64,000 nucleotides of DNA from Octopus vulgaris (lineage: Eukaryota): the NCBI GenBank assembly GCA_951406725.2, contig OX597825.1:61752001-61816000 (forward strand). Direction: 5' to 3'. The first letter of the stretch is position 1, and every line of letters begins with the position of its first letter. The notes under the pieces are model-generated. The model was not told where the DNA came from and searched no databases. It saw only the letters and a list, made by a program, of their open reading frames with translations. Of the stretch, positions 1-64,000 are shown in pieces. Position numbers and translations under genes: made by a program.

Positions 1-358
1 GCCATGCTGGAGCACTGCCTTTAGTCAAGCAAATTGACCCCAGGACTTATTATTTGTAAGCCTAGTACTTATTTTATCGGTCTTTTTTGCTGAACCACTA
101 AGTTACGGGGACGTAAACATACCAGCATCGGTTGTCAAGTGATGTTGGGGTGGACAAACACAGACACACAAACTCACACACATATACATATATACAACAG
201 GGTTCTTTTAGTTTCCATCCACCAAATCCACTCACAAGGCTTTGGTCAGCCCAAGGCTATAGTAGAAGATACTTGCCCAAGGTGCCACACAGTGGGACTG
301 AGCCCAGAACCATGTAGTTGGTAAGCAAGCTACTTACCACACAGCCACTCCTGCGCCT
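1..358 (-). mobile_element. tRNA-derived SINE, family A (3' end cut by the window edge)
   Basis: Minus strand begins AGGCGCAGGAGTGGCTGTGTGGTAAG (A box), then a degenerate B box, CACCTTGGGCAAG and an internal (TA)/(TG) tract. More than 10 homologous copies in the window. Confidence 0.9.
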
Positions 359-649
359 TTATACTATAAACAAGTTAATTGTGCAGGTTGTTTAGCAAGA
401 AATTGCTGATCCCTCATCTCTCATCTATGATAAGAGAGTTCACAATTTGTAATTTAAAACACCCTTTTAACACTGGTATACTAATTTCACCTGAAATTAA
501 TATTAAGGATACTTCAGTCTATGGAATATTCAGCTGCTTATATGCTAATGTCATTGAGTAGATTGTGCACTAGATCAAACAACTGAAATATCATCGTGGG
601 AGCTGATGGAGATCTTTTTATATATTAATGACATTAAAAAATGTATACA

Positions 650-816
650 ATGTCATCATCATCATCACTATCATTTTAAGTCTGTTTTCTATGCTGGCAT
701 GATGATGGTGGTGGTGGTGGCAGCGGCAGAGGTTGTGGTGGTGGTGGTGGTAGTGGTGATGGTGGTGGTGGTGGTGATACTGGTGGTAGTGGTGTTGGTG
801 ATATGGTTGTGATGAT
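650..816. repeat. (CAT)n/(GGT)n trinucleotide low-complexity tract
   Basis: Direct reading. The tract continues at 1051-1180 on the far side of a SINE B insertion. Confidence 0.9.
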
Positions 817-1051
817 AGGCGGCGAACTGGCAGAGACGTTAGCACGCCGGGTGAAATGCGTAGCCGTATTTTGTCTGCCGTTACGTTGCGAGTTCAAATT
901 CTGCCGAGGTCGACTTTGACTTTCATCCTTTCTGGGTAGATAAATTAAGTACCAGTTACGCACTGGGGTCGTCGTAATCGACTTAATCCGTTTGTCTGTC
1001 CTTGTTTGTCCTCTCTGTGTTTAGCCCCTAGTGGGTAGTAAAGAAATAGGT
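817..1051 (+). mobile_element. tRNA-derived SINE, family B (Meta/MESC-like core), monomer
   Basis: GGCGGCGAACTGGCAGA head, GAGTTCAAATTC B box, core GTCGACTTTG.CTTTCATCCTTT..GGGT.GATAAATTAAGTACCAG, ends AAAGAAATAGGT. The core-family name is from memory of the consensus. Confidence 0.85.
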
Positions 1052-1755
1052 GATGATGATGCAGATGATGATGATGATAATGACGATGGTGGCGGTGGCG
1101 GCGGCAGCATTGGTGGTGGTGATGGTGGTTGTGGCAGCAGCAGTGGCAATGACGACAATGATGACGACCGACAATGTCGATAATATATTTCCTTTGCAGA
1201 GCTACATTTGACTCTGCCTGTTAATTTTCTTTTCTTTTCTTTTCTTTCTCTGGTTTTGTCTTGTTGATTATTAATGTTATTATTATTATTTTTTTTTTTT
1301 GCTTAAATGAAATAATATTTTCTGTTCTGGTAAACAATACAAAATAAATTGTTGTTCATTGATCCACAATTAAGTGTGTTTTTATCAAAATAAATAAATA
1401 AATAAACAAAATAAAAAAGTAAAAAAAACACACTGACAAACAAATATAAACTCAATTATGTGTTAATTAACGTTTTGTAAGATGGATGGATGAGCAAATC
1501 TTCAGTGTAGCCTGTGTTTAGCAATAGAAGACTGTTGTGTAATTTCTTATAAGTATGGTGATGAGGATGTACATAAGAAGGAAGTTTAGGAAGTAGTAGG
1601 AAAAGTGTCACATAAATAATTATTCAATAAGGGTTGGTGGTGGTGGTCTGTAATGGCAAGACATGAATTTGAGGAGAGCAACAGAAACTGCAGTGGAGAG
1701 TGGAGTAATTAACGTTTTGGACAGAATCTTTCATATGGATAAGGATGATATCTTT

Positions 1756-1970
1756 TAGTTTTTGCTTGTTTCAGTCATTAGACTATGCCCATGCTGGGGC
1801 AACGCCTTGAAGTATTAGTTAAATGAATCGACCCTGGTGATTATTTTTTAAGCTTGGTGCTTATTCTATCGGCCTCTTTCGCCAAACTGCTAAGTTACAG
1901 GGATGTAAACACACCAGTACTGGTTGTCAAGCAGTTGTGGGGAGAACAGACAGACATAGGTAGATATACA

Positions 1971-2022
<52 letters not shown>

Positions 2023-2600
2023 ATACGAGTGAGATCGTGGCCAGAGAAACAAGCTGGCCTCCGTGCCGATGGCACATTAAAATCACCATTCAAGCATGAT
2101 CATTAACTGTGTCACCTTACTAGCACTTGTACTGGTGGCACGTGAAAAAACATTTGAGCTAGGTCATTGCCAGTGCCGCTGAACTGGCTCCTGTGCAGGT
2201 GGAACATAAAAAGCACCATTTGAGCATGGCCATTGACAGTACTGCCTGACTGGCCCTCGTGCCAATGGCACGTAAAAGCATCCACTACACTCTCGGAGTG
2301 GTTGGCGTTAGGAAGGGCATCAAGCTGTAGAAACTCTTCAAGATCAGATTGAAGCCTGGTGCAGCCATTTGGTTCACCAGTCCTCAGTCAAATCGTCCAA
2401 CCCATGCTAGCATGCAAAACGGACGTTAAACGGTCATGATGATGATGATGATATACGATGGGATTCTTCCAGTTTCCATCTACCAAATTCATTTACAAGG
2501 CTTTGGTTAGCCTGTGGCTATAGGAGAAATCTCTTCCCTAAGGTGTCATGCAGTGAAACTGGAATCTGGATCCATGTAGTTGGGAAGCAAGCTTCTTACC
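1756..2600 (-). mobile_element. SINE family A, interrupted at its internal (TA)n by another repeat
   Basis: 3' half at 1756-1975 and 5' half at 2452-2600 are both homologous to 30185-30592. Confidence 0.85.
2022..2451 (+). mobile_element. Retroposon 3' fragment with about 4 tandem ~65-bp units and a (GAT)n tail
   Basis: Repeated TGGCACGT/ATAAAAAGCACC units, then GGAGTGGTTGGCGTTAGGAAGGGCATC...GGACGTTAAAC(GAT)n. A shorter second copy is at 7232-7420. Confidence 0.8.
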
Positions 2601-3164
2601 ATTCACAATTAAGAGTGTTTTTAGTGTAAAATATCACTGTGTAACATGATTTTTGTCCTTGGGTAGCAACTGTTATTTCCTATTTGCTTACCCTAAAAAG
2701 TATGAAAAACGGCTAATATTTCCTTCAGGCACTGCTTTTGTTACATTTATTCAAACTACAAAGAATCCCTCTCAATGTATGGCTATGAAGCTCCCTCTCA
2801 ATGTATGGCTATGAAGCTCCCTCTCTAATCCTGCTCATGATCAGAGACGCACATATTATCAGCCACTGAGAGACATGTTCAAGGTGATATGGTCAAACAA
2901 CTAACAAGCAAATCTGTGGTGTTGAGCAATAATATTTGCTATAATGATATTTCTGCTTCAGCAACTCAGTGCTCAATCTGTCTGAAATGTTGTGAAAAAT
3001 AGGTCAGTTTCATAACATTGATGTCCAAATTACAAAAGCAAAGTGTAAAGGGAATAGCAGTCATTTCCTTTGATTTTTAGATAGAAGCAAATAGGAAATA
3101 ATACTTAGTGACAAAAGATTAAAAAAAAAAAACAATATAATTTTTTACACAGTTTAAACTGGTA

Positions 3165-3367
3165 CTCTTTTAGTCTTTTACTCTTTTACTTGTTTCAGTC
3201 ATTTGTCTGTGGCCATGCTGGAGCATTCCCTTTAGTTGAGCAAATTGACCCCAGGACTTATTCTTATTGGTCTCTTTTGTCGAACAGTTAAGTTATGGGG
3301 ACGTAAACACACCAGCATCGGTTGTCAAGCGATGTTGGGGGATAAACACAGACACACAAACATATAA

Positions 3368-3425
<58 letters not shown>

Positions 3426-3564
3426 GCATATACATGATGGGCTTCTTTCAGTTTCAAATCCACTGACAAGGTTTTGGTCGGCCCAAGGTGCCATGCTGTG
3501 GGACTGAACCCAGAATCATGTGGTTTGTAAGTAAGCTACTTACCACACAGCCACTCCTACACCT
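3165..3564 (-). mobile_element. SINE family A
   Basis: Homologous to 30185-30592 with small deletions; (GTAAAAGA)n tail. Confidence 0.9.
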
Positions 3565-3704
3565 ATAAATTTAATAATGTATGAATTAGTGTTTATAGAT
3601 GGATGAATATTGAAATCTGAGGTGTATGCTGTATTTAACACTGGGTAACTATTGTGTACTGTAACCATTTTCACAAGTGTAGTGATGAACGAATTTGAGA
3701 AAGT

Positions 3705-4043
3705 AGTAGGGGTGGCTGTATAGCAAGAAGTTTGCTTTCCAGCCACAAGGTTCCAGGATCAGTCTCACTGTGTGGCACCTTAGGAAGGTATCCTTTACTA
3801 TAGCCTTAAGTTGATGAAAGCCTTGTCAGTGGATTTGGTAGATGAAAACCGAATGAAGCCAATTGTGTGTGTGTGTGTGTGTGTGTGCGTGTGTGTGTGT
3901 GAGTGTGCGTGTGTGTATCTATGTCTGTATTTGTCACCCATCACCATTTTACAACCGGTGTTGGTGTGTTTACATTCTTGTAACTTAGCAGCATAGCAAA
4001 AGTGACTGATAGAATAAGTATCAGGCTTAAAAAAAAAAAAAAA

Positions 4044-4075
<32 letters not shown>

Positions 4076-4160
4076 GCACTAGGGTTTGATCCATTTGACT
4101 AAAATTCCTCAAAGTGATGCCCCAGGATGGCTGCAATCTAATGATTGAAAGAAGTAAAGA
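3705..4160 (+). mobile_element. SINE family A (older copy)
   Basis: GTGGCTGTATAGCAAGAAG head, GGATTTGGTAGA body, internal (TG)n and (AAT)n. Confidence 0.8.
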
Positions 4161-4342
4161 GATGAAATGATAAAGATAACTATATCAAATAAAAGAGAAT
4201 CTAAGGATGCTGGCAGTGGTCTATGTCAACAAGACTTGTATTATTTGAAAAAGTAACAGAAAAGACTAAAGTAAAATTAGTATGTTTCAGAGTCCTTCTT
4301 TAGAGTAAAGGTCACAGGAGAAAAATAAGACAGCAAAGTTTT

Positions 4343-4537
4343 ATGAAGGGGTGCTGAAAAGTTCCTGCTTGAAGGCCTGACCTTCTGAGCTCTTTTACAG
4401 GGCTTAGAAAAAATGAAGGACTCCTGCAATAAGTGCGTGAATTTTGAGAGGGTAGTATGTTGTATGAAATTATAATTAATTGATCCTGATCTTCTTGTAT
4501 TTTCTTTTACCCAAAGCCAGGAACTTTTCAGCACATC
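4343..4537 (+). mobile_element. mariner-derived MITE
   Basis: TIRs GTGCTGAAAAGTTCCTG / CAGGAACTTTTCAGCAC; remnant of the mariner C-terminal KCV...YVE coding end; second copy at 57711-57930. Confidence 0.75.
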
Positions 4538-4767
4538 ATGATGCTTCAACAACATTTGAGAAACTGGCTGCAGCTGATGAAGAACACAAGACACTGCAAG
4601 TATTATAAAATGAGTATCAGCTTCATACAAGAAGCAGGAGGGAGAAACTGAGTGAAAGAAGGAGAAGAAAAGAAAAAACTGGAAAGGAAAAGAGAAGGCA
4701 AAGATGAGGTGAGGAAGGAAGTGAAGGATGTGATGGGAATATTGAACTAATGGTAGGTATAGGAGTA

Positions 4768-5304
4768 ATAAATAAAATAATAAGTGCGCCCTTTTAAAGC
4801 CTAGCCAGGCTCATGGGCCCAGCTTCCCGGTTTCAATGGCGTATGTGTTTCCCAGCTGGATGGGATGCCAGTCCATCACAGCGTTACTCATTTTTGCCTG
4901 CTGAGTGGACTGGAGCAACATGAAGTGAAGTATTTTGCTCAAGAACACAACGCGCCGCCCGGTCCAGGAATTGAAATCACAATTTTACGATCATGATGCT
5001 GACATCCTAACCACTAAGCTACACGCCTTGTAAAGTGTCATAAAAAGAATAATAAATGCACCCTTTTAAAGCCTAGGCAGACTCATGGGTCCGGTTTCTC
5101 GATTTCAATGGTGTATGTGTTCCCCAGCTGGATGGGACACCAGTCCATCGCAGCGTTACTCATTTTTGCCAGCTGAGTGGACTGGAGTAGCATGAAATGA
5201 AGTGTTTTGCTCAAGAACGAAACGCATCGCCCGGTCCAGGAATTGAAATCACAATGTTACGATCATGAAGCTGACACCCTAACCACTAAGCCACGTTCCT
5301 CCTC
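4768..5304 (-). mobile_element. Two tandem SINE family C copies (CORE-like body, V-domain-like tail) inside one 13-bp TSD
   Basis: Copies at about 4781-5028 and 5053-5303; TSD AGGTATAGGAGTA at 4755-4767 and 5305-5317. Confidence 0.85.
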
Positions 5305-7072
5305 AGGTATAGGAGTAGATAGCAAAAATTCATATAAGCTTGTCTGTGACATGGTTTTGACTTTAAATGTAAATTGCTGATTTTTTTTTTCCTTTCTTGG
5401 AGTGTGTGAATATATGATATGCTGAGGTGCCACACTCTAATAATTGAATAATGGAATGGCACTTTGTCTTGGAGGGTGTGACAACAGATAAGCCTGACAT
5501 GTGTAGTAGTGTGCTTAAAATGTGCTCTTGAAAGCCATCAGCAAAGCGACAGCCTGTTTTCCCAGGCTACAGTGTAATAAGTGGTGTGTATGTGTGTGTG
5601 TGAGTGTTTAAAGAAACTGAAAAACATGTGGCAGATTTAAGAAATAAGAATTACATGATATTCGAATTAAGTAGAAATATGCTGTGAGTTTGGTAATAGA
5701 ATATAGTCAAAATAAATAAAGAGATTTTGTGCTGAATTTACTTGGACAGGTATAAAGCATTGGCTTAACAGATGAAATGAATGAAGACAGAATAAAGTGG
5801 ATTTTCTCATCTCGACTCGTGTATACCATGTCAGTATGGCTAATAATAAATCATATGCTGGAAGAAGTGTTGAAAATAGAATCTTTCTTCTCTTAATTTA
5901 TGATAGAACAGCTACATATCAAGTGAGAAATTTAATTATCATTTCCATTTTAAAACTTCATTTTTGATTTTCGCAAAATGTTTTGGCTGAATTTTTACAT
6001 CAATAGACACAATAAAGTTTTGACTGTGTTCCTAAAAATGTATTTTATATTCTGTATAATCTATTTGTAGCTATTTAAATCAATAAACATTCTCTTTAGA
6101 AGGGAATTCAAATTTCATCTATTGAACACCTTTTGCTAATATTTTGAATAACAAATTTACATTGGTATCAGAATAATTTCACTTAATATCTTTGTGACTT
6201 CTTTTAAGATAGAATTTAATTCAAGAATAGACCCCAAAATGAGATATTACTGACCTGTAAGAATAACTGTTGTATTTTTAAGATTCTTTTACTGAGAAAA
6301 ACTATGATAAAAATAAAAAAGAAGTATTATGAAATTATAAATCTTTACAAATCTCATTTACATCTGTGTCTTTTGTTAAACATCTTGTGCTTCTAAGAGT
6401 TGGTAGAGAAACTTTCTCATTGCTTTTCAATTATTTTGCCATTCAGTTCATTACAAAATCGTACATAATTATTGCTGAATTGAGTTCCCTACAATTGATG
6501 TGTAATTCTATAAATGCAGCTGCCATCTTGATAAAGTAGCCCAAAGTGGTTAATGGATAGAGTGGTTGTGTAAATGAAATATTTGTATGAGAGTCGCATC
6601 AATTGCCAGATAGTAGTAATTTTAGAAATATTTGTCTGTTAATGATGCTAACTCATATCATGAAATCTTTCAATGTAGAAATAATTCTCAGAAGCTATTT
6701 CCTAATAAAACAGTCTCTACGTTGTTGTTACGAGCTCCAATTAGTTGTGCCAAGTGACAGTCTGTGCCACTCATACTACACACAACCATTTCTTAATGAT
6801 TAGCTTTCATGGTTAGGTGACATAGCTAACAGCTATCAGTCAGAATATCTTCTTTCAGTTCTGAAATAATTGCTTCTAATATAGCCACATGACCTGAAAT
6901 TTTGTGGGTAGGTGTATAGTTGATTATTTTGATAACTGTTCTCCAGTGGAACATTTATATCGTATCAGTCCCCTATGAATTAAAGGCAAAATTTCGACCT
7001 TCATGGGATTTGAACTCAAGAAGTAAAGAATCAGGATAAATACTACAAGGCATTTTATCCAGTGCTCTAATG

Positions 7073-7418
7073 TGGTGTTTCTCAAACTTTTTACCCTTGT
7101 ATAACCCTTAAAATAAATTACATGTCTCTAGGAACCCTAGCACAAAAAAAAATTATAGACTATATTTTTCTCATATTTTTTCATCATAGTTTATGTGGTA
7201 AATATCAGATATATATATGTGTGTGTGTGTATGCTGGTGGCACATAAAAAGCACCCACTACACTCTCGGAGTGGTTGGCATTAGGAAGGGCATCCAGTTG
7301 TAGAAACATTGGCAGATCAGATTGTCAGATTGGAGCCTGGTGCAGCCGCTGGCTCCCCAGACCTCAGTCAAATCGTCCAACCCATGCCAGCATGAAAAAT
7401 GGACGTTAAACGATGATG

Positions 7419-7480
<62 letters not shown>

Positions 7481-7682
7481 TGTGGTGGTTATATTTTTTT
7501 GATAGCACAATGGGTTAGATAGGATGATGTTTATATTTACAATAACCAATATGTTGTGCATGTATAGTAGTAATATCACAAGCATAAAATTAGCATTAGC
7601 TTATCTTGCTCTTTCTTGCAGAACCCCAAGGAATCTTTTGTGGAACCTTAGTATTCTGGAGAACTCTGGTTGAGAAACACTG
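7073..7682. mobile_element. hAT (Charlie-like) MITE containing a nested retroposon fragment
   Basis: 8-bp TSD CTCTAATG at 7065-7072 and 7683-7690; TIRs TGGTGTTTCTCAA / TTGAGAAACACTG (left TIR decayed); insert at about 7210-7480. Confidence 0.85.
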
Positions 7683-8745
7683 CTCTAATGATTCTGTCAA
7701 TCTATCAACCTGATGAAAGTTATTTTAAGCTAATAAAAAGTGGCCATGGAAGTATCTTAATAAAAAATAGTACAAGTTGGATACAGAAACCCATGATGTG
7801 TGAAAAAAATTGGAATGACACGGTTGGAATGCCTTTGATCATAGGTCTGATCAATAAGGTTAGAACTAGGGCTAAACAGTAACAGCTATTTTCTTTGTCT
7901 TGTTCTTTACTTTACCAAAGCTCAAGTGATTCCAAAGACCCAGTATTTGGTAATATAGACCCAGAATTTAGTATTATATATACAAAAAGAATTTGCTTTA
8001 TTTTGTATGCATGTGTGTGTATATGCGTGTGTGTGTGTTTGTATGTGTGTGTGTGTGTATCTGTCATTTACTGAAGCTAATAATAAATGTTTAAAATCAA
8101 ACAACTTCTACAAATATAGAAGAAACAAAAATTGCCTATTTTTTACATAACAATGAACTCATTAACGAACATGTAAACAAGTCTGTCTACACCTCATGTT
8201 TTTTCTCTGTCCCTCCTCACCCCCTGCAGATTATTGAGGATGATTATCTTCCTTTAAAGGAATGAATTGTCTCAAGCATTAATAATAAAGAATAGTAAGG
8301 TTGAAGATAATTCACATTTAAAAAATTTCACTATTTGTATAAAGTCGTATTGTGGAATTGTTAGTGCTTCGGACAAAATGTTCAGTGGAGTTTCTTCAGG
8401 TCTTTACGTTCTCAGTTCAAAATACTGTTGTTGTCAACTTTGCCTTTCAGCTGTTTGGTGGAAATACAAAAAAAAAAAATACTAGCCAGGCACTGGGGTA
8501 GATGAATCAACTATCGTCCCCCAACGAAGTTACTGGCCTTGTACCAAGATGTGAAACAATCATTTCTGTTTTGATACATTACATTTTTTGCTGTAAGCAC
8601 TTTGCTAATTCCTCACAATCACTAGAAATATCAATTAAATATTATCACTCACTCCTAAATATGAACAGTATGATACCAGAACCTACAAGCTTGCTACAAA
8701 TGTTAAGCTGCATCATCAATGAAGATATCTCTCAGAGAATACATA

Positions 8746-9145
8746 TCTTTATATATAAAAGAGAAGTTGTGTGTCTGTCTCCTACGATTTAGATTCCTAA
8801 CTACTCCCACATTTTGCGGTGCAGTTTAACCAAAAGTGGGTATCTTATAGTCGTGATTCATATCGAGCCCTTCTGGGTATTAGCGCATGTCTACAATGAG
8901 TCTACGATTTAAAAAAAAATTTACCATCATTTTTTTCCATTTTAATGCCATTTTTTTCTCTATTATATAAGGGAAGTAACTCTCTAAAAATGTCTACGAT
9001 GAGTCAACGATTTAAAAAAAAAATTACCATCATTTGTTTTCCATTTTTAATGCATTTTTTTGCTATTTTTTGGCTATAACTCTCTAAAAATGCTTATATA
9101 GTTATTTCCCTTACAAACCCGAGCAACGCCGGGCGATACTGCTAG
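8746..9145 (+). mobile_element. Non-autonomous Helitron
   Basis: A|TC 5' end, subterminal GC-rich hairpin CCCGAGCAACGCCGGG, CTAG|T 3' end, no TSD; homologue at 38808-39319. Confidence 0.85.
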
Positions 9146-9483
9146 TACTCAATATATCAGTATTGGCTGTGTAGTTAAGAAGTCCACTTCTGGATCATAT
9201 GGTTTCAGTTCAGTCTTATAATGTGATACCTTAGAAAAGTGTTTTCTGTTGTAACCCTAGGCCATTTTGTTAAGTTGTTGTGCAAAAATTGTTTAACTGC
9301 ATAAGAAATCTATTTTCAGTCACTGATTGAAGATATGTAATGGCTAAGACTGCAGAAAGAAACATAAACAGATGAGAAGGTGGCAAGCTGGCAGAATTGT
9401 TAGCACACCAGACAAAATATTAAATGCTATTTCAACCATCTTTATGATGTGAGTTCAAATCCCACCAAGGCCAACTTTGCCTT

Positions 9484-9787
9484 GTTGTTTGTTCCTTCTT
9501 GAGCCACGCCAGGCTCATAAGGGCTGGTTTTCCGGTTTCCTTGGCATATAAGTTTCCCACCTGGACAGGACACTGGTCTGTCGCAGGTGAGCTGCAAGAT
9601 GCAGGAGGAAAGAGTGAGAGAAAGTTGTGGCGAAAGAGTCAGTAGAAGTTCGCCATTACCTTCTACCGGAGCCGTTGTAGCTTAGGTGTTTCGTTCATAA
9701 ATACGCACATCACCCGGTATGAGATTCGAACCCGCAATCCCTCAACCATGAGTCTGCTGCTCTAATCACTAGGCCACGTGCCTCCAT
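9484..9787 (-). mobile_element. SINE family D inserted into a degenerate family-B SINE
   Basis: Head GGAGGCACGTGGCCTAGTG, B box GGGTTCGAATC, imperfect TSD AACT(T/C)TGCCTTG; host SINE halves at about 9378-9483 and 9788-9870. Confidence 0.8.
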
Positions 9788-12700
9788 AACTCTGCCTTGC
9801 ATCCTTCCAGGGTTGATAAAATGAGTACAGGTTGAGCACTGGGGTTAATATAATCAACTGACCCCTTCCTCCAAATTCTCAGATGAGAATCCCACTTTAG
9901 TGCTGCTCCCACATCTGAGGGCAGTGCTGCTGTCACATGCAATATAAGGTATCAACACACACCAACTTCTTCTCCATAGACATACTGTCTACAGAATCTT
10001 TCTGTTCTACCACTATTACTGTGGCTTCTACTCTGTGCATACAGCACTTGTTAATCCAAAGCAATGGCATAAGACATTTGCATAAGTTTGTGCTCATATA
10101 ATGGTTAAATGGAGCACCCAGTCTCAGATGTTGATCAGCCTGATTTGTCTGTAAATCATGGATACTCACTACTTTTCTTCCTGCATTCTCAATTTTCAAT
10201 CAGTGATTGGAAATGGCATCTTATACACCTCACCAAACTAAGCCCAGCAACCCTTCAATTTAGCTCAAACATAACACTGTATCTTCACTCGTATTTCTTG
10301 GTTGTGATAATATACAAACGCAACCTTATCTCACAGACTTTTACATAAATTATCATTTCTACTACACCACAGTTTCTCTTAGTTTTGTAATTGCTCTCAT
10401 GTCTATCTAAATCAGTTTATGTTGATTCATTTCACTTCCATAAAATGCAATGTTATTCTTATCTTCAATATATTGTGTTATACCAAAACAAGCGGAATAC
10501 AGAATGATAAATGAAGAACAGAGCAAAAGTAAAAACAAAATTCAGCTAAATATTTTAGTCACTTATAATACCTGTTGTCTTCTACTTTGATTAAATCAAC
10601 TTTTTCTTTTCCCTGGAATGTCATATAAATTTCTATCTATCAGAAATCTGCTTCCACTGTGTTGTAAATCTTTCGAACCATTTTCTTCATCATTCTAAAT
10701 TAACAATCAAATTCTCTAATCTTGATTAAATTTATTCGATAAAATATGTTCAATCAAATATTACTTTGGCATGTGAAAATTCTCATGTTTCAAGGACTGA
10801 GTAGATTTTTTTTTTTTCCAAAATTTTTATAGCATTTTCATGTTAGAATAGCCAAATGCACCTGACAATTGCCATGTAGAAAATCTACTGACAAATATAA
10901 ACTAGTCATATTGATTATAATTCAAACCGACGCTACTAATGTAACTGCACCAATACTAATACTAACCTTACCGCAGACAATACTAGCATAATTTACACTA
11001 CTGTTACAACACTATCACACACAATACAAGTATTTACATTACAGTAGCACAGTATTTTTGTCAACATTCTCACTACATGTACAGCAGACACATGTTGACA
11101 TATACATGGGAGGTATATATTCATGCTGGTAATGTTATTGAACAATTCTACAATATCATATACGTTGCTGTTAAAAAGAACGCTGATACTATTGTGAAAG
11201 ATATCTAAAAAGGAAACGGAATATTTAAAACCATTAGCATCAGAAACATTACATTTACCTGTAGTAAAACAGCAATCACCTATATTAAAATATCCTGAAT
11301 ACACTTAAGACAGGTACTAACATTTTACAACCACAATGTAGCTAAAATTATTGTCTTATTAATCTAATTTTTGTTGCATTTTCAGAAAAATAAGGCTGAG
11401 TGGTTAAGTTCATTTCTCAGCTACGTCGCTTTGGTTTCAGTTCTACTGCATGGCACATTGAACAAACATCTGCTCCTGGGCCAAGCAAAGACTTGTGAGT
11501 GGATCTTGTACAGTGCCTATGTTTTTTTTTGAAGATGAGGGAACTTGTGTAAGGACAGAACATAGGGGTTAGAGCAGATCATGGGGTGTTAGACACAACA
11601 GTAGTGATAAGAGGGGGATAGACAAGTGATTCAGAGATGCCTGACTGAAGAACTTATGAGACCAGCCAGCTCTAAAGAACAGAAACCATTACAGAAGTGA
11701 CAGAAAAACAGTTACCGTTCCTGAGATTTGCACAATCGGTTGAGTGAAAAGTAAAATTCCTTGTGGTAATTTAGTAGTGTACCTTGCAACTAAGAGTTCT
11801 GAACTGTAAACTGAGATCAACCTTGCATTTTATCCTTCCAGTGTATCTCTTTCACTAATCTCTGGGGCATCACCTTTTCCATTTTGTCTACTGGTGCCAT
11901 GAGAAACGTTCCTTTATTGTGAGAGGCAAGATTCTCCACAAAGAGCAAATATATTGCCTTGTGTCACTATGCCATGATCTGCATTTCTTTATATGAATTT
12001 ACGTGCATGTACCCATCAACATGAACAGAGAAACTATTATTATATTATTTATTGATTATTAAATTTTTTCCTTCCAGGGTCAATAAAATAAATAAAGCTG
12101 AGCACTGGGCTTAGTCTCTTCAATTATGCCCAACCACTCGGATTTAAACTTTGTATCATTGATCCTTTATCAATATTAATGATCTTGCAGTGAATTTGCA
12201 GAGGCGTTAGGGTGTCAGATGTAATATTTAACAATATTTATTCTGGGTTGTTGAGCTCTGAGTTCAAAACCTGCCAAGACCACCTTTGCCATTTACTTTA
12301 CCGAAGATTGATACATAAAGTACCAATCAAGGACAATGGTCAAGCAGAATCATTAGAGCATCAGACAAAATGTCTTTCAGTATTTGTTTTTTATTTTTTA
12401 CATTTTGAGTTCGAATCCATCTCTGGCTCACTTTGCTGGGAGACTGACTCCATTGCCTGACTTAACATCATCACCTGGCCCCTTGGTCATCTCTTATGGA
12501 GTTTTGTTCATTCATACTAGGCCTCTGGTTTAAGGATATCTTCTTCCATCCACCCCTACCAACCGCAGACACACTGTAAGGGGTGGTGGGCACTACCCTC
12601 ACTCCTGTCTAAGTGATAAAACAAAAAAATGTTTTTCATCAGATGAGTCACCAATGGCTTAAATGGAAGTATAAGTGGTTGAGTATCCAGTAGACACATG

Positions 12701-14764
12701 TAGTCTTATAGTCATAGTGCAGTGTATGAAAAGGTCAAACCTTTGAATTATAAGGTCATTTGAACCAACAGGCTTCTTCACAGTTTCTATATGACTAGTT
12801 ACATTCACAAAGCTTGAGAGGAGTCAAGTTCATGGTAAAAGTCCACTTTCACCAAGGTGCTAACCAAGTGGCTCAAACCTGAGAACCTTGTAATTGCAAA
12901 GCAAAGCTAGACTTATGTGAGGAATCAAGATTAGTAAGGCCATATTCATTTCTGATACAATTCTTCTTGGCTTGAGAGCATCTGTAATAGTTTCAAATGT
13001 AAAGTGATAGCATTCTTAATCATTGACTCTTGAATCAATAATCACTGTTCTTATTCTAGTGTCTTTTATACAAGATACTTACTTGTGCACATAGTTCTTT
13101 ATTCCAAATATTGTTTACTGATATGTAGCTGATTAGAGTTTTTCTCCCACTCCAGAGTAACACTTAATTCTTTTCTTTTTTGTATAATATTCTTTCAGAA
13201 TATCTTTGCACTTTCTTTGGAAACTGAATTCATTCTTGACAATTGTTTATTTATTTATTTGTACAATAGTACTTAAGCAATTTCTATAATTTTTTTCAAA
13301 TAAGAAAAAGAAAGTTCTGAAGACACATTTCTATTTTAGGAAACAGAAGCAATTTGTAAGAGGACAATACTATACATTATGAATGTATTTTTCTATTAAT
13401 TTATCTATCCACCACACTTCAAAATTTGACCATCTTGGTTTGAAAGAAGTGTAAGAATAGCTGGAAGGTGTCAGATTTTATCATAAAATAAAATAAAATC
13501 ACTTTCATTGGTAGAAACTTTTCACTAAAAATATTATTCAATTCATTAATTGACTGAAATAAATTCAACTTATTTTCTGCAGTAAATATATTAACTAGAA
13601 ATAATTTAATGTACACATAACTGCAAAAATATATCTATAAATTTTTCTATCATATAATATGTAGCCTTAGCACTTTTATATGAAAACTCTTGCTTCAAAA
13701 TTCTTACACTGTATTTACAAATAGTTCAAATACAGCACAGAATATTAAAGACATACTATTTTGAATCTGCCAAAGATCATGAAGTCTTAGAGGTTTCCAT
13801 TTAAAAGGAAATAGTCAATGATATCTAGTATAAAAGCTGATTGTGGCATTTTGAGTATATGAGTGTTTGTTTGATTTAGAAATGACAGTCTTGAGTTCCT
13901 CTTAGAATCTATGATTCTATATGTCTGGTTTGATTGAAAAGTTTAATTTAGAAGTCTGCTGTTAGAAAAGGTATACATTGTGATCTTATAATATGGTATT
14001 ATTTAGGCATTAACTGTTAAGATGTTCGACATTAAGTAAAGTGATATTATACAACATAAGACTAAATTTCAAATATAGAGAAACCACATTACCTATTTAT
14101 CTACAGAACACATGCCAATCTCTCTCTGTCTCTCCTGCCTTCACTCTTCTTCTCTCTCCTCTCGAATTAGTTCTAAGTACATTATGTTTTTATCTTCATG
14201 CTATCTTATTTTAGCTGCACTGCAGGCTTGTGGTGATATTCAGGTGCAGGAATGGCCATGTGGTTAAGAAGTTTGCTTTGTTAATAATTTGATTAGCTTT
14301 TACTTCTTAAGAAGGCGGTTGTAATATAAGTAATCTCATAGTTGAGCAAGATATCTCTTTGGACAAGACTGTTTTGTCAGTACTAACCTTGGGTTGAACC
14401 AACAATAGATGTCAATTAGAATGACAATAACACATCAAACTGACAATATATTCCTTCAAGGCTGCAATAATATATTATTCATTGTGATTATTACTTTCTT
14501 TCGGAAATATTTTTGCTAAAATAATGTCACCATGTCTATGTTTTATCTAAGAAGTTGTGAATACATATTACAGTAAATGTTTTGTTTTGTTAGCTTTATC
14601 CATGAGCAACTTTTAAAACATTGAATATACTCTCTCACTGGCTTGCTCATAACAAGTTTAGTAATGATGCTACATAATATTTAAACAGGCCGAGTATCTC
14701 AAGTCATATAGAATATTCAATTAGAGTAAGGTGAATTTGAAGTAATCAATTAATTAATTATTGG

Positions 14765-14843
14765 ATGTCTTACAGCTGTTTTTGGGATATCCCAAGTGAT
14801 AGGTTAGCATCTTCATACACTGGGTATTCCATCATCAGAGACA
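14765..14843 (-). ncRNA. Degenerate type-I hammerhead ribozyme motif
   Basis: TGTCT-CTGATGA-long stem II-(A)AAAC AGCT GTA-AGACA; the G of GAAA is mutated. Confidence 0.6.
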
Positions 14844-14902
14844 AAGTGAGTATGTGTAAAAGTTCTAGACAAGGAATTCAAAATTTATACATGAATGAAA
14901 TA

Positions 14903-15110
14903 GAGTTTCAGACCCCACTTCTCTGACATAAACCCTCTCTTTCAGGTATCCCCACAAGAAAAATTTGGTCTAGTCAAGTCTGGGGAACATGAAGGTCAGT
15001 TAACATTGCCATAGCAGGAGATTATTCTCTCTCCAAAGCACTGCCGTAGCAACTGCATTGTTTCTCTTGTAGTATGAGTAGTTGCCCCATCTTGCTGGAA
15101 CCATGTGTGA
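14903..15110 (-). pseudogene. Tc1/mariner DD41D (rosa/Visitor-like) transposase fragment
   Basis: Translates WFQQDGATTHTTRETMQLLRQCFGERIISCYGNVN*PSCSPDLTRPN then, after a frameshift, WGYLKERVY; 41 residues lie between the second D and the third catalytic position. Confidence 0.8.
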
Positions 15111-15117
15111 GGTCTAC

Positions 15118-15504
15118 TTTGAATGGCCTTCACTTTCCCCAGATTTGACTAGCCCAGATTTTTCATGCGGGGATAACTGAAAGAGAGGGTTTACATCAAC
15201 AAACTGGAGACACTGGTGCAACTGAAGGAGAACATCAATAAAGAAACAAGAGAAGTGGGGTCTGAAACTGTTGAGGGTGTTATGTGCAAGTTTTGGAAAG
15301 AGTACAGGCATGCAAAGATGAAAACGGCTGCCATTTAAGCGATGTCATTTTTCATATGTGATGTAGTGGTGTTGCAAAATTTGACTTATGCATATTAATT
15401 TACATTATGTTTTTTTATATTGTATCAAAATATCATGCATTTATTGGTAAAGCTAAGGAAGTTCTTAAAAATTGAAACCCATCAGTGACTTTTGGGACAT
15501 CCTG
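15118..15504 (+). mobile_element. 3' part of the same DD41D transposon family with its right TIR
   Basis: EWPSLSPDLTSPDF..LKERVYINK...ENGCHLSDVIF*; ends TTTTGGGACATCCTG|TA. Confidence 0.8.
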
Positions 15505-15546
<42 letters not shown>

Positions 15547-15671
15547 GTAGTACCTCAGTTTTCGAACAACTCTGATCACAAATAAATCATGCATTATCTC
15601 CTGTCTTTCTCATATTCATTTAATAAGTAGTACCTTGGTTTACGAATGCCTCTGATCACGAATAACTCATG

Positions 15672-15719
<48 letters not shown>

Positions 15720-16399
15720 TCACATAGACACAGAGAGAGGTGGAAAAGGAGTAAAGAGAGAGGGAGTTATATATTATATATATGTATACACACGCACGCA
15801 CACACACACCTATACACAGAGACACATATATACATGCACATACATGGAGATATAAGTATACCTATATTTGATAGGCACCTTTATTGTCTTTCTATGTTTC
15901 CAATAACATTCACTCACAAGACTTTTCCCAAAATAACACTGGAACAGTAGAAGGCATTTATCCCTGGGGTAAATGAAGTAGAATTGAATACCTAAATACA
16001 TGGTAAAAAGCAAAGCATTAAACCACATGATTTTTTTTCCTGTTCCTACATAGGAAAGAAACTACATGATTTATAATTCTCCAAATTCTTAATAAAAAAT
16101 AAAAACAGAAAATACACCCTAAAATCTTTTTATTCATCATTAGTATAGATAAGGGCCCTTTCTGTTTAAAAGTTTACAATACAATTTAGTGAAAATTATC
16201 TTGTAAGCAAAACTTCATGTCATCCCTACTCAAATCTAATTATAATAGATAATTTCAATGCAAAACTGAGAGATAATTATTTTTTAAACTTTCTGCTTCT
16301 AGACGTGTTTTCAGTTCTCTTCATTGCTTTTATCACCTTTGTTTGTGTCAGGAACATTTTGGTTTTATCCTTTGCTGCTTTTTACCATTCTTGCTCATG

Positions 16400-16731
<332 letters not shown>

Positions 16732-16879
16732 TTCACTTTCTTCTGATCAGTTTAGATAACTTTGGCACATCTCTTTTCAACAAAAACTAATTTCTAAAAA
16801 AATTTCAGAAATATTAAATATAAATATTCCTTATCGTTTTGCTTATCTATTTATTCATTCTCGTAACTAACGGTATGTA

Positions 16880-17028
16880 TTCAATTCTACCACTACAGCT
16901 GCTGCAGCTGCTACTACCACCACTGCTGCCAACACCACCACCATGATCACTGCTGCTACTACTACTGCTATCAGTAGTATCTGAAGAAGTAGTAGTAGTA
17001 GTAACTGCAGGAACAGCAGCAACAGCTT

Positions 17029-17101
<73 letters not shown>

Positions 17102-17102
17102 A
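16880..17102. repeat. (CTG/CTA)n and (TAG)n trinucleotide tract
   Basis: Direct reading; pure (TAG)n at about 17030-17102. Confidence 0.95.
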
Positions 17103-17395
17103 GGTGGTGAATTGATGGATTAGTTAGAGCCGTAGAGGAAATACTCTGCAGCAATTTATCCCAATTTCTTGCATTCTGAGTTCAAATCTTGCCATGGTCA
17201 ACTTTCCTTTTACTCTTCTAGGGTCGATAAACAAAGTATCAGTCTGAGGCAGTGTACTGGCTGACTTGCTAGAGCATAAATAAAAATCTTTATGATGCTT
17301 GTCTCATCTCTTTGCATTCAGAGTTCAAATCCTGTTATGATGTAATTAGGTGGTAATTTTGATCCATGTTTGATAACTATTCCTTAAATATCTGT

Positions 17396-17567
17396 AGGCA
17401 CAGGAGTGGCTGTGTGGTAAGTAGCTTACTTACCAACCACATGGTTCTGGGTTCATTCACACTGCATGGCACCTTGGGCAAGTGTCTTCTACTGTAGCCT
17501 CGCGCCGACCAAAGCCTTTTGAGTGGATTTGGTAGACAGAAACTGAAAGAAGCCTGTCACATATATG

Positions 17568-17598
<31 letters not shown>

Positions 17599-17683
17599 GT
17601 GTGTATATGTTTGTGTGTCTGTATTTGTCTCCCCAACAACACTTGACAACCGATGGTGGTGTGTTTATGTCCCCGTAACTTAG
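17396..17683 (+). mobile_element. SINE family A, 3'-truncated
   Basis: Intact head AGGCACAGGAGTGGCTGTGTGGTAAG; homology stops after CCCCGTAACTTAG. Confidence 0.9.
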
Positions 17684-17794
17684 GTTGCAAGACGCAACGA
17701 AAATTTTAGGAAAATATAAATAAGAAATAAGTGGAAATTTTACCGGTGAGTGTGTTAAATAATAAGGTACTAAAAGAGAATGATTCTCCCCAGA

Positions 17795-17965
17795 CACAAC
17801 AGAATATTTTTTATTCTCTCTCTGTTTATTTCCTCATGTTCCCTTCTGTTGAAGAGAGTAGGCTCAAAACATAAAAGACTTCTTCACCTTCCCAAGCATC
17901 AAACTAACACATCTACTTGTTGTTTATACACCTGTCTTCGTCTTGTTTTTCTGTAAATTTCAACC
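17795..17965 (+). mobile_element. Small repeat with a decayed hammerhead-like motif (same family as 32155-32330)
   Basis: TTGAAGA-GAGTAGGCTC-AAAACATAAAAG at about 17849-17877; shared downstream ACACCTGTCTT..TC/TTT segment. Confidence 0.55.
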
Positions 17966-18126
17966 ATACATACATTTAAATACATACACCTCATAAACAC
18001 ATCCACATATCAATATAGTATCAAAATTGTGATGAGTTTTAGTCAATAACTGATGAGAGGTAATCATGTTCCTGTCCTTTGTGTGTATTTCTATCTTTAC
18101 TGTGTTCTTCCTTCATTAATCTTGTG

Positions 18127-18410
18127 AAAGCACGTGGCTTGGTGGTTAGGGCTATTTGGCTCATGTTCATAACATCATGATTTCGATTCCTGGTGGCACA
18201 ATATGTTCTTGTGTAAGACACATGTTGCTCCAGTTCACTCAGCTGCCAAAATTTAGTAGTACTTGTATTTCAAAAGGCCAGCTTTGTCACACTCTCTGTC
18301 ATGCTGAATCTCCCTGAGAACTATGTTAAAGGTACACATGTCTGTGGAGCACTCAGAAACTTGCACATTAATTTCACAAGCAGGCTGTTTCTTTGATCAG
18401 CAGGCTGGCT
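18127..18410 (+). mobile_element. SINE with family C head and alternative tail
   Basis: GCACGTGGCTTGGTGGTTAGGG head and TTGCTCCAGTTCACTCAGCTG body, then a GTATTTCAAA.GGCCAGC...GGAGCACTCAG tail shared with 28318-28668. Confidence 0.8.
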
Positions 18411-18440
18411 GGATTCATTATTCTCACATGCCACAATTTA

Positions 18441-18507
<67 letters not shown>

Positions 18508-18651
18508 TGTGTGTGTGCATGTGTATATATATATATATATCTATATCTATATATCTATATATATACACACACATACATACACCAGTATTTTTTCAGTTTC
18601 TGCTTTCTATATCCACTAACCTTACAATACATACATACATATACATAGGTA

Positions 18652-18700
<49 letters not shown>

Positions 18701-19756
18701 TATCTACAAATGTCATTTTTGCTTGAGATATTCCACATTAAAAAAAAAAAACATGGCATTAGTTTGTTCACATTCTCATAGAAAATTACCTTTACTATCT
18801 CTGTGCTCTTTAAGAAGCAGAGCAAAATCTCCCTCAGCTGTCAAACATGGAAAAGTTGACAAAAAGTAGAGTATTCAACTGGGGAAATACTACCGCAATG
18901 ATAAGCAGCAGCCTAATTTATACTAGCCTTAAAACAAATGGACAAACACTAAAATCCTAAAATTGCTTCTCAGTTTTATGAAGCCCTCTGCCTTATTTCA
19001 GGTTAGTTTACAACTTTTACTGTGAAATTCAGCTTGGACTGTATTTTAGTTCATGATTCATGTTTACTTCTTAAATTTTTTCTTTACATATTGTTTGTTT
19101 GTTTCTTTCTGTATTCATTTTTTTAATCAGCCCTGTTTCCAAATAAAAGTGTTCTTGCTTTGAAATTATGGTTTAGACAGAAGTAATAAATTATTCCTAA
19201 AGTCAATAACTCAATGCAAATACAATGAATAATGAAAACGGAAAGTCTTTGAAATATTTTGCAATGTTTCATAGTTCACAAAATCATTTACTGTTTTCCT
19301 TAATACTTCAGTGTCATTCATACTTGAAGTATAAGTACTTCAGTGCCAAAATAGTTGAAATAATTCTGTCACAGAATTGGCACTACTGTGAAGGTACATT
19401 CTATGCAATGTCAGTTTTTGTTTTATGGTTGCATGTTTTCTCTCTCTTTATTATTTCTTTGAATTATTCCAACAAATAAGAAGCTGGTTGCTAATGTAAA
19501 AAACATTAATAAGCAAAAACCTATCAGTGAAATTTAGTTAACTTCAGTAATAATTTACGTACTGAAATTTTGAAAGTTTTGCTTATTTTCATTGTTCTGT
19601 TCACTGACTAAATTTGTAGTGCGTCCTTTAACTGATCTTCTGTTTCTCCTAAAAAAGAAAAGTCTCCAACTTTTCCTCACTACTGTTTCTGTGTGAGCCA
19701 ACACATTCAAGTGGGTATACAAGTGAGTATAAATGTCATTATTTATAATAATAAAC

Positions 19757-20051
19757 ATCACCCTTTTCAAGTCTAGCCAGGCTTGTGGGCCTGGTTTCCC
19801 GGTTTCTGTGGCGTATGTGTTCCCCACCAGCTGGACGGGATGCCAGTTCATCGCAGTGTTACTCAAGAAACAGGAAGAGAGAGTGAGAGAAAGTTGTGGC
19901 AAAAGAGTACAACAGAGGTTGACACCACCCCCTGCCAGAGCCTTGTGGAGCTTTTAGGTGCTTTTGCTCAATAAACACACACAACGCCCGGTCTGGGAAT
20001 CGAAACCGCAAACCTCCAGCTGTGAGTCTGCTGCCCTAACCACTCGGCCAA
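19757..20051 (-). mobile_element. SINE with family D head and family C-type tail
   Basis: GGTTTCGATTCCCAGACCGGGCG head; tail CTGCGATGAACTGGCATCCCGTCCAGCTGG...CCTGGCTAGACTTGAAAAGGGTG matches the 33182 copy. Confidence 0.85.
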
Positions 20052-21289
20052 TTGTAGAATAATAGTTGATATAAATGTTGGTTCGTTGAATTCTCCAGGG
20101 ACACCTTACATTATACAGAGAGAATAAGAAAGAGGGTAAGAGAGAGTAAGAGAGAGGGAGAGGAGAGAGAGATTCAGATACTTAATGCAAGATGAGCTGG
20201 ATGAGTGCACATTTTAGGCTTGGTGGCAGGTAATGACTTAAGAAACATTACATAAACACACACAGTAAGAGAGAAAGAATTGTAGAGGCAGATGAGGAGG
20301 AAGATATGACAGAATAGTTATTGGAGAAGTTATACAAATGAGAAATTTGTTTTACTTAATTTTATTTTTTAAGGTAACTATTTTTCTGTTGAAACTTAGT
20401 ATTCATTTCCTCATTTTGTACAAGAACCAAGAAACTTAATAAAAGCTGTATTATATTTATTATATGCATACCACATTTCCTGATATTACCCATAGCAGCA
20501 GAAGTCTACTTCCAAAGTTACACATCATCTGAGGAATAATACCAGAGTAAATTTATAATCTACATAGAGAAACTCTGGGTTTTAAAGAAATTATCCATAA
20601 ATATTCTCTTTCTCACTGATTTCAAAGAAATATTCAAGTCTCCTGGGCATATGACTTCCTCTAGAGTTCATTATTATTTTATTTTTTGTCCCAAACAATT
20701 ACATCCAGTCTTTCTATTTGCATTTGGCCAAAGTTTTAATAGGAATCTTCTGTCAATATTCCTTGTGTTGAAATGTATTAATGCACTCAGAATCAGAGAT
20801 GTTTCTTCATATTTATTTCTCTTAGAAAAAATTTCTAGTACAGACGCATTGTAATATATCAGAAAGATAGTACTATAATGATATTTGTGGATGGTGCTGT
20901 TCACAGGTGTAATATCTGTCTAAGAAATGAAATACAATATTTCCAGTTGTGTCTTGTGGAGCAGGAGTGTTAAGTATTTTCCTGTTTCTTTTATTCAAAA
21001 GTTATGTAACCATATTTGTATCATACTTAATGTAAATACATCACGGAAAGGAAAATTAACTGTAATATTCATTCTGAGATAATATCTCATATAGACGTAC
21101 TGTCATAGAAGTAATATATTTTGTAGCAAACTTTTGCTTTTGGATTGTATCATTTTCATTTTATAATTTTCTTGTATGCCTAGGTGGTATTTAGATGTTC
21201 TTCAATGAATACAGCAGTAGTTGTCTCTCCATTGCAAACTATTAGTCAGACGTTTGTGGATGGAGCACAACAGGATCTGGAGGATGTCT

Positions 21290-22030
21290 CTGCCCACTAC
21301 GATGATGTATTGGTTTACAGAGAAGTTATTTTTCATGGGGAACACTCCCCCGACCAAACCCCACCTCACATCCGAAGAGGACCAGAATGAGAAAGATAAT
21401 CTAGTTCAATCCTCCATGTAGCCTAGAAGTTTACACCAATGTAGCTAGGGGCTTCCCTTCATTGATTAACAAGCATTTACTCATAGGCCACAAGTACTAC
21501 AAGCTCTTCAACTCACATAACGTCAAGGTGAGCTACTCCTGCTGAGATAACAATCACTTTTAATATGTCATGTCAAAACGGATGCAAGTAAGTACCTGCA
21601 CAACCTCTGACCCCAACCTGTAATCTCCCAAATCCTACTAACTGCCTTCTAGGAAGATCCTGCTTCTCAAGGGATACAGTCTACAGAACAATCCTCACAC
21701 CATCTGATGGCCTCAAAAGGCACAACATAGGCATGATAGTCAATGATTACAAAGAAAGGTGCATGCAACATATGCACTTGCTTAGATGCAGGGATTGAGA
21801 AATTATAATTCTTTGTCTCGTTTCCTATGGAGACTTAATGAAATCTAGAATGAAATGTCCAGAATCAAATAGAACATCATCAAGAGGACACCACCTTATT
21901 CACCCAGTGCCCACAATTACCAAATCTGCCTCTGTAAAAGACTGTACATCCTCCATCAAATTACAGTAGCTATCAACAGGAAATATGAACTATCCTATTG
22001 TTGCCACTAGAGGTACACCCTCCTGGTGAA
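21290..22030 (+). pseudogene. Penelope-like retroelement relic (linker plus C-terminal GIY-YIG endonuclease; Naiad-like motifs)
   Basis: From about 21392: KII*FNPPCSLEVYTNVARGFPSLINKHLLIGHKYYKLFNSHNVKVSYSC. Later: NCLLGRSC..TVYR...NIG....YKERC..H, LSRFLWRL, ICLCK..INRK.EL..CCH. Several stops and frameshifts. Confidence 0.8.
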
Positions 22031-22279
22031 CATCAAATCACTGGCTCCCGACAACCCAGATTTATGACCTTAACATCAGATACTCCCAAAAACTGGCTGT
22101 TCTTTAACTAAGGACAGGGTTCCCAACCATCAATGGCTATGCAGACACCTCTCTCTCCTTTTCCCCCACACCACCAAACGTCCCATCGATACCCATTTCT
22201 CTTCCTCAGCAATGGTGTTGCAACCACACTAGCATACATCTGTCACACTCACACAGATAAATACCAAAAGCATGAACAT

Positions 22280-22442
22280 AGGCGCAAGAGTGGCTGTGTT
22301 GTAAGAAGCTTGCTTAACAACCACATGGTTCTGGGTTCAATCCCACTGCATGGCCGCTTTGGCAAGTGTCTTCTACTATAGCTTTGGGCCGATCAAAGCC
22401 TTGTGAGTGGATTTGGTAGATGGAAACTGAAAGAAGCCCATC

Positions 22443-22484
<42 letters not shown>

Positions 22485-22719
22485 GTATGTATATACGTAT
22501 ATGTATGTGTTTGTGTGCCTGTGTTTGTCCCCCCACCATCGCTTGACAACAGATATTGGTGTGTTTATGGACTCATAACTTAACAGTCTGGTGAAAAAGA
22601 CTGATAGAATTAGACTTACAAAGAATAGGTCCTGGGGCCAATTTGTTTGACTAAAGGCATGCCAGCAGTCAAATGACTGAAACAGATAAAAGAATAAAAG
22701 AACAAAAGAATAAAAGAAT
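22280..22719 (+). mobile_element. SINE family A, full length
   Basis: Head AGGCGCAAGAGTGGCTGTG, B box GGGTTCAATCCC, (ATAAAAGA)n tail. Confidence 0.9.
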
Positions 22720-22729
22720 GTAAGTGCAT

Positions 22730-22922
22730 CTCTGTATGTATTTACATATGTGTGTGTGTGTGTGTCTGTGTATATACACACATGCATATATATATATACA
22801 TCTATGTGCATGTGCATGTGCATACATATATGTACGTACACCAGCCACATGTGTCTTCCTGGACAAACACACATTCATGCAAACATGTATGCACCCACTG
22901 GTTTATGCACAAACATACAAAT

Positions 22923-22963
<41 letters not shown>

Positions 22964-23230
22964 TGCATGCATCCTTATATGCTCTCCTAGAGATACACAC
23001 ATGCACTCATACGTTTACACACAGATGCAAGAATGTACATACTGATGTACATATGCATACATGCATCTTAAATACTTTCATGCATACACACATACATAGC
23101 TGGCACTATGGCACACACATATTTACATGCACGAATACATACATGTACACACACAAACACACATAAACACAACCAGTAACACACTCAACTCACTGCATTC
23201 ATACATCTCCTTTATACACATAGACACTCA
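22730..23230. repeat. Degenerate (CA)/(TACA)/(TGCA) microsatellite field
   Basis: Direct reading. Confidence 0.9.
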
Positions 23231-23377
23231 CGGACCTTTCTGTTGCCTTCACCTCCAGACACTTAGATGCCATCAGTTTCCAGTCCAGTAATGCAGTCCA
23301 AGAAATTAACCCTTTTCTAACAGAAGTACTTTTGCTCTATCGTCAATCTTACTCTGTGTGTGTGTCTGTGTGTATGA

Positions 23378-23426
<49 letters not shown>

Positions 23427-23444
23427 CATGATCACCATGACTGA

Positions 23445-23760
23445 CCAGGAATCAGATTTTAACAAATTCCTTTACTCTCGACACATGTTTCGAAGACGGC
23501 ATACTTTTTTCGAGGAATCAAATGGTGCATTATGCTCGCTGGCATCAGGAAAGATAAGGATCCTCATTCAGCCACAAGAGTGAACAGAAAGTTTGATGAT
23601 TGCCTACATGGTCACCATGTAGGCATCATCAAAACCCTGAAAGAGCTCTTATCTTTCCTGATGAGAGATGGCATAGGTGTTTTTCCTTTGGAATAAACAC
23701 TCACAGCGCCTGTGTCTGAGGAATTTGAAAATCTTGTTTGACTCCATTCTTTCATTTATT
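23445..23760. mobile_element. Inverted-repeat element carrying two oppositely oriented hammerhead relics
   Basis: Minus strand 23475-23553: CTTTC-CTGATGC-stem-CGAAAC ATGT GTC-GAGAG. Plus strand about 23653-23675: CTTTC-CTGATGA-GAGATGGCATA (5' half only). Palindrome centre TGCCTACATGGT-C-ACCATGTAGGCA near 23613. Confidence 0.65.
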
Positions 23761-24125
23761 TATATAAAAAACACACAAATTTCCACACAGGCCCGGAGTT
23801 TCTACTCTTGACAGGTCGCTTCAACCGTGTTTTCTGATGTGATATTTATATACCCAGGTATCGGTTATACGAATTTTCCATGCTAAGATATATTCATTCA
23901 CCTATATATATATATATATATATATTCATATATAGAACTGGTTATTTTCAGTTTCTGTTTACAAATATTCTATAAAGTTTTGATCGGCCCAGAGGTGAAA
24001 ATCATATGCTGTTGGTGACATGTATTGATACTGGATTGAAAGTATTTGGGGAAGCAAACTTCTTAATCAAAAAGCCATATGTCTGTGTGTATATATGTAT
24101 ATATATGTATATATTTGTGTGCATA

Positions 24126-24191
<66 letters not shown>

Positions 24192-24910
24192 TGTATATGT
24201 AAGTGTGTGTGCGCATATACACACACGCACATATATGTATGTATGTATGAATGTATAGGGAGAGAGTGTTTAGTTTCTATGATTTTGTCTTCCTCTGTGT
24301 ATTGCTGTTACTGTTATTACAATGTGTAGTCATTTTAACACCTTACCACAGTGTTTGAAATCGGGTCTAGCTTCAGCTATTGTTGCCAGTGTTATTGAAT
24401 AAACATCAACTTAAGTAGACTAATGGCATCAAGTTACTGAAATATGTTTTATAAACATGCAATTTGAATGTCATTTCATTCAATCATAGACTCAGTGTTT
24501 TGCACTTTTATCTTAATGTGTACATTCATTATGAAGTTCTTTATATATGGTAGATTTCTTCACTGAACTTTCCTGTCATTCTTTATAGAAGAAAAAAAAA
24601 AAAAAACTGTAGCTGCCTGGGTATTATTTATAATGCTACTATGCTCTGTTATATAGATTTTGGAAATATATATGTATAGAGGGAGAGGGAGTCAGCCATC
24701 TCCTTATGAGAACGGCTTGGTAACATGCACCATGATTTTTTAAATTGCTTTAGATACCTGGACAGCCATAAGCAGACACAGATGCCTTCTTGACCTTCTT
24801 ACCCTTTGGCCTAGCAGAACATTGAAGCCTGACAGCTAAAGAGAGAGAGAGAGAGAGAGAGAGTGAACTGTATCAGTACTCACTGGTACTAATCTTCAGC
24901 TGAAAAGATT

Positions 24911-25324
24911 CTTTTACTCTTTTACTCTTTTACTTGTTTCAGTCATTTGACAGTGGCCATGCTGGAGCACCACCTTTAGTCAAGCAAATTGACCCCAGGA
25001 CTTATTCCTTGTAAGCTTAGTACTTATTCTTTCAGGATATTTTGCCGGACCGCTAAGTTACGGGGATGTAAACACACCAGCATCGGTTGTCAAGCAATGT
25101 TGGGGGACAAACACAGACACACAAACGTATACACACACACACACATACATATATATATAAATATATATACACATATATACGATGGGCTTCTTTCAGTTTC
25201 TGTCTACCAAATCCACTCACAAGGCTTTGGTCAGTCCAAGGCTATAGTAGAAGATGCTTGCCCAAGGTGCCATGCAGTGGGGCTGAACCTGAAACCATGT
25301 GGTTGGTAAGCAAGCTACTTACCA
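24911..25324 (-). mobile_element. SINE family A, nearly full length
   Basis: High similarity to 30185-30592. Confidence 0.9.
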
Positions 25325-25477
25325 GGGCGATGCCTAGTCAAGGAATTAAACTGAGGACATTATGATTGTAAGCTAAACTACCAAACTACTAAGCCATAGG
25401 CCTTCATAGATTTTTGCGGAGATTAAAATTTATTCTCTATAAGAGATGAAAGTAGTAACTATACTGAGAAGTAATGT

Positions 25478-25609
25478 TTATCGCCACATCAATATGGCTG
25501 TTCTGTGGGAATTGATGTTACAGCCGCTTTTTAAGCCCAGGGAGAGCCTGGGGTTAAAAACGGTAGTAACATCGATTCCTATGGAACTGCTGTATTGATG
25601 TGGTGATAA
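25478..25609. repeat. Imperfect palindromic (foldback) element, ~63-bp arms, 5-nt loop
   Basis: TTATCGCCACATCAATA...GATGTTAC...CCCAGG-GAGAG-CCTGGG...GTAACATC...TATTGATGTGGTGATAA. Confidence 0.85.
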
Positions 25610-25868
25610 CCAAAATTTATTCTGTTATTTGTTTAGATCTGCTGTGCTGGGATTGTGAATGTGGTTATGAAAGATGATTTTCTTAATTCTTGTTTGTTTG
25701 CGATTATGTTTTTTATTGATTTGTCAAAAAGAAAGAGTAGTGCTCCCAAACCCTTTCAAGACGTATTTGACAAGATGGAGGGAGAAACATATCTCCAAAC
25801 TAAAGGCTTAACCCAAAAGCTTGCAGTAGAGTGGACTCTGCTAAAGACTCCGAAGGACCTAGTAATGA

Positions 25869-26172
25869 GTGGAGGCACATGGCCTAGTGGTTAGAGCAGT
25901 GGACCTCACGGTCAAGGGATCGCAAGTTCAAATCTCAGACCGGGCGGTGTGTGTGTTTATGAGCGAAACTCCTATGCTCCACGCGGCTCCAGCAGAAGGT
26001 AATGGTGAACTTCTGTTGACTCATTCGCCACAACTTTCTCTGACTCTTTCCTCCTGCATCTTGCAGCTAACCTGCGACGGACCAGCATCCCATCAAGGTG
26101 GGGAACCTATACGCCAAGGAAACTGAGAAACTGGCCCCTATGAGGCAGGTGTGGCTCAAGAAGGAACAAACA
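25869..26172 (+). mobile_element. SINE family D
   Basis: GTGGAGGCACATGGCCTAGTGGTTAGAGC head; imperfect TSD CCTAGT(A/G)ATG; homologous to 9484-9787. Confidence 0.85.
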
Positions 26173-26599
26173 AAAGCCTAGTGATGGTGTTAAATCAGGT
26201 AACAGACATAGTACATACATATACTTAAAGTAAACAGCTAACATTAACAGTACCTTTATAAATTATGTAGTCACAACACTAATGATTTTCTTTTAGTCTC
26301 TTGATTAATTTGGTGTTAATGTTATTGATTAAGCTTATGAGTTACTTTAGCAACAAATCAGCAAATTAGCAGAGTCATCAAAGAATTAGGTAGAATGGCA
26401 CCTTTTATTTCGTCTGACTCACACTCTATGAGTTCAAATACTGCCAAGATCAACTTTGCATTTCATCCTTCCAGGATCAATGTACCAGTCCAGGTATATT
26501 GAATAGTCAATCAGATAGAACAAGAAGGTGTTGTATCCAATGACTGGCATTATGTTGTTTCTGTAAGAAGTAACAAAAACAAAGAAAACGGTAATAGAG

Positions 26600-26750
26600 G
26601 TATGAAATTGTTGAGCCAGAGGTATCAAATTGTTAGACCAGCTCATGGAAGTTCCAGGAAGATTTACTGAAAAAATTTATTCTGAGCTGCCCAGAAGAGA
26701 TACAGTGTGGTTTGGTTCCAGGAAGAGGTACTACAGATGTCATATTTCGA
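26600..26750 (+). pseudogene. RTE-clade reverse transcriptase fragment
   Basis: RGIKLLDQLMEV and QCGLVPGRGTTDVIF match the non-LTR RT motifs YRGIxLL and QxGFxPGRxTxDAIF. Confidence 0.7.
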
Positions 26751-26780
26751 GCAATGCAACAGAAGGAATGAATATAGAAC

Positions 26781-26858
26781 TGAGATACATGAGGATATTG
26801 TATTTGCAGTTCCATTATTTAAGCAGGAACTGCAGATACAATATCCTTGTGTATCTCA
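26781..26858. repeat. 33-bp inverted repeat hairpin just upstream of a hammerhead motif
   Basis: TGAGATACATGAGGATATTGTATTTGCAGTTCC, 12-nt loop, GGAACTGCAGATACAATATCCTTGTGTATCTCA. Confidence 0.85.
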
Positions 26859-26917
26859 CGTCTGTGTATTTCATATCTTCTCTATAATAACTATTGCTTA
26901 ACCATTTCCTTGCACCA

Positions 26918-26963
26918 TCTCTGATGAAGGGATATATAGAATATACCGGAAACAGCTGTAAGA
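26918..26963 (+). ncRNA. Minimal type-I hammerhead ribozyme motif, core intact
   Basis: TCT-CTGATGA-AGGGATATATAGAATATACCG-GAAAC AGCT GTA-AGA; palindromic stem III ACAGCTGT; stems I and II are short or imperfect. Confidence 0.7.
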
Positions 26964-27027
26964 CCTTCTCTTTATAATTGCTCTGAAAACTATTCAGAGC
27001 CTTGGATTTTTTATCTCATTCTGTTAA

Positions 27028-27070
<43 letters not shown>

Positions 27071-27126
27071 TTATATATATGGCCACTTGATAAGATTGAT
27101 ATTTAAATAATGATCTTATCCTTATT

Positions 27127-27167
<41 letters not shown>

Positions 27168-27185
27168 GTGTATATTTGCAGCTGG

Positions 27186-27257
27186 TGATCAGTAGTATAG
27201 TGGTAAGTATACCTGCCTGTCATGCAAGAGACCAGTCTTTCATTTCCTGCCGAGAGG
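27186..27257 (+). pseudogene. tRNA-Asp(GTC) pseudogene
   Basis: TAGTATAGTGGTAAGTATACCTGCCTGTCATGCAAGAGACC aligns by eye to the eukaryotic tRNA-Asp D-arm and anticodon arm; T-arm and acceptor stem are decayed. Confidence 0.75.
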
Positions 27258-27284
27258 CTCATCATATTTAACGAAGACATATGT

Positions 27285-27570
27285 TTTAGTGGTTAGGGGA
27301 ATTTGGCTCACGGATGGTGTGATGTATCCTTAAGCAAGATGCTTTATTTCACATTCCTCTAGTCCATGCAGCTGTCAAAAAAGAGTAGTATCAGCAATTC
27401 AAAGGGCCAGCCTTGTCGAATTTTGTGTCACACTGAAGCTCCCAGAGAACTACATTCAGGGAACATGTGTCTGTGGAGTGCTCAGCTACTTGCACATTAA
27501 TTTGATGAGCAGGCTGTTCCATTGATCAAATCAACTTGAACCTACATCATGGTAACTAAAATGGTGAGCC
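27285..27570 (+). mobile_element. Degenerate SINE, family C head with alternative tail
   Basis: Homologous to 18127-18410. Confidence 0.7.
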
Positions 27571-27744
27571 TGTTCTGTATATATGTATATATCACGCCAC
27601 ATGATATCATGTGACCGACCAGACCATCAGATGTTGCTACACATCGCTGGTCACAATGAGTTCGCATTGTTTTAGCCTTCGAATGACGCCACCCCACTGG
27701 CTAAGCGAGCAGGCCAATATGTATATATATATATATATTTATAT

Positions 27745-28260
27745 AACAATAAAAGGGTAAAATTATTTAGTCAATAATTAATAATTATACCAAGTAGTTT
27801 GGTACATTAAAATAACCTTTTTAGGTAAAATTATAGAAATATTCTATAATTATAATCAGGGTTCAGCTAATAGCTTCACCATATATCCCTTCATCAGACG
27901 TGTTCACGTTCGGTTGTATATTTTTGAAAGAGTTGACTGAATATCTGTTATGCGATGATGCCTGATCATGTACATATTTAATTCTAACACTCTCAAATTT
28001 ATATATTGAAATGCTGCACTGAAGAGGTGAAATAAGTAAGTAAATATTACTTTACTTTAATCCCGAAACGCGTATGTAGCTAATCTGAGTCATGTGGATT
28101 CGTTATATTTTTCATTTTGCCTATGTAAAAAAGTGTGCTTTGTCTGAGAGATCTTTATGGCAGCAGAAAAGGCATTTTAACTCTTATTTCTAAATTCGGT
28201 GCATGGTGAAGCTATTAGCTGAACCCTGATTATAATTATGTTTATAATTATAGAATATTT
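27745..28260 (+). mobile_element. (TA)n-flanked Penelope-like terminal-repeat element with an internal inverted duplication and a hammerhead
   Basis: 27838-27882 is the reverse complement of part of 28203-28260; hammerhead at 28013-28080; deleted relative at 29113-29335. Confidence 0.7.
28013..28080 (+). ncRNA. Type-I hammerhead ribozyme motif, core intact
   Basis: Stem I GCTGCA/TGTAGC (6 bp, one G-U), CTGAAGA at 28019-28025, AT-rich stem II closed by G-C, GAAA at 28065-28068, palindromic stem III ACGCGT, cleavage triplet GTA ending at 28074. Confidence 0.8.
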
Positions 28261-28261
28261 G

Positions 28262-28317
<56 letters not shown>

Positions 28318-28319
<2 letters not shown>

Positions 28320-28668
28320 TGGTTACGACAGCGGACTCACGGTCATAGGATCGCGGTTTCGATTCCCAGACCGGGCGTTGTGAGTGTTTATTGAGCGAAA
28401 ACACCTAAAGCTCCATGACGCTCCAGCAGGGGATGGTGGTGATCCCTGCTGTACTCTTTCACCACAACTTTCTCTCACTCTTACTTCCTGTTTCTGTTGT
28501 ACCTGTATTTCAAAGGGCCGGCCTTGTCACTCTCTGTGTCATGCTGAATATCCCCGAGAACTATGTTGAGTGGAGTGCTCAGCCACTTACATGTTAATTT
28601 CACGAGCAGGCTGTTCCGTTGATTCGGATCAATCGGAACCCTCATCGTCGTAACCGACGGAGTGCTTC
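28318..28668 (+). mobile_element. SINE with family D head and the tail also seen on family C heads
   Basis: GGTTTCGATTCCCAGACCGGGCG head plus GTATTTCAAAGGGCCGGCCTTGTCAC...CGTCGTAACCGACGGAGTGC tail. Confidence 0.85.
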
Positions 28669-28849
28669 CATTATCCAGGTGGATACAGTAGTAGCTCTCA
28701 CTTAAGTTCCAGTTGATGGCTAACTATGGTGATCAGTATCTAATGTCTGTGTCTACATTTGGCTGTTAATCACTCCTTGAATTCTTCTCATGGGTAATTC
28801 TGTGTACTCTCCACTGGATGGCAAAAATTGTCTGGCATATATATTGATA

Positions 28850-29037
28850 TAAATAAGAATAAAGAGTATGGAAACTTGTACATCCACAAAATTAATTTTA
28901 TAGTTATACACAGCATATTATAATTACCTACATGTGTTTCCACAGCAGTAACCATCTATTAACTGTTGCACAATAACATGTGTAGGTCATTATAATATGC
29001 TGTATGTAATTACAAAATAATTTCCTTACTCTTCATT

Positions 29038-29040
<3 letters not shown>
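28850..29040. repeat. Foldback repeat next to (TA)n with the 3' half of a hammerhead-like motif
   Basis: CAGCATATTATAAT.ACCTACA.ATG at about 28910-28935 is inverted at 28976-29002; the minus strand reads GAAAC ACAT GTA GGT. Confidence 0.6.
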
Positions 29041-29110
<70 letters not shown>

Positions 29111-29341
29111 GTCAATAATAATAAAGGGTAAAATTAATTAATCAATTTATAATTAATAATCTTACCAAGTAGTTTGGTATGTTAGAAGAACCATTATCGG
29201 TAAACTTATATTGGTGTCTGGGAGATATTTTATGGTAGTTAGAATACTATTTAACTGCTATTTCTAAATTTCGGTATGTGGTGAAGCAAATCTTGCTAAA
29301 TCCTAATTATAATTATGTTTATAATTATAAAAATGTATATA

Positions 29342-29385
<44 letters not shown>

Positions 29386-29838
29386 AATTTCCCAACAAAA
29401 TAACCATGTCTGTTACTACTTGCCATAAATGTACAGTTGTCTCATTTCAGGCAATAATCATCTGACAAGTTCAAGCAGTTATCATGTGTCCATGTACCCA
29501 ACCTAATCATGTAATTTTAGTATTTTTTAAATTCATTATCTTGATCAAGTTTACAATCACTCAAGTACATTTTCACAGATTTCTGTAATATAACATTTCT
29601 ATTTGCAATTAGCCAGAAGTTTAATTAACGAATACAATAGTTAATTATCTTTGGAAAATTTAACTTATTAATCTTTATTACGATATAATTGATTTTGATA
29701 TGAATATATCATATCTACAGTCATAAAATACTTCTCTAGCTACAAAATAATCATTTACAACTCATGTATTTATGCATTTGTTTAATAGATTAGTCAACAG
29801 GGGCACAGGCAGTGCTTCAAAATATCACAGTAAAACAC

Positions 29839-30115
29839 TCAATTGCTGATCTGGCCCTGGAGGAGGAATTCTCGATGCCCTGTACCACATTTCTTGGGGT
29901 GACACTTTTTTGCAGTTCTTCCAGATCGTTTGTCATCTTCTAGGGACGTTCTGCCACCTTTGAAGCACCTGTGCCACTCGAAAATTTCTGTACAACCCAT
30001 TGCCTCATCTCCGTAAGCTTGTTGAAACATGCTCAATGTCTCTGTAGCAGACTTCCCAAGTTTAACGCAAGATTTCACGTTGGTTCTTTGTTCCTGTCTT
30101 TGACAAAATCACAGA
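29839..30115 (-). pseudogene. mariner transposase N-terminal fragment (HTH), internally deleted
   Basis: KSCVKLGKSATETLSMFQQAYGDEAM..TEIFEWHRCFKGGRTSLEDDKRSGR is a typical mariner N-terminus. Confidence 0.85.
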
Positions 30116-30184
30116 CTACAGCATCTGTCTGTCTGTATGTATGCATGTCTCCCTTTTTCTCTCTCTTTATATATATATATATAT

Positions 30185-30592
30185 AGGCGCAGGAGTGGCT
30201 GTGTGGTAAGTAGCTTGTTTACCAACCACATGGTTCCAGGTTCAGTTCCTCTGCGTGGCATCTTGGGCAAGTGTCTTCTGCTATAGCCCCGGGCCGACCA
30301 ATGCCTTATGAGTGGATTTGGTAGACGGAAACTGAAAGAAGCCTGTCGTATATATGTATATATATATATGTATGTGTGTGTGTTGTGTGTCTGTGTTTGT
30401 CTCCCTAGCATTGCTTGACAACCGATGCTGGTGTGTTTATGTCCCCGTCACCTAGCGGTTCAGCAAAAGAGACCAATAGAATAAGTACGGGGCTTACAAA
30501 GAATAAGTCCCGGGGTTGAATTTTCTCGATTAAAGGCGGTGCTCCAGCATGGCCGCAGTCAAATGACTGAAACAAGTAAAAGAGTAAAAGAG
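30185..30592 (+). mobile_element. SINE family A, full length and CpG-rich (young)
   Basis: Intact A and B boxes, body, and (GTAAAAGA)2 tail; flanked by TA repeats. Confidence 0.93.
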
Positions 30593-30821
30593 TATATATA
30601 AATATATGTAAAGGTAAGTTTAAAGGATCCAAGTGTAGGAAGTTAGTAAGATTCAAGCAGTCTGTTGAAGGTCTAAAATCATCTTTCTGGATCAATGGTT
30701 GTTTAGTGATGTTGAAGGTTGTAAATTTCCTCCATATCGAATTTTGATAAGCTGGAAAAATTGTTTTATAGCTTATTGTTAGCAGCAAGGGCTGCTGTGT
30801 ATGCAAATAGAAATCCCAAGT

Positions 30822-31750
30822 TAGGGAATGGAGTAGATAAAAATCCAGGCTACATATGTTTCATTGCTAGCAAAACTTCAGAAGGAGTAATTGTCCAAAT
30901 GAGGGATAATCCACTAGCTACTCGTTAGACCAAAGATACCTTAATCAAATGATGTTTACATTGTTGTCAATGTAAACATCATGCTGACTGGCATGAGATT
31001 TGATCGCAAATGTGTGGAAAGCATAGAGATTGAGAAAAAATGGAAAGGATATTAGCGAAGAAGTAACATATGGGAAGTCTAAAATTTACTCTCTCCCATA
31101 TGTCTTGCAAACAACTTGCACATGCAAGTGCTACCAGTTAAAAGCTCCGTATATCGGAAGCTAGCAAGTGTATGGGGTCATCAGGAAAGAATGCGCGCTG
31201 TTTCGGGGCCTACCTCTCGACGGCATCAATGCGCACCGGCCCCCTCACTGATATGAGGCCCCGCTTGCTAGATCAGCTGGTTATGAAGAACTCAATAAAC
31301 TTCTAGCCATCGCTCATCATCTCTTTTTAACCAAATCCAGTGGCTAGCCTTCTCCACTGTAGATCGGATATCAGTCCTGGTGGTATTGACTTTACGATTA
31401 GTTAGGCCTAACGATAACAACAGTCGTCTCATGCTGTGTCCTACAAACCCTCTACATCCAACTTCGATAGGAAAATGTTCCGCTTTCCAGCCTGCGTCTT
31501 CACATTCCTCGAGGAGGTTTTCATAACGGTTTAATTTCCGAGCTCGAGCGGCGTCCATATTATCTTCTCAGCTGAGTCCCCTGCAAGTCAGCATGGGATC
31601 GCTTAACGACAATGTAAACTTCATTTGATTAAGGTATATTACGCCTGATGAGTAGCTTGCAGATTACCCCTTGTTTGGGCAATTACTCTTTGCAAGGTTC
31701 TGTTAGCTATGAAACATATGTAGCCTAGATTTTATCTATTCTATTCCCTA
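30822..31750. mobile_element. Foldback element with ~170-bp imperfect inverted arms enclosing a retrotransposon 3' end
   Basis: 30822-30993 aligns to the reverse complement of 31582-31750; shared blocks include AGGCTACATATGTTTCAT and ATACCTTAATCAAATGA.GTTTACATTGT. Confidence 0.85.
31140..31570 (-). pseudogene. 3' end of an RLE-type non-LTR retrotransposon (HERO/NeSL-like): endonuclease C-terminus plus 3' UTR
   Basis: ORF 31292-31558 AARARKLNRYENL..EC..AGWKA..FPIEVGCRGF...KASHWIWLKRDD..W matches the K..Y..L / EVGCRG / S.W.W.KR signature of this group. Confidence 0.85.
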
Positions 31751-31979
31751 TTTTTGTATAGGGAGCTTGTTTCACCATGGTAACGAGCTTTCTCATTTCC
31801 TCTCTTTCGTCAACTTATTAAGATAGTGCTTTTTGTGGCTAATTGAGTCATTTTTGACTCTTGTTTCTAGCAATAGTGATTCTATTTTGTACCCTTGTTT
31901 ATAAATACACACATATATATATATACACATATATTACATATATATATATTAGTAAATGTATATGAATATATATGTGTAA

Positions 31980-32036
<57 letters not shown>

Positions 32037-32123
32037 ATATATGTATATATATATATATATATATATCAGAGAAGGGAAGACAGAGGGAAAAGAAAAAAAA
32101 TTGCTAACGGTATAATGTATATA

Positions 32124-32154
<31 letters not shown>

Positions 32155-32155
<1 letters not shown>

Positions 32156-32330
32156 GGGAGAATTCATGAAAAAAACAAAAAAACAAAGACAGGTGGTGTA
32201 GACAACAAACTGATGTATTTGTATAATGCTCGGGAAGTGAAAAAGTCTCTAATGTTTCCAGCCTACACTTTTCCACAGAAATGAACAAGGAGAGAAAATA
32301 AAGAATGTGTAGTGGCTAGCGATCTATCAT
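32155..32330 (-). mobile_element. Small repeat beside (TA)n with a decayed hammerhead-like motif
   Basis: Minus strand GTGGAAAA-GTGTAGGCTG-GAAACATTA-GAGAC; homologous to 17795-17965. Confidence 0.55.
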
Positions 32331-32487
32331 GGCAAAGAGAGAGATACACACACATGTATTTATGATATTCTACTTGGTTCAGTATATTGTCTATTTTGTA
32401 AAGATCATTCTCAACAAAACTATACCTCCTTAATTTATCTATCAATCTATCTATCTTTTTGTCTGTCTCGCGGTCTGTCTTTCTGTA

Positions 32488-32582
<95 letters not shown>

Positions 32583-33181
32583 TTATATATACATACATAT
32601 ACATACAATGATATATATATTTAACAGCATAACTTTTAGAATCCTTAAAACAGACATACACTAACAATGAGCATTATCAGGAAGAACCTAACTCTCTACT
32701 TTCCACATAGAACATTTTTCTGTAAAACCATTTGATATTAATAGTAATAATCAACAGCAAAGTGTAAAATATGGGAGCATGTCAAAACCAGTCTTAAGGT
32801 AACCCTCAGACTAAACTAGAACAATGTCAGCATAAGGTCAAACATACTGCCTTGGAATTCAAATGAAATAAGAGAAATATTCTTGTGCTTAAATTGTCCA
32901 TGTTGTTGCCATTAATTGGAGAGAGTATTGACTGAATGTCTATTTTTGGTACCAGAATAGTTAAGATAGCATCTTTTGTCACATGGCGATATTTACTCTG
33001 GCATTGTAAAATTGCTATGCTTTTTATGTTAGTTTTGGTATAGGCAATGTAGAGAGCTTGTATGTGAAATTTTGATGTTTGAAATATAGCAACCAAAATC
33101 TTCCTCAAATCCGTCTTTACTGTCTTAAAGAAAGAAGGACACTTTGGATAAGATTGTTTTAGATACACTATGTCTGAAAAT

Positions 33182-33447
33182 GTGGAGGCACGTGGCTTAG
33201 TGATTAGGGTGTCAGCACCATGATTGTAAGATTGTGGTTTCGATTCCTGGACCATGCGACGTGTTGTGTTCTTGAGCAAAACACTTCATTTCAAGTTGCT
33301 CCAGTCCACTCAGCTGGCAAAAATGAGTTACACTGCGATGGACTGGCGTCCTGTCCAGCTGGGGAACACATATGCCATAGAAACTGGGAAACAGAGCCCA
33401 TGTGCCTGGCTAGGCTTTAAAAAGGGTGCATTTATTTTTATTTTTAT
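33182..33447 (+). mobile_element. SINE family C with 13-bp TSD
   Basis: TSD TATGTCTGAAAAT at 33169-33181 and 33448-33460; A box TGGCTTAGTG, B box GGTTTCGATTCC. Confidence 0.92.
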
Positions 33448-34604
33448 TATGTCTGAAAATTGGATGGAATTTTCAGAATTGGAAGAATTTGTTCAAGAAA
33501 GTGTACATTGGATAATGTACTCTTAGGTACAGTATGTCACTAAATAAAATGGGAGTGTCATGATTACAATGTCTTTGACTAAAAAAAGATAAGGTAGTCC
33601 CAGATATACTCTCTGGAAATAAGATGGGATCACCAGAAATGGAATGTCTTTGACCAGGATAAGATACTTTGGATAATGTAGTCCCAGATACATTGTGTCT
33701 GGAAATGAGATGAGAATGTTTGGATTTGCCTGCCTATGATCATAGGCGAAAACAAACAGAACAAGGCTAACCCATGATGAAATAACAGCTAAACTCCTGT
33801 ATATTAATACAAATAATAATATAAGGCATAACATTTCTCGATGTGTTGTTTTCTTCTTACAAGAAATTATTATGCTGTTTTCTTCACACTAGAATAAAGT
33901 TGATATTTTATTATGAAGGCAAAATTACTAGAAAAAATCAGAGGAGAGGGACACAAATAAAGCTATCAATAACTTATAGGTGATCAGTGTAAAGTCAACA
34001 AATGAATTAAAAATATATTTCCTTTTCGTGGGCTGAACACATGTCATTTCAAATTAATGAGACAATTTATTTTTCTTTTCTTTTTAAATCCATTTTCAAA
34101 AACACAAGAGATAAAAGAAAAGAAAAAAGCCCCCTATGTACTCAAGTTATTTCGCAGAGAAAGCAATATTGTTGCAAAAAATAGATTCTTGTTTTCTAAC
34201 TTTCCATTCTCCATTGAAGAACCCGTCCTGGAATATTGATGCAAATCATTTTTAATTCAATAACATTTTTGTCTTGTGAGTGTAATTCTGACCAAATAGT
34301 GCTGATTGTACTTGCATGTGTAATTAAATGGAATTCATTAAATGAAATTCATTATATATTTTTACTTTTGTTTTATATTGGCTTTTTTTTAATCTATCTT
34401 TTTATTGAGATTTCATTGTAGCTGGTTTACAAAAACTAGTCGAAGTTTCAAACTAAAAATATATTTGAACTTAATGACTATTCCATTCTAGTTTCCTGCA
34501 ACATCAGGCTCTTAGACTAAAGAAGCATCTACACAGCCATCTGATCCATCAGAAATAACAGTGAAATCCCCTCGACACACATCCTTAAAAAAAGTAGTCT
34601 TTAA

Positions 34605-34824
34605 CCTTTTTGTTACTATATTTATTTTGAGATGCTCTGTGTTTCTTTCAATTACTTTAAATATAACAGAGAATTTAATAAAATAACTTAGTTATCATTC
34701 AGCTAGTGTTAGGAACATAAATTGTGACTAAGGTTTGGTGGAAGATTTTAATACGAAACTTATGAAAACAAGACATTTGTACTCAGAGCCAGAGCTGGTC
34801 TCAGCCGGGCTGGTAACGAAAGGG
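34605..34824. mobile_element. piggyBac-like MITE
   Basis: TTAA|CCTTTTTGTTAC ... GTAACGAAAGGG|TCAA; two older tandem relatives at about 39566-40024. Confidence 0.7.
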
Positions 34825-35329
34825 TCAAAAACAGGAAAGGATAGACTGGCAAATATACTCCAAGATATACAAAGAGACAGGTTAGTCATCGATGGTTAAA
34901 ATATCTTTAATCATAAGTCTGATCGACCAGAGCTGATCAGAAGCTAAATGAAAATATCAGCTGACTCTGACTATATGTTACAAATTCATTTTATCTATTT
35001 TCTTTTGTTATCCTTCCATATTTCTCCCCAGCTATCTCTCTACATATATCTCATTTCTTTTTCTATTCTCCCAGACTGCACTGGAACTGGTTTTATTTTA
35101 GTTTTCTACTTTCATTACCTCTCATTCTGCTACAGCACATCTGCAGCCTTCATCTCAGCTGATCCATAAATTAATGACATTATATTGATGCACACATTCT
35201 AAGCTTTCTTCACATCATCTTTCTGCTGAGTTGTTTCTACTTATTCACTTCTCTTGAATCTGTGGATTAAGATTCTTCATTTAATTTTTAGAATTACTTT
35301 CTTACCATCCTGGAAATCACTTGCAGGTT

Positions 35330-35812
35330 TACACTCTTTCTCTCTTTCTCACTCTCCCTCATACATTCACTGCTTACCATTATATCTCTTTCTTTTAGTA
35401 TATCAATCTCTTTGTCTCACTATTTCAGTATCCTACCTCTCTCCCTTACTCACTATATTCGTCTCTCCTACACTATCTCCTCACTATTTCAATGTCCTAT
35501 CTTTCTCTCTTATTCACTATATTCGTCTCTCCTACACTGTCTCCACTTTCTCTCTCTCTCTCTTTATTACTCATTCCTTCTCTCTTTCTCACTCTTTCTC
35601 ATTCTGCCTCTCACAGTATTTATAATTTCCATATTTTCTCTCTCTCCCCGCTCTATCTCTCTCTCTCTCTCTCTCTCTCTTTCCCTTTATCTGTCTAACT
35701 ATCCCTTACCCCCAATCTCTCACTATATTAACAGCCAACTCCCCCCCTCTCTCTCTCTTGCACCATATTTATCTACACTCTATTGCTTACCCCCTCTCTC
35801 TCTCTTTCTCTG
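35330..35812. repeat. CT-rich tract with an internal direct duplication
   Basis: TCACTATATTCGTCTCTCCTACACT occurs at about 35450 and 35513; (TC)n runs. Confidence 0.8.
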
Positions 35813-36162
35813 TGCTCATGGAATCTTCAGAGCAAATATTTAAAAGTTGAATTCCCATATTCACATCAAACCAATGCTACTCCTCTTCTAACACACAAGC
35901 ACACACATGCATACACACATAGATACCCAATGCAAAAAAAACACATACACCTATACATTCTATTCTAACAATTTCTTCATCAACCAGACCAACAGTTCAT
36001 AATACAGTTCATTTCCATACAGTTGTTATATTTACTCATGCATTTACAAACACACACTTTAAAAACAGTTTCAAATTTTTTCACACACACTCACATTAAA
36101 ATTTGCCTTGCAACAGCAATTTGAAGTAACACATATAACAATGTATTATATGTGTGTGTGTG

Positions 36163-36395
36163 AAGGAGCATGGCTCAGTGGTTAGAGCTTGAAGCTTACA
36201 ATTGTGAGGTTGTGAGTTTGATTCCTGGACTGGGCTGCATGTTGTGTTCTTGAGCAAGACATTTTATTTCATGTTGTTCCAGTTCACTCAGCTGTAGAAA
36301 TGAGTTGTGATGTCACTGGTGCCAAGCTGTATCGGCCTTTGCCTTTTCCTTGGACAACATTGGTGGTGGCATGGAGAGGGGAGGTTGGTGTGCAT
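36163..36395 (+). mobile_element. SINE, family C head with a third tail type
   Basis: TGGCTCAGTGGTTAGAGC, GTTTGATTCC and GTTCTTGAGCAAGACA...CACTCAGCTG, followed by a tail not seen on other copies. Confidence 0.75.
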
Positions 36396-36739
36396 GTCTA
36401 CCTAATTCCTCATTGACTTGATTCAATGCCATGAAAGGTACAGCTCGCTTCGGTTTAAATACCAGTACAGCGTTTTCTTTCACTTGAAATTTTGCTTTTT
36501 TGTCTTAGTGCACCTACGTAATTCTTCATAAAGAAAAAAAAAACCATCAGAAAAAATCTTTTTAATATCTTATTTTAATTTTCTGACACCTCATTTGAAC
36601 TGGCGTAAGAATCTTTTACATTATTACAAAAAATATTCATGGGGAGGTCCCATAAATTAAATAGTTCTATCCAGTCTGTGCCAAATAGGTTTGTCTCCAA
36701 ATACTTCTCACTTAGTGTGGCTGTCACTTGGTCACCCTG

Positions 36740-36925
36740 CTGCTTTTGCTCCTCTTCACCTTCTTTGTCTTTCCGAGGAAACCTTGCTCTCATGTGTCCC
36801 CTCTCTCCATACTGATAACAGGTTGATGGTCTTCCTTCCACCACCACTCTCAATCTCATGTCATCTGGCAATATCCCTTCTGCTATTTTGTGTAAGTCTT
36901 TTAGACTGACTTGGATGTCCAAAAA
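36740..36925 (-). pseudogene. LINE ORF1 (gag-like) fragment with a decayed zinc knuckle
   Basis: LRVVVEGRPSTCYQYGERGHMRARFP is a CX2CX4HX4C knuckle with two Cys lost. Confidence 0.6.
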
Positions 36926-37511
36926 CACTTGAATGTCTGAAATATGAATTTTCCTTAATATGTTTTTGTTCAATATTTGTTTTATGTGACATTATTTATT
37001 TAATTCTAACTTAACAAAGTTTTATGTTCATACGTAAACGTTCTGTAAGCTGTTTTGATAAGAATAATCTTGTTCTTATTTAGGATGTAATTATCAGATT
37101 TACATTTTAAAGCTGAAAGAGAGAAGATACTATTTTGGAATATGATCTGCTGAATCAAATGGTCATAGGGACAATGGTAACATAAGTAGGATCTAAATCA
37201 ACACCAGCTGGATACAAACACAGAACACTAATTATAAAACTTAGACAAAATAAAGAAATGATTACTTTGAACAAGTTATTAGAAATTATTATTGCCATAT
37301 TCAGCTTTCTATTATTCAGTTTATGAATATGGTATGCAAGGTTTTTTTGATGTTGCAAACTGCAATTTCACCATATTCCAGTTATCAATTTTATAATACC
37401 TACTGGATCTAGGGAAATGTGTATCTAATGCAAAGAAAATTTCCTAACAATTAAATATGCTATGTGTAATCTGAGCACTGAGATGAACCACATGATACAT
37501 TTATCAGAATT

Positions 37512-38102
37512 TGGTAGAAACGTTAGCATGCTGGGTGAAATGCTTAGCGGTATTTTGTCTGCCGCTATGTTCTGAGTTCAAATTCTGCCAAGGTCGACTT
37601 TGCCTTTCATCCTTTTGGGGTCGATAAATTAAGTACCAGTTACGCACTGGGGTTGATGTAATCGACTTAATCCGTTTGTCTGTCCTTGTTTGTCCCCTCT
37701 GTGTTTAGGCCCTTGGGGGTAATAAAGAAATAGGTATTTTGTCTGCCGCTATGTTCTGAGTTCAAATTCTGCCAAGGCCAACTTTGCCTTTCATCCTTTC
37801 AGGGTCGATAAATTAAGTACCAGATGAATACCGGGGTCGATGTAATTAACTTAATCCGTTTGTCTGTCCTTGTTTGTCCCCTCTGTGTTTAGCCCCTTGT
37901 GGGTAGTAAAGAAATAGGTATTTCGTCTGTTGCTATGTTCTGCGTTCAAATTCTGCTGAGGTCGACTTTGCCTTTCATCCTTTCGGGGTCAATAAATTAA
38001 GTACCAGTTATGCACTGGGGTCAATTTAATTGACTTAAGCTCTTTTCCTGTCCTTTTTTGTCCCCTCTATGTTTAGCCCCTTGTGGGCAATACAGAAATA
38101 AA
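37512..38102 (+). mobile_element. SINE family B trimer (one head, three ~184-bp units)
   Basis: Units start at about 37551, 37734 and 37918 with junction AAAGAAATAG|GTATTT. Confidence 0.92.
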
Positions 38103-38807
38103 ATTTATTATTAGGTTTAGTATAATTGTTATCGCTCTTTGTAAAGTCATTACAATTGGAATTAAAATAGGCCTTTTTTATTCCTATTTCCAACTGCTTT
38201 GCTTCTGTCTGTATTACTAATTGTATTTGATTTTATTTGACTATCAAACTCTGCTTCTAAGTTTAATCTTTTCCTTTCTGCAATACCAACCCTAAAGTTT
38301 ACATTCCCTTTATGTTCGCTAATATAATTATCATTGAGTCTCTTCTTTTTGTTCTTTATTTTCCTTTTTATATTAATTAGCTATACTGTTGCTTGGTGCA
38401 TACTTATTTTCATTGTACCTAGCACTGGTTAGTGCTACTACATTGTAAAATACCCAGCATGTGAATTAACTAATGTTTCATTGGCAGAGAGCCTGAAAAT
38501 TCTATTTGAGACACCTTTCATTCTACTCTTAATACTGAATTCAGATGAGTGGATTTTCATTTACATACTTTAAATTCTCATTGTGTTTGTGATAGTATCG
38601 TAAAGTCTAGTGTTTAAATCAAATGCTACATCTACAAAAATTAACTACTTTATTTGTTATAGATAGTCTTAAATTTTTAAAGAATTTAAACAATTTTATC
38701 TAAATCGCTCCATTTCTACTCCACCAGGAAAAGAGAGTTGTCCTTAAATAGACCTGTGCAAGCACACAGCTATTGCTGGATCATATTTATATATTTATAT
38801 AATGAAA

Positions 38808-39319
38808 TCTATATATATAAAACTGTAGTTGTGTGAGTGTCTGTCCCCTTCGATTTAGATTCCTAACTACTCCCACATTTTGCGGTGCAGTTTAACCAAA
38901 TTCGAGTATCTTATAGTTCGGATTCATATTGAGCCCGTCTGAGTATTAGAGTGCGTCTACGATGAGTCTACGATTTTAAAAATAATTTAACATCATTTAT
39001 TATTCCATTTTAATGCATAATTTTTCGTGTGTCGATGGCGGCAGAGTTGGCGTCCATGGTCACACCTGCACCTGTTTGCTTCTCCCCCTCTTCCCTCCCT
39101 CGTGAAGCTGTGGGGAAGGGAGTGTAAAAAAATCAACGTCGTAAAGCGTTGTCAAGGAGACCAGCGTTCTTTTAGAACAACGACTTCATGGCTTGAAGAC
39201 ACCAAAACAGAAATGGCTAAGAAAGCCCGAATTGGCATCTATAAGGAAAGTAACTCTCTAAAAATGCTTATATAGTTATTTCCCTTACAAACTCGAGCAG
39301 CGCCGGGCGATACTGCTAG
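38808..39319 (+). mobile_element. Non-autonomous Helitron
   Basis: A|TC start, 3' hairpin, CTAG|T end; shares both ends with 8746-9145 but has a different interior. Confidence 0.87.
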
Positions 39320-39565
39320 TATATAATATATGAAACACTTAGTAACTAATTGCTGATGCTAATTCACAAAAACAATTGCTGTGATTTGGATTAAAGCCCA
39401 TTCATTCTATTTACTTGTTTTATACACTTCAATATTTAACATATGCTTTTACATATTCATATCCATAGACAACACATTAACTTACATTTATAATTGCATG
39501 TATTACTACCATTGTCTGTTCTGAATTCTGCACACAAATTTCCCACATACATTAAACAGGGAATT

Positions 39566-40024
39566 TAATTCTTTGTTACTATTTATTTCTGTTGAATTAC
39601 ACTGCCTTTGTTTCAGTTAATGGGGAAAGCAATAAAGAATTTAGTGAAACAACTTCAAATTATTAAACTGGTATCTAGAATATAAATTAACCTGAAATTT
39701 TGATTGTAGGCTTTAATGGAAATTGCTTCAAAACAAGAAGTGTGAAACATAGAATCAGTGGGTGTCTCACATGGTTTCATATCAAATAGGTTGACTTGAC
39801 CTTGTTGTTACCATATTTCTGTTAAGATATACTCATTTTGTTTCAATTTATTTTCAAAATAATGAAGAAATTACTCAATAGCACTGACATTATTAAGCAT
39901 TTGTTTGAAATGTGGATTAACAACAAATTTCGATGGAAGATTTTAATTTAAATTCTTTTGAAACAGGAAAGATACATTATTCAACCATGGAAGGTTTCAG
40001 GCAGATTGGTATCAAAAGTGTTAA
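39566..40024. mobile_element. Two tandem degenerate copies of the piggyBac-like MITE
   Basis: Both start near TT(A/G)A..TT.GTTAC.AT.TTTCTGTT and end TATCAAA..G.TT(A/G)A; interior resembles 34605-34824. Confidence 0.6.
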
Positions 40025-40204
40025 GATGGGTGAGTTCAGCAGGTACATAGAAATGGAATCTGAAGGAACAAGTTAGAGTCAGTGCATTGTGTGACATCTC
40101 CACTAAAAGAGGGGGGAAAAATCACAGCATATTGAACATTGAGAAAACACTACCCCTCACTAAGTGGCCTAGAATCTTCTTTTACTTTCACATTATTTTT
40201 CATT

Positions 40205-41075
40205 TTCGGTTTCAGCCATTAGACTGTGGCCAAGCTGGAGCATAATCTAGAGGAACTTTTAGTTGAATGAATCAACCCTAGTGCTTATTTTTTTGTTTAA
40301 GCCTGGTATTTATTCTATTGGTCTATTTTTGCCAAACTGCTTAGTTATAGGAATGTAAACGACCCAACATCAATTGTCAAGTGGTGGTGATGGGGGCAAA
40401 CACAGAAACAAAGACACACACACACATATGCACACATGCACATGCATGCACGCACACACAGACACACACACAGTTGGCATTAGGAGGAGTGTCAAACTAT
40501 AGAACCATGCCAAATCAGACTGGAGAGTGGATGTAGGAATGGCTGTGTGGTAAGTAACTTGTTTACAAACCACATGGTTCTGGGTTTTGTCCCATTGCAT
40601 GGCTCCTTGGGCAAGTGTCTACTACTATAGCCTCAGGCTGCCCAAAGCCTTGTGAGTGGATTCGTTAGTCGGAAACTGAAAGAAGCCCATCTTATATATG
40701 TGTGTGTGTGTGTGTGTGTGTATACGTTTGTGTGTCGTGTTTGTCCCCCAAACATCACTTAACAACCGATGGTGGTGTGTTTACATTCCTGTAACTTAAC
40801 GGTTTGGCAAAAGAGACCGATAGACTAAGCACTACGTTTACAAAGAGTAAGTCCTGGAATCGATTTGCTCAACTAAGGGTGGTGCTCCAGCATGGTCACA
40901 GTCACATGACTGAAACAATTAAAAAGTAAAGAGTAATATATACAACTGGATTCTTTCACTTTCCATTTGCCACATGGTTTTGATTGGCCCGAGGCTATTG
41001 TAGAAGACACTTGCCATGCAGCTGGATTGAACCCAAAATCAGGTGGCTGGGAAGCTTCATACAACACACCCATGT
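40205..41075. mobile_element. Plus-strand SINE A (40529-40934) between the two halves of an older minus-strand SINE A
   Basis: Minus-strand 3' half at 40205-40470 and 5' half at about 40945-41075. Confidence 0.8.
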
Positions 41076-41398
41076 CTACAATGACCTCATATTTACCAAT
41101 ACTTTACCATAAGAACAATAGAAGTTGATACCAGTCAACTCAAACAACATCACAAAGACACAATGCTTTCTTCTGTCAAAGCATGAATGCCCTAAGTGTT
41201 AGTAGAGGAAAGAGCTGTAATGCTCAAAATAATAAAGAATAATAATTGAAAACATGACATCTAAGACTTGAAATTTTTGTCAAATGATGACATTTTTATA
41301 TTATCCAGAAATAAATGTTTTGTAATTAAGTGGATGTGTTTTGATTAGTTAATGGAATCAAAAGCCTTTTACTTGAAAAGCAAGGAAAGGGTTGACAT

Positions 41399-41399
41399 C

Positions 41400-41486
<87 letters not shown>
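41399..41486. repeat. (GA)n microsatellite
   Basis: Direct reading. Confidence 0.97.
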
Positions 41487-41489
<3 letters not shown>

Positions 41490-41884
41490 TCTTCATTCAC
41501 AATAAGGTTGAGAAAAAATATATACAATTAAATGAGAATGAGTGATTTACAAAAAATGAAGCGGAGGATGAGAGAGAGAGAGCATGTCTGGCCAAAGGAA
41601 AATTTGCATCAATAAGTTTTATTTAACTCTATGACAACATGGAAAACCACCCTAAAACCACTGATGAAGAATGTGTGTGTGTGTGTGTGTGTAATCCTCC
41701 ACCACTTCCTGCACCTTCCACTCTACCACATCACATTCTCCTCATCCTTTTATTCCTTCTCCCCTGCACCTCCTCCCTCTGGTCCTCCTTTCCCTGCTCC
41801 CTGCCGCCTCCAGCTCTTCCTTCTCAACAGCAATTTCACAATCGCTTTTTCCACTGCTTACATGAGTTGTATGATATATGTATG

Positions 41885-41919
<35 letters not shown>

Positions 41920-41920
41920 A

Positions 41921-42232
41921 TCATGTGATGTCACGTGACCGACTAGGCTATCAGATGTTGCTACACATCACTGGTCACAATGCACTCCACATTGCTTTAG
42001 CCTTCAAATGACACCACCCTGCTGGCTAAGTGAGCAGGCCAACAGAAGAAAGAGTGAGAGAAAGTTGCAGCGAAAGAGTACAGCAGGGATCACCACCATC
42101 CCCTGCCGGAACCTCGTGGAGCTTCAGGTGTTTTCGCTCAATAAACACTCACTATGCATGGTCTGGGAATCGAAACCACGATCCTACAACCGCGAGTCCA
42201 CTACCCTAACCACTGGGCCATTGCACCTCCAC
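41921..42232 (-). mobile_element. SINE family D with the GGTCACGTG tail
   Basis: GTGGAGGTGCAATGGCCCAGTGGTTAGGG head; flanked by TA repeats; homologous to 52316-52621 and to tail-only 27605-27716. Confidence 0.9.
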
Positions 42233-42624
42233 GTATGTATATATATATATATATATATATATAATGTATGTGCATGTATGAATGCATGTGTGTTTGTTTG
42301 TGTGTGTTTTATATATGTACACATATACATCACACACACAGACATACTATACTACATCTGTAACGCATATAACGAACACTTTAAAGAGGGGTGATTTTTA
42401 ATGCAGTATGCCTTCCTGAAATATGTGACAGGAAATGTCCCCTTATGTTCCATGTCAGGCAAAAACCTACCCTCCAGATGTGGCATATAAGACTACCCAC
42501 CTGACTCATGTAAGCAAAACAAAAAAAAAATTTACTTTGCTGACACATGAAATATAACCTTCAGGTACAGGTATGATAAACACTAAGGTAACAATGATCT
42601 GAGTAACAATGTTTACAACAACTG

Positions 42625-42651
42625 TGGTGATGAAGATGACTACGATAACGG

Positions 42652-42692
<41 letters not shown>

Positions 42693-43160
42693 GCAAGGAT
42701 GATGATGATGATGATGGCAATGATGATGATAATGATGATGATGATGATGATGATGATGATAAGGATGATAATGATGATGGCAATGATGATGATAATGATG
42801 ATGATGACGAGGATAATGACGATGATGATGATGTGGATGATGATGATGATGATGGTAATGATGATGATGATAATGATGGCGATGATGATGATGATGAGGA
42901 GGAAGAGGATGATGATGGTGATGGTGACCTTGAATGTGATGAGGTTTTTGACTGTGGCAGCAACAAAAGCAGTGGTGCCAGCAATGATGAGATGCTGCTG
43001 CTGCTGATGATGATTATAATGATGATGATGATGATGATGATGACAATGCCTATGACAACAACCACAACAATGATGATGGTGACAGTGGTGGTGGTGGTGG
43101 TTGTGGTGGCGGCAGAGAGGCGGAGGTGGCGGAGGCGGAGGCGGCAGTGATGGTGGCATT
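42625..43160. repeat. Long imperfect (GAT)n to (GGT/GGC)n trinucleotide array
   Basis: Direct reading; explains the poly-M/I/D/S/H ORFs. Confidence 0.95.
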
Positions 43161-43419
43161 GTCGACGATAGCAGCGCTTTACAGAAAAGAGTGAGGATTA
43201 CAATATCGATGATAAAACTATAAAAATAGAAAATTTAATATTCGAAAAGGAGATTACATTTTTCATTATTTAAAATTCACTGCTTGTATGTAGATTGTTC
43301 TATATACATCCCAAAACACAATCACATTCAAAATAAGTGCTTTCAAATGAAGAATCATTCATTCTTGGAGTAACATGGATAGAGAACTGCCATGAATGTG
43401 TACAGTTCCTACTTCCTAC

Positions 43420-43426
43420 TAAAATA

Positions 43427-43493
<67 letters not shown>

Positions 43494-43539
43494 TAATAAT
43501 CATAACAACAATAATAATGATAAAAACAACAACAGCAAC

Positions 43540-43586
<47 letters not shown>

Positions 43587-43641
43587 TAATAACAATAATA
43601 ATAATGATAACAACAATAATTATGATAAAACCAACAACAAC

Positions 43642-43700
<59 letters not shown>
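43420..43700. repeat. (AAAT)n and (AAT/AAC)n array
   Basis: Direct reading. Confidence 0.95.
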
Positions 43701-43703
<3 letters not shown>

Positions 43704-44304
43704 GAGGTAGAAAATCTCACAACAAATGGGTGCTCACAAATTATCAAGCTATTTTATCAAAGTGTTAAACAGATTTCGTTTTATATTCAAAAGTGTACTG
43801 AGTTCGTTATGATAAAGTATTTATAGAATAATGTAAGATTCTCAACTCATAACGTTTGTTGTTTTATTCCTTTTTATCCCATGAACCATTACATGCAGGT
43901 AAAAATTACAAAGAAACTAATAAAATATAAATGGCACAAAGATAGAAGCTTTCAGAAATCCCTCTCAACCAGTTTCTCTCTCCTGTTTTAAAGATTTATT
44001 GATAAAATTATTCAATGATTCACTGACAAAGAAAACAAACGAAAATCTCTAATTTCATTTCTTTTCATTTATTTACTTTATTTTCCCATGCAATCAAGAA
44101 TTTCCTACTTTATAAGGTTTCTGTTTCAAATTTCATTTCAATTCTTGTTTTGTGTCTGTATTCTAATGCCAACCAAATTCCTGAAAACATGTTGTTGGTG
44201 AGTGTGAGAGGGTGTGTGTGTATACTTAGAATAATCTAAGTACCCATAAATCAGAAAAAATAGACACTTGTATATTTGTTTATGGAGAGGGTACATTAAT
44301 CAAA

Positions 44305-44915
44305 GTATACATGCATGTATGTATGTATGTATGTATGTATGTTTGTATGTATGTATGTATGTATGTATCTATCTATCTGTCTATTCATACATACATACAC
44401 ACACATACATAATAGACATCATATATGTTTATATTAATATATATATATACATATATATGCATATATATATGTAAATGTATGTGCGTGTATATATATATAT
44501 ATACACTCACACATATATATAGATATAAATATATATTTACATACACACACACACACATATATATACATATATATATATACACACACACACATATATATAC
44601 ATATATATATACACACACACATACTTGCAAATACACACGCGCACTTACACACACATGCACACACTTATGCACATATCTTCACACATGTGCACACACACAT
44701 AAGTAATTTAAAATTTGTTGATGTACTAAAAACATCAGTAAAGTAGAACTCAATGAATAATGTGAAACTACAAATAGCAATGATTTGAAGAAGTAATAAG
44801 TTAGATTTCATTCCTATATATTACAAGCAGCACTCATATACATACACACACATACATACACATATACATACATACAAACATACATACATATATAGATACT
44901 TACATATACACATAT
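44305..44915. repeat. Compound (TATG)/(TA)/(CA) microsatellite field
   Basis: Direct reading. Confidence 0.9.
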
Positions 44916-45078
44916 TCTTTTATTTGTTTCAGTCATTTGACTGTGGTCATGTTGGAGCACCGTCTTTAGTTGAACAAATTGACCCCAGGACTTATTCCTT
45001 GTAAGTCTAATACTTATTCTATAGAACCGCTAAATTACTATATATATTAATATTAATATATATACATATATATATATA

Positions 45079-45250
45079 CCAAAAAGACCACCTGGAAGAC
45101 CTCCACGACAGTGGAATTACGATTTCAGGAATACGATTGGGATCACGTGGATGAGAAAGGCGTGATCCAGAGAGGAGTGGACAGCGTGCTGTGACCAGCG
45201 GTGTCAAATGGATGCCTGACGGACTGGCCAGTCAAGGTGGTCAAGGTGAT
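45079..45250 (+). pseudogene. RTE-type LINE extreme 3' end inserted in (TA)n
   Basis: KRPPGRPPRQW..D......WMRKA*SREEW matches the non-LTR C-terminal R..GRP..RW.D...W...A.DR..W motif; short repeated tail GTCAAGGTG x2. Confidence 0.75.
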
Positions 45251-45471
45251 ATATATATATATACATATACAATCAAAGCAATTAAGATTCAAGTAAATTC
45301 CAATGAATTTACTTGAATGTGGTACTTAACTTAGATGCACCAGAAAAACTATATGGTGTTAACCATACAGTAATGTGGGGTGATTATCTGCTGCAATTTT
45401 TGCAACTTGTAATAAAGCCTGTCTTTGTATGAAACAATTGTACTAAAAACTAATCCATTCTTGTTGCTTCT

Positions 45472-45521
<50 letters not shown>

Positions 45522-46091
45522 GGGGGAGACTTAGAGACTGATAGACAGCAATATGTTACATAGCACTACATAGTTAAATGTGGGTTTGTATTATATATAA
45601 AGACAATATTTTCATTGGTATAGTAAAAAAATAATCAAAATAACCAATGAGATGCATAGTAATTCCACTTTTTATCATTTTTGTTATTTTTCAATGCATA
45701 AACACAAAATCTTCATAAAATGTTTCATTATATTAAAGAGTTTTTATGATAATGTGTTAGCTGACTGATTGAATTTGCAAAGGACGTGACTCATTGGAGG
45801 AGTAATTTTTTGGAAGAAATTGATGTTAAGCTGGCAATGTGAGTGGACAATGAAACACAGCACAACCTTATTTTAAACTAAATCAATACTGATCTCCATT
45901 ATTACTGCTGCAGTGTGTACCATATTGGAAAATACCTCTTGCTGATGTTTGATGCAGGAAAGAAATGAGCTGAGCAAACATTCCAGCTGGTTGCTGTTGT
46001 TCTGGAAGGGAAGACTAGATCTAGTGATTAGTGAAAAGTCTGGTGGGTTAGTGTTGTGTGGACGCCCTCAGACGATGAAGTAGGCTAGCCC

Positions 46092-46325
46092 TATTTCTTT
46101 ACTACCCACAAGGAGCTAAACACAGAGAGGACAAACAAGGACAGACAAACAGATTTAGTCGATTACATCGACCCCAGTGCGTAACTGGTTCTTAATTTAT
46201 CGACCCAGAAAGAATAAAAGTCAAAGTTGACCTCGGCGGAATTTGAACTCAGAACATAACGGCAGACGAAATACGGCTATGCATTTCGCCCGGTCTGCTA
46301 ACGTTTCAGCCATCTCACCGCCTTC
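46092..46325 (-). mobile_element. SINE family B monomer with 16-bp TSD
   Basis: Perfect TSD TGAAGTAGGCTAGCCC at 46076-46091 and 46326-46341. Confidence 0.93.
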
Positions 46326-46951
46326 TGAAGTAGGCTAGCCCAATACGTAGATATAGAGGGAGACGCCTAGACATCCAGAGCACAGTCGAACAGTCGGAGT
46401 CGAGTTGAGTAGGAGGCATCCGAACATGTGACATAACAGTGGCAACGAGGATTTTGTAGAACACACAGCCACTGTGTAGTATTGCCATATAACAGTGGTG
46501 ATGAGGATATCGTAACTCACACAGCTACTGTGTAGTATTGCCATATAGCAGTTAGTCAAACAAGAGTAATGAGAGGAGGAGAAACGAATAGGACAGCAAT
46601 GTTTGAGTGGATGTCATAGGTGCACAAGCAGCTCTGATGACCACTTGATTAGAGGGAAAATTCTATTTGGTGGATGCTCTAGGAAAGAGGGTTTGGATGT
46701 AGTGATATTTGTGACACCTGGGGAAGATGTTAGGCAGACAAATTATGGGAAGAAGAGAGATGTGTCAGAGAGCAATGCATGTATGAAGGAGACATGTGAA
46801 CAGGTAACTCTGATGAACATGTGAACTCTTATGAATAAGTGAACTCTGATGAACATGAAATTCCTGATGGTGAATGCTCTAGGAGAGAAGGCTTTGGTGT
46901 AATGGTAATTGCGAGGCCTTGGGAAGGTATTAGATACACACAAATTATGAA

Positions 46952-47368
46952 AGGCAGTGAGCTGGCAGAAACGTTAGCATGCTGTGCAAAATGCTTAGCG
47001 GTATTTCGTCTGCCATTACGTTGTGAGTTCAAATTCCATCAAGGTCGACTTTGCCTTTCGTCCTTTCGGGGTCGATAAATTAAGTACCAGTTATGCACTG
47101 GGGTCGATGTAATCGAGTTAATCCGTTTGTCTGTCCTTGTTCGTCCCCTTTGTGTTTAGCCCCTTGTGGGTAGTAAAGAAATAGGTATTTCATCTGCCGT
47201 TATGTTCTGAGTTCAAATTCTGCCAAGGTCGACTTTCCCTTTTATTCTTTTGGGGTTGATAAATTAAGTACCAGTTATGCACTGGGGTCGATGTAATCAG
47301 CTTAATCCCTTTGTATGTCCTTGTTTGTCCCCTTTATGTTTAGCTCCTTGTGGGCAATAAAGAAATAA
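46952..47368 (+). mobile_element. SINE family B dimer
   Basis: Second unit starts at 47185 with the same AAAGAAATAG|GTATTT junction as the trimer. Confidence 0.92.
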
Positions 47369-47849
47369 GAAATTAATAGGACAGAAATGAATGTGTGAGG
47401 GTGATGTATGCATTGCCAGCCCTGAGGACAAAATGACTTGAAGATAAGTTATAGATTGCTGATGTTCTAGAAAAGAAGGGCTGAGTGAGGGATTAATGTG
47501 GGGCTTGGATTGAGAGGTTGGATGCACGAGATTGCTGAGAGGAAGGAAGACATGTAGAATAGTAATGAATGAGAGAATGTAACATGTACCCAAACAAGCT
47601 CCGAGGAGAGGGGCCAAATGATTCTTGAATATGATTTATATCTTTTTAAAAAAATCTAAAAATATTAGTTTCAACTTTAGTATTTTTTCAGTGTGCAGTT
47701 TGAAGAAGGAAAGTAAGACTCATGACTCTTTCAGGCAATTTCAAAACTTGCAGAATCAAGGTATTCTCAGGTCAGACTTTAAAACCCACAAAGCAAAAAG
47801 CATTATAGAAAAAACAACACAACAGAGTATGCAAGGTATTGTTGTATAT

Positions 47850-48200
<351 letters not shown>

Positions 48201-49517
48201 ATATGCTTCTATGTGAACAACCAACAATACACAGCAAAAAATTGTGACGTCTTAAAATTTTTGCAATATGTAATTTCACTTCATTCATTTAGTTATACTT
48301 TAAAGAATTTTTTCAGTGCATCAACAACCAAGCTTAAATTACACACACACACACATATAGATACACACAAACACACACATACACACACATATTCACACAT
48401 ATATGTACGTATATGTATATATAATTCCCAGGCCTGACCCAAAAGCTTGCAACAGGGTGGACTAACTAAAGGCACCTAGGGATCAGTTAATGATATTAAA
48501 ATGGGAAATAAATCAAGGCAACCACCTTGGTTTAGTTTTATATTTATTTGCTTGTGATTCATTATTTAAAATTTTTTTAACACAGGAAACAGGAACAGGA
48601 TTTTAAGAAAATGCAATCAAATTGATTGTTTATATCGCATCGATTTGCATACATTATTCAGAGACTTTGGGAATGTAAATTTTCTTAGCATGTGCAAGGA
48701 TAATGGAGATTAAAGCAATAAGATTTTCATGAGCAGATTAATAAATTAACTATTCTGTTTTGTCTTCTGTGAATGTTCATGTTTTATAGAATAAGATTAG
48801 TAATTGTCTTAATCAAATATAAATATAAATGTATATTGATCGTTATTTTAAGCAATCTAAAATTTCTAATAAAATCTATTTTCATGAACTTTTGTTTTAA
48901 TGAAATTCTTTAAGTATTTATTTTCAAGCTAGTTTGTAAATAAATATTAAATAATCAAGCAAATAATATCGTGGTAATATTTTAGTATTGCAATTAATGG
49001 AATATTTTTTAGAATGAATACTTATTACCGCAGATATGTTGAGTTAATAATTTTGCAAATAATATCTCATAGTTAATATCAGTTAATTAAGCAGCTTTGA
49101 GAAACTTCACAAATTTATGGAAAATAGTATTTCGTAAGTAAAGAAAAACCAGTAAGCACATTCAAATTTGGGATGGGGGGAAGGTGAGGCTTCTGTCTCA
49201 GAACAATGGTGTAGTGGATAAGGTAGTCGATATTTATTTTGTTAGTTGCCACAATGGTTTGTGAGTTCAAGGTCAGCTATGGAAGACATACCTACATACA
49301 TTACAAACAATATACTTATTGAAGACGTTCATAGAATATTCAAATCAGATACACATATAACACTTGTGGCTGTGTGGTAAGAAGCTTGCTTCCTGACCAC
49401 ATGTTTCTGGGTTCAGTCCCACTGCATGGCACCTTAAGCAAGTGTTTTCTACTACAGCCTCAGCCTGACCAAAGCCTTGTAAATGGATTTGTTACATGGA
49501 AACTAAAAAAGTCCTTC

Positions 49518-49554
<37 letters not shown>

Positions 49555-49558
<4 letters not shown>

Positions 49559-49746
49559 ATCCAAACAAGAAAACACAAAAAAAACACAGCAACGCGAGGA
49601 CGTGGAACAAATAAAGTATTATTGGATGCTCAGGAAAGAAGGGAAGGAGGGTTTAACACTTCGAGCGGAGCTCTTCGTCAGAAACAAAGAAGAAGGAAAG
49701 ATCCCGAGAAGGGAAGACAGAGGAAAAAAAATTGCTGGCGGTGCTC
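49555..49746 (-). mobile_element. ~190-bp (TA)n-flanked element with a degenerate hammerhead motif
   Basis: Minus strand TTT-CTGACGA-A-GAGC TCC GCTC-GAAGTGTTA-AA at 49651-49685; GAAAC has become GAAGT. Confidence 0.6.
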
Positions 49747-49791
49747 ATATATATATATATACATACATACATACATACATACATACATACA

Positions 49792-49827
<36 letters not shown>

Positions 49828-51818
49828 TACTTACTTACACATAATATTTACAATTAAATTATCTATTTAATACTCTAGTATGGATATTCTTTGAGGTCCT
49901 TAAATATAGAACTAAAATTTCTGAATTAACTGATGTTCTGTTTTTGTAATGACAAACACTGAAAAATGGCTTTCTTGCTTAGATATCTTCAAGAAATATT
50001 CCAGGAAGATAACTTTAACCTCAATTTTTAAAACAAAAATGATGGCATGTTAATACGTATATTATATCTAGGACTGTGAGTTAAATTATGGTAACTTTTT
50101 GGCCTTTTCAGACCACAGGACCACATCTGGCCTCAGGGTTGTATGGACAACCTGGGGAAACTATATTATATCTTTTTGTGGACTTTATTCTGGAGGTATT
50201 GATCCCTGTTTATATGATCCAACTTACTAAAATTATATATCAAAATGTAGTGAAACAAATTGAGAAATGATGAACCTTAATGTGCCAAGAGTCTCTCTTC
50301 CCTTAACTCTTATCTTAACTCTTTTTCCCAGTCCAGACTTCCTTCTGAAGGATTGTAAACTCTCTGGATTCTCTCTCTTGCTGCTACTTTCAAGTTGTTG
50401 CTTTAAAAGAACTGCAAGCATGTTTATCTCATCACCTTGCAGGGCCTGTCAGGGGTGAAAAACTGAGCCTTTTCCCCTTCACCAAGGAACTAGAGATAAA
50501 AATGAAAAACTCACTTCAGAGAATGAGGACTTATTCAATTATATTGGACAGAAATTTAAGAAGTTCATAATTAGCAGTAACTCTGTAAACTGCAGAGTAT
50601 TTTGAAATCACTGTGTTGTTAGTTATATTTTTACTGTACTGTAACTTTCTGAAAACCCTGTAGAATAATTATATCAAACAGAATAAATTTGCAGAAAATA
50701 GTTCTTCCTTTAAAATGCTATATTGAAATTAACATTTGTACCTTAATGTAATTCTGAGATGTTTACATTAAACATGAAGAATTTAGTGTCTTTCAAGAAG
50801 TTGTTAGTTCTAAAGATAAAAAAAAATTAAAATTTGGAAATTACTAGATAAATTTCACGTTCATTGAAATAGCATAATTTTAGAAAATATCAATATTTTT
50901 GATAAAATATAATTAAATGAAAAAAATTAAATTAAATTATTGATTGAATTAGACATTCAGAATCAATTTTTGCAAATAAATTTTTTAGGATAAAATGTTC
51001 ATATACAGTTATCTTTTAAGATAACAGTATATATATATTTTTTATTTTATTTAAGTGTACCATCTGAGTATCTTAAAATCAATAACCCTGAGGCTTTTAG
51101 TTCAATACTGAGCTTAGATTAAGATAGTTGATTTCTTTTCCTCTTAGAAAGTACAGGTCATAGACTGAAGAAATATGCATCATAATAACTAATTCTCAAA
51201 GACCGATGTATAAAGGAACCATGACATTTTCCAAACATGTTGCACAACTAGATTGTAATATTGTTAGTTTCTCTGAATATTTATATTTTACATACAGCTT
51301 GCATTGTGGGAGATTACCTTCAGCAGCTATTGAAAAGGAATTATAATGATGTTAGGATCTTCTCATAGTGTCACATCTTCTAATAGTGCCAAACAGCATT
51401 GACGACACTAGGCAATATTCCAGATTCTTCCATATCACATCTTAACATGTTTTCATTTTCTCTTTAACAACTATGAAGTTACTGCATTAAATCAGTGATA
51501 GCTACAGTTAAGGATCATTAATTTCATTTATCTCTGATTACATGCTAACCATGCAGCAACAATGTTTCTTTCATTATATACTTTTAGCTTTGGTTTTTCT
51601 TTTCAACACTTTTTCTGTTATATTAACCTACATACGAAGATGAACACTTTATATATGGATTAGTGGATAACAGAAGGTTAGTATGCCAGTAGATTGACTA
51701 TGTGCTGTTGTTAGAATTGTATGCACATTTGTGTTTAAACAACACATGTTTTCTTTCAAGAATTGTGCAAGCTTTTGGTTGGAAGGAGTTGAGTTTCTTT
51801 TATAACTATATATATTTT

Positions 51819-52090
51819 GTGACGTATATTTGCCATTTGAATATGGCTAACCCCTAAGGGTGGATGCTACTGTAGTTTGTAGCCCCAGGAGGACACCTCC
51901 TCCAGCTGGCTATAGACACACTTTCTGTGCCCTATCAGTAGACGGGAGGGATGGCTTCCCTTCGCAAATACTGATAGGGCACAGAAAGTGTGTCTATAGC
52001 CAGCTGGAGGAGGTGTCCTCCTGGGGCTACAAACTACAGTAGCATCCACCCTTAGGGGTTAGCCATATTCAAATGGCAAATATACGTCAC
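51819..52090. repeat. Perfect long inverted repeat (122-bp arms, 28-nt spacer); probable palindromic mobile element
   Basis: 51819-51940 reads as the exact reverse complement of 51969-52090; the mirror ORFs 51860..52042(+) and 51867..52049(-) differ only across the spacer. Confidence 0.95.
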
Positions 52091-52315
52091 GATGTGTAGC
52101 TGCTACTGTTTATAACTCACTCTGAGATTTATCATTGTTATATATATTTTATTTCTTATTCTTTCATGGACATACTAACTAGTAAATCAAACTGTCTTAA
52201 CGCTCCATGTTTGTCCCACACCAAATTGATTTCTTACTTTACAAAATTAATAATTCTGGGGTTGAACTCATTTGGATCTTGATTTAGTTTATAAAAATAC
52301 ACTAATATACCTATA

Positions 52316-52621
52316 TCACGTGACCACGTGACCGACCAGATCATCAGATGTTGTTACACATCGCTGGTCACAATGGGTTCACATTGTTTTAGCCTTCAAA
52401 TGACGCCACCCCGCTGGCTAAGCGAGCAGGCCAACAGAAGAAAGAGTGGGAGAAAGAGTGGTGAAAGAGTACAGCAGGGATCACCACTCCCTGCCGGAGC
52501 CTCGTTGAGCTTTTAGGTGTTTTCGCTCAATAGACACTCACAATGCCCGGTCTGGGAATCAAAACCGCGATCCTACGACCGCGAGTCCGCTGCCCTAACC
52601 ACTGGGCCATTGCACCTCCAC
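52316..52621 (-). mobile_element. SINE family D, CpG-rich (young)
   Basis: Homologous to 41921-42232; ATACCTATAT on both flanks is a probable TSD. Confidence 0.9.
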
Positions 52622-53220
52622 ATATACCTATATATCAGGATTATATTATTTCTTTGTAACTGCCTCTGTTCATCATACACAGTCATATAATAATGTATCT
52701 GATTTCTTGTTCATTTTTTTATTTAATATCTGTTTTTCCATACTGCCATGATTTAGATGGGGATTATTTGAGTCAGATTTTAATGGTCAGATGCTCTTCT
52801 TTTCACCAACTCTTACCTACAAGGTTATTACCAATTCAAATATACAGAAGGAAAACGTTTTTTCAACAATTTTTATCTTGGAATTCACCTGCGTAAATTA
52901 CACAGGTGCGCAAATTACATGGGTCCGACTGATTAAAATTATATTTATTTGTGCAGCTGCATTTAAATTGATGTAATGATTGCATTGTTCAATTAAATGG
53001 AGCCGCTTGAAACAGTCATACTGCATCACCTCTTGATATCCTGTTACTTATTTTGATTTTATACACACACACACAACACACACACACACATACACTCACA
53101 CCCACAAACACAATGAAAGGATATTAAAGAAAGGAGTTAACAAATTACATTCATTGCTTATTTGCAATTGTTTTGTTAACTTCAATTAAATCAATCATAC
53201 ATCATCCTAGTTCACCAGCT

Positions 53221-53271
<51 letters not shown>

Positions 53272-53359
53272 GGCTTGTCCATAAAGTCCGTGCCGATTTT
53301 TAAAGGGAATCCAAACCACGATCTTGTGGTTGTAAGGCAACAGGACTGTTGTTAATATA

Positions 53360-54776
<1,417 letters not shown>

Positions 54777-55666
54777 ATATATATAAATATATATACACAC
54801 ACATGCATATATGAACATGAAAGGTTTCTCATATAACCATATTAATCTTTCATATAAAGAGATCATTTAAACTAATGTATTAAGGTGAAAATATTTAAAG
54901 ACATAATTTATTACAAGTAAGTATAAAAACAAGTAGCTAGAGTCCAGTATATATATATGTGTTTGCATGTGTAAACATGAACATATTCCATATAAGGATT
55001 ACTTGCTGGGAAATTCTCATGAAAGGACATTTTGTGGAAAATCATTTTTTCTGTGACATTCTTAAAAGCCATTCTAAATTGCCTAAGTTAAAACACTTTT
55101 CCTCTCTTTCCCTTCAAATCCAATACCACAATACATTGTATAACATTTGAAATATTACACTAGTTGCCAGTAATAGTAAATAAACTGGCATGATTTAGAT
55201 TAAAGAATGTTAGTACATCCTTCAATCTATACATCAAATAGCAAGTGTTATATTCACACTAGTTTTTGTTATTTGTTAACATCTTAGAATATTTGTCTTC
55301 TGCATTTGCAAACTGACTCAGTAGGTATCAAACCCACATAAAAGAAAAACCTTTAAAAGCATTCTAAGTCTTTATCGCTTTCCATCATCTAGATCAAGTG
55401 AATTAAACTTTCAGTCACTCAATGCTATCTAACAGTTAAAAGGAAAGTAGAGGCAAATTGACCATGCTGTGCTTATGTAGAATATGTGGCTTTCTTTTAT
55501 TAGTAAGAAGAAGTGTAATATTGCTTTTCAAAAGAAACATTGATTTGTCAACATTGAAAAGGTATACAGATCAAATTATATTTTTCCTTAAAATTCTGGA
55601 AAGGTGATAAAATGCTTTGCATTTGACGAAAGTGTCTAACAAATTTCTCTCTCTCTGTCTCTCTGT

Positions 55667-55701
<35 letters not shown>

Positions 55702-57227
55702 ACTAAGAAAATTGAAGGCAATAAATCGACAAGGAGACAGTATTAAATACAATAGACTTTGTAAATAAGCAATTGAGAAGATTGTTAAAAAAATGTATAT
55801 GAAATGTCTTATTTATTGGAGAATGCTCAAATAATTTGTTTATTTAATTTAATTTATTATGTTTGTTATGTTTAAGTAATTCTTTCTCTCAAATATATAA
55901 CACTAAATCTGATTGCAACTACAAGACAATACAATAGAATGATTCATCTTCTAAATAAAGATATTAATTTCTCAGTTTTGCTAGAGCTTTGGTATAAATG
56001 TCCCTCTTCTCTTTTTTCATTTTATTGCTTCCTATCACAGTAAGCAGCCATTATAAATTTTTTTTTTTGCTTTATTTCATTGCTCTTTGTTCCACCATAC
56101 TTTATGTCTTACAAGCTACCATTAAAATGTTACAGTTTATTTGACTCAGAATGCTATTTTAGTTTTACCACAAATGTGATTGTAGTGGAAACTTGGGCAA
56201 TAAATTGTTTTGATAAAACCAGAAGCATTGCAGAGGAGTAAGACACTTCAAGTTAGTAGACTCAGCTACAAGAGAAGAACACGATTAAAAATCTAAATAT
56301 TATCTGTTCAATCACAATTGTTTGTTTATCATTTATGAGTAGAATTAAAAATAGAGCTAGCACTTACAAATCAGCTGCTAAATAAATACCAAAAATTTTA
56401 CAAGAATGGTTTAGAAATGTAAAGAATATAATGAAACTCGTGATTAACTACCCCTTATCTTTTTCGTATTGAAACTGGAATATAGTTTCTAAATTCTTTC
56501 TTATTTAAGCAACATGTCCTTGCTAACTTGTCATTTGCTGTCTTAGACAGAGAAAATAATAACATTGTTAAACAAGATTTCCTTTCCTGCAGTCATCATG
56601 AATATTTTATGCAAATTTTTTTGCCGAAATTTCTATTTGAAAATGCACAGAATTATTATGAAATTCTAATTCTAACATAACATTTATAAATATTTTGTTT
56701 TATTTTTCTCATTAAATAGTATTATTAAAAATATTTACATATTTATTATATTTATTAGACATTTGTTCAACAAACAAGAAACTACATCGAATATTTTCAT
56801 TTTCAAAGCAGTTCTATTAATAAAATTATTCATTACACTATACCGTATAATTATAATATAAGACACGGGGAAACTTCATTATGCAAAATCTATTTCTTTC
56901 ACATCAGATTACAGGCTTTGTTTTCTTTTTATAAGGTTAATTTTAAATAACATTCCACCTACTTTAATTTTCTTCTTTGGGACATTTTATCTTATATGAC
57001 ATAAACCAAGCAATAAATATGAAACAGTCATAGATTTTTTACAAAATTTGTCTGATGTAGCTGTGTGGTAAAAAGCTAGTTTCCCAACCACATGGTTCTG
57101 AGTTTGGTCTCACTACACAGCATCTATGGCAGGCATATCCTACTATGGCCCTGAGCTGACCAAAGTTTCGAGAATGAATTTAGCTGATAGAGAAGCCACT
57201 TATATATCTTTTTTTTTTTTATCTAAG

Positions 57228-57700
57228 CGTTTCAGTCATTAAAGTGTGCCTATACTGGAGCATACCCTTCAACAATTTCGGTCGAATGAATTGACCCTTT
57301 TCCTAATTTTTTTGTTTTAAGCTGGGCACGTATTCCATTGCTCACTTTTACTGAATTGCTAAGTTGTCGGGATGTAAGTGCACCAACAGTAGCTGTCAAG
57401 CAGTGGTGGTGGACAAACAGACAGACAGACACACACACACACACATATATAGTATATATATATATATATATATACACACACATATATATATACATACTCA
57501 CTCACACACATACACACACACACACACATATATATATATACAACAGACTTCTCTCAGTTTCTGTCTACCAAATCCACTGACACAGATTTGGCTAATCTGA
57601 GATTATAGTAAAAGATACCCGTGCAAGGTGCCCTGCAGTGAAACTGAACTCAGAACCATTTAGTTGGGAAGTAAGCTTCTTACCACGCAGCCATACCTGT
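57228..57700 (-). mobile_element. SINE family A (older), facing a plus-strand head fragment at 57055-57200
   Basis: Homology to 30185-30592. Confidence 0.8.
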
Positions 57701-57710
57701 GTCGAGATAT

Positions 57711-57930
57711 ATAAGAAGGCACTGGAAAGTTCGAGGCTTTAATGGTATCACAAAGACCTTGTTGGAGGTCCAACATTGCAAGTTATTTTGCAGTGCTTAG
57801 TAAACCTGCAGGACCACTACAATAAGTGTGTGAATCTGAGAGAGGATTATGTTGAATAAGATCATAATTAACTGATCCTCCTGTATTTTCTTTTACTCAA
57901 ATTAAGGAACTTTTCAGCAACCCTTTTGTA
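57711..57930 (+). mobile_element. mariner-derived MITE
   Basis: Encodes the remnant NKCVNLREDYVE*; ends GGAACTTTTCAGCAACCCTTTTGTA; same family as 4343-4537. Confidence 0.75.
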
Positions 57931-57939
57931 TATGTATGT

Positions 57940-58470
57940 CTCTTCTATTTTTTAATTATCATAAATCTTCCTCTGAGGAAGGAGCCAGTTTCCAACAAAG
58001 ATACAAGGCTCTATCTTTAGGATGCAGTTAACACAGACAAATTCACATTTACAATTTGAGAAAAGTCTTACATATTTTTATTGTTCCACTCATAGATTGA
58101 ACTTGTAATGTACGAATTAGCTGGTTAAATTCTGTTTCTAAAAATCCAAGTTTAGCCAGATTTTCCTTTAAGCGTTTACTAACAAAACCTAGTGCTCCAA
58201 TTATTATTGGTATGAATATGAATTCATAGTCTGCATATATAAGCTGGATATTTCGAAGCAGCTGTCCATAGATATCCTTTTTTACTTTGATCTTCAAAGG
58301 GATATTTTTATCTGCAGGGCAGCTGACCTCTATGATTGTACATACCAATGCCACACTGACCAAAACTACAATATCTAGCCTGTTATGTTTACATTTGACA
58401 GAAGATTTGATGGGAATATTCCACCAGTATTCCTTGAGTTGATGTTTATGAATGTTTATTTCAGAACAAT
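57940..58470 (-). pseudogene. R4/Dong-like non-LTR retrotransposon 3' end (restriction-like endonuclease)
   Basis: EYWWNIPIKSSVKCKHNRLDIVV...CTIIEVSCPAD.N...K...Y..L...IPIIIGALG matches the HNRPD..IE...P / K..Y..L / GALG RLE signature; flanked by (TATG)n. Confidence 0.85.
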
Positions 58471-58534
58471 CTTTTGTATGCTTGTATGTATGTATGTATG
58501 TATGTATGTATGTATGTATGTATGTATGTATGTA

Positions 58535-58782
58535 TCATATCTGTCGGGCATGTGGAAGAGAGTGTAATTCGGCAGGAGGACTTAAACGACATGCAAAGGT
58601 ACATGAAGCCCAGTTACAACTACAGCCAGCTATTACCAGTAAAGGTTTTAGTTGCCAATTTTGTACAAAACATTGTAGATCTTTAGCTGGGCTAAAAAGT
58701 CACATTCGATCACAGCACCAGTAACAGTTAAGCTTCGTGCAATGGCCATACTTGATAACGAGGGGACAGCCATAATAATAAT
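58535..58782 (+). pseudogene. RTE-clade LINE 3' end with two C2H2 fingers and an (ATA)n tail
   Basis: CRACGREC.SAGGLKRHAKVH and CQFCTKHCRSLAGLKSHIRSQH*, short 3' UTR ending CGAGGGGACAGCC(ATA)n, embedded in (TATG)n. Confidence 0.75.
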
Positions 58783-60148
58783 GTATGTATGTATATATGT
58801 ATGTATGTATTTCTTGTCACTGATAATCATATAGAGCGCTATTTCATTCTTCTTAGATATCATCTGCCTAACATAAACTCTAACTTACTAATTAAATATT
58901 TTATGATGTGAAACATTTCACTAAAGATGGAAATAATTACAGTCTGGAGAAAAATCATAGAATATCTTCTTTTTCTCTTTTCGTCATAGAATGTTAGCAG
59001 ATTAGAAGTCATGAAAATAGAGAAAATAGTTTTTGGATACAGAATAACAGCTGTTTGCAGAGAATTCTACCTTGTTAAGATGTTTTACGGTAACCACTAG
59101 TTTCAGTTTTAATTGCAAACAACTTCTCAAACTATTTCCTGATGTATTCTTTGAGATGTAGACATTTCTTTCAAGTTGGCATATTTCAGTGATATTATCC
59201 TCTGTGTGTTATGGACCAGACATCTACAGTTAGATATTCAAAAACCCAATTCCTTCCTTTTCTCTTGGTTCTCTTCCAGAACATTCTAAGTTAACGAAAA
59301 TAAGAAATAGAATATTATGCAAGTTTTAACTTTCACCTTAAGATTTTCTAACTAAAATCGTATTAGGCATTATAAGCCAGAATTTGAGACAGATGAGAAT
59401 AACAAACTCACTCTTTTAAGAAATAAACCAGAACAGAGTAAAGGTAAATTTTTAAACATTTCTAAAAGGAAATTAAAGAAGAAACAAAAATAATACTAGG
59501 AAACAGCTAAAGACCGTACAGGAGACATTCATTTGTCTCCTTTCATTTACTTATAATACAGTCACGTCTATGACATGTACTGCTCACATTCTTAGATCGG
59601 TTCTTGTAATATGATAACGAAACAGAAGAAAGTAAGTCATGTTCTTTCAGAATTTAATATAAATTTTCAACCTATTTTTCCATTTGGGTTTCAGTTTCTC
59701 TGATTTTTAAAATAATTTTTAAAAAGTAATTTTAAAAATGTGTTTAGTTAATTGGAGTTTTCAATCTAGAAATCTAGTATTGATTTCTTACATCAGTAAG
59801 TACAAGGCAATGTTGTCCTTGGCGGGATTTGAACTCAGGACATTAAGAATGATAAAGGAATACTGTAATTTTTGTATGACACTAATTATTCTGCCAATCA
59901 TTTACCTTTTGTTTAATAATATACTGAATTGATATCTAACCCTGAAAATGCTGGTTTCTGAGTCTCCAACGTTAAAATCTAAAACACAAAGCAAAACATG
60001 TGTCTATATGTAAGCATTTGTGTGTATACATATAGATGTGCATATATGAATAAATATGTATATCAGTATTTATCTCTTAATCTGTCTGTCTATCTATCTA
60101 TCTTTCTCTCTCTCTATTTATCTATCTATCTATGTCTATCTAGTTATA

Positions 60149-60180
<32 letters not shown>

Positions 60181-60290
60181 TAATAAATAACTAAATGAAT
60201 GGAAATCAAACTGGTGAATGTGTTAAATAATAAGGCACTAAAAAAGAGAATAACTCTACACAAACACAATAATATATATATATATATATA

Positions 60291-60576
60291 GTTCTATATT
60301 TGAGAGATGAGGAATTATGTACATTATTTACATTATTTACATTTGACGGATATTTGTCCTCATCTTGTTCGTTGTTAACCTGTTTCAGCTGATGTACTGT
60401 CCAGCCTTCATCAAGTGTCCTAGGGGAATTTTGAACCTGGGTCCTTACTCCAGAGGTATTTTTCCAATGTTATTATTATTACTATTATTACTATTCAGGT
60501 CACTGCCTGGAATTGAACTCAGAATCTTGGGGTTAGTAGCCTTCACACTTAACCACTATACCATATGCTCATGGGT
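60291..60576 (-). mobile_element. Composite element: tRNA-like head, (AAT)n linker and hammerhead-bearing module, flanked by (TA)n
   Basis: Minus strand: TGGTATAGTGGTTAAG (A box), GAGTTCAATTCC (B box), (AAT)n, then ACAC-TTGATGA-AGGCTG...CAGCT-GAAAC at about 60382-60418. Confidence 0.65.
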
Positions 60577-60613
60577 ATATATAAAATATACATATATATA
60601 TATATATATATAC

Positions 60614-60671
<58 letters not shown>

Positions 60672-60997
60672 GTCACCACAACCTCGTTTAGGCTTCTCAG
60701 CCCTTCCACTTTGTTTTCACTGTCCTGTTTGTGTTACCTATTTTGACCCTCCACAAAATCCCAAATTTTATTTTATTTGCTTTGTGGGAGCTACTGTTTT
60801 AACAAAAGTGTATATTGTTGTTAAATGCTCGAAAAATGAGAGTAGAAAACAGCCAACAACTTATGAAGGGTCGGTCTTTATATTTGTTTTGTTTTCCATT
60901 TGTGACTTTCGTTGTTCGAAAGAATAGTTAATGTTCCAGGTACTCGTGATTCGTACGCTTTTGCTGTGCACATTTCATAACGTCCTGTGCCCACAAA

Positions 60998-61056
<59 letters not shown>

Positions 61057-61100
61057 GAATAAAAAAATGGAGTTAACGCAGGTGTAATCAAATATTTTTA

Positions 61101-61184
61101 CTTTCGACACATGTTTCGAAAATTCCACTGATACTATTCAAAAGAATAAATGGTATAAACAATGCAATCTTCTCCTCAGGAAGG
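61101..61184 (-). ncRNA. Type-I hammerhead ribozyme motif, core intact
   Basis: CCTTC-CTGAGGA-GAAGATT...AATTTTC-GAAAC ATGT GTC-GAAAG; same family as 23475-23553 (shared TCGACACATGTTTCGAA). Confidence 0.75.
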
Positions 61185-61312
61185 TGAAAAAAACGAAACT
61201 CGTCAATAAGACATTTTAGCAAAAAAATGATGGATTTGTATAGCGATTTTTGCTGCCCTGGTAACTATTTATTTATTTTTCCGAGTTAATTGTTAACAAG
61301 GTAAAAATACAC

Positions 61313-61392
<80 letters not shown>

Positions 61393-62153
61393 TATATTAT
61401 TATATATATATAAATGGTAAGGAGAGAAAGAGAGAGTGAGTGAAAATCAAAGTGGCACACGAAAAGAATCACTAGAAAAAGACTATAAAACATAGAACAC
61501 CTTTGGTTGGGCCTGAGCCAGCTAATGAAAATAGTTTTAATGCATTTAAATTTCAATGATTTTAAACTGCATGGGACTACACTGCTGGTTGTTCCTGAGA
61601 ATGTTAGTAACAATAAAGTGGTAGAAGCTACAGAGGACAGGATTTAGAATAAAGAAGACAACAAGAATATATTTTGTGGTCTCTCAACAAGGAATGGACA
61701 AAATAACATCTTTAGTGGGTTTTAGCACGAAAGGAAAAAAACAGTAAAAGATCTTTTGTCATATTGTGAAAATGAGAAAAATAGAAGTAATTCAGAACGT
61801 AAAAGCTTAATGATTTTCATTCTAGGAAAGAGAGAGAATGAAGGAAAGCAATTTGGAGATCAGCTTCTGCAGTAGTGGAAGTATGAGAAGGAGCAGAATA
61901 TGAGAGAGAAGTGTATAGAAAATGTGAGGGAGGAGAAAAAGAAAGAGAGCAGATAAAATAAGAGAGAGTGGGTCAGGATTGAAGATAAGGGGAAAGGAGG
62001 AAGAAATGATAGGTAGCAGAGAGAACAAGCAATACAGAGTGAGAGAGAGAGGGGGGAGAGCGAGGGAGTGGGAGGGAGGGAGAGGAAGAAAAGTTGGAGT
62101 AGTCACAATGAGAGGAGAAAGACGTCTGTAAATGAACAATAATTGTAGGATGG

Positions 62154-62446
62154 AGGGCAGTGAGCTGGCAGAATCGGTAGCACACCGGGCGAAATGCTTA
62201 GCAGTATTTCGTCTACCGCTACGTTCTGAGTTCAAATTCCGCCGAGGTCGACTTTACCTTTCATCCTTTTGGGGTCGATAAATTAAGTACCAGTCACGCA
62301 TTGGGTTCGATGTAATCGACTTAATCCCTGTGTCTGTCCTTGTTTGTCCCATCTATGTTTAGCCCCTTGTGGGCACAACTTAATCCCTGTGTCTGTCTTT
62401 GTTTGTCCCCTCTATGTTTAGCCCCTTGTGGGCAATAAAGAAATAA
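62154..62446 (+). mobile_element. SINE family B with a duplicated 3' ~58 bp
   Basis: ACTTAATCCCTGTGTCTGTC...CCCCTTGTGGGCA occurs twice; ends GGGCAATAAAGAAATAA. Confidence 0.9.
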
Positions 62447-62781
62447 CAATAATAATAGGATTGTGTGTTGGTGTGTGTGTATGTGTGCTAGAAATCTGGT
62501 TGTGAAAATTGAAGAAGGACATGAAGATACTTAAAAATAAATAATTAAACATCAAATAACTCTCATCAACCATATGTACTTCCTTTTTGTTCATAAGGTA
62601 AATTTTAGTAATTTAGTATTTTATTATGCATTCAGTGTGCCCTAGCCTTCACTTTGTTATCTAAACTCATACCAGTGGCTTTTGTCAATTATTTTTCTCT
62701 TACCTCATCTTAGTTTTAAAAAAGTACACACACACATACATACATGCATGCATGCTCACATACACACACATATATGAAGTA

Positions 62782-63037
62782 TGGAACAAACGGCCGGTAT
62801 CAGTTGTTAGTTGTCGGAGCACTGCATCCTTCAAAACTTCCATGCTTCCTGAGATTCACCAACACTACACCTGATTTTCTCCCCTCCATACACACGCAAG
62901 CATGTATCTCTGACTCATACACTGTTCACTTTCCAGACATTTGTACATTACTGCATATGCTTTATAGGCACTTTTGACAAGTTGTGGTGCATCTGAGCAC
63001 TGTATACAATAATTTCATTATTATTATTATTATTATG

Positions 63038-63075
<38 letters not shown>
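62782..63075 (+). pseudogene. CR1/L2-type LINE 3' end with (ATT)n tail
   Basis: WNKRPVSVVSCRSTASFKTSM matches the WNxLPxxVVxxxSxxxFK motif; followed by a 3' UTR and (ATT)n. Confidence 0.75.
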
Positions 63076-63076
<1 letters not shown>

Positions 63077-63838
63077 CATGTGTTCACATGCAAGCATGAC
63101 TGTGTGGTTAAGAAGTTTCCCTCCCACCTATGTTGTCTTGAGTTCTGTTGTAGTCCGTAGCACCTTGGATAAGTATATTCTGTGATTGCTCCAAGAGCAA
63201 AAAATGTGGTAAAAAGAAGTGCTCTGTGTATTTACTATTCCGATGGGAGTGTAAAACTGCAACCACATCAATACTAATTCTTGAAATAATGAGCTGAAAA
63301 TTAACTGACACCCTATCTAAGTCAGGAACATTAAATTCTTGCTTCTTGATGATTTCTTATGGACCTATTGAGGTTGACAAAGGAGAAGGATTTCTACATT
63401 CAAAGCACCAAGTCAACTTTATCATCATGGGACACATCTTTCTCTTCTAAATGGTGACTGCAAACATCTGCAGTTGCAAATAATAGGCAATGAATAAAAT
63501 CAGAGAAGGCAACATTATAGCAACGTTCCAAAGGCTATAACACTGCAATTAATATGCAGCAAGCTTTAAAATTGCTCTTGGGAATATCAATGAAAGTGTT
63601 GTGAAAATTAGCATCTATCCAAATAATGTGCCCTTTAGAGAACATGATTGTCATTTTAAAGCTTCTGTCTGTAACAAGTTACCATTCTACTTGTTCAGCA
63701 GGAATTCCATGCAAGAGATATAATTCTGTGATTTCACCAGAATTTCAGAAGTACACTGTTACAAGAACAAGAAAGTTAGATACAAATTTAGTGCCTAAAG
63801 ATGTGATTATAAAAAAATATCACAAAATGATTTCTATA

Positions 63839-64000
63839 CCTATTTCTTTACTAACCACAAGGGGCTAAACACAGAGAGGACAAACAAGAACAGACAAATG
63901 GATTAAGTCGATTATATCGACCCCAGTGCGTAACTGGTACTTATCTAATCAACCCCGAAAGGATGAAAGGCAAAGTCGACCTCCGGCGGAATTTGAACTC
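63839..64000 (-). mobile_element. SINE family B (5' part outside the window)
   Basis: Reverse complement of the family B core and tail. Confidence 0.9.

Follow-up and report, generated by a model that had tools for sequence, protein, structure and literature searches.

A perfect 122-bp fold-back in Octopus vulgaris as the inner part of a 320-bp insertion, probably the 3' end of a Penelope-like retroelement

The DNA analysed here (hereafter the window) is a stretch of 64,000 nucleotides from contig OX597825.1 of the Octopus vulgaris assembly GCA_951406725.2, and is overall AT-rich animal DNA with many microsatellites and dispersed repeats. The first-pass annotation had described a mismatch-free palindrome at 51819-52090, and the two arms (51819-51940 and 51969-52090, 122 nt each, with a 28-nt spacer between them) are indeed 100% complementary over 122 nt. 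Three of its further remarks also held: the spacer can pair further, by 7 bp, the hairpin is GC-richer than its flanks (GC 0.50 vs. 0.31 and 0.30), and there is no convincing open-reading frame, a 63-aa frame across the hairpin having no Pfam match. Folded as RNA the hairpin gave z = -34, none of 100 shuffles being equally stable, and formation of dsRNA or of a cruciform is structurally possible. The window held no Rfam match at the gathering score; below that threshold ten hairpin matches were found, ribozymes being absent, and these included several miRNA models, on which the element scores because of its hairpin shape alone. Other close copies of the hairpin element were not found by blastn in the 64-kb window, and exact motif scans had no matches in metagenome contigs, viral contigs or prokaryote genomes.

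Four public runs, of which three are DNA or probable DNA (from three studies) and one is guessed to be RNA, supplied contigs that were mapped to 51400-52300. The 122-base perfect hairpin proved to be the inner portion of a longer insertion, 320 bases in length, that belongs to a very abundant repeat. Depth over the body exceeded that over the flank by ratios of 20,600 (run X1), 24,000 (X4) and 21,600 (X5), which are summed contig depth and give an order of magnitude only, not a copy number. Family depth reaches bin 52113-52143, and every one of the four runs has a cluster of loose ends at 52136-52139; at the other end, loose ends before 51940 carry related letters, again in 4/4 runs. Since the family extends both past the right arm and upstream of the spacer, a single truncated forward copy occupies 51940/51941-52138. 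The spacer belongs to this copy as ordinary family sequence, and the left arm repeats its inner 122 bp in inverted orientation. The insertion (51819-52138) thus consists of the truncated left-arm copy, which is inverted, the forward copy and, on one side only, a 48-bp tail, and the earlier 272-bp unit was too short, as the family runs 48 nt beyond the right arm and ends near 52137-52138. We read 51940..52138 as the element's 3' end, on an inferred orientation. The features are:

51807..51818, forward strand: left 12-bp direct repeat TATATATATTTT, adjoining the tail-less arm; likely a target-site duplication
51819..51940, reverse strand: left arm, an inverted, truncated copy of the same sequence as 51969-52090; its outer junction lies in single-copy contigs
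51940..52138, forward strand: forward copy of the high-copy repeat, cut off at 51940/51941, with loose ends before 51940 and behind 52136-52139
51941..51968, forward strand: spacer, unbroken family sequence containing an intrinsic hairpin (axis 51954.0; inversion axis 51954.5)
51969..52090, forward strand: right arm, the section of the forward copy that recurs inverted as the left arm, with several small hairpins
52073..52138, forward strand: ATG-started 22-codon frame ending at the unit end, with one stop, at the variant letter 52098
52091..52138, forward strand: one-sided tail of 48 bp, family sequence missing from the inverted copy
52139..52150, forward strand: right 12-bp direct repeat, then A (TTTT/A), adjoining the tail end
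25425..25623, reverse strand: second insertion, of a distantly related family and the same build, with arms at ~25475-25611 of 78% identity

The hairpin had been reported to lack a target-site duplication, a reading that was wrong because the true unit is longer than first described: a 12-bp direct repeat, TATATATATTTT, composed of A/T only, adjoins the left arm at 51807-51818 and the tail end at 52139-52150. This 12-mer is present three times in the window, and in a placement control a non-dinucleotide 12-bp repeat was so placed at 69 of 21067 window positions (0.33%). The two copies are likely a target-site duplication. No joint skipping the insertion, as an empty site would give, was seen among the 15 of 55 joints listed. 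The short frame at 52073..52138 had no match in a protein search, and its stop falls on 52098, a letter read differently by nearly all other family contigs. The frame is a faint hint of an open-reading-frame start of the pseudo-LTR (pLTR) type, faint because its ATG is absent from the second element at 25425..25623.

That second element was picked up with the forward copy as nhmmer query, which returned two weak matches in the window (E 0.04 and 0.06), these being both arms of the palindrome at 25475-25611. It lies in the opposite orientation to 51819-52138 and repeats the same anatomy, with 12-bp direct repeats at 25425-25436 and 25612-25623 (11 of 12 letters A/T) and a 38-bp tail at 25437-25474; its direct repeat had a control placement at 255 of 21067 positions. 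In both elements the repeat ends in TTTT and adjoins the tail-less arm, with A after the other copy. By alignment, its arm ends within ~5 nt of the equivalent of 52090. With arms at 78% identity, it is the older of the two. Six other inverted repeats in the window were not of this build, four having no direct repeat, one an offset 9-bp match and one pure (TA)n.

Among the remaining inverted repeats, 30822-30993 and 31582-31750 form a 172-bp pair of 80% identity around ~590 bp, which includes a 91-aa frame (31292-31567, minus strand); the frame had no Pfam match, and we take it to resemble the C-terminal endonuclease region of a restriction-like LINE. Around the pair, no flanking direct repeat of ≥9 bp was found. 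A 70-bp inverted repeat of 87% identity lies at 14929-14998 and 15124-15193, 125 nt apart and with no flanking direct repeat found, and its right copy seems to extend with more matching letters after a gap. Decayed palindromes at 28889-29023 (74%), 26781-26858 (84%) and 23592-23633 (93% self-complementary) are unrelated to the hairpin's family.

In favour of an assembly fold-back artefact, no contig among the 32 of 13173 pieces listed bridges the central or right junction, while bins 52175-52300 have zero depth in all four runs, although such gaps in cover prove nothing. The left outer junction, however, is present in single-copy contigs of X1, X4 and X5, which reach 51842, 51846 and 51846 and so enter the arm by 24-28 nt. 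One of these three runs may be the assembly's own source, and even so a junction found in three samples from three studies is neither assembly-specific nor private to one individual. The two flanks also differ in sequence, and the 12-bp repeat together with the tail fits a biological insertion, twice in the window. We therefore consider an artefact highly improbable.

We attribute the identity of the arms to a young insertion in which one arm was copied from the other. Zero arm differences correspond to a divergence of at most ~1.2% per arm (95%), and if the octopus calibration of PMC13282606 applies (JC 0.09 = 25 million years, from the part of that source available to us) the insertion would be bounded at about 3 million years. 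The annotation had offered a very recent insertion as one of two options; this stands in a weak sense, as the ≤1.2% per arm allows, whereas a left junction common to three samples means that it is not private. It had alternatively proposed that the arms are homogenised by conversion. On this view the insertion would be older, and gene conversion or hairpin repair would have made its arms alike afterwards, which would account for a tail with divergent letters at 52098 and 52101 beside arms in which the 40 of 60 rows listed show nothing private. In those same rows 52098 is near-private and 52101 rare within the family, and one private plus one rare tail letter fits ~1% divergence; conversion is not required to account for the identity of the arms. 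At 0.5-1% divergence, identical arms are expected in 9-29% of cases. The left flank has only 0, 1 and 1 differing letters in 443-447 (X1, X4 and X5), and in the older element the arms have diverged to 78% identity and were not homogenised; homogenisation is thus very unlikely.

The long perfect inverted repeat, non-coding character and high copy number would suit a DNA transposon of the MITE or foldback kind, bounded by long terminal inverted repeats, or else a tyrosine-recombinase element of the Crypton type. We reject the transposon, as a 48-bp tail separates the right arm from the direct repeat: the inverted repeats are not termini and the duplication flanks an asymmetric unit, family sequence carries on upstream of the spacer, and the contig joints show inversion points that vary between copies. 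Cryptons, as defined in the part of PMC3212892 available to us, have no terminal inverted repeats and 4-6-bp terminal direct repeats, contrary to the 122-bp inverted copies and 12-bp repeat found here, and the tyrosine-recombinase/Crypton route guessed at earlier is set aside on that definition. Taken as one class, these DNA-element explanations are scarcely credible.

Other family copies in the contigs bear on how the inverted arm arises. Inversions are common in the family, as all 15 of the joints listed (of 55) join opposite orientations when mapped onto one arm. Five of the seven joints without listed inserted letters fall ≤3 nt from a family hairpin axis, vs. 31% expected (p ~0.03), in a post hoc test that excludes six joints with inserted letters and uses joints which, lying within repeats, may be assembly chimeras. 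In X4, ten contigs carry (TA)n loose ends at 51807, and other family copies probably also end in (TA)n at the outer end of the arm. At the loose ends at 51933, 51976 and 52009 the same alternative letters recur in most runs or in all of them, which indicates that the repeat has two or more subfamilies, one of them lacking the CUGA motif at 51971. The guessed RNA run contributed 247 family contigs and left the flanks uncovered, and so says nothing about expression at this locus; its A>G differences at eight places, against five to six in the DNA runs, are no evidence of editing.

We are highly confident that 51819-52138 is a target-primed retroposon insertion. There is a good chance that the enzyme was of the Penelope type, and we consider the insertion to be, probably, the pseudo-LTR at the 3' end of a Penelope-like retroelement (PLE), its inverted arm having probably been made during insertion. 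Both elements have an inverted, 5'-truncated copy directly beside a forward copy. Both have a one-sided tail, for which ~30-40 bp is usual in PLEs; that of the second element is 38 bp, and that of the first, at 48 bp, is longer than published. The 12-bp repeats of both correspond to a short target-site duplication in an AT-rich or (TA)n target. A hairpin also lies at the inverted junction, as the inner breakpoints (51940 and 51969) are symmetric about 51954.5 and the intrinsic hairpin axis is 51954.0.

In the proposed mechanism the element's endonuclease would make staggered nicks 12 nt apart in the AT-rich target, with TTTT/A at one of them, and one nick would prime reverse transcription at the family end (52138). 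Synthesis would halt at ~51940, just beyond the natural hairpin, where the cDNA end would fold back on that hairpin and copy itself out to 52090. Joining of the 52090 end to the other nick would then leave a 48-nt tail on one side only and the 12-bp duplication. Given a Penelope-type enzyme, we lean towards such a self-priming fold-back; that both nicks were instead primed, at two internal RNA sites, is a possibility we hold a little short of even. Fold-back of the first cDNA is favoured because the breakpoints are symmetric on the family's own hairpin, where two separately truncated cDNAs would have no reason to meet, and because joints lie near hairpin axes in other copies. The outer end at 52090 looks recurrent, from the X4 loose ends and the second element, and would accordingly be set by the element's enzyme, which both priming models allow.

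Membership of the family among PLEs is likely rather than demonstrated, because no parent RT/GIY-YIG open-reading frame or canonical hammerhead was found. A weak protein search with the forward frame returned no proteins at E ≤ 10, none of the 150 (of 220) window frames covered had an RT or GIY-YIG Pfam match, and, unlike in published PLEs, no RT or endonuclease was seen in the element itself. A descriptor scan (strict or allowing one core change) detected no canonical hammerhead in the part of each element that is present, nor did Rfam ribozymes match. A possible hammerhead relic, a CUGA with a 6-bp stem and an 8-nt palindrome in hammerhead order ~120 nt before the arm end, was noticed post hoc and is discounted because three of its core positions are wrong. 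The two elements differ in this from hammerhead-bearing PLEs (Penelope/Poseidon, Neptune and Hydra) and from non-LTR retrozymes.

Absence of a hammerhead from both elements also suits the main rival explanation, the 3' end of a LINE or of a LINE-driven SINE, inserted through an APE or REL endonuclease by TPRT with 5' inversion via twin priming or cDNA fold-back. The 12-bp duplications of both elements end in TTTT/A. This motif resembles the LINE-1 endonuclease site consensus, and such a nick keeps a LINE-driven origin alive as an unlikely alternative. Human L1 likewise forms inverted duplications at small hairpins with the target-site duplication kept, as described in the part of 10.1101/2024.12.14.628481 available to us, so that LINE-1 5' inversions and inverted duplications share with the octopus insertion a target-site duplication, a TTTT/A-like nick and inversion at a small hairpin with 1-2 nt of microhomology. 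Unlike these, the octopus elements end on neither side in poly(A) or a tandem repeat. Their inverted part is a second copy of 3'-proximal sequence of the element and not of upstream sequence, and both carry one-sided tails of 38-48 nt, which according to the part of PMC8557442 we drew on are not observed in non-LTR TPRT. Inversions moreover appear frequent in this family, again in favour of a PLE.

The anatomy on which the PLE reading draws is already in print. In the available portion of PMC8557442, PLE insertions have an inverted 5'-truncated copy, a 30-40-bp one-sided tail and a (TA)n preference, and Naiads are without a canonical hammerhead; PMC3846280, in the text accessible to us, describes inverted pLTRs with 8-10-bp target-site duplications, a 31-bp tail and junction palindromes interpreted as self-priming. 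Thus Pen2a_Av (of Adineta vaga), Naiad, Hydra and Penelope/Poseidon share with 51819-52138 the inverted and forward truncated copies, the one-sided tail and the short target-site duplication, as well as the AT-rich or (TA)n target and the junction palindrome, and Pen2a_Av also has 22 codons from ATG to tail end, as in the frame at 52073..52138. Here, in contrast to the published PLEs, only ~200 bp of 3' end is present, the tail is 48 nt rather than 30-40, and the target-site duplication is 12 bp rather than 8-10. The insertion behaves like a PLE inverted-pair insertion and is probably one.

A further parallel is PAc, a Poseidon of the green anole, for which the part of PMC11167929 available to us describes in vitro cutting and extension of both target strands, an AT-rich target and two RT start sites that bound the tail and lie beside a stem-loop. 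Like the PAc start, the arm here ends ~13 nt past a hairpin, which the second element also recognisably has. Unlike the octopus elements, with their TTTT/A nick and a hammerhead core that is not intact, PAc carries an active hammerhead and prefers an ATT nick motif (PMC11167929).

PLEs make up 6.83% of the O. vulgaris assembly, in 190 families, according to the accessible part of PMC13282606. The octopus elements treated in the portion of PMC8557442 at hand (Naiad_Ovul, Naiad_Obim, Naiad_Omin and Hydra-1_Obim) are alike in (TA)n preference, and its Naiads also have no canonical hammerhead. Five 14-mers from the arm had no matches in that source's Naiad/Chlamys/Hydra consensus files as available to us, in which line breaks could mask single matches, and the 3' ends of Naiad and Hydra-1_Obim given there are unlike the repeat family by eye. 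Compared by exact 14-mers and by eye, the family appears different from the published octopus Naiad and Hydra families. A literature search found no description of it, and Repbase, Dfam or an O. vulgaris library may well contain it.

The single locus matters little, being one copy of an abundant repeat whose insertion structure is already published. The family offers many natural junctions on how PLE inverted copies and tails arise, and perfect fold-backs of this kind can easily be mistaken for MITEs, microRNA precursors or assembly errors. Young perfect copies within transcripts would be predicted to serve as strong ADAR or Dicer substrates. A bolder proposal, which we regard as doubtful, is that a family of the order of 10,000 copies, without a working hammerhead and with an L1-like TTTT/A nick, routinely writes perfect fold-backs with a fixed tail. 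Such a family would represent a non-autonomous lineage of PLEs not yet described, or else a LINE-driven element with PLE-style double-ended insertion. If so, the thousands of junctions that it has left would allow a decision between self-priming and two-site priming, and a cephalopod genome would carry its own supply of long dsRNA for A-to-I editing.

Several other dispersed sequences occur in the window. A copy of an abundant repeat at 52305-52635, 150 bp to the right of the hairpin insertion and 86% identical to 41908-42246, is presumably a tRNA-derived SINE on the minus strand. Mariner-type transposase fragments lie at 53664-53903 and 29842-30108, both on the minus strand (Transposase_1, E 3.6e-18; HTH_48, E 3.3e-06). 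A 161-aa frame at 58049-58534 (minus strand), without a Pfam match, is one we take to resemble the endonuclease end of an R4/Dong-type LINE, and it adjoins a plus-strand frame at 58452-58721 with sub-cut-off C2H2 zinc-finger matches. A unit of ~184 bp forms head-to-tail arrays of 84-90% identity at 37512-38110 and 46947-47378, and occurs as single copies at 812-1051, 46090-46323, 62150-62445 and 63836-64000.
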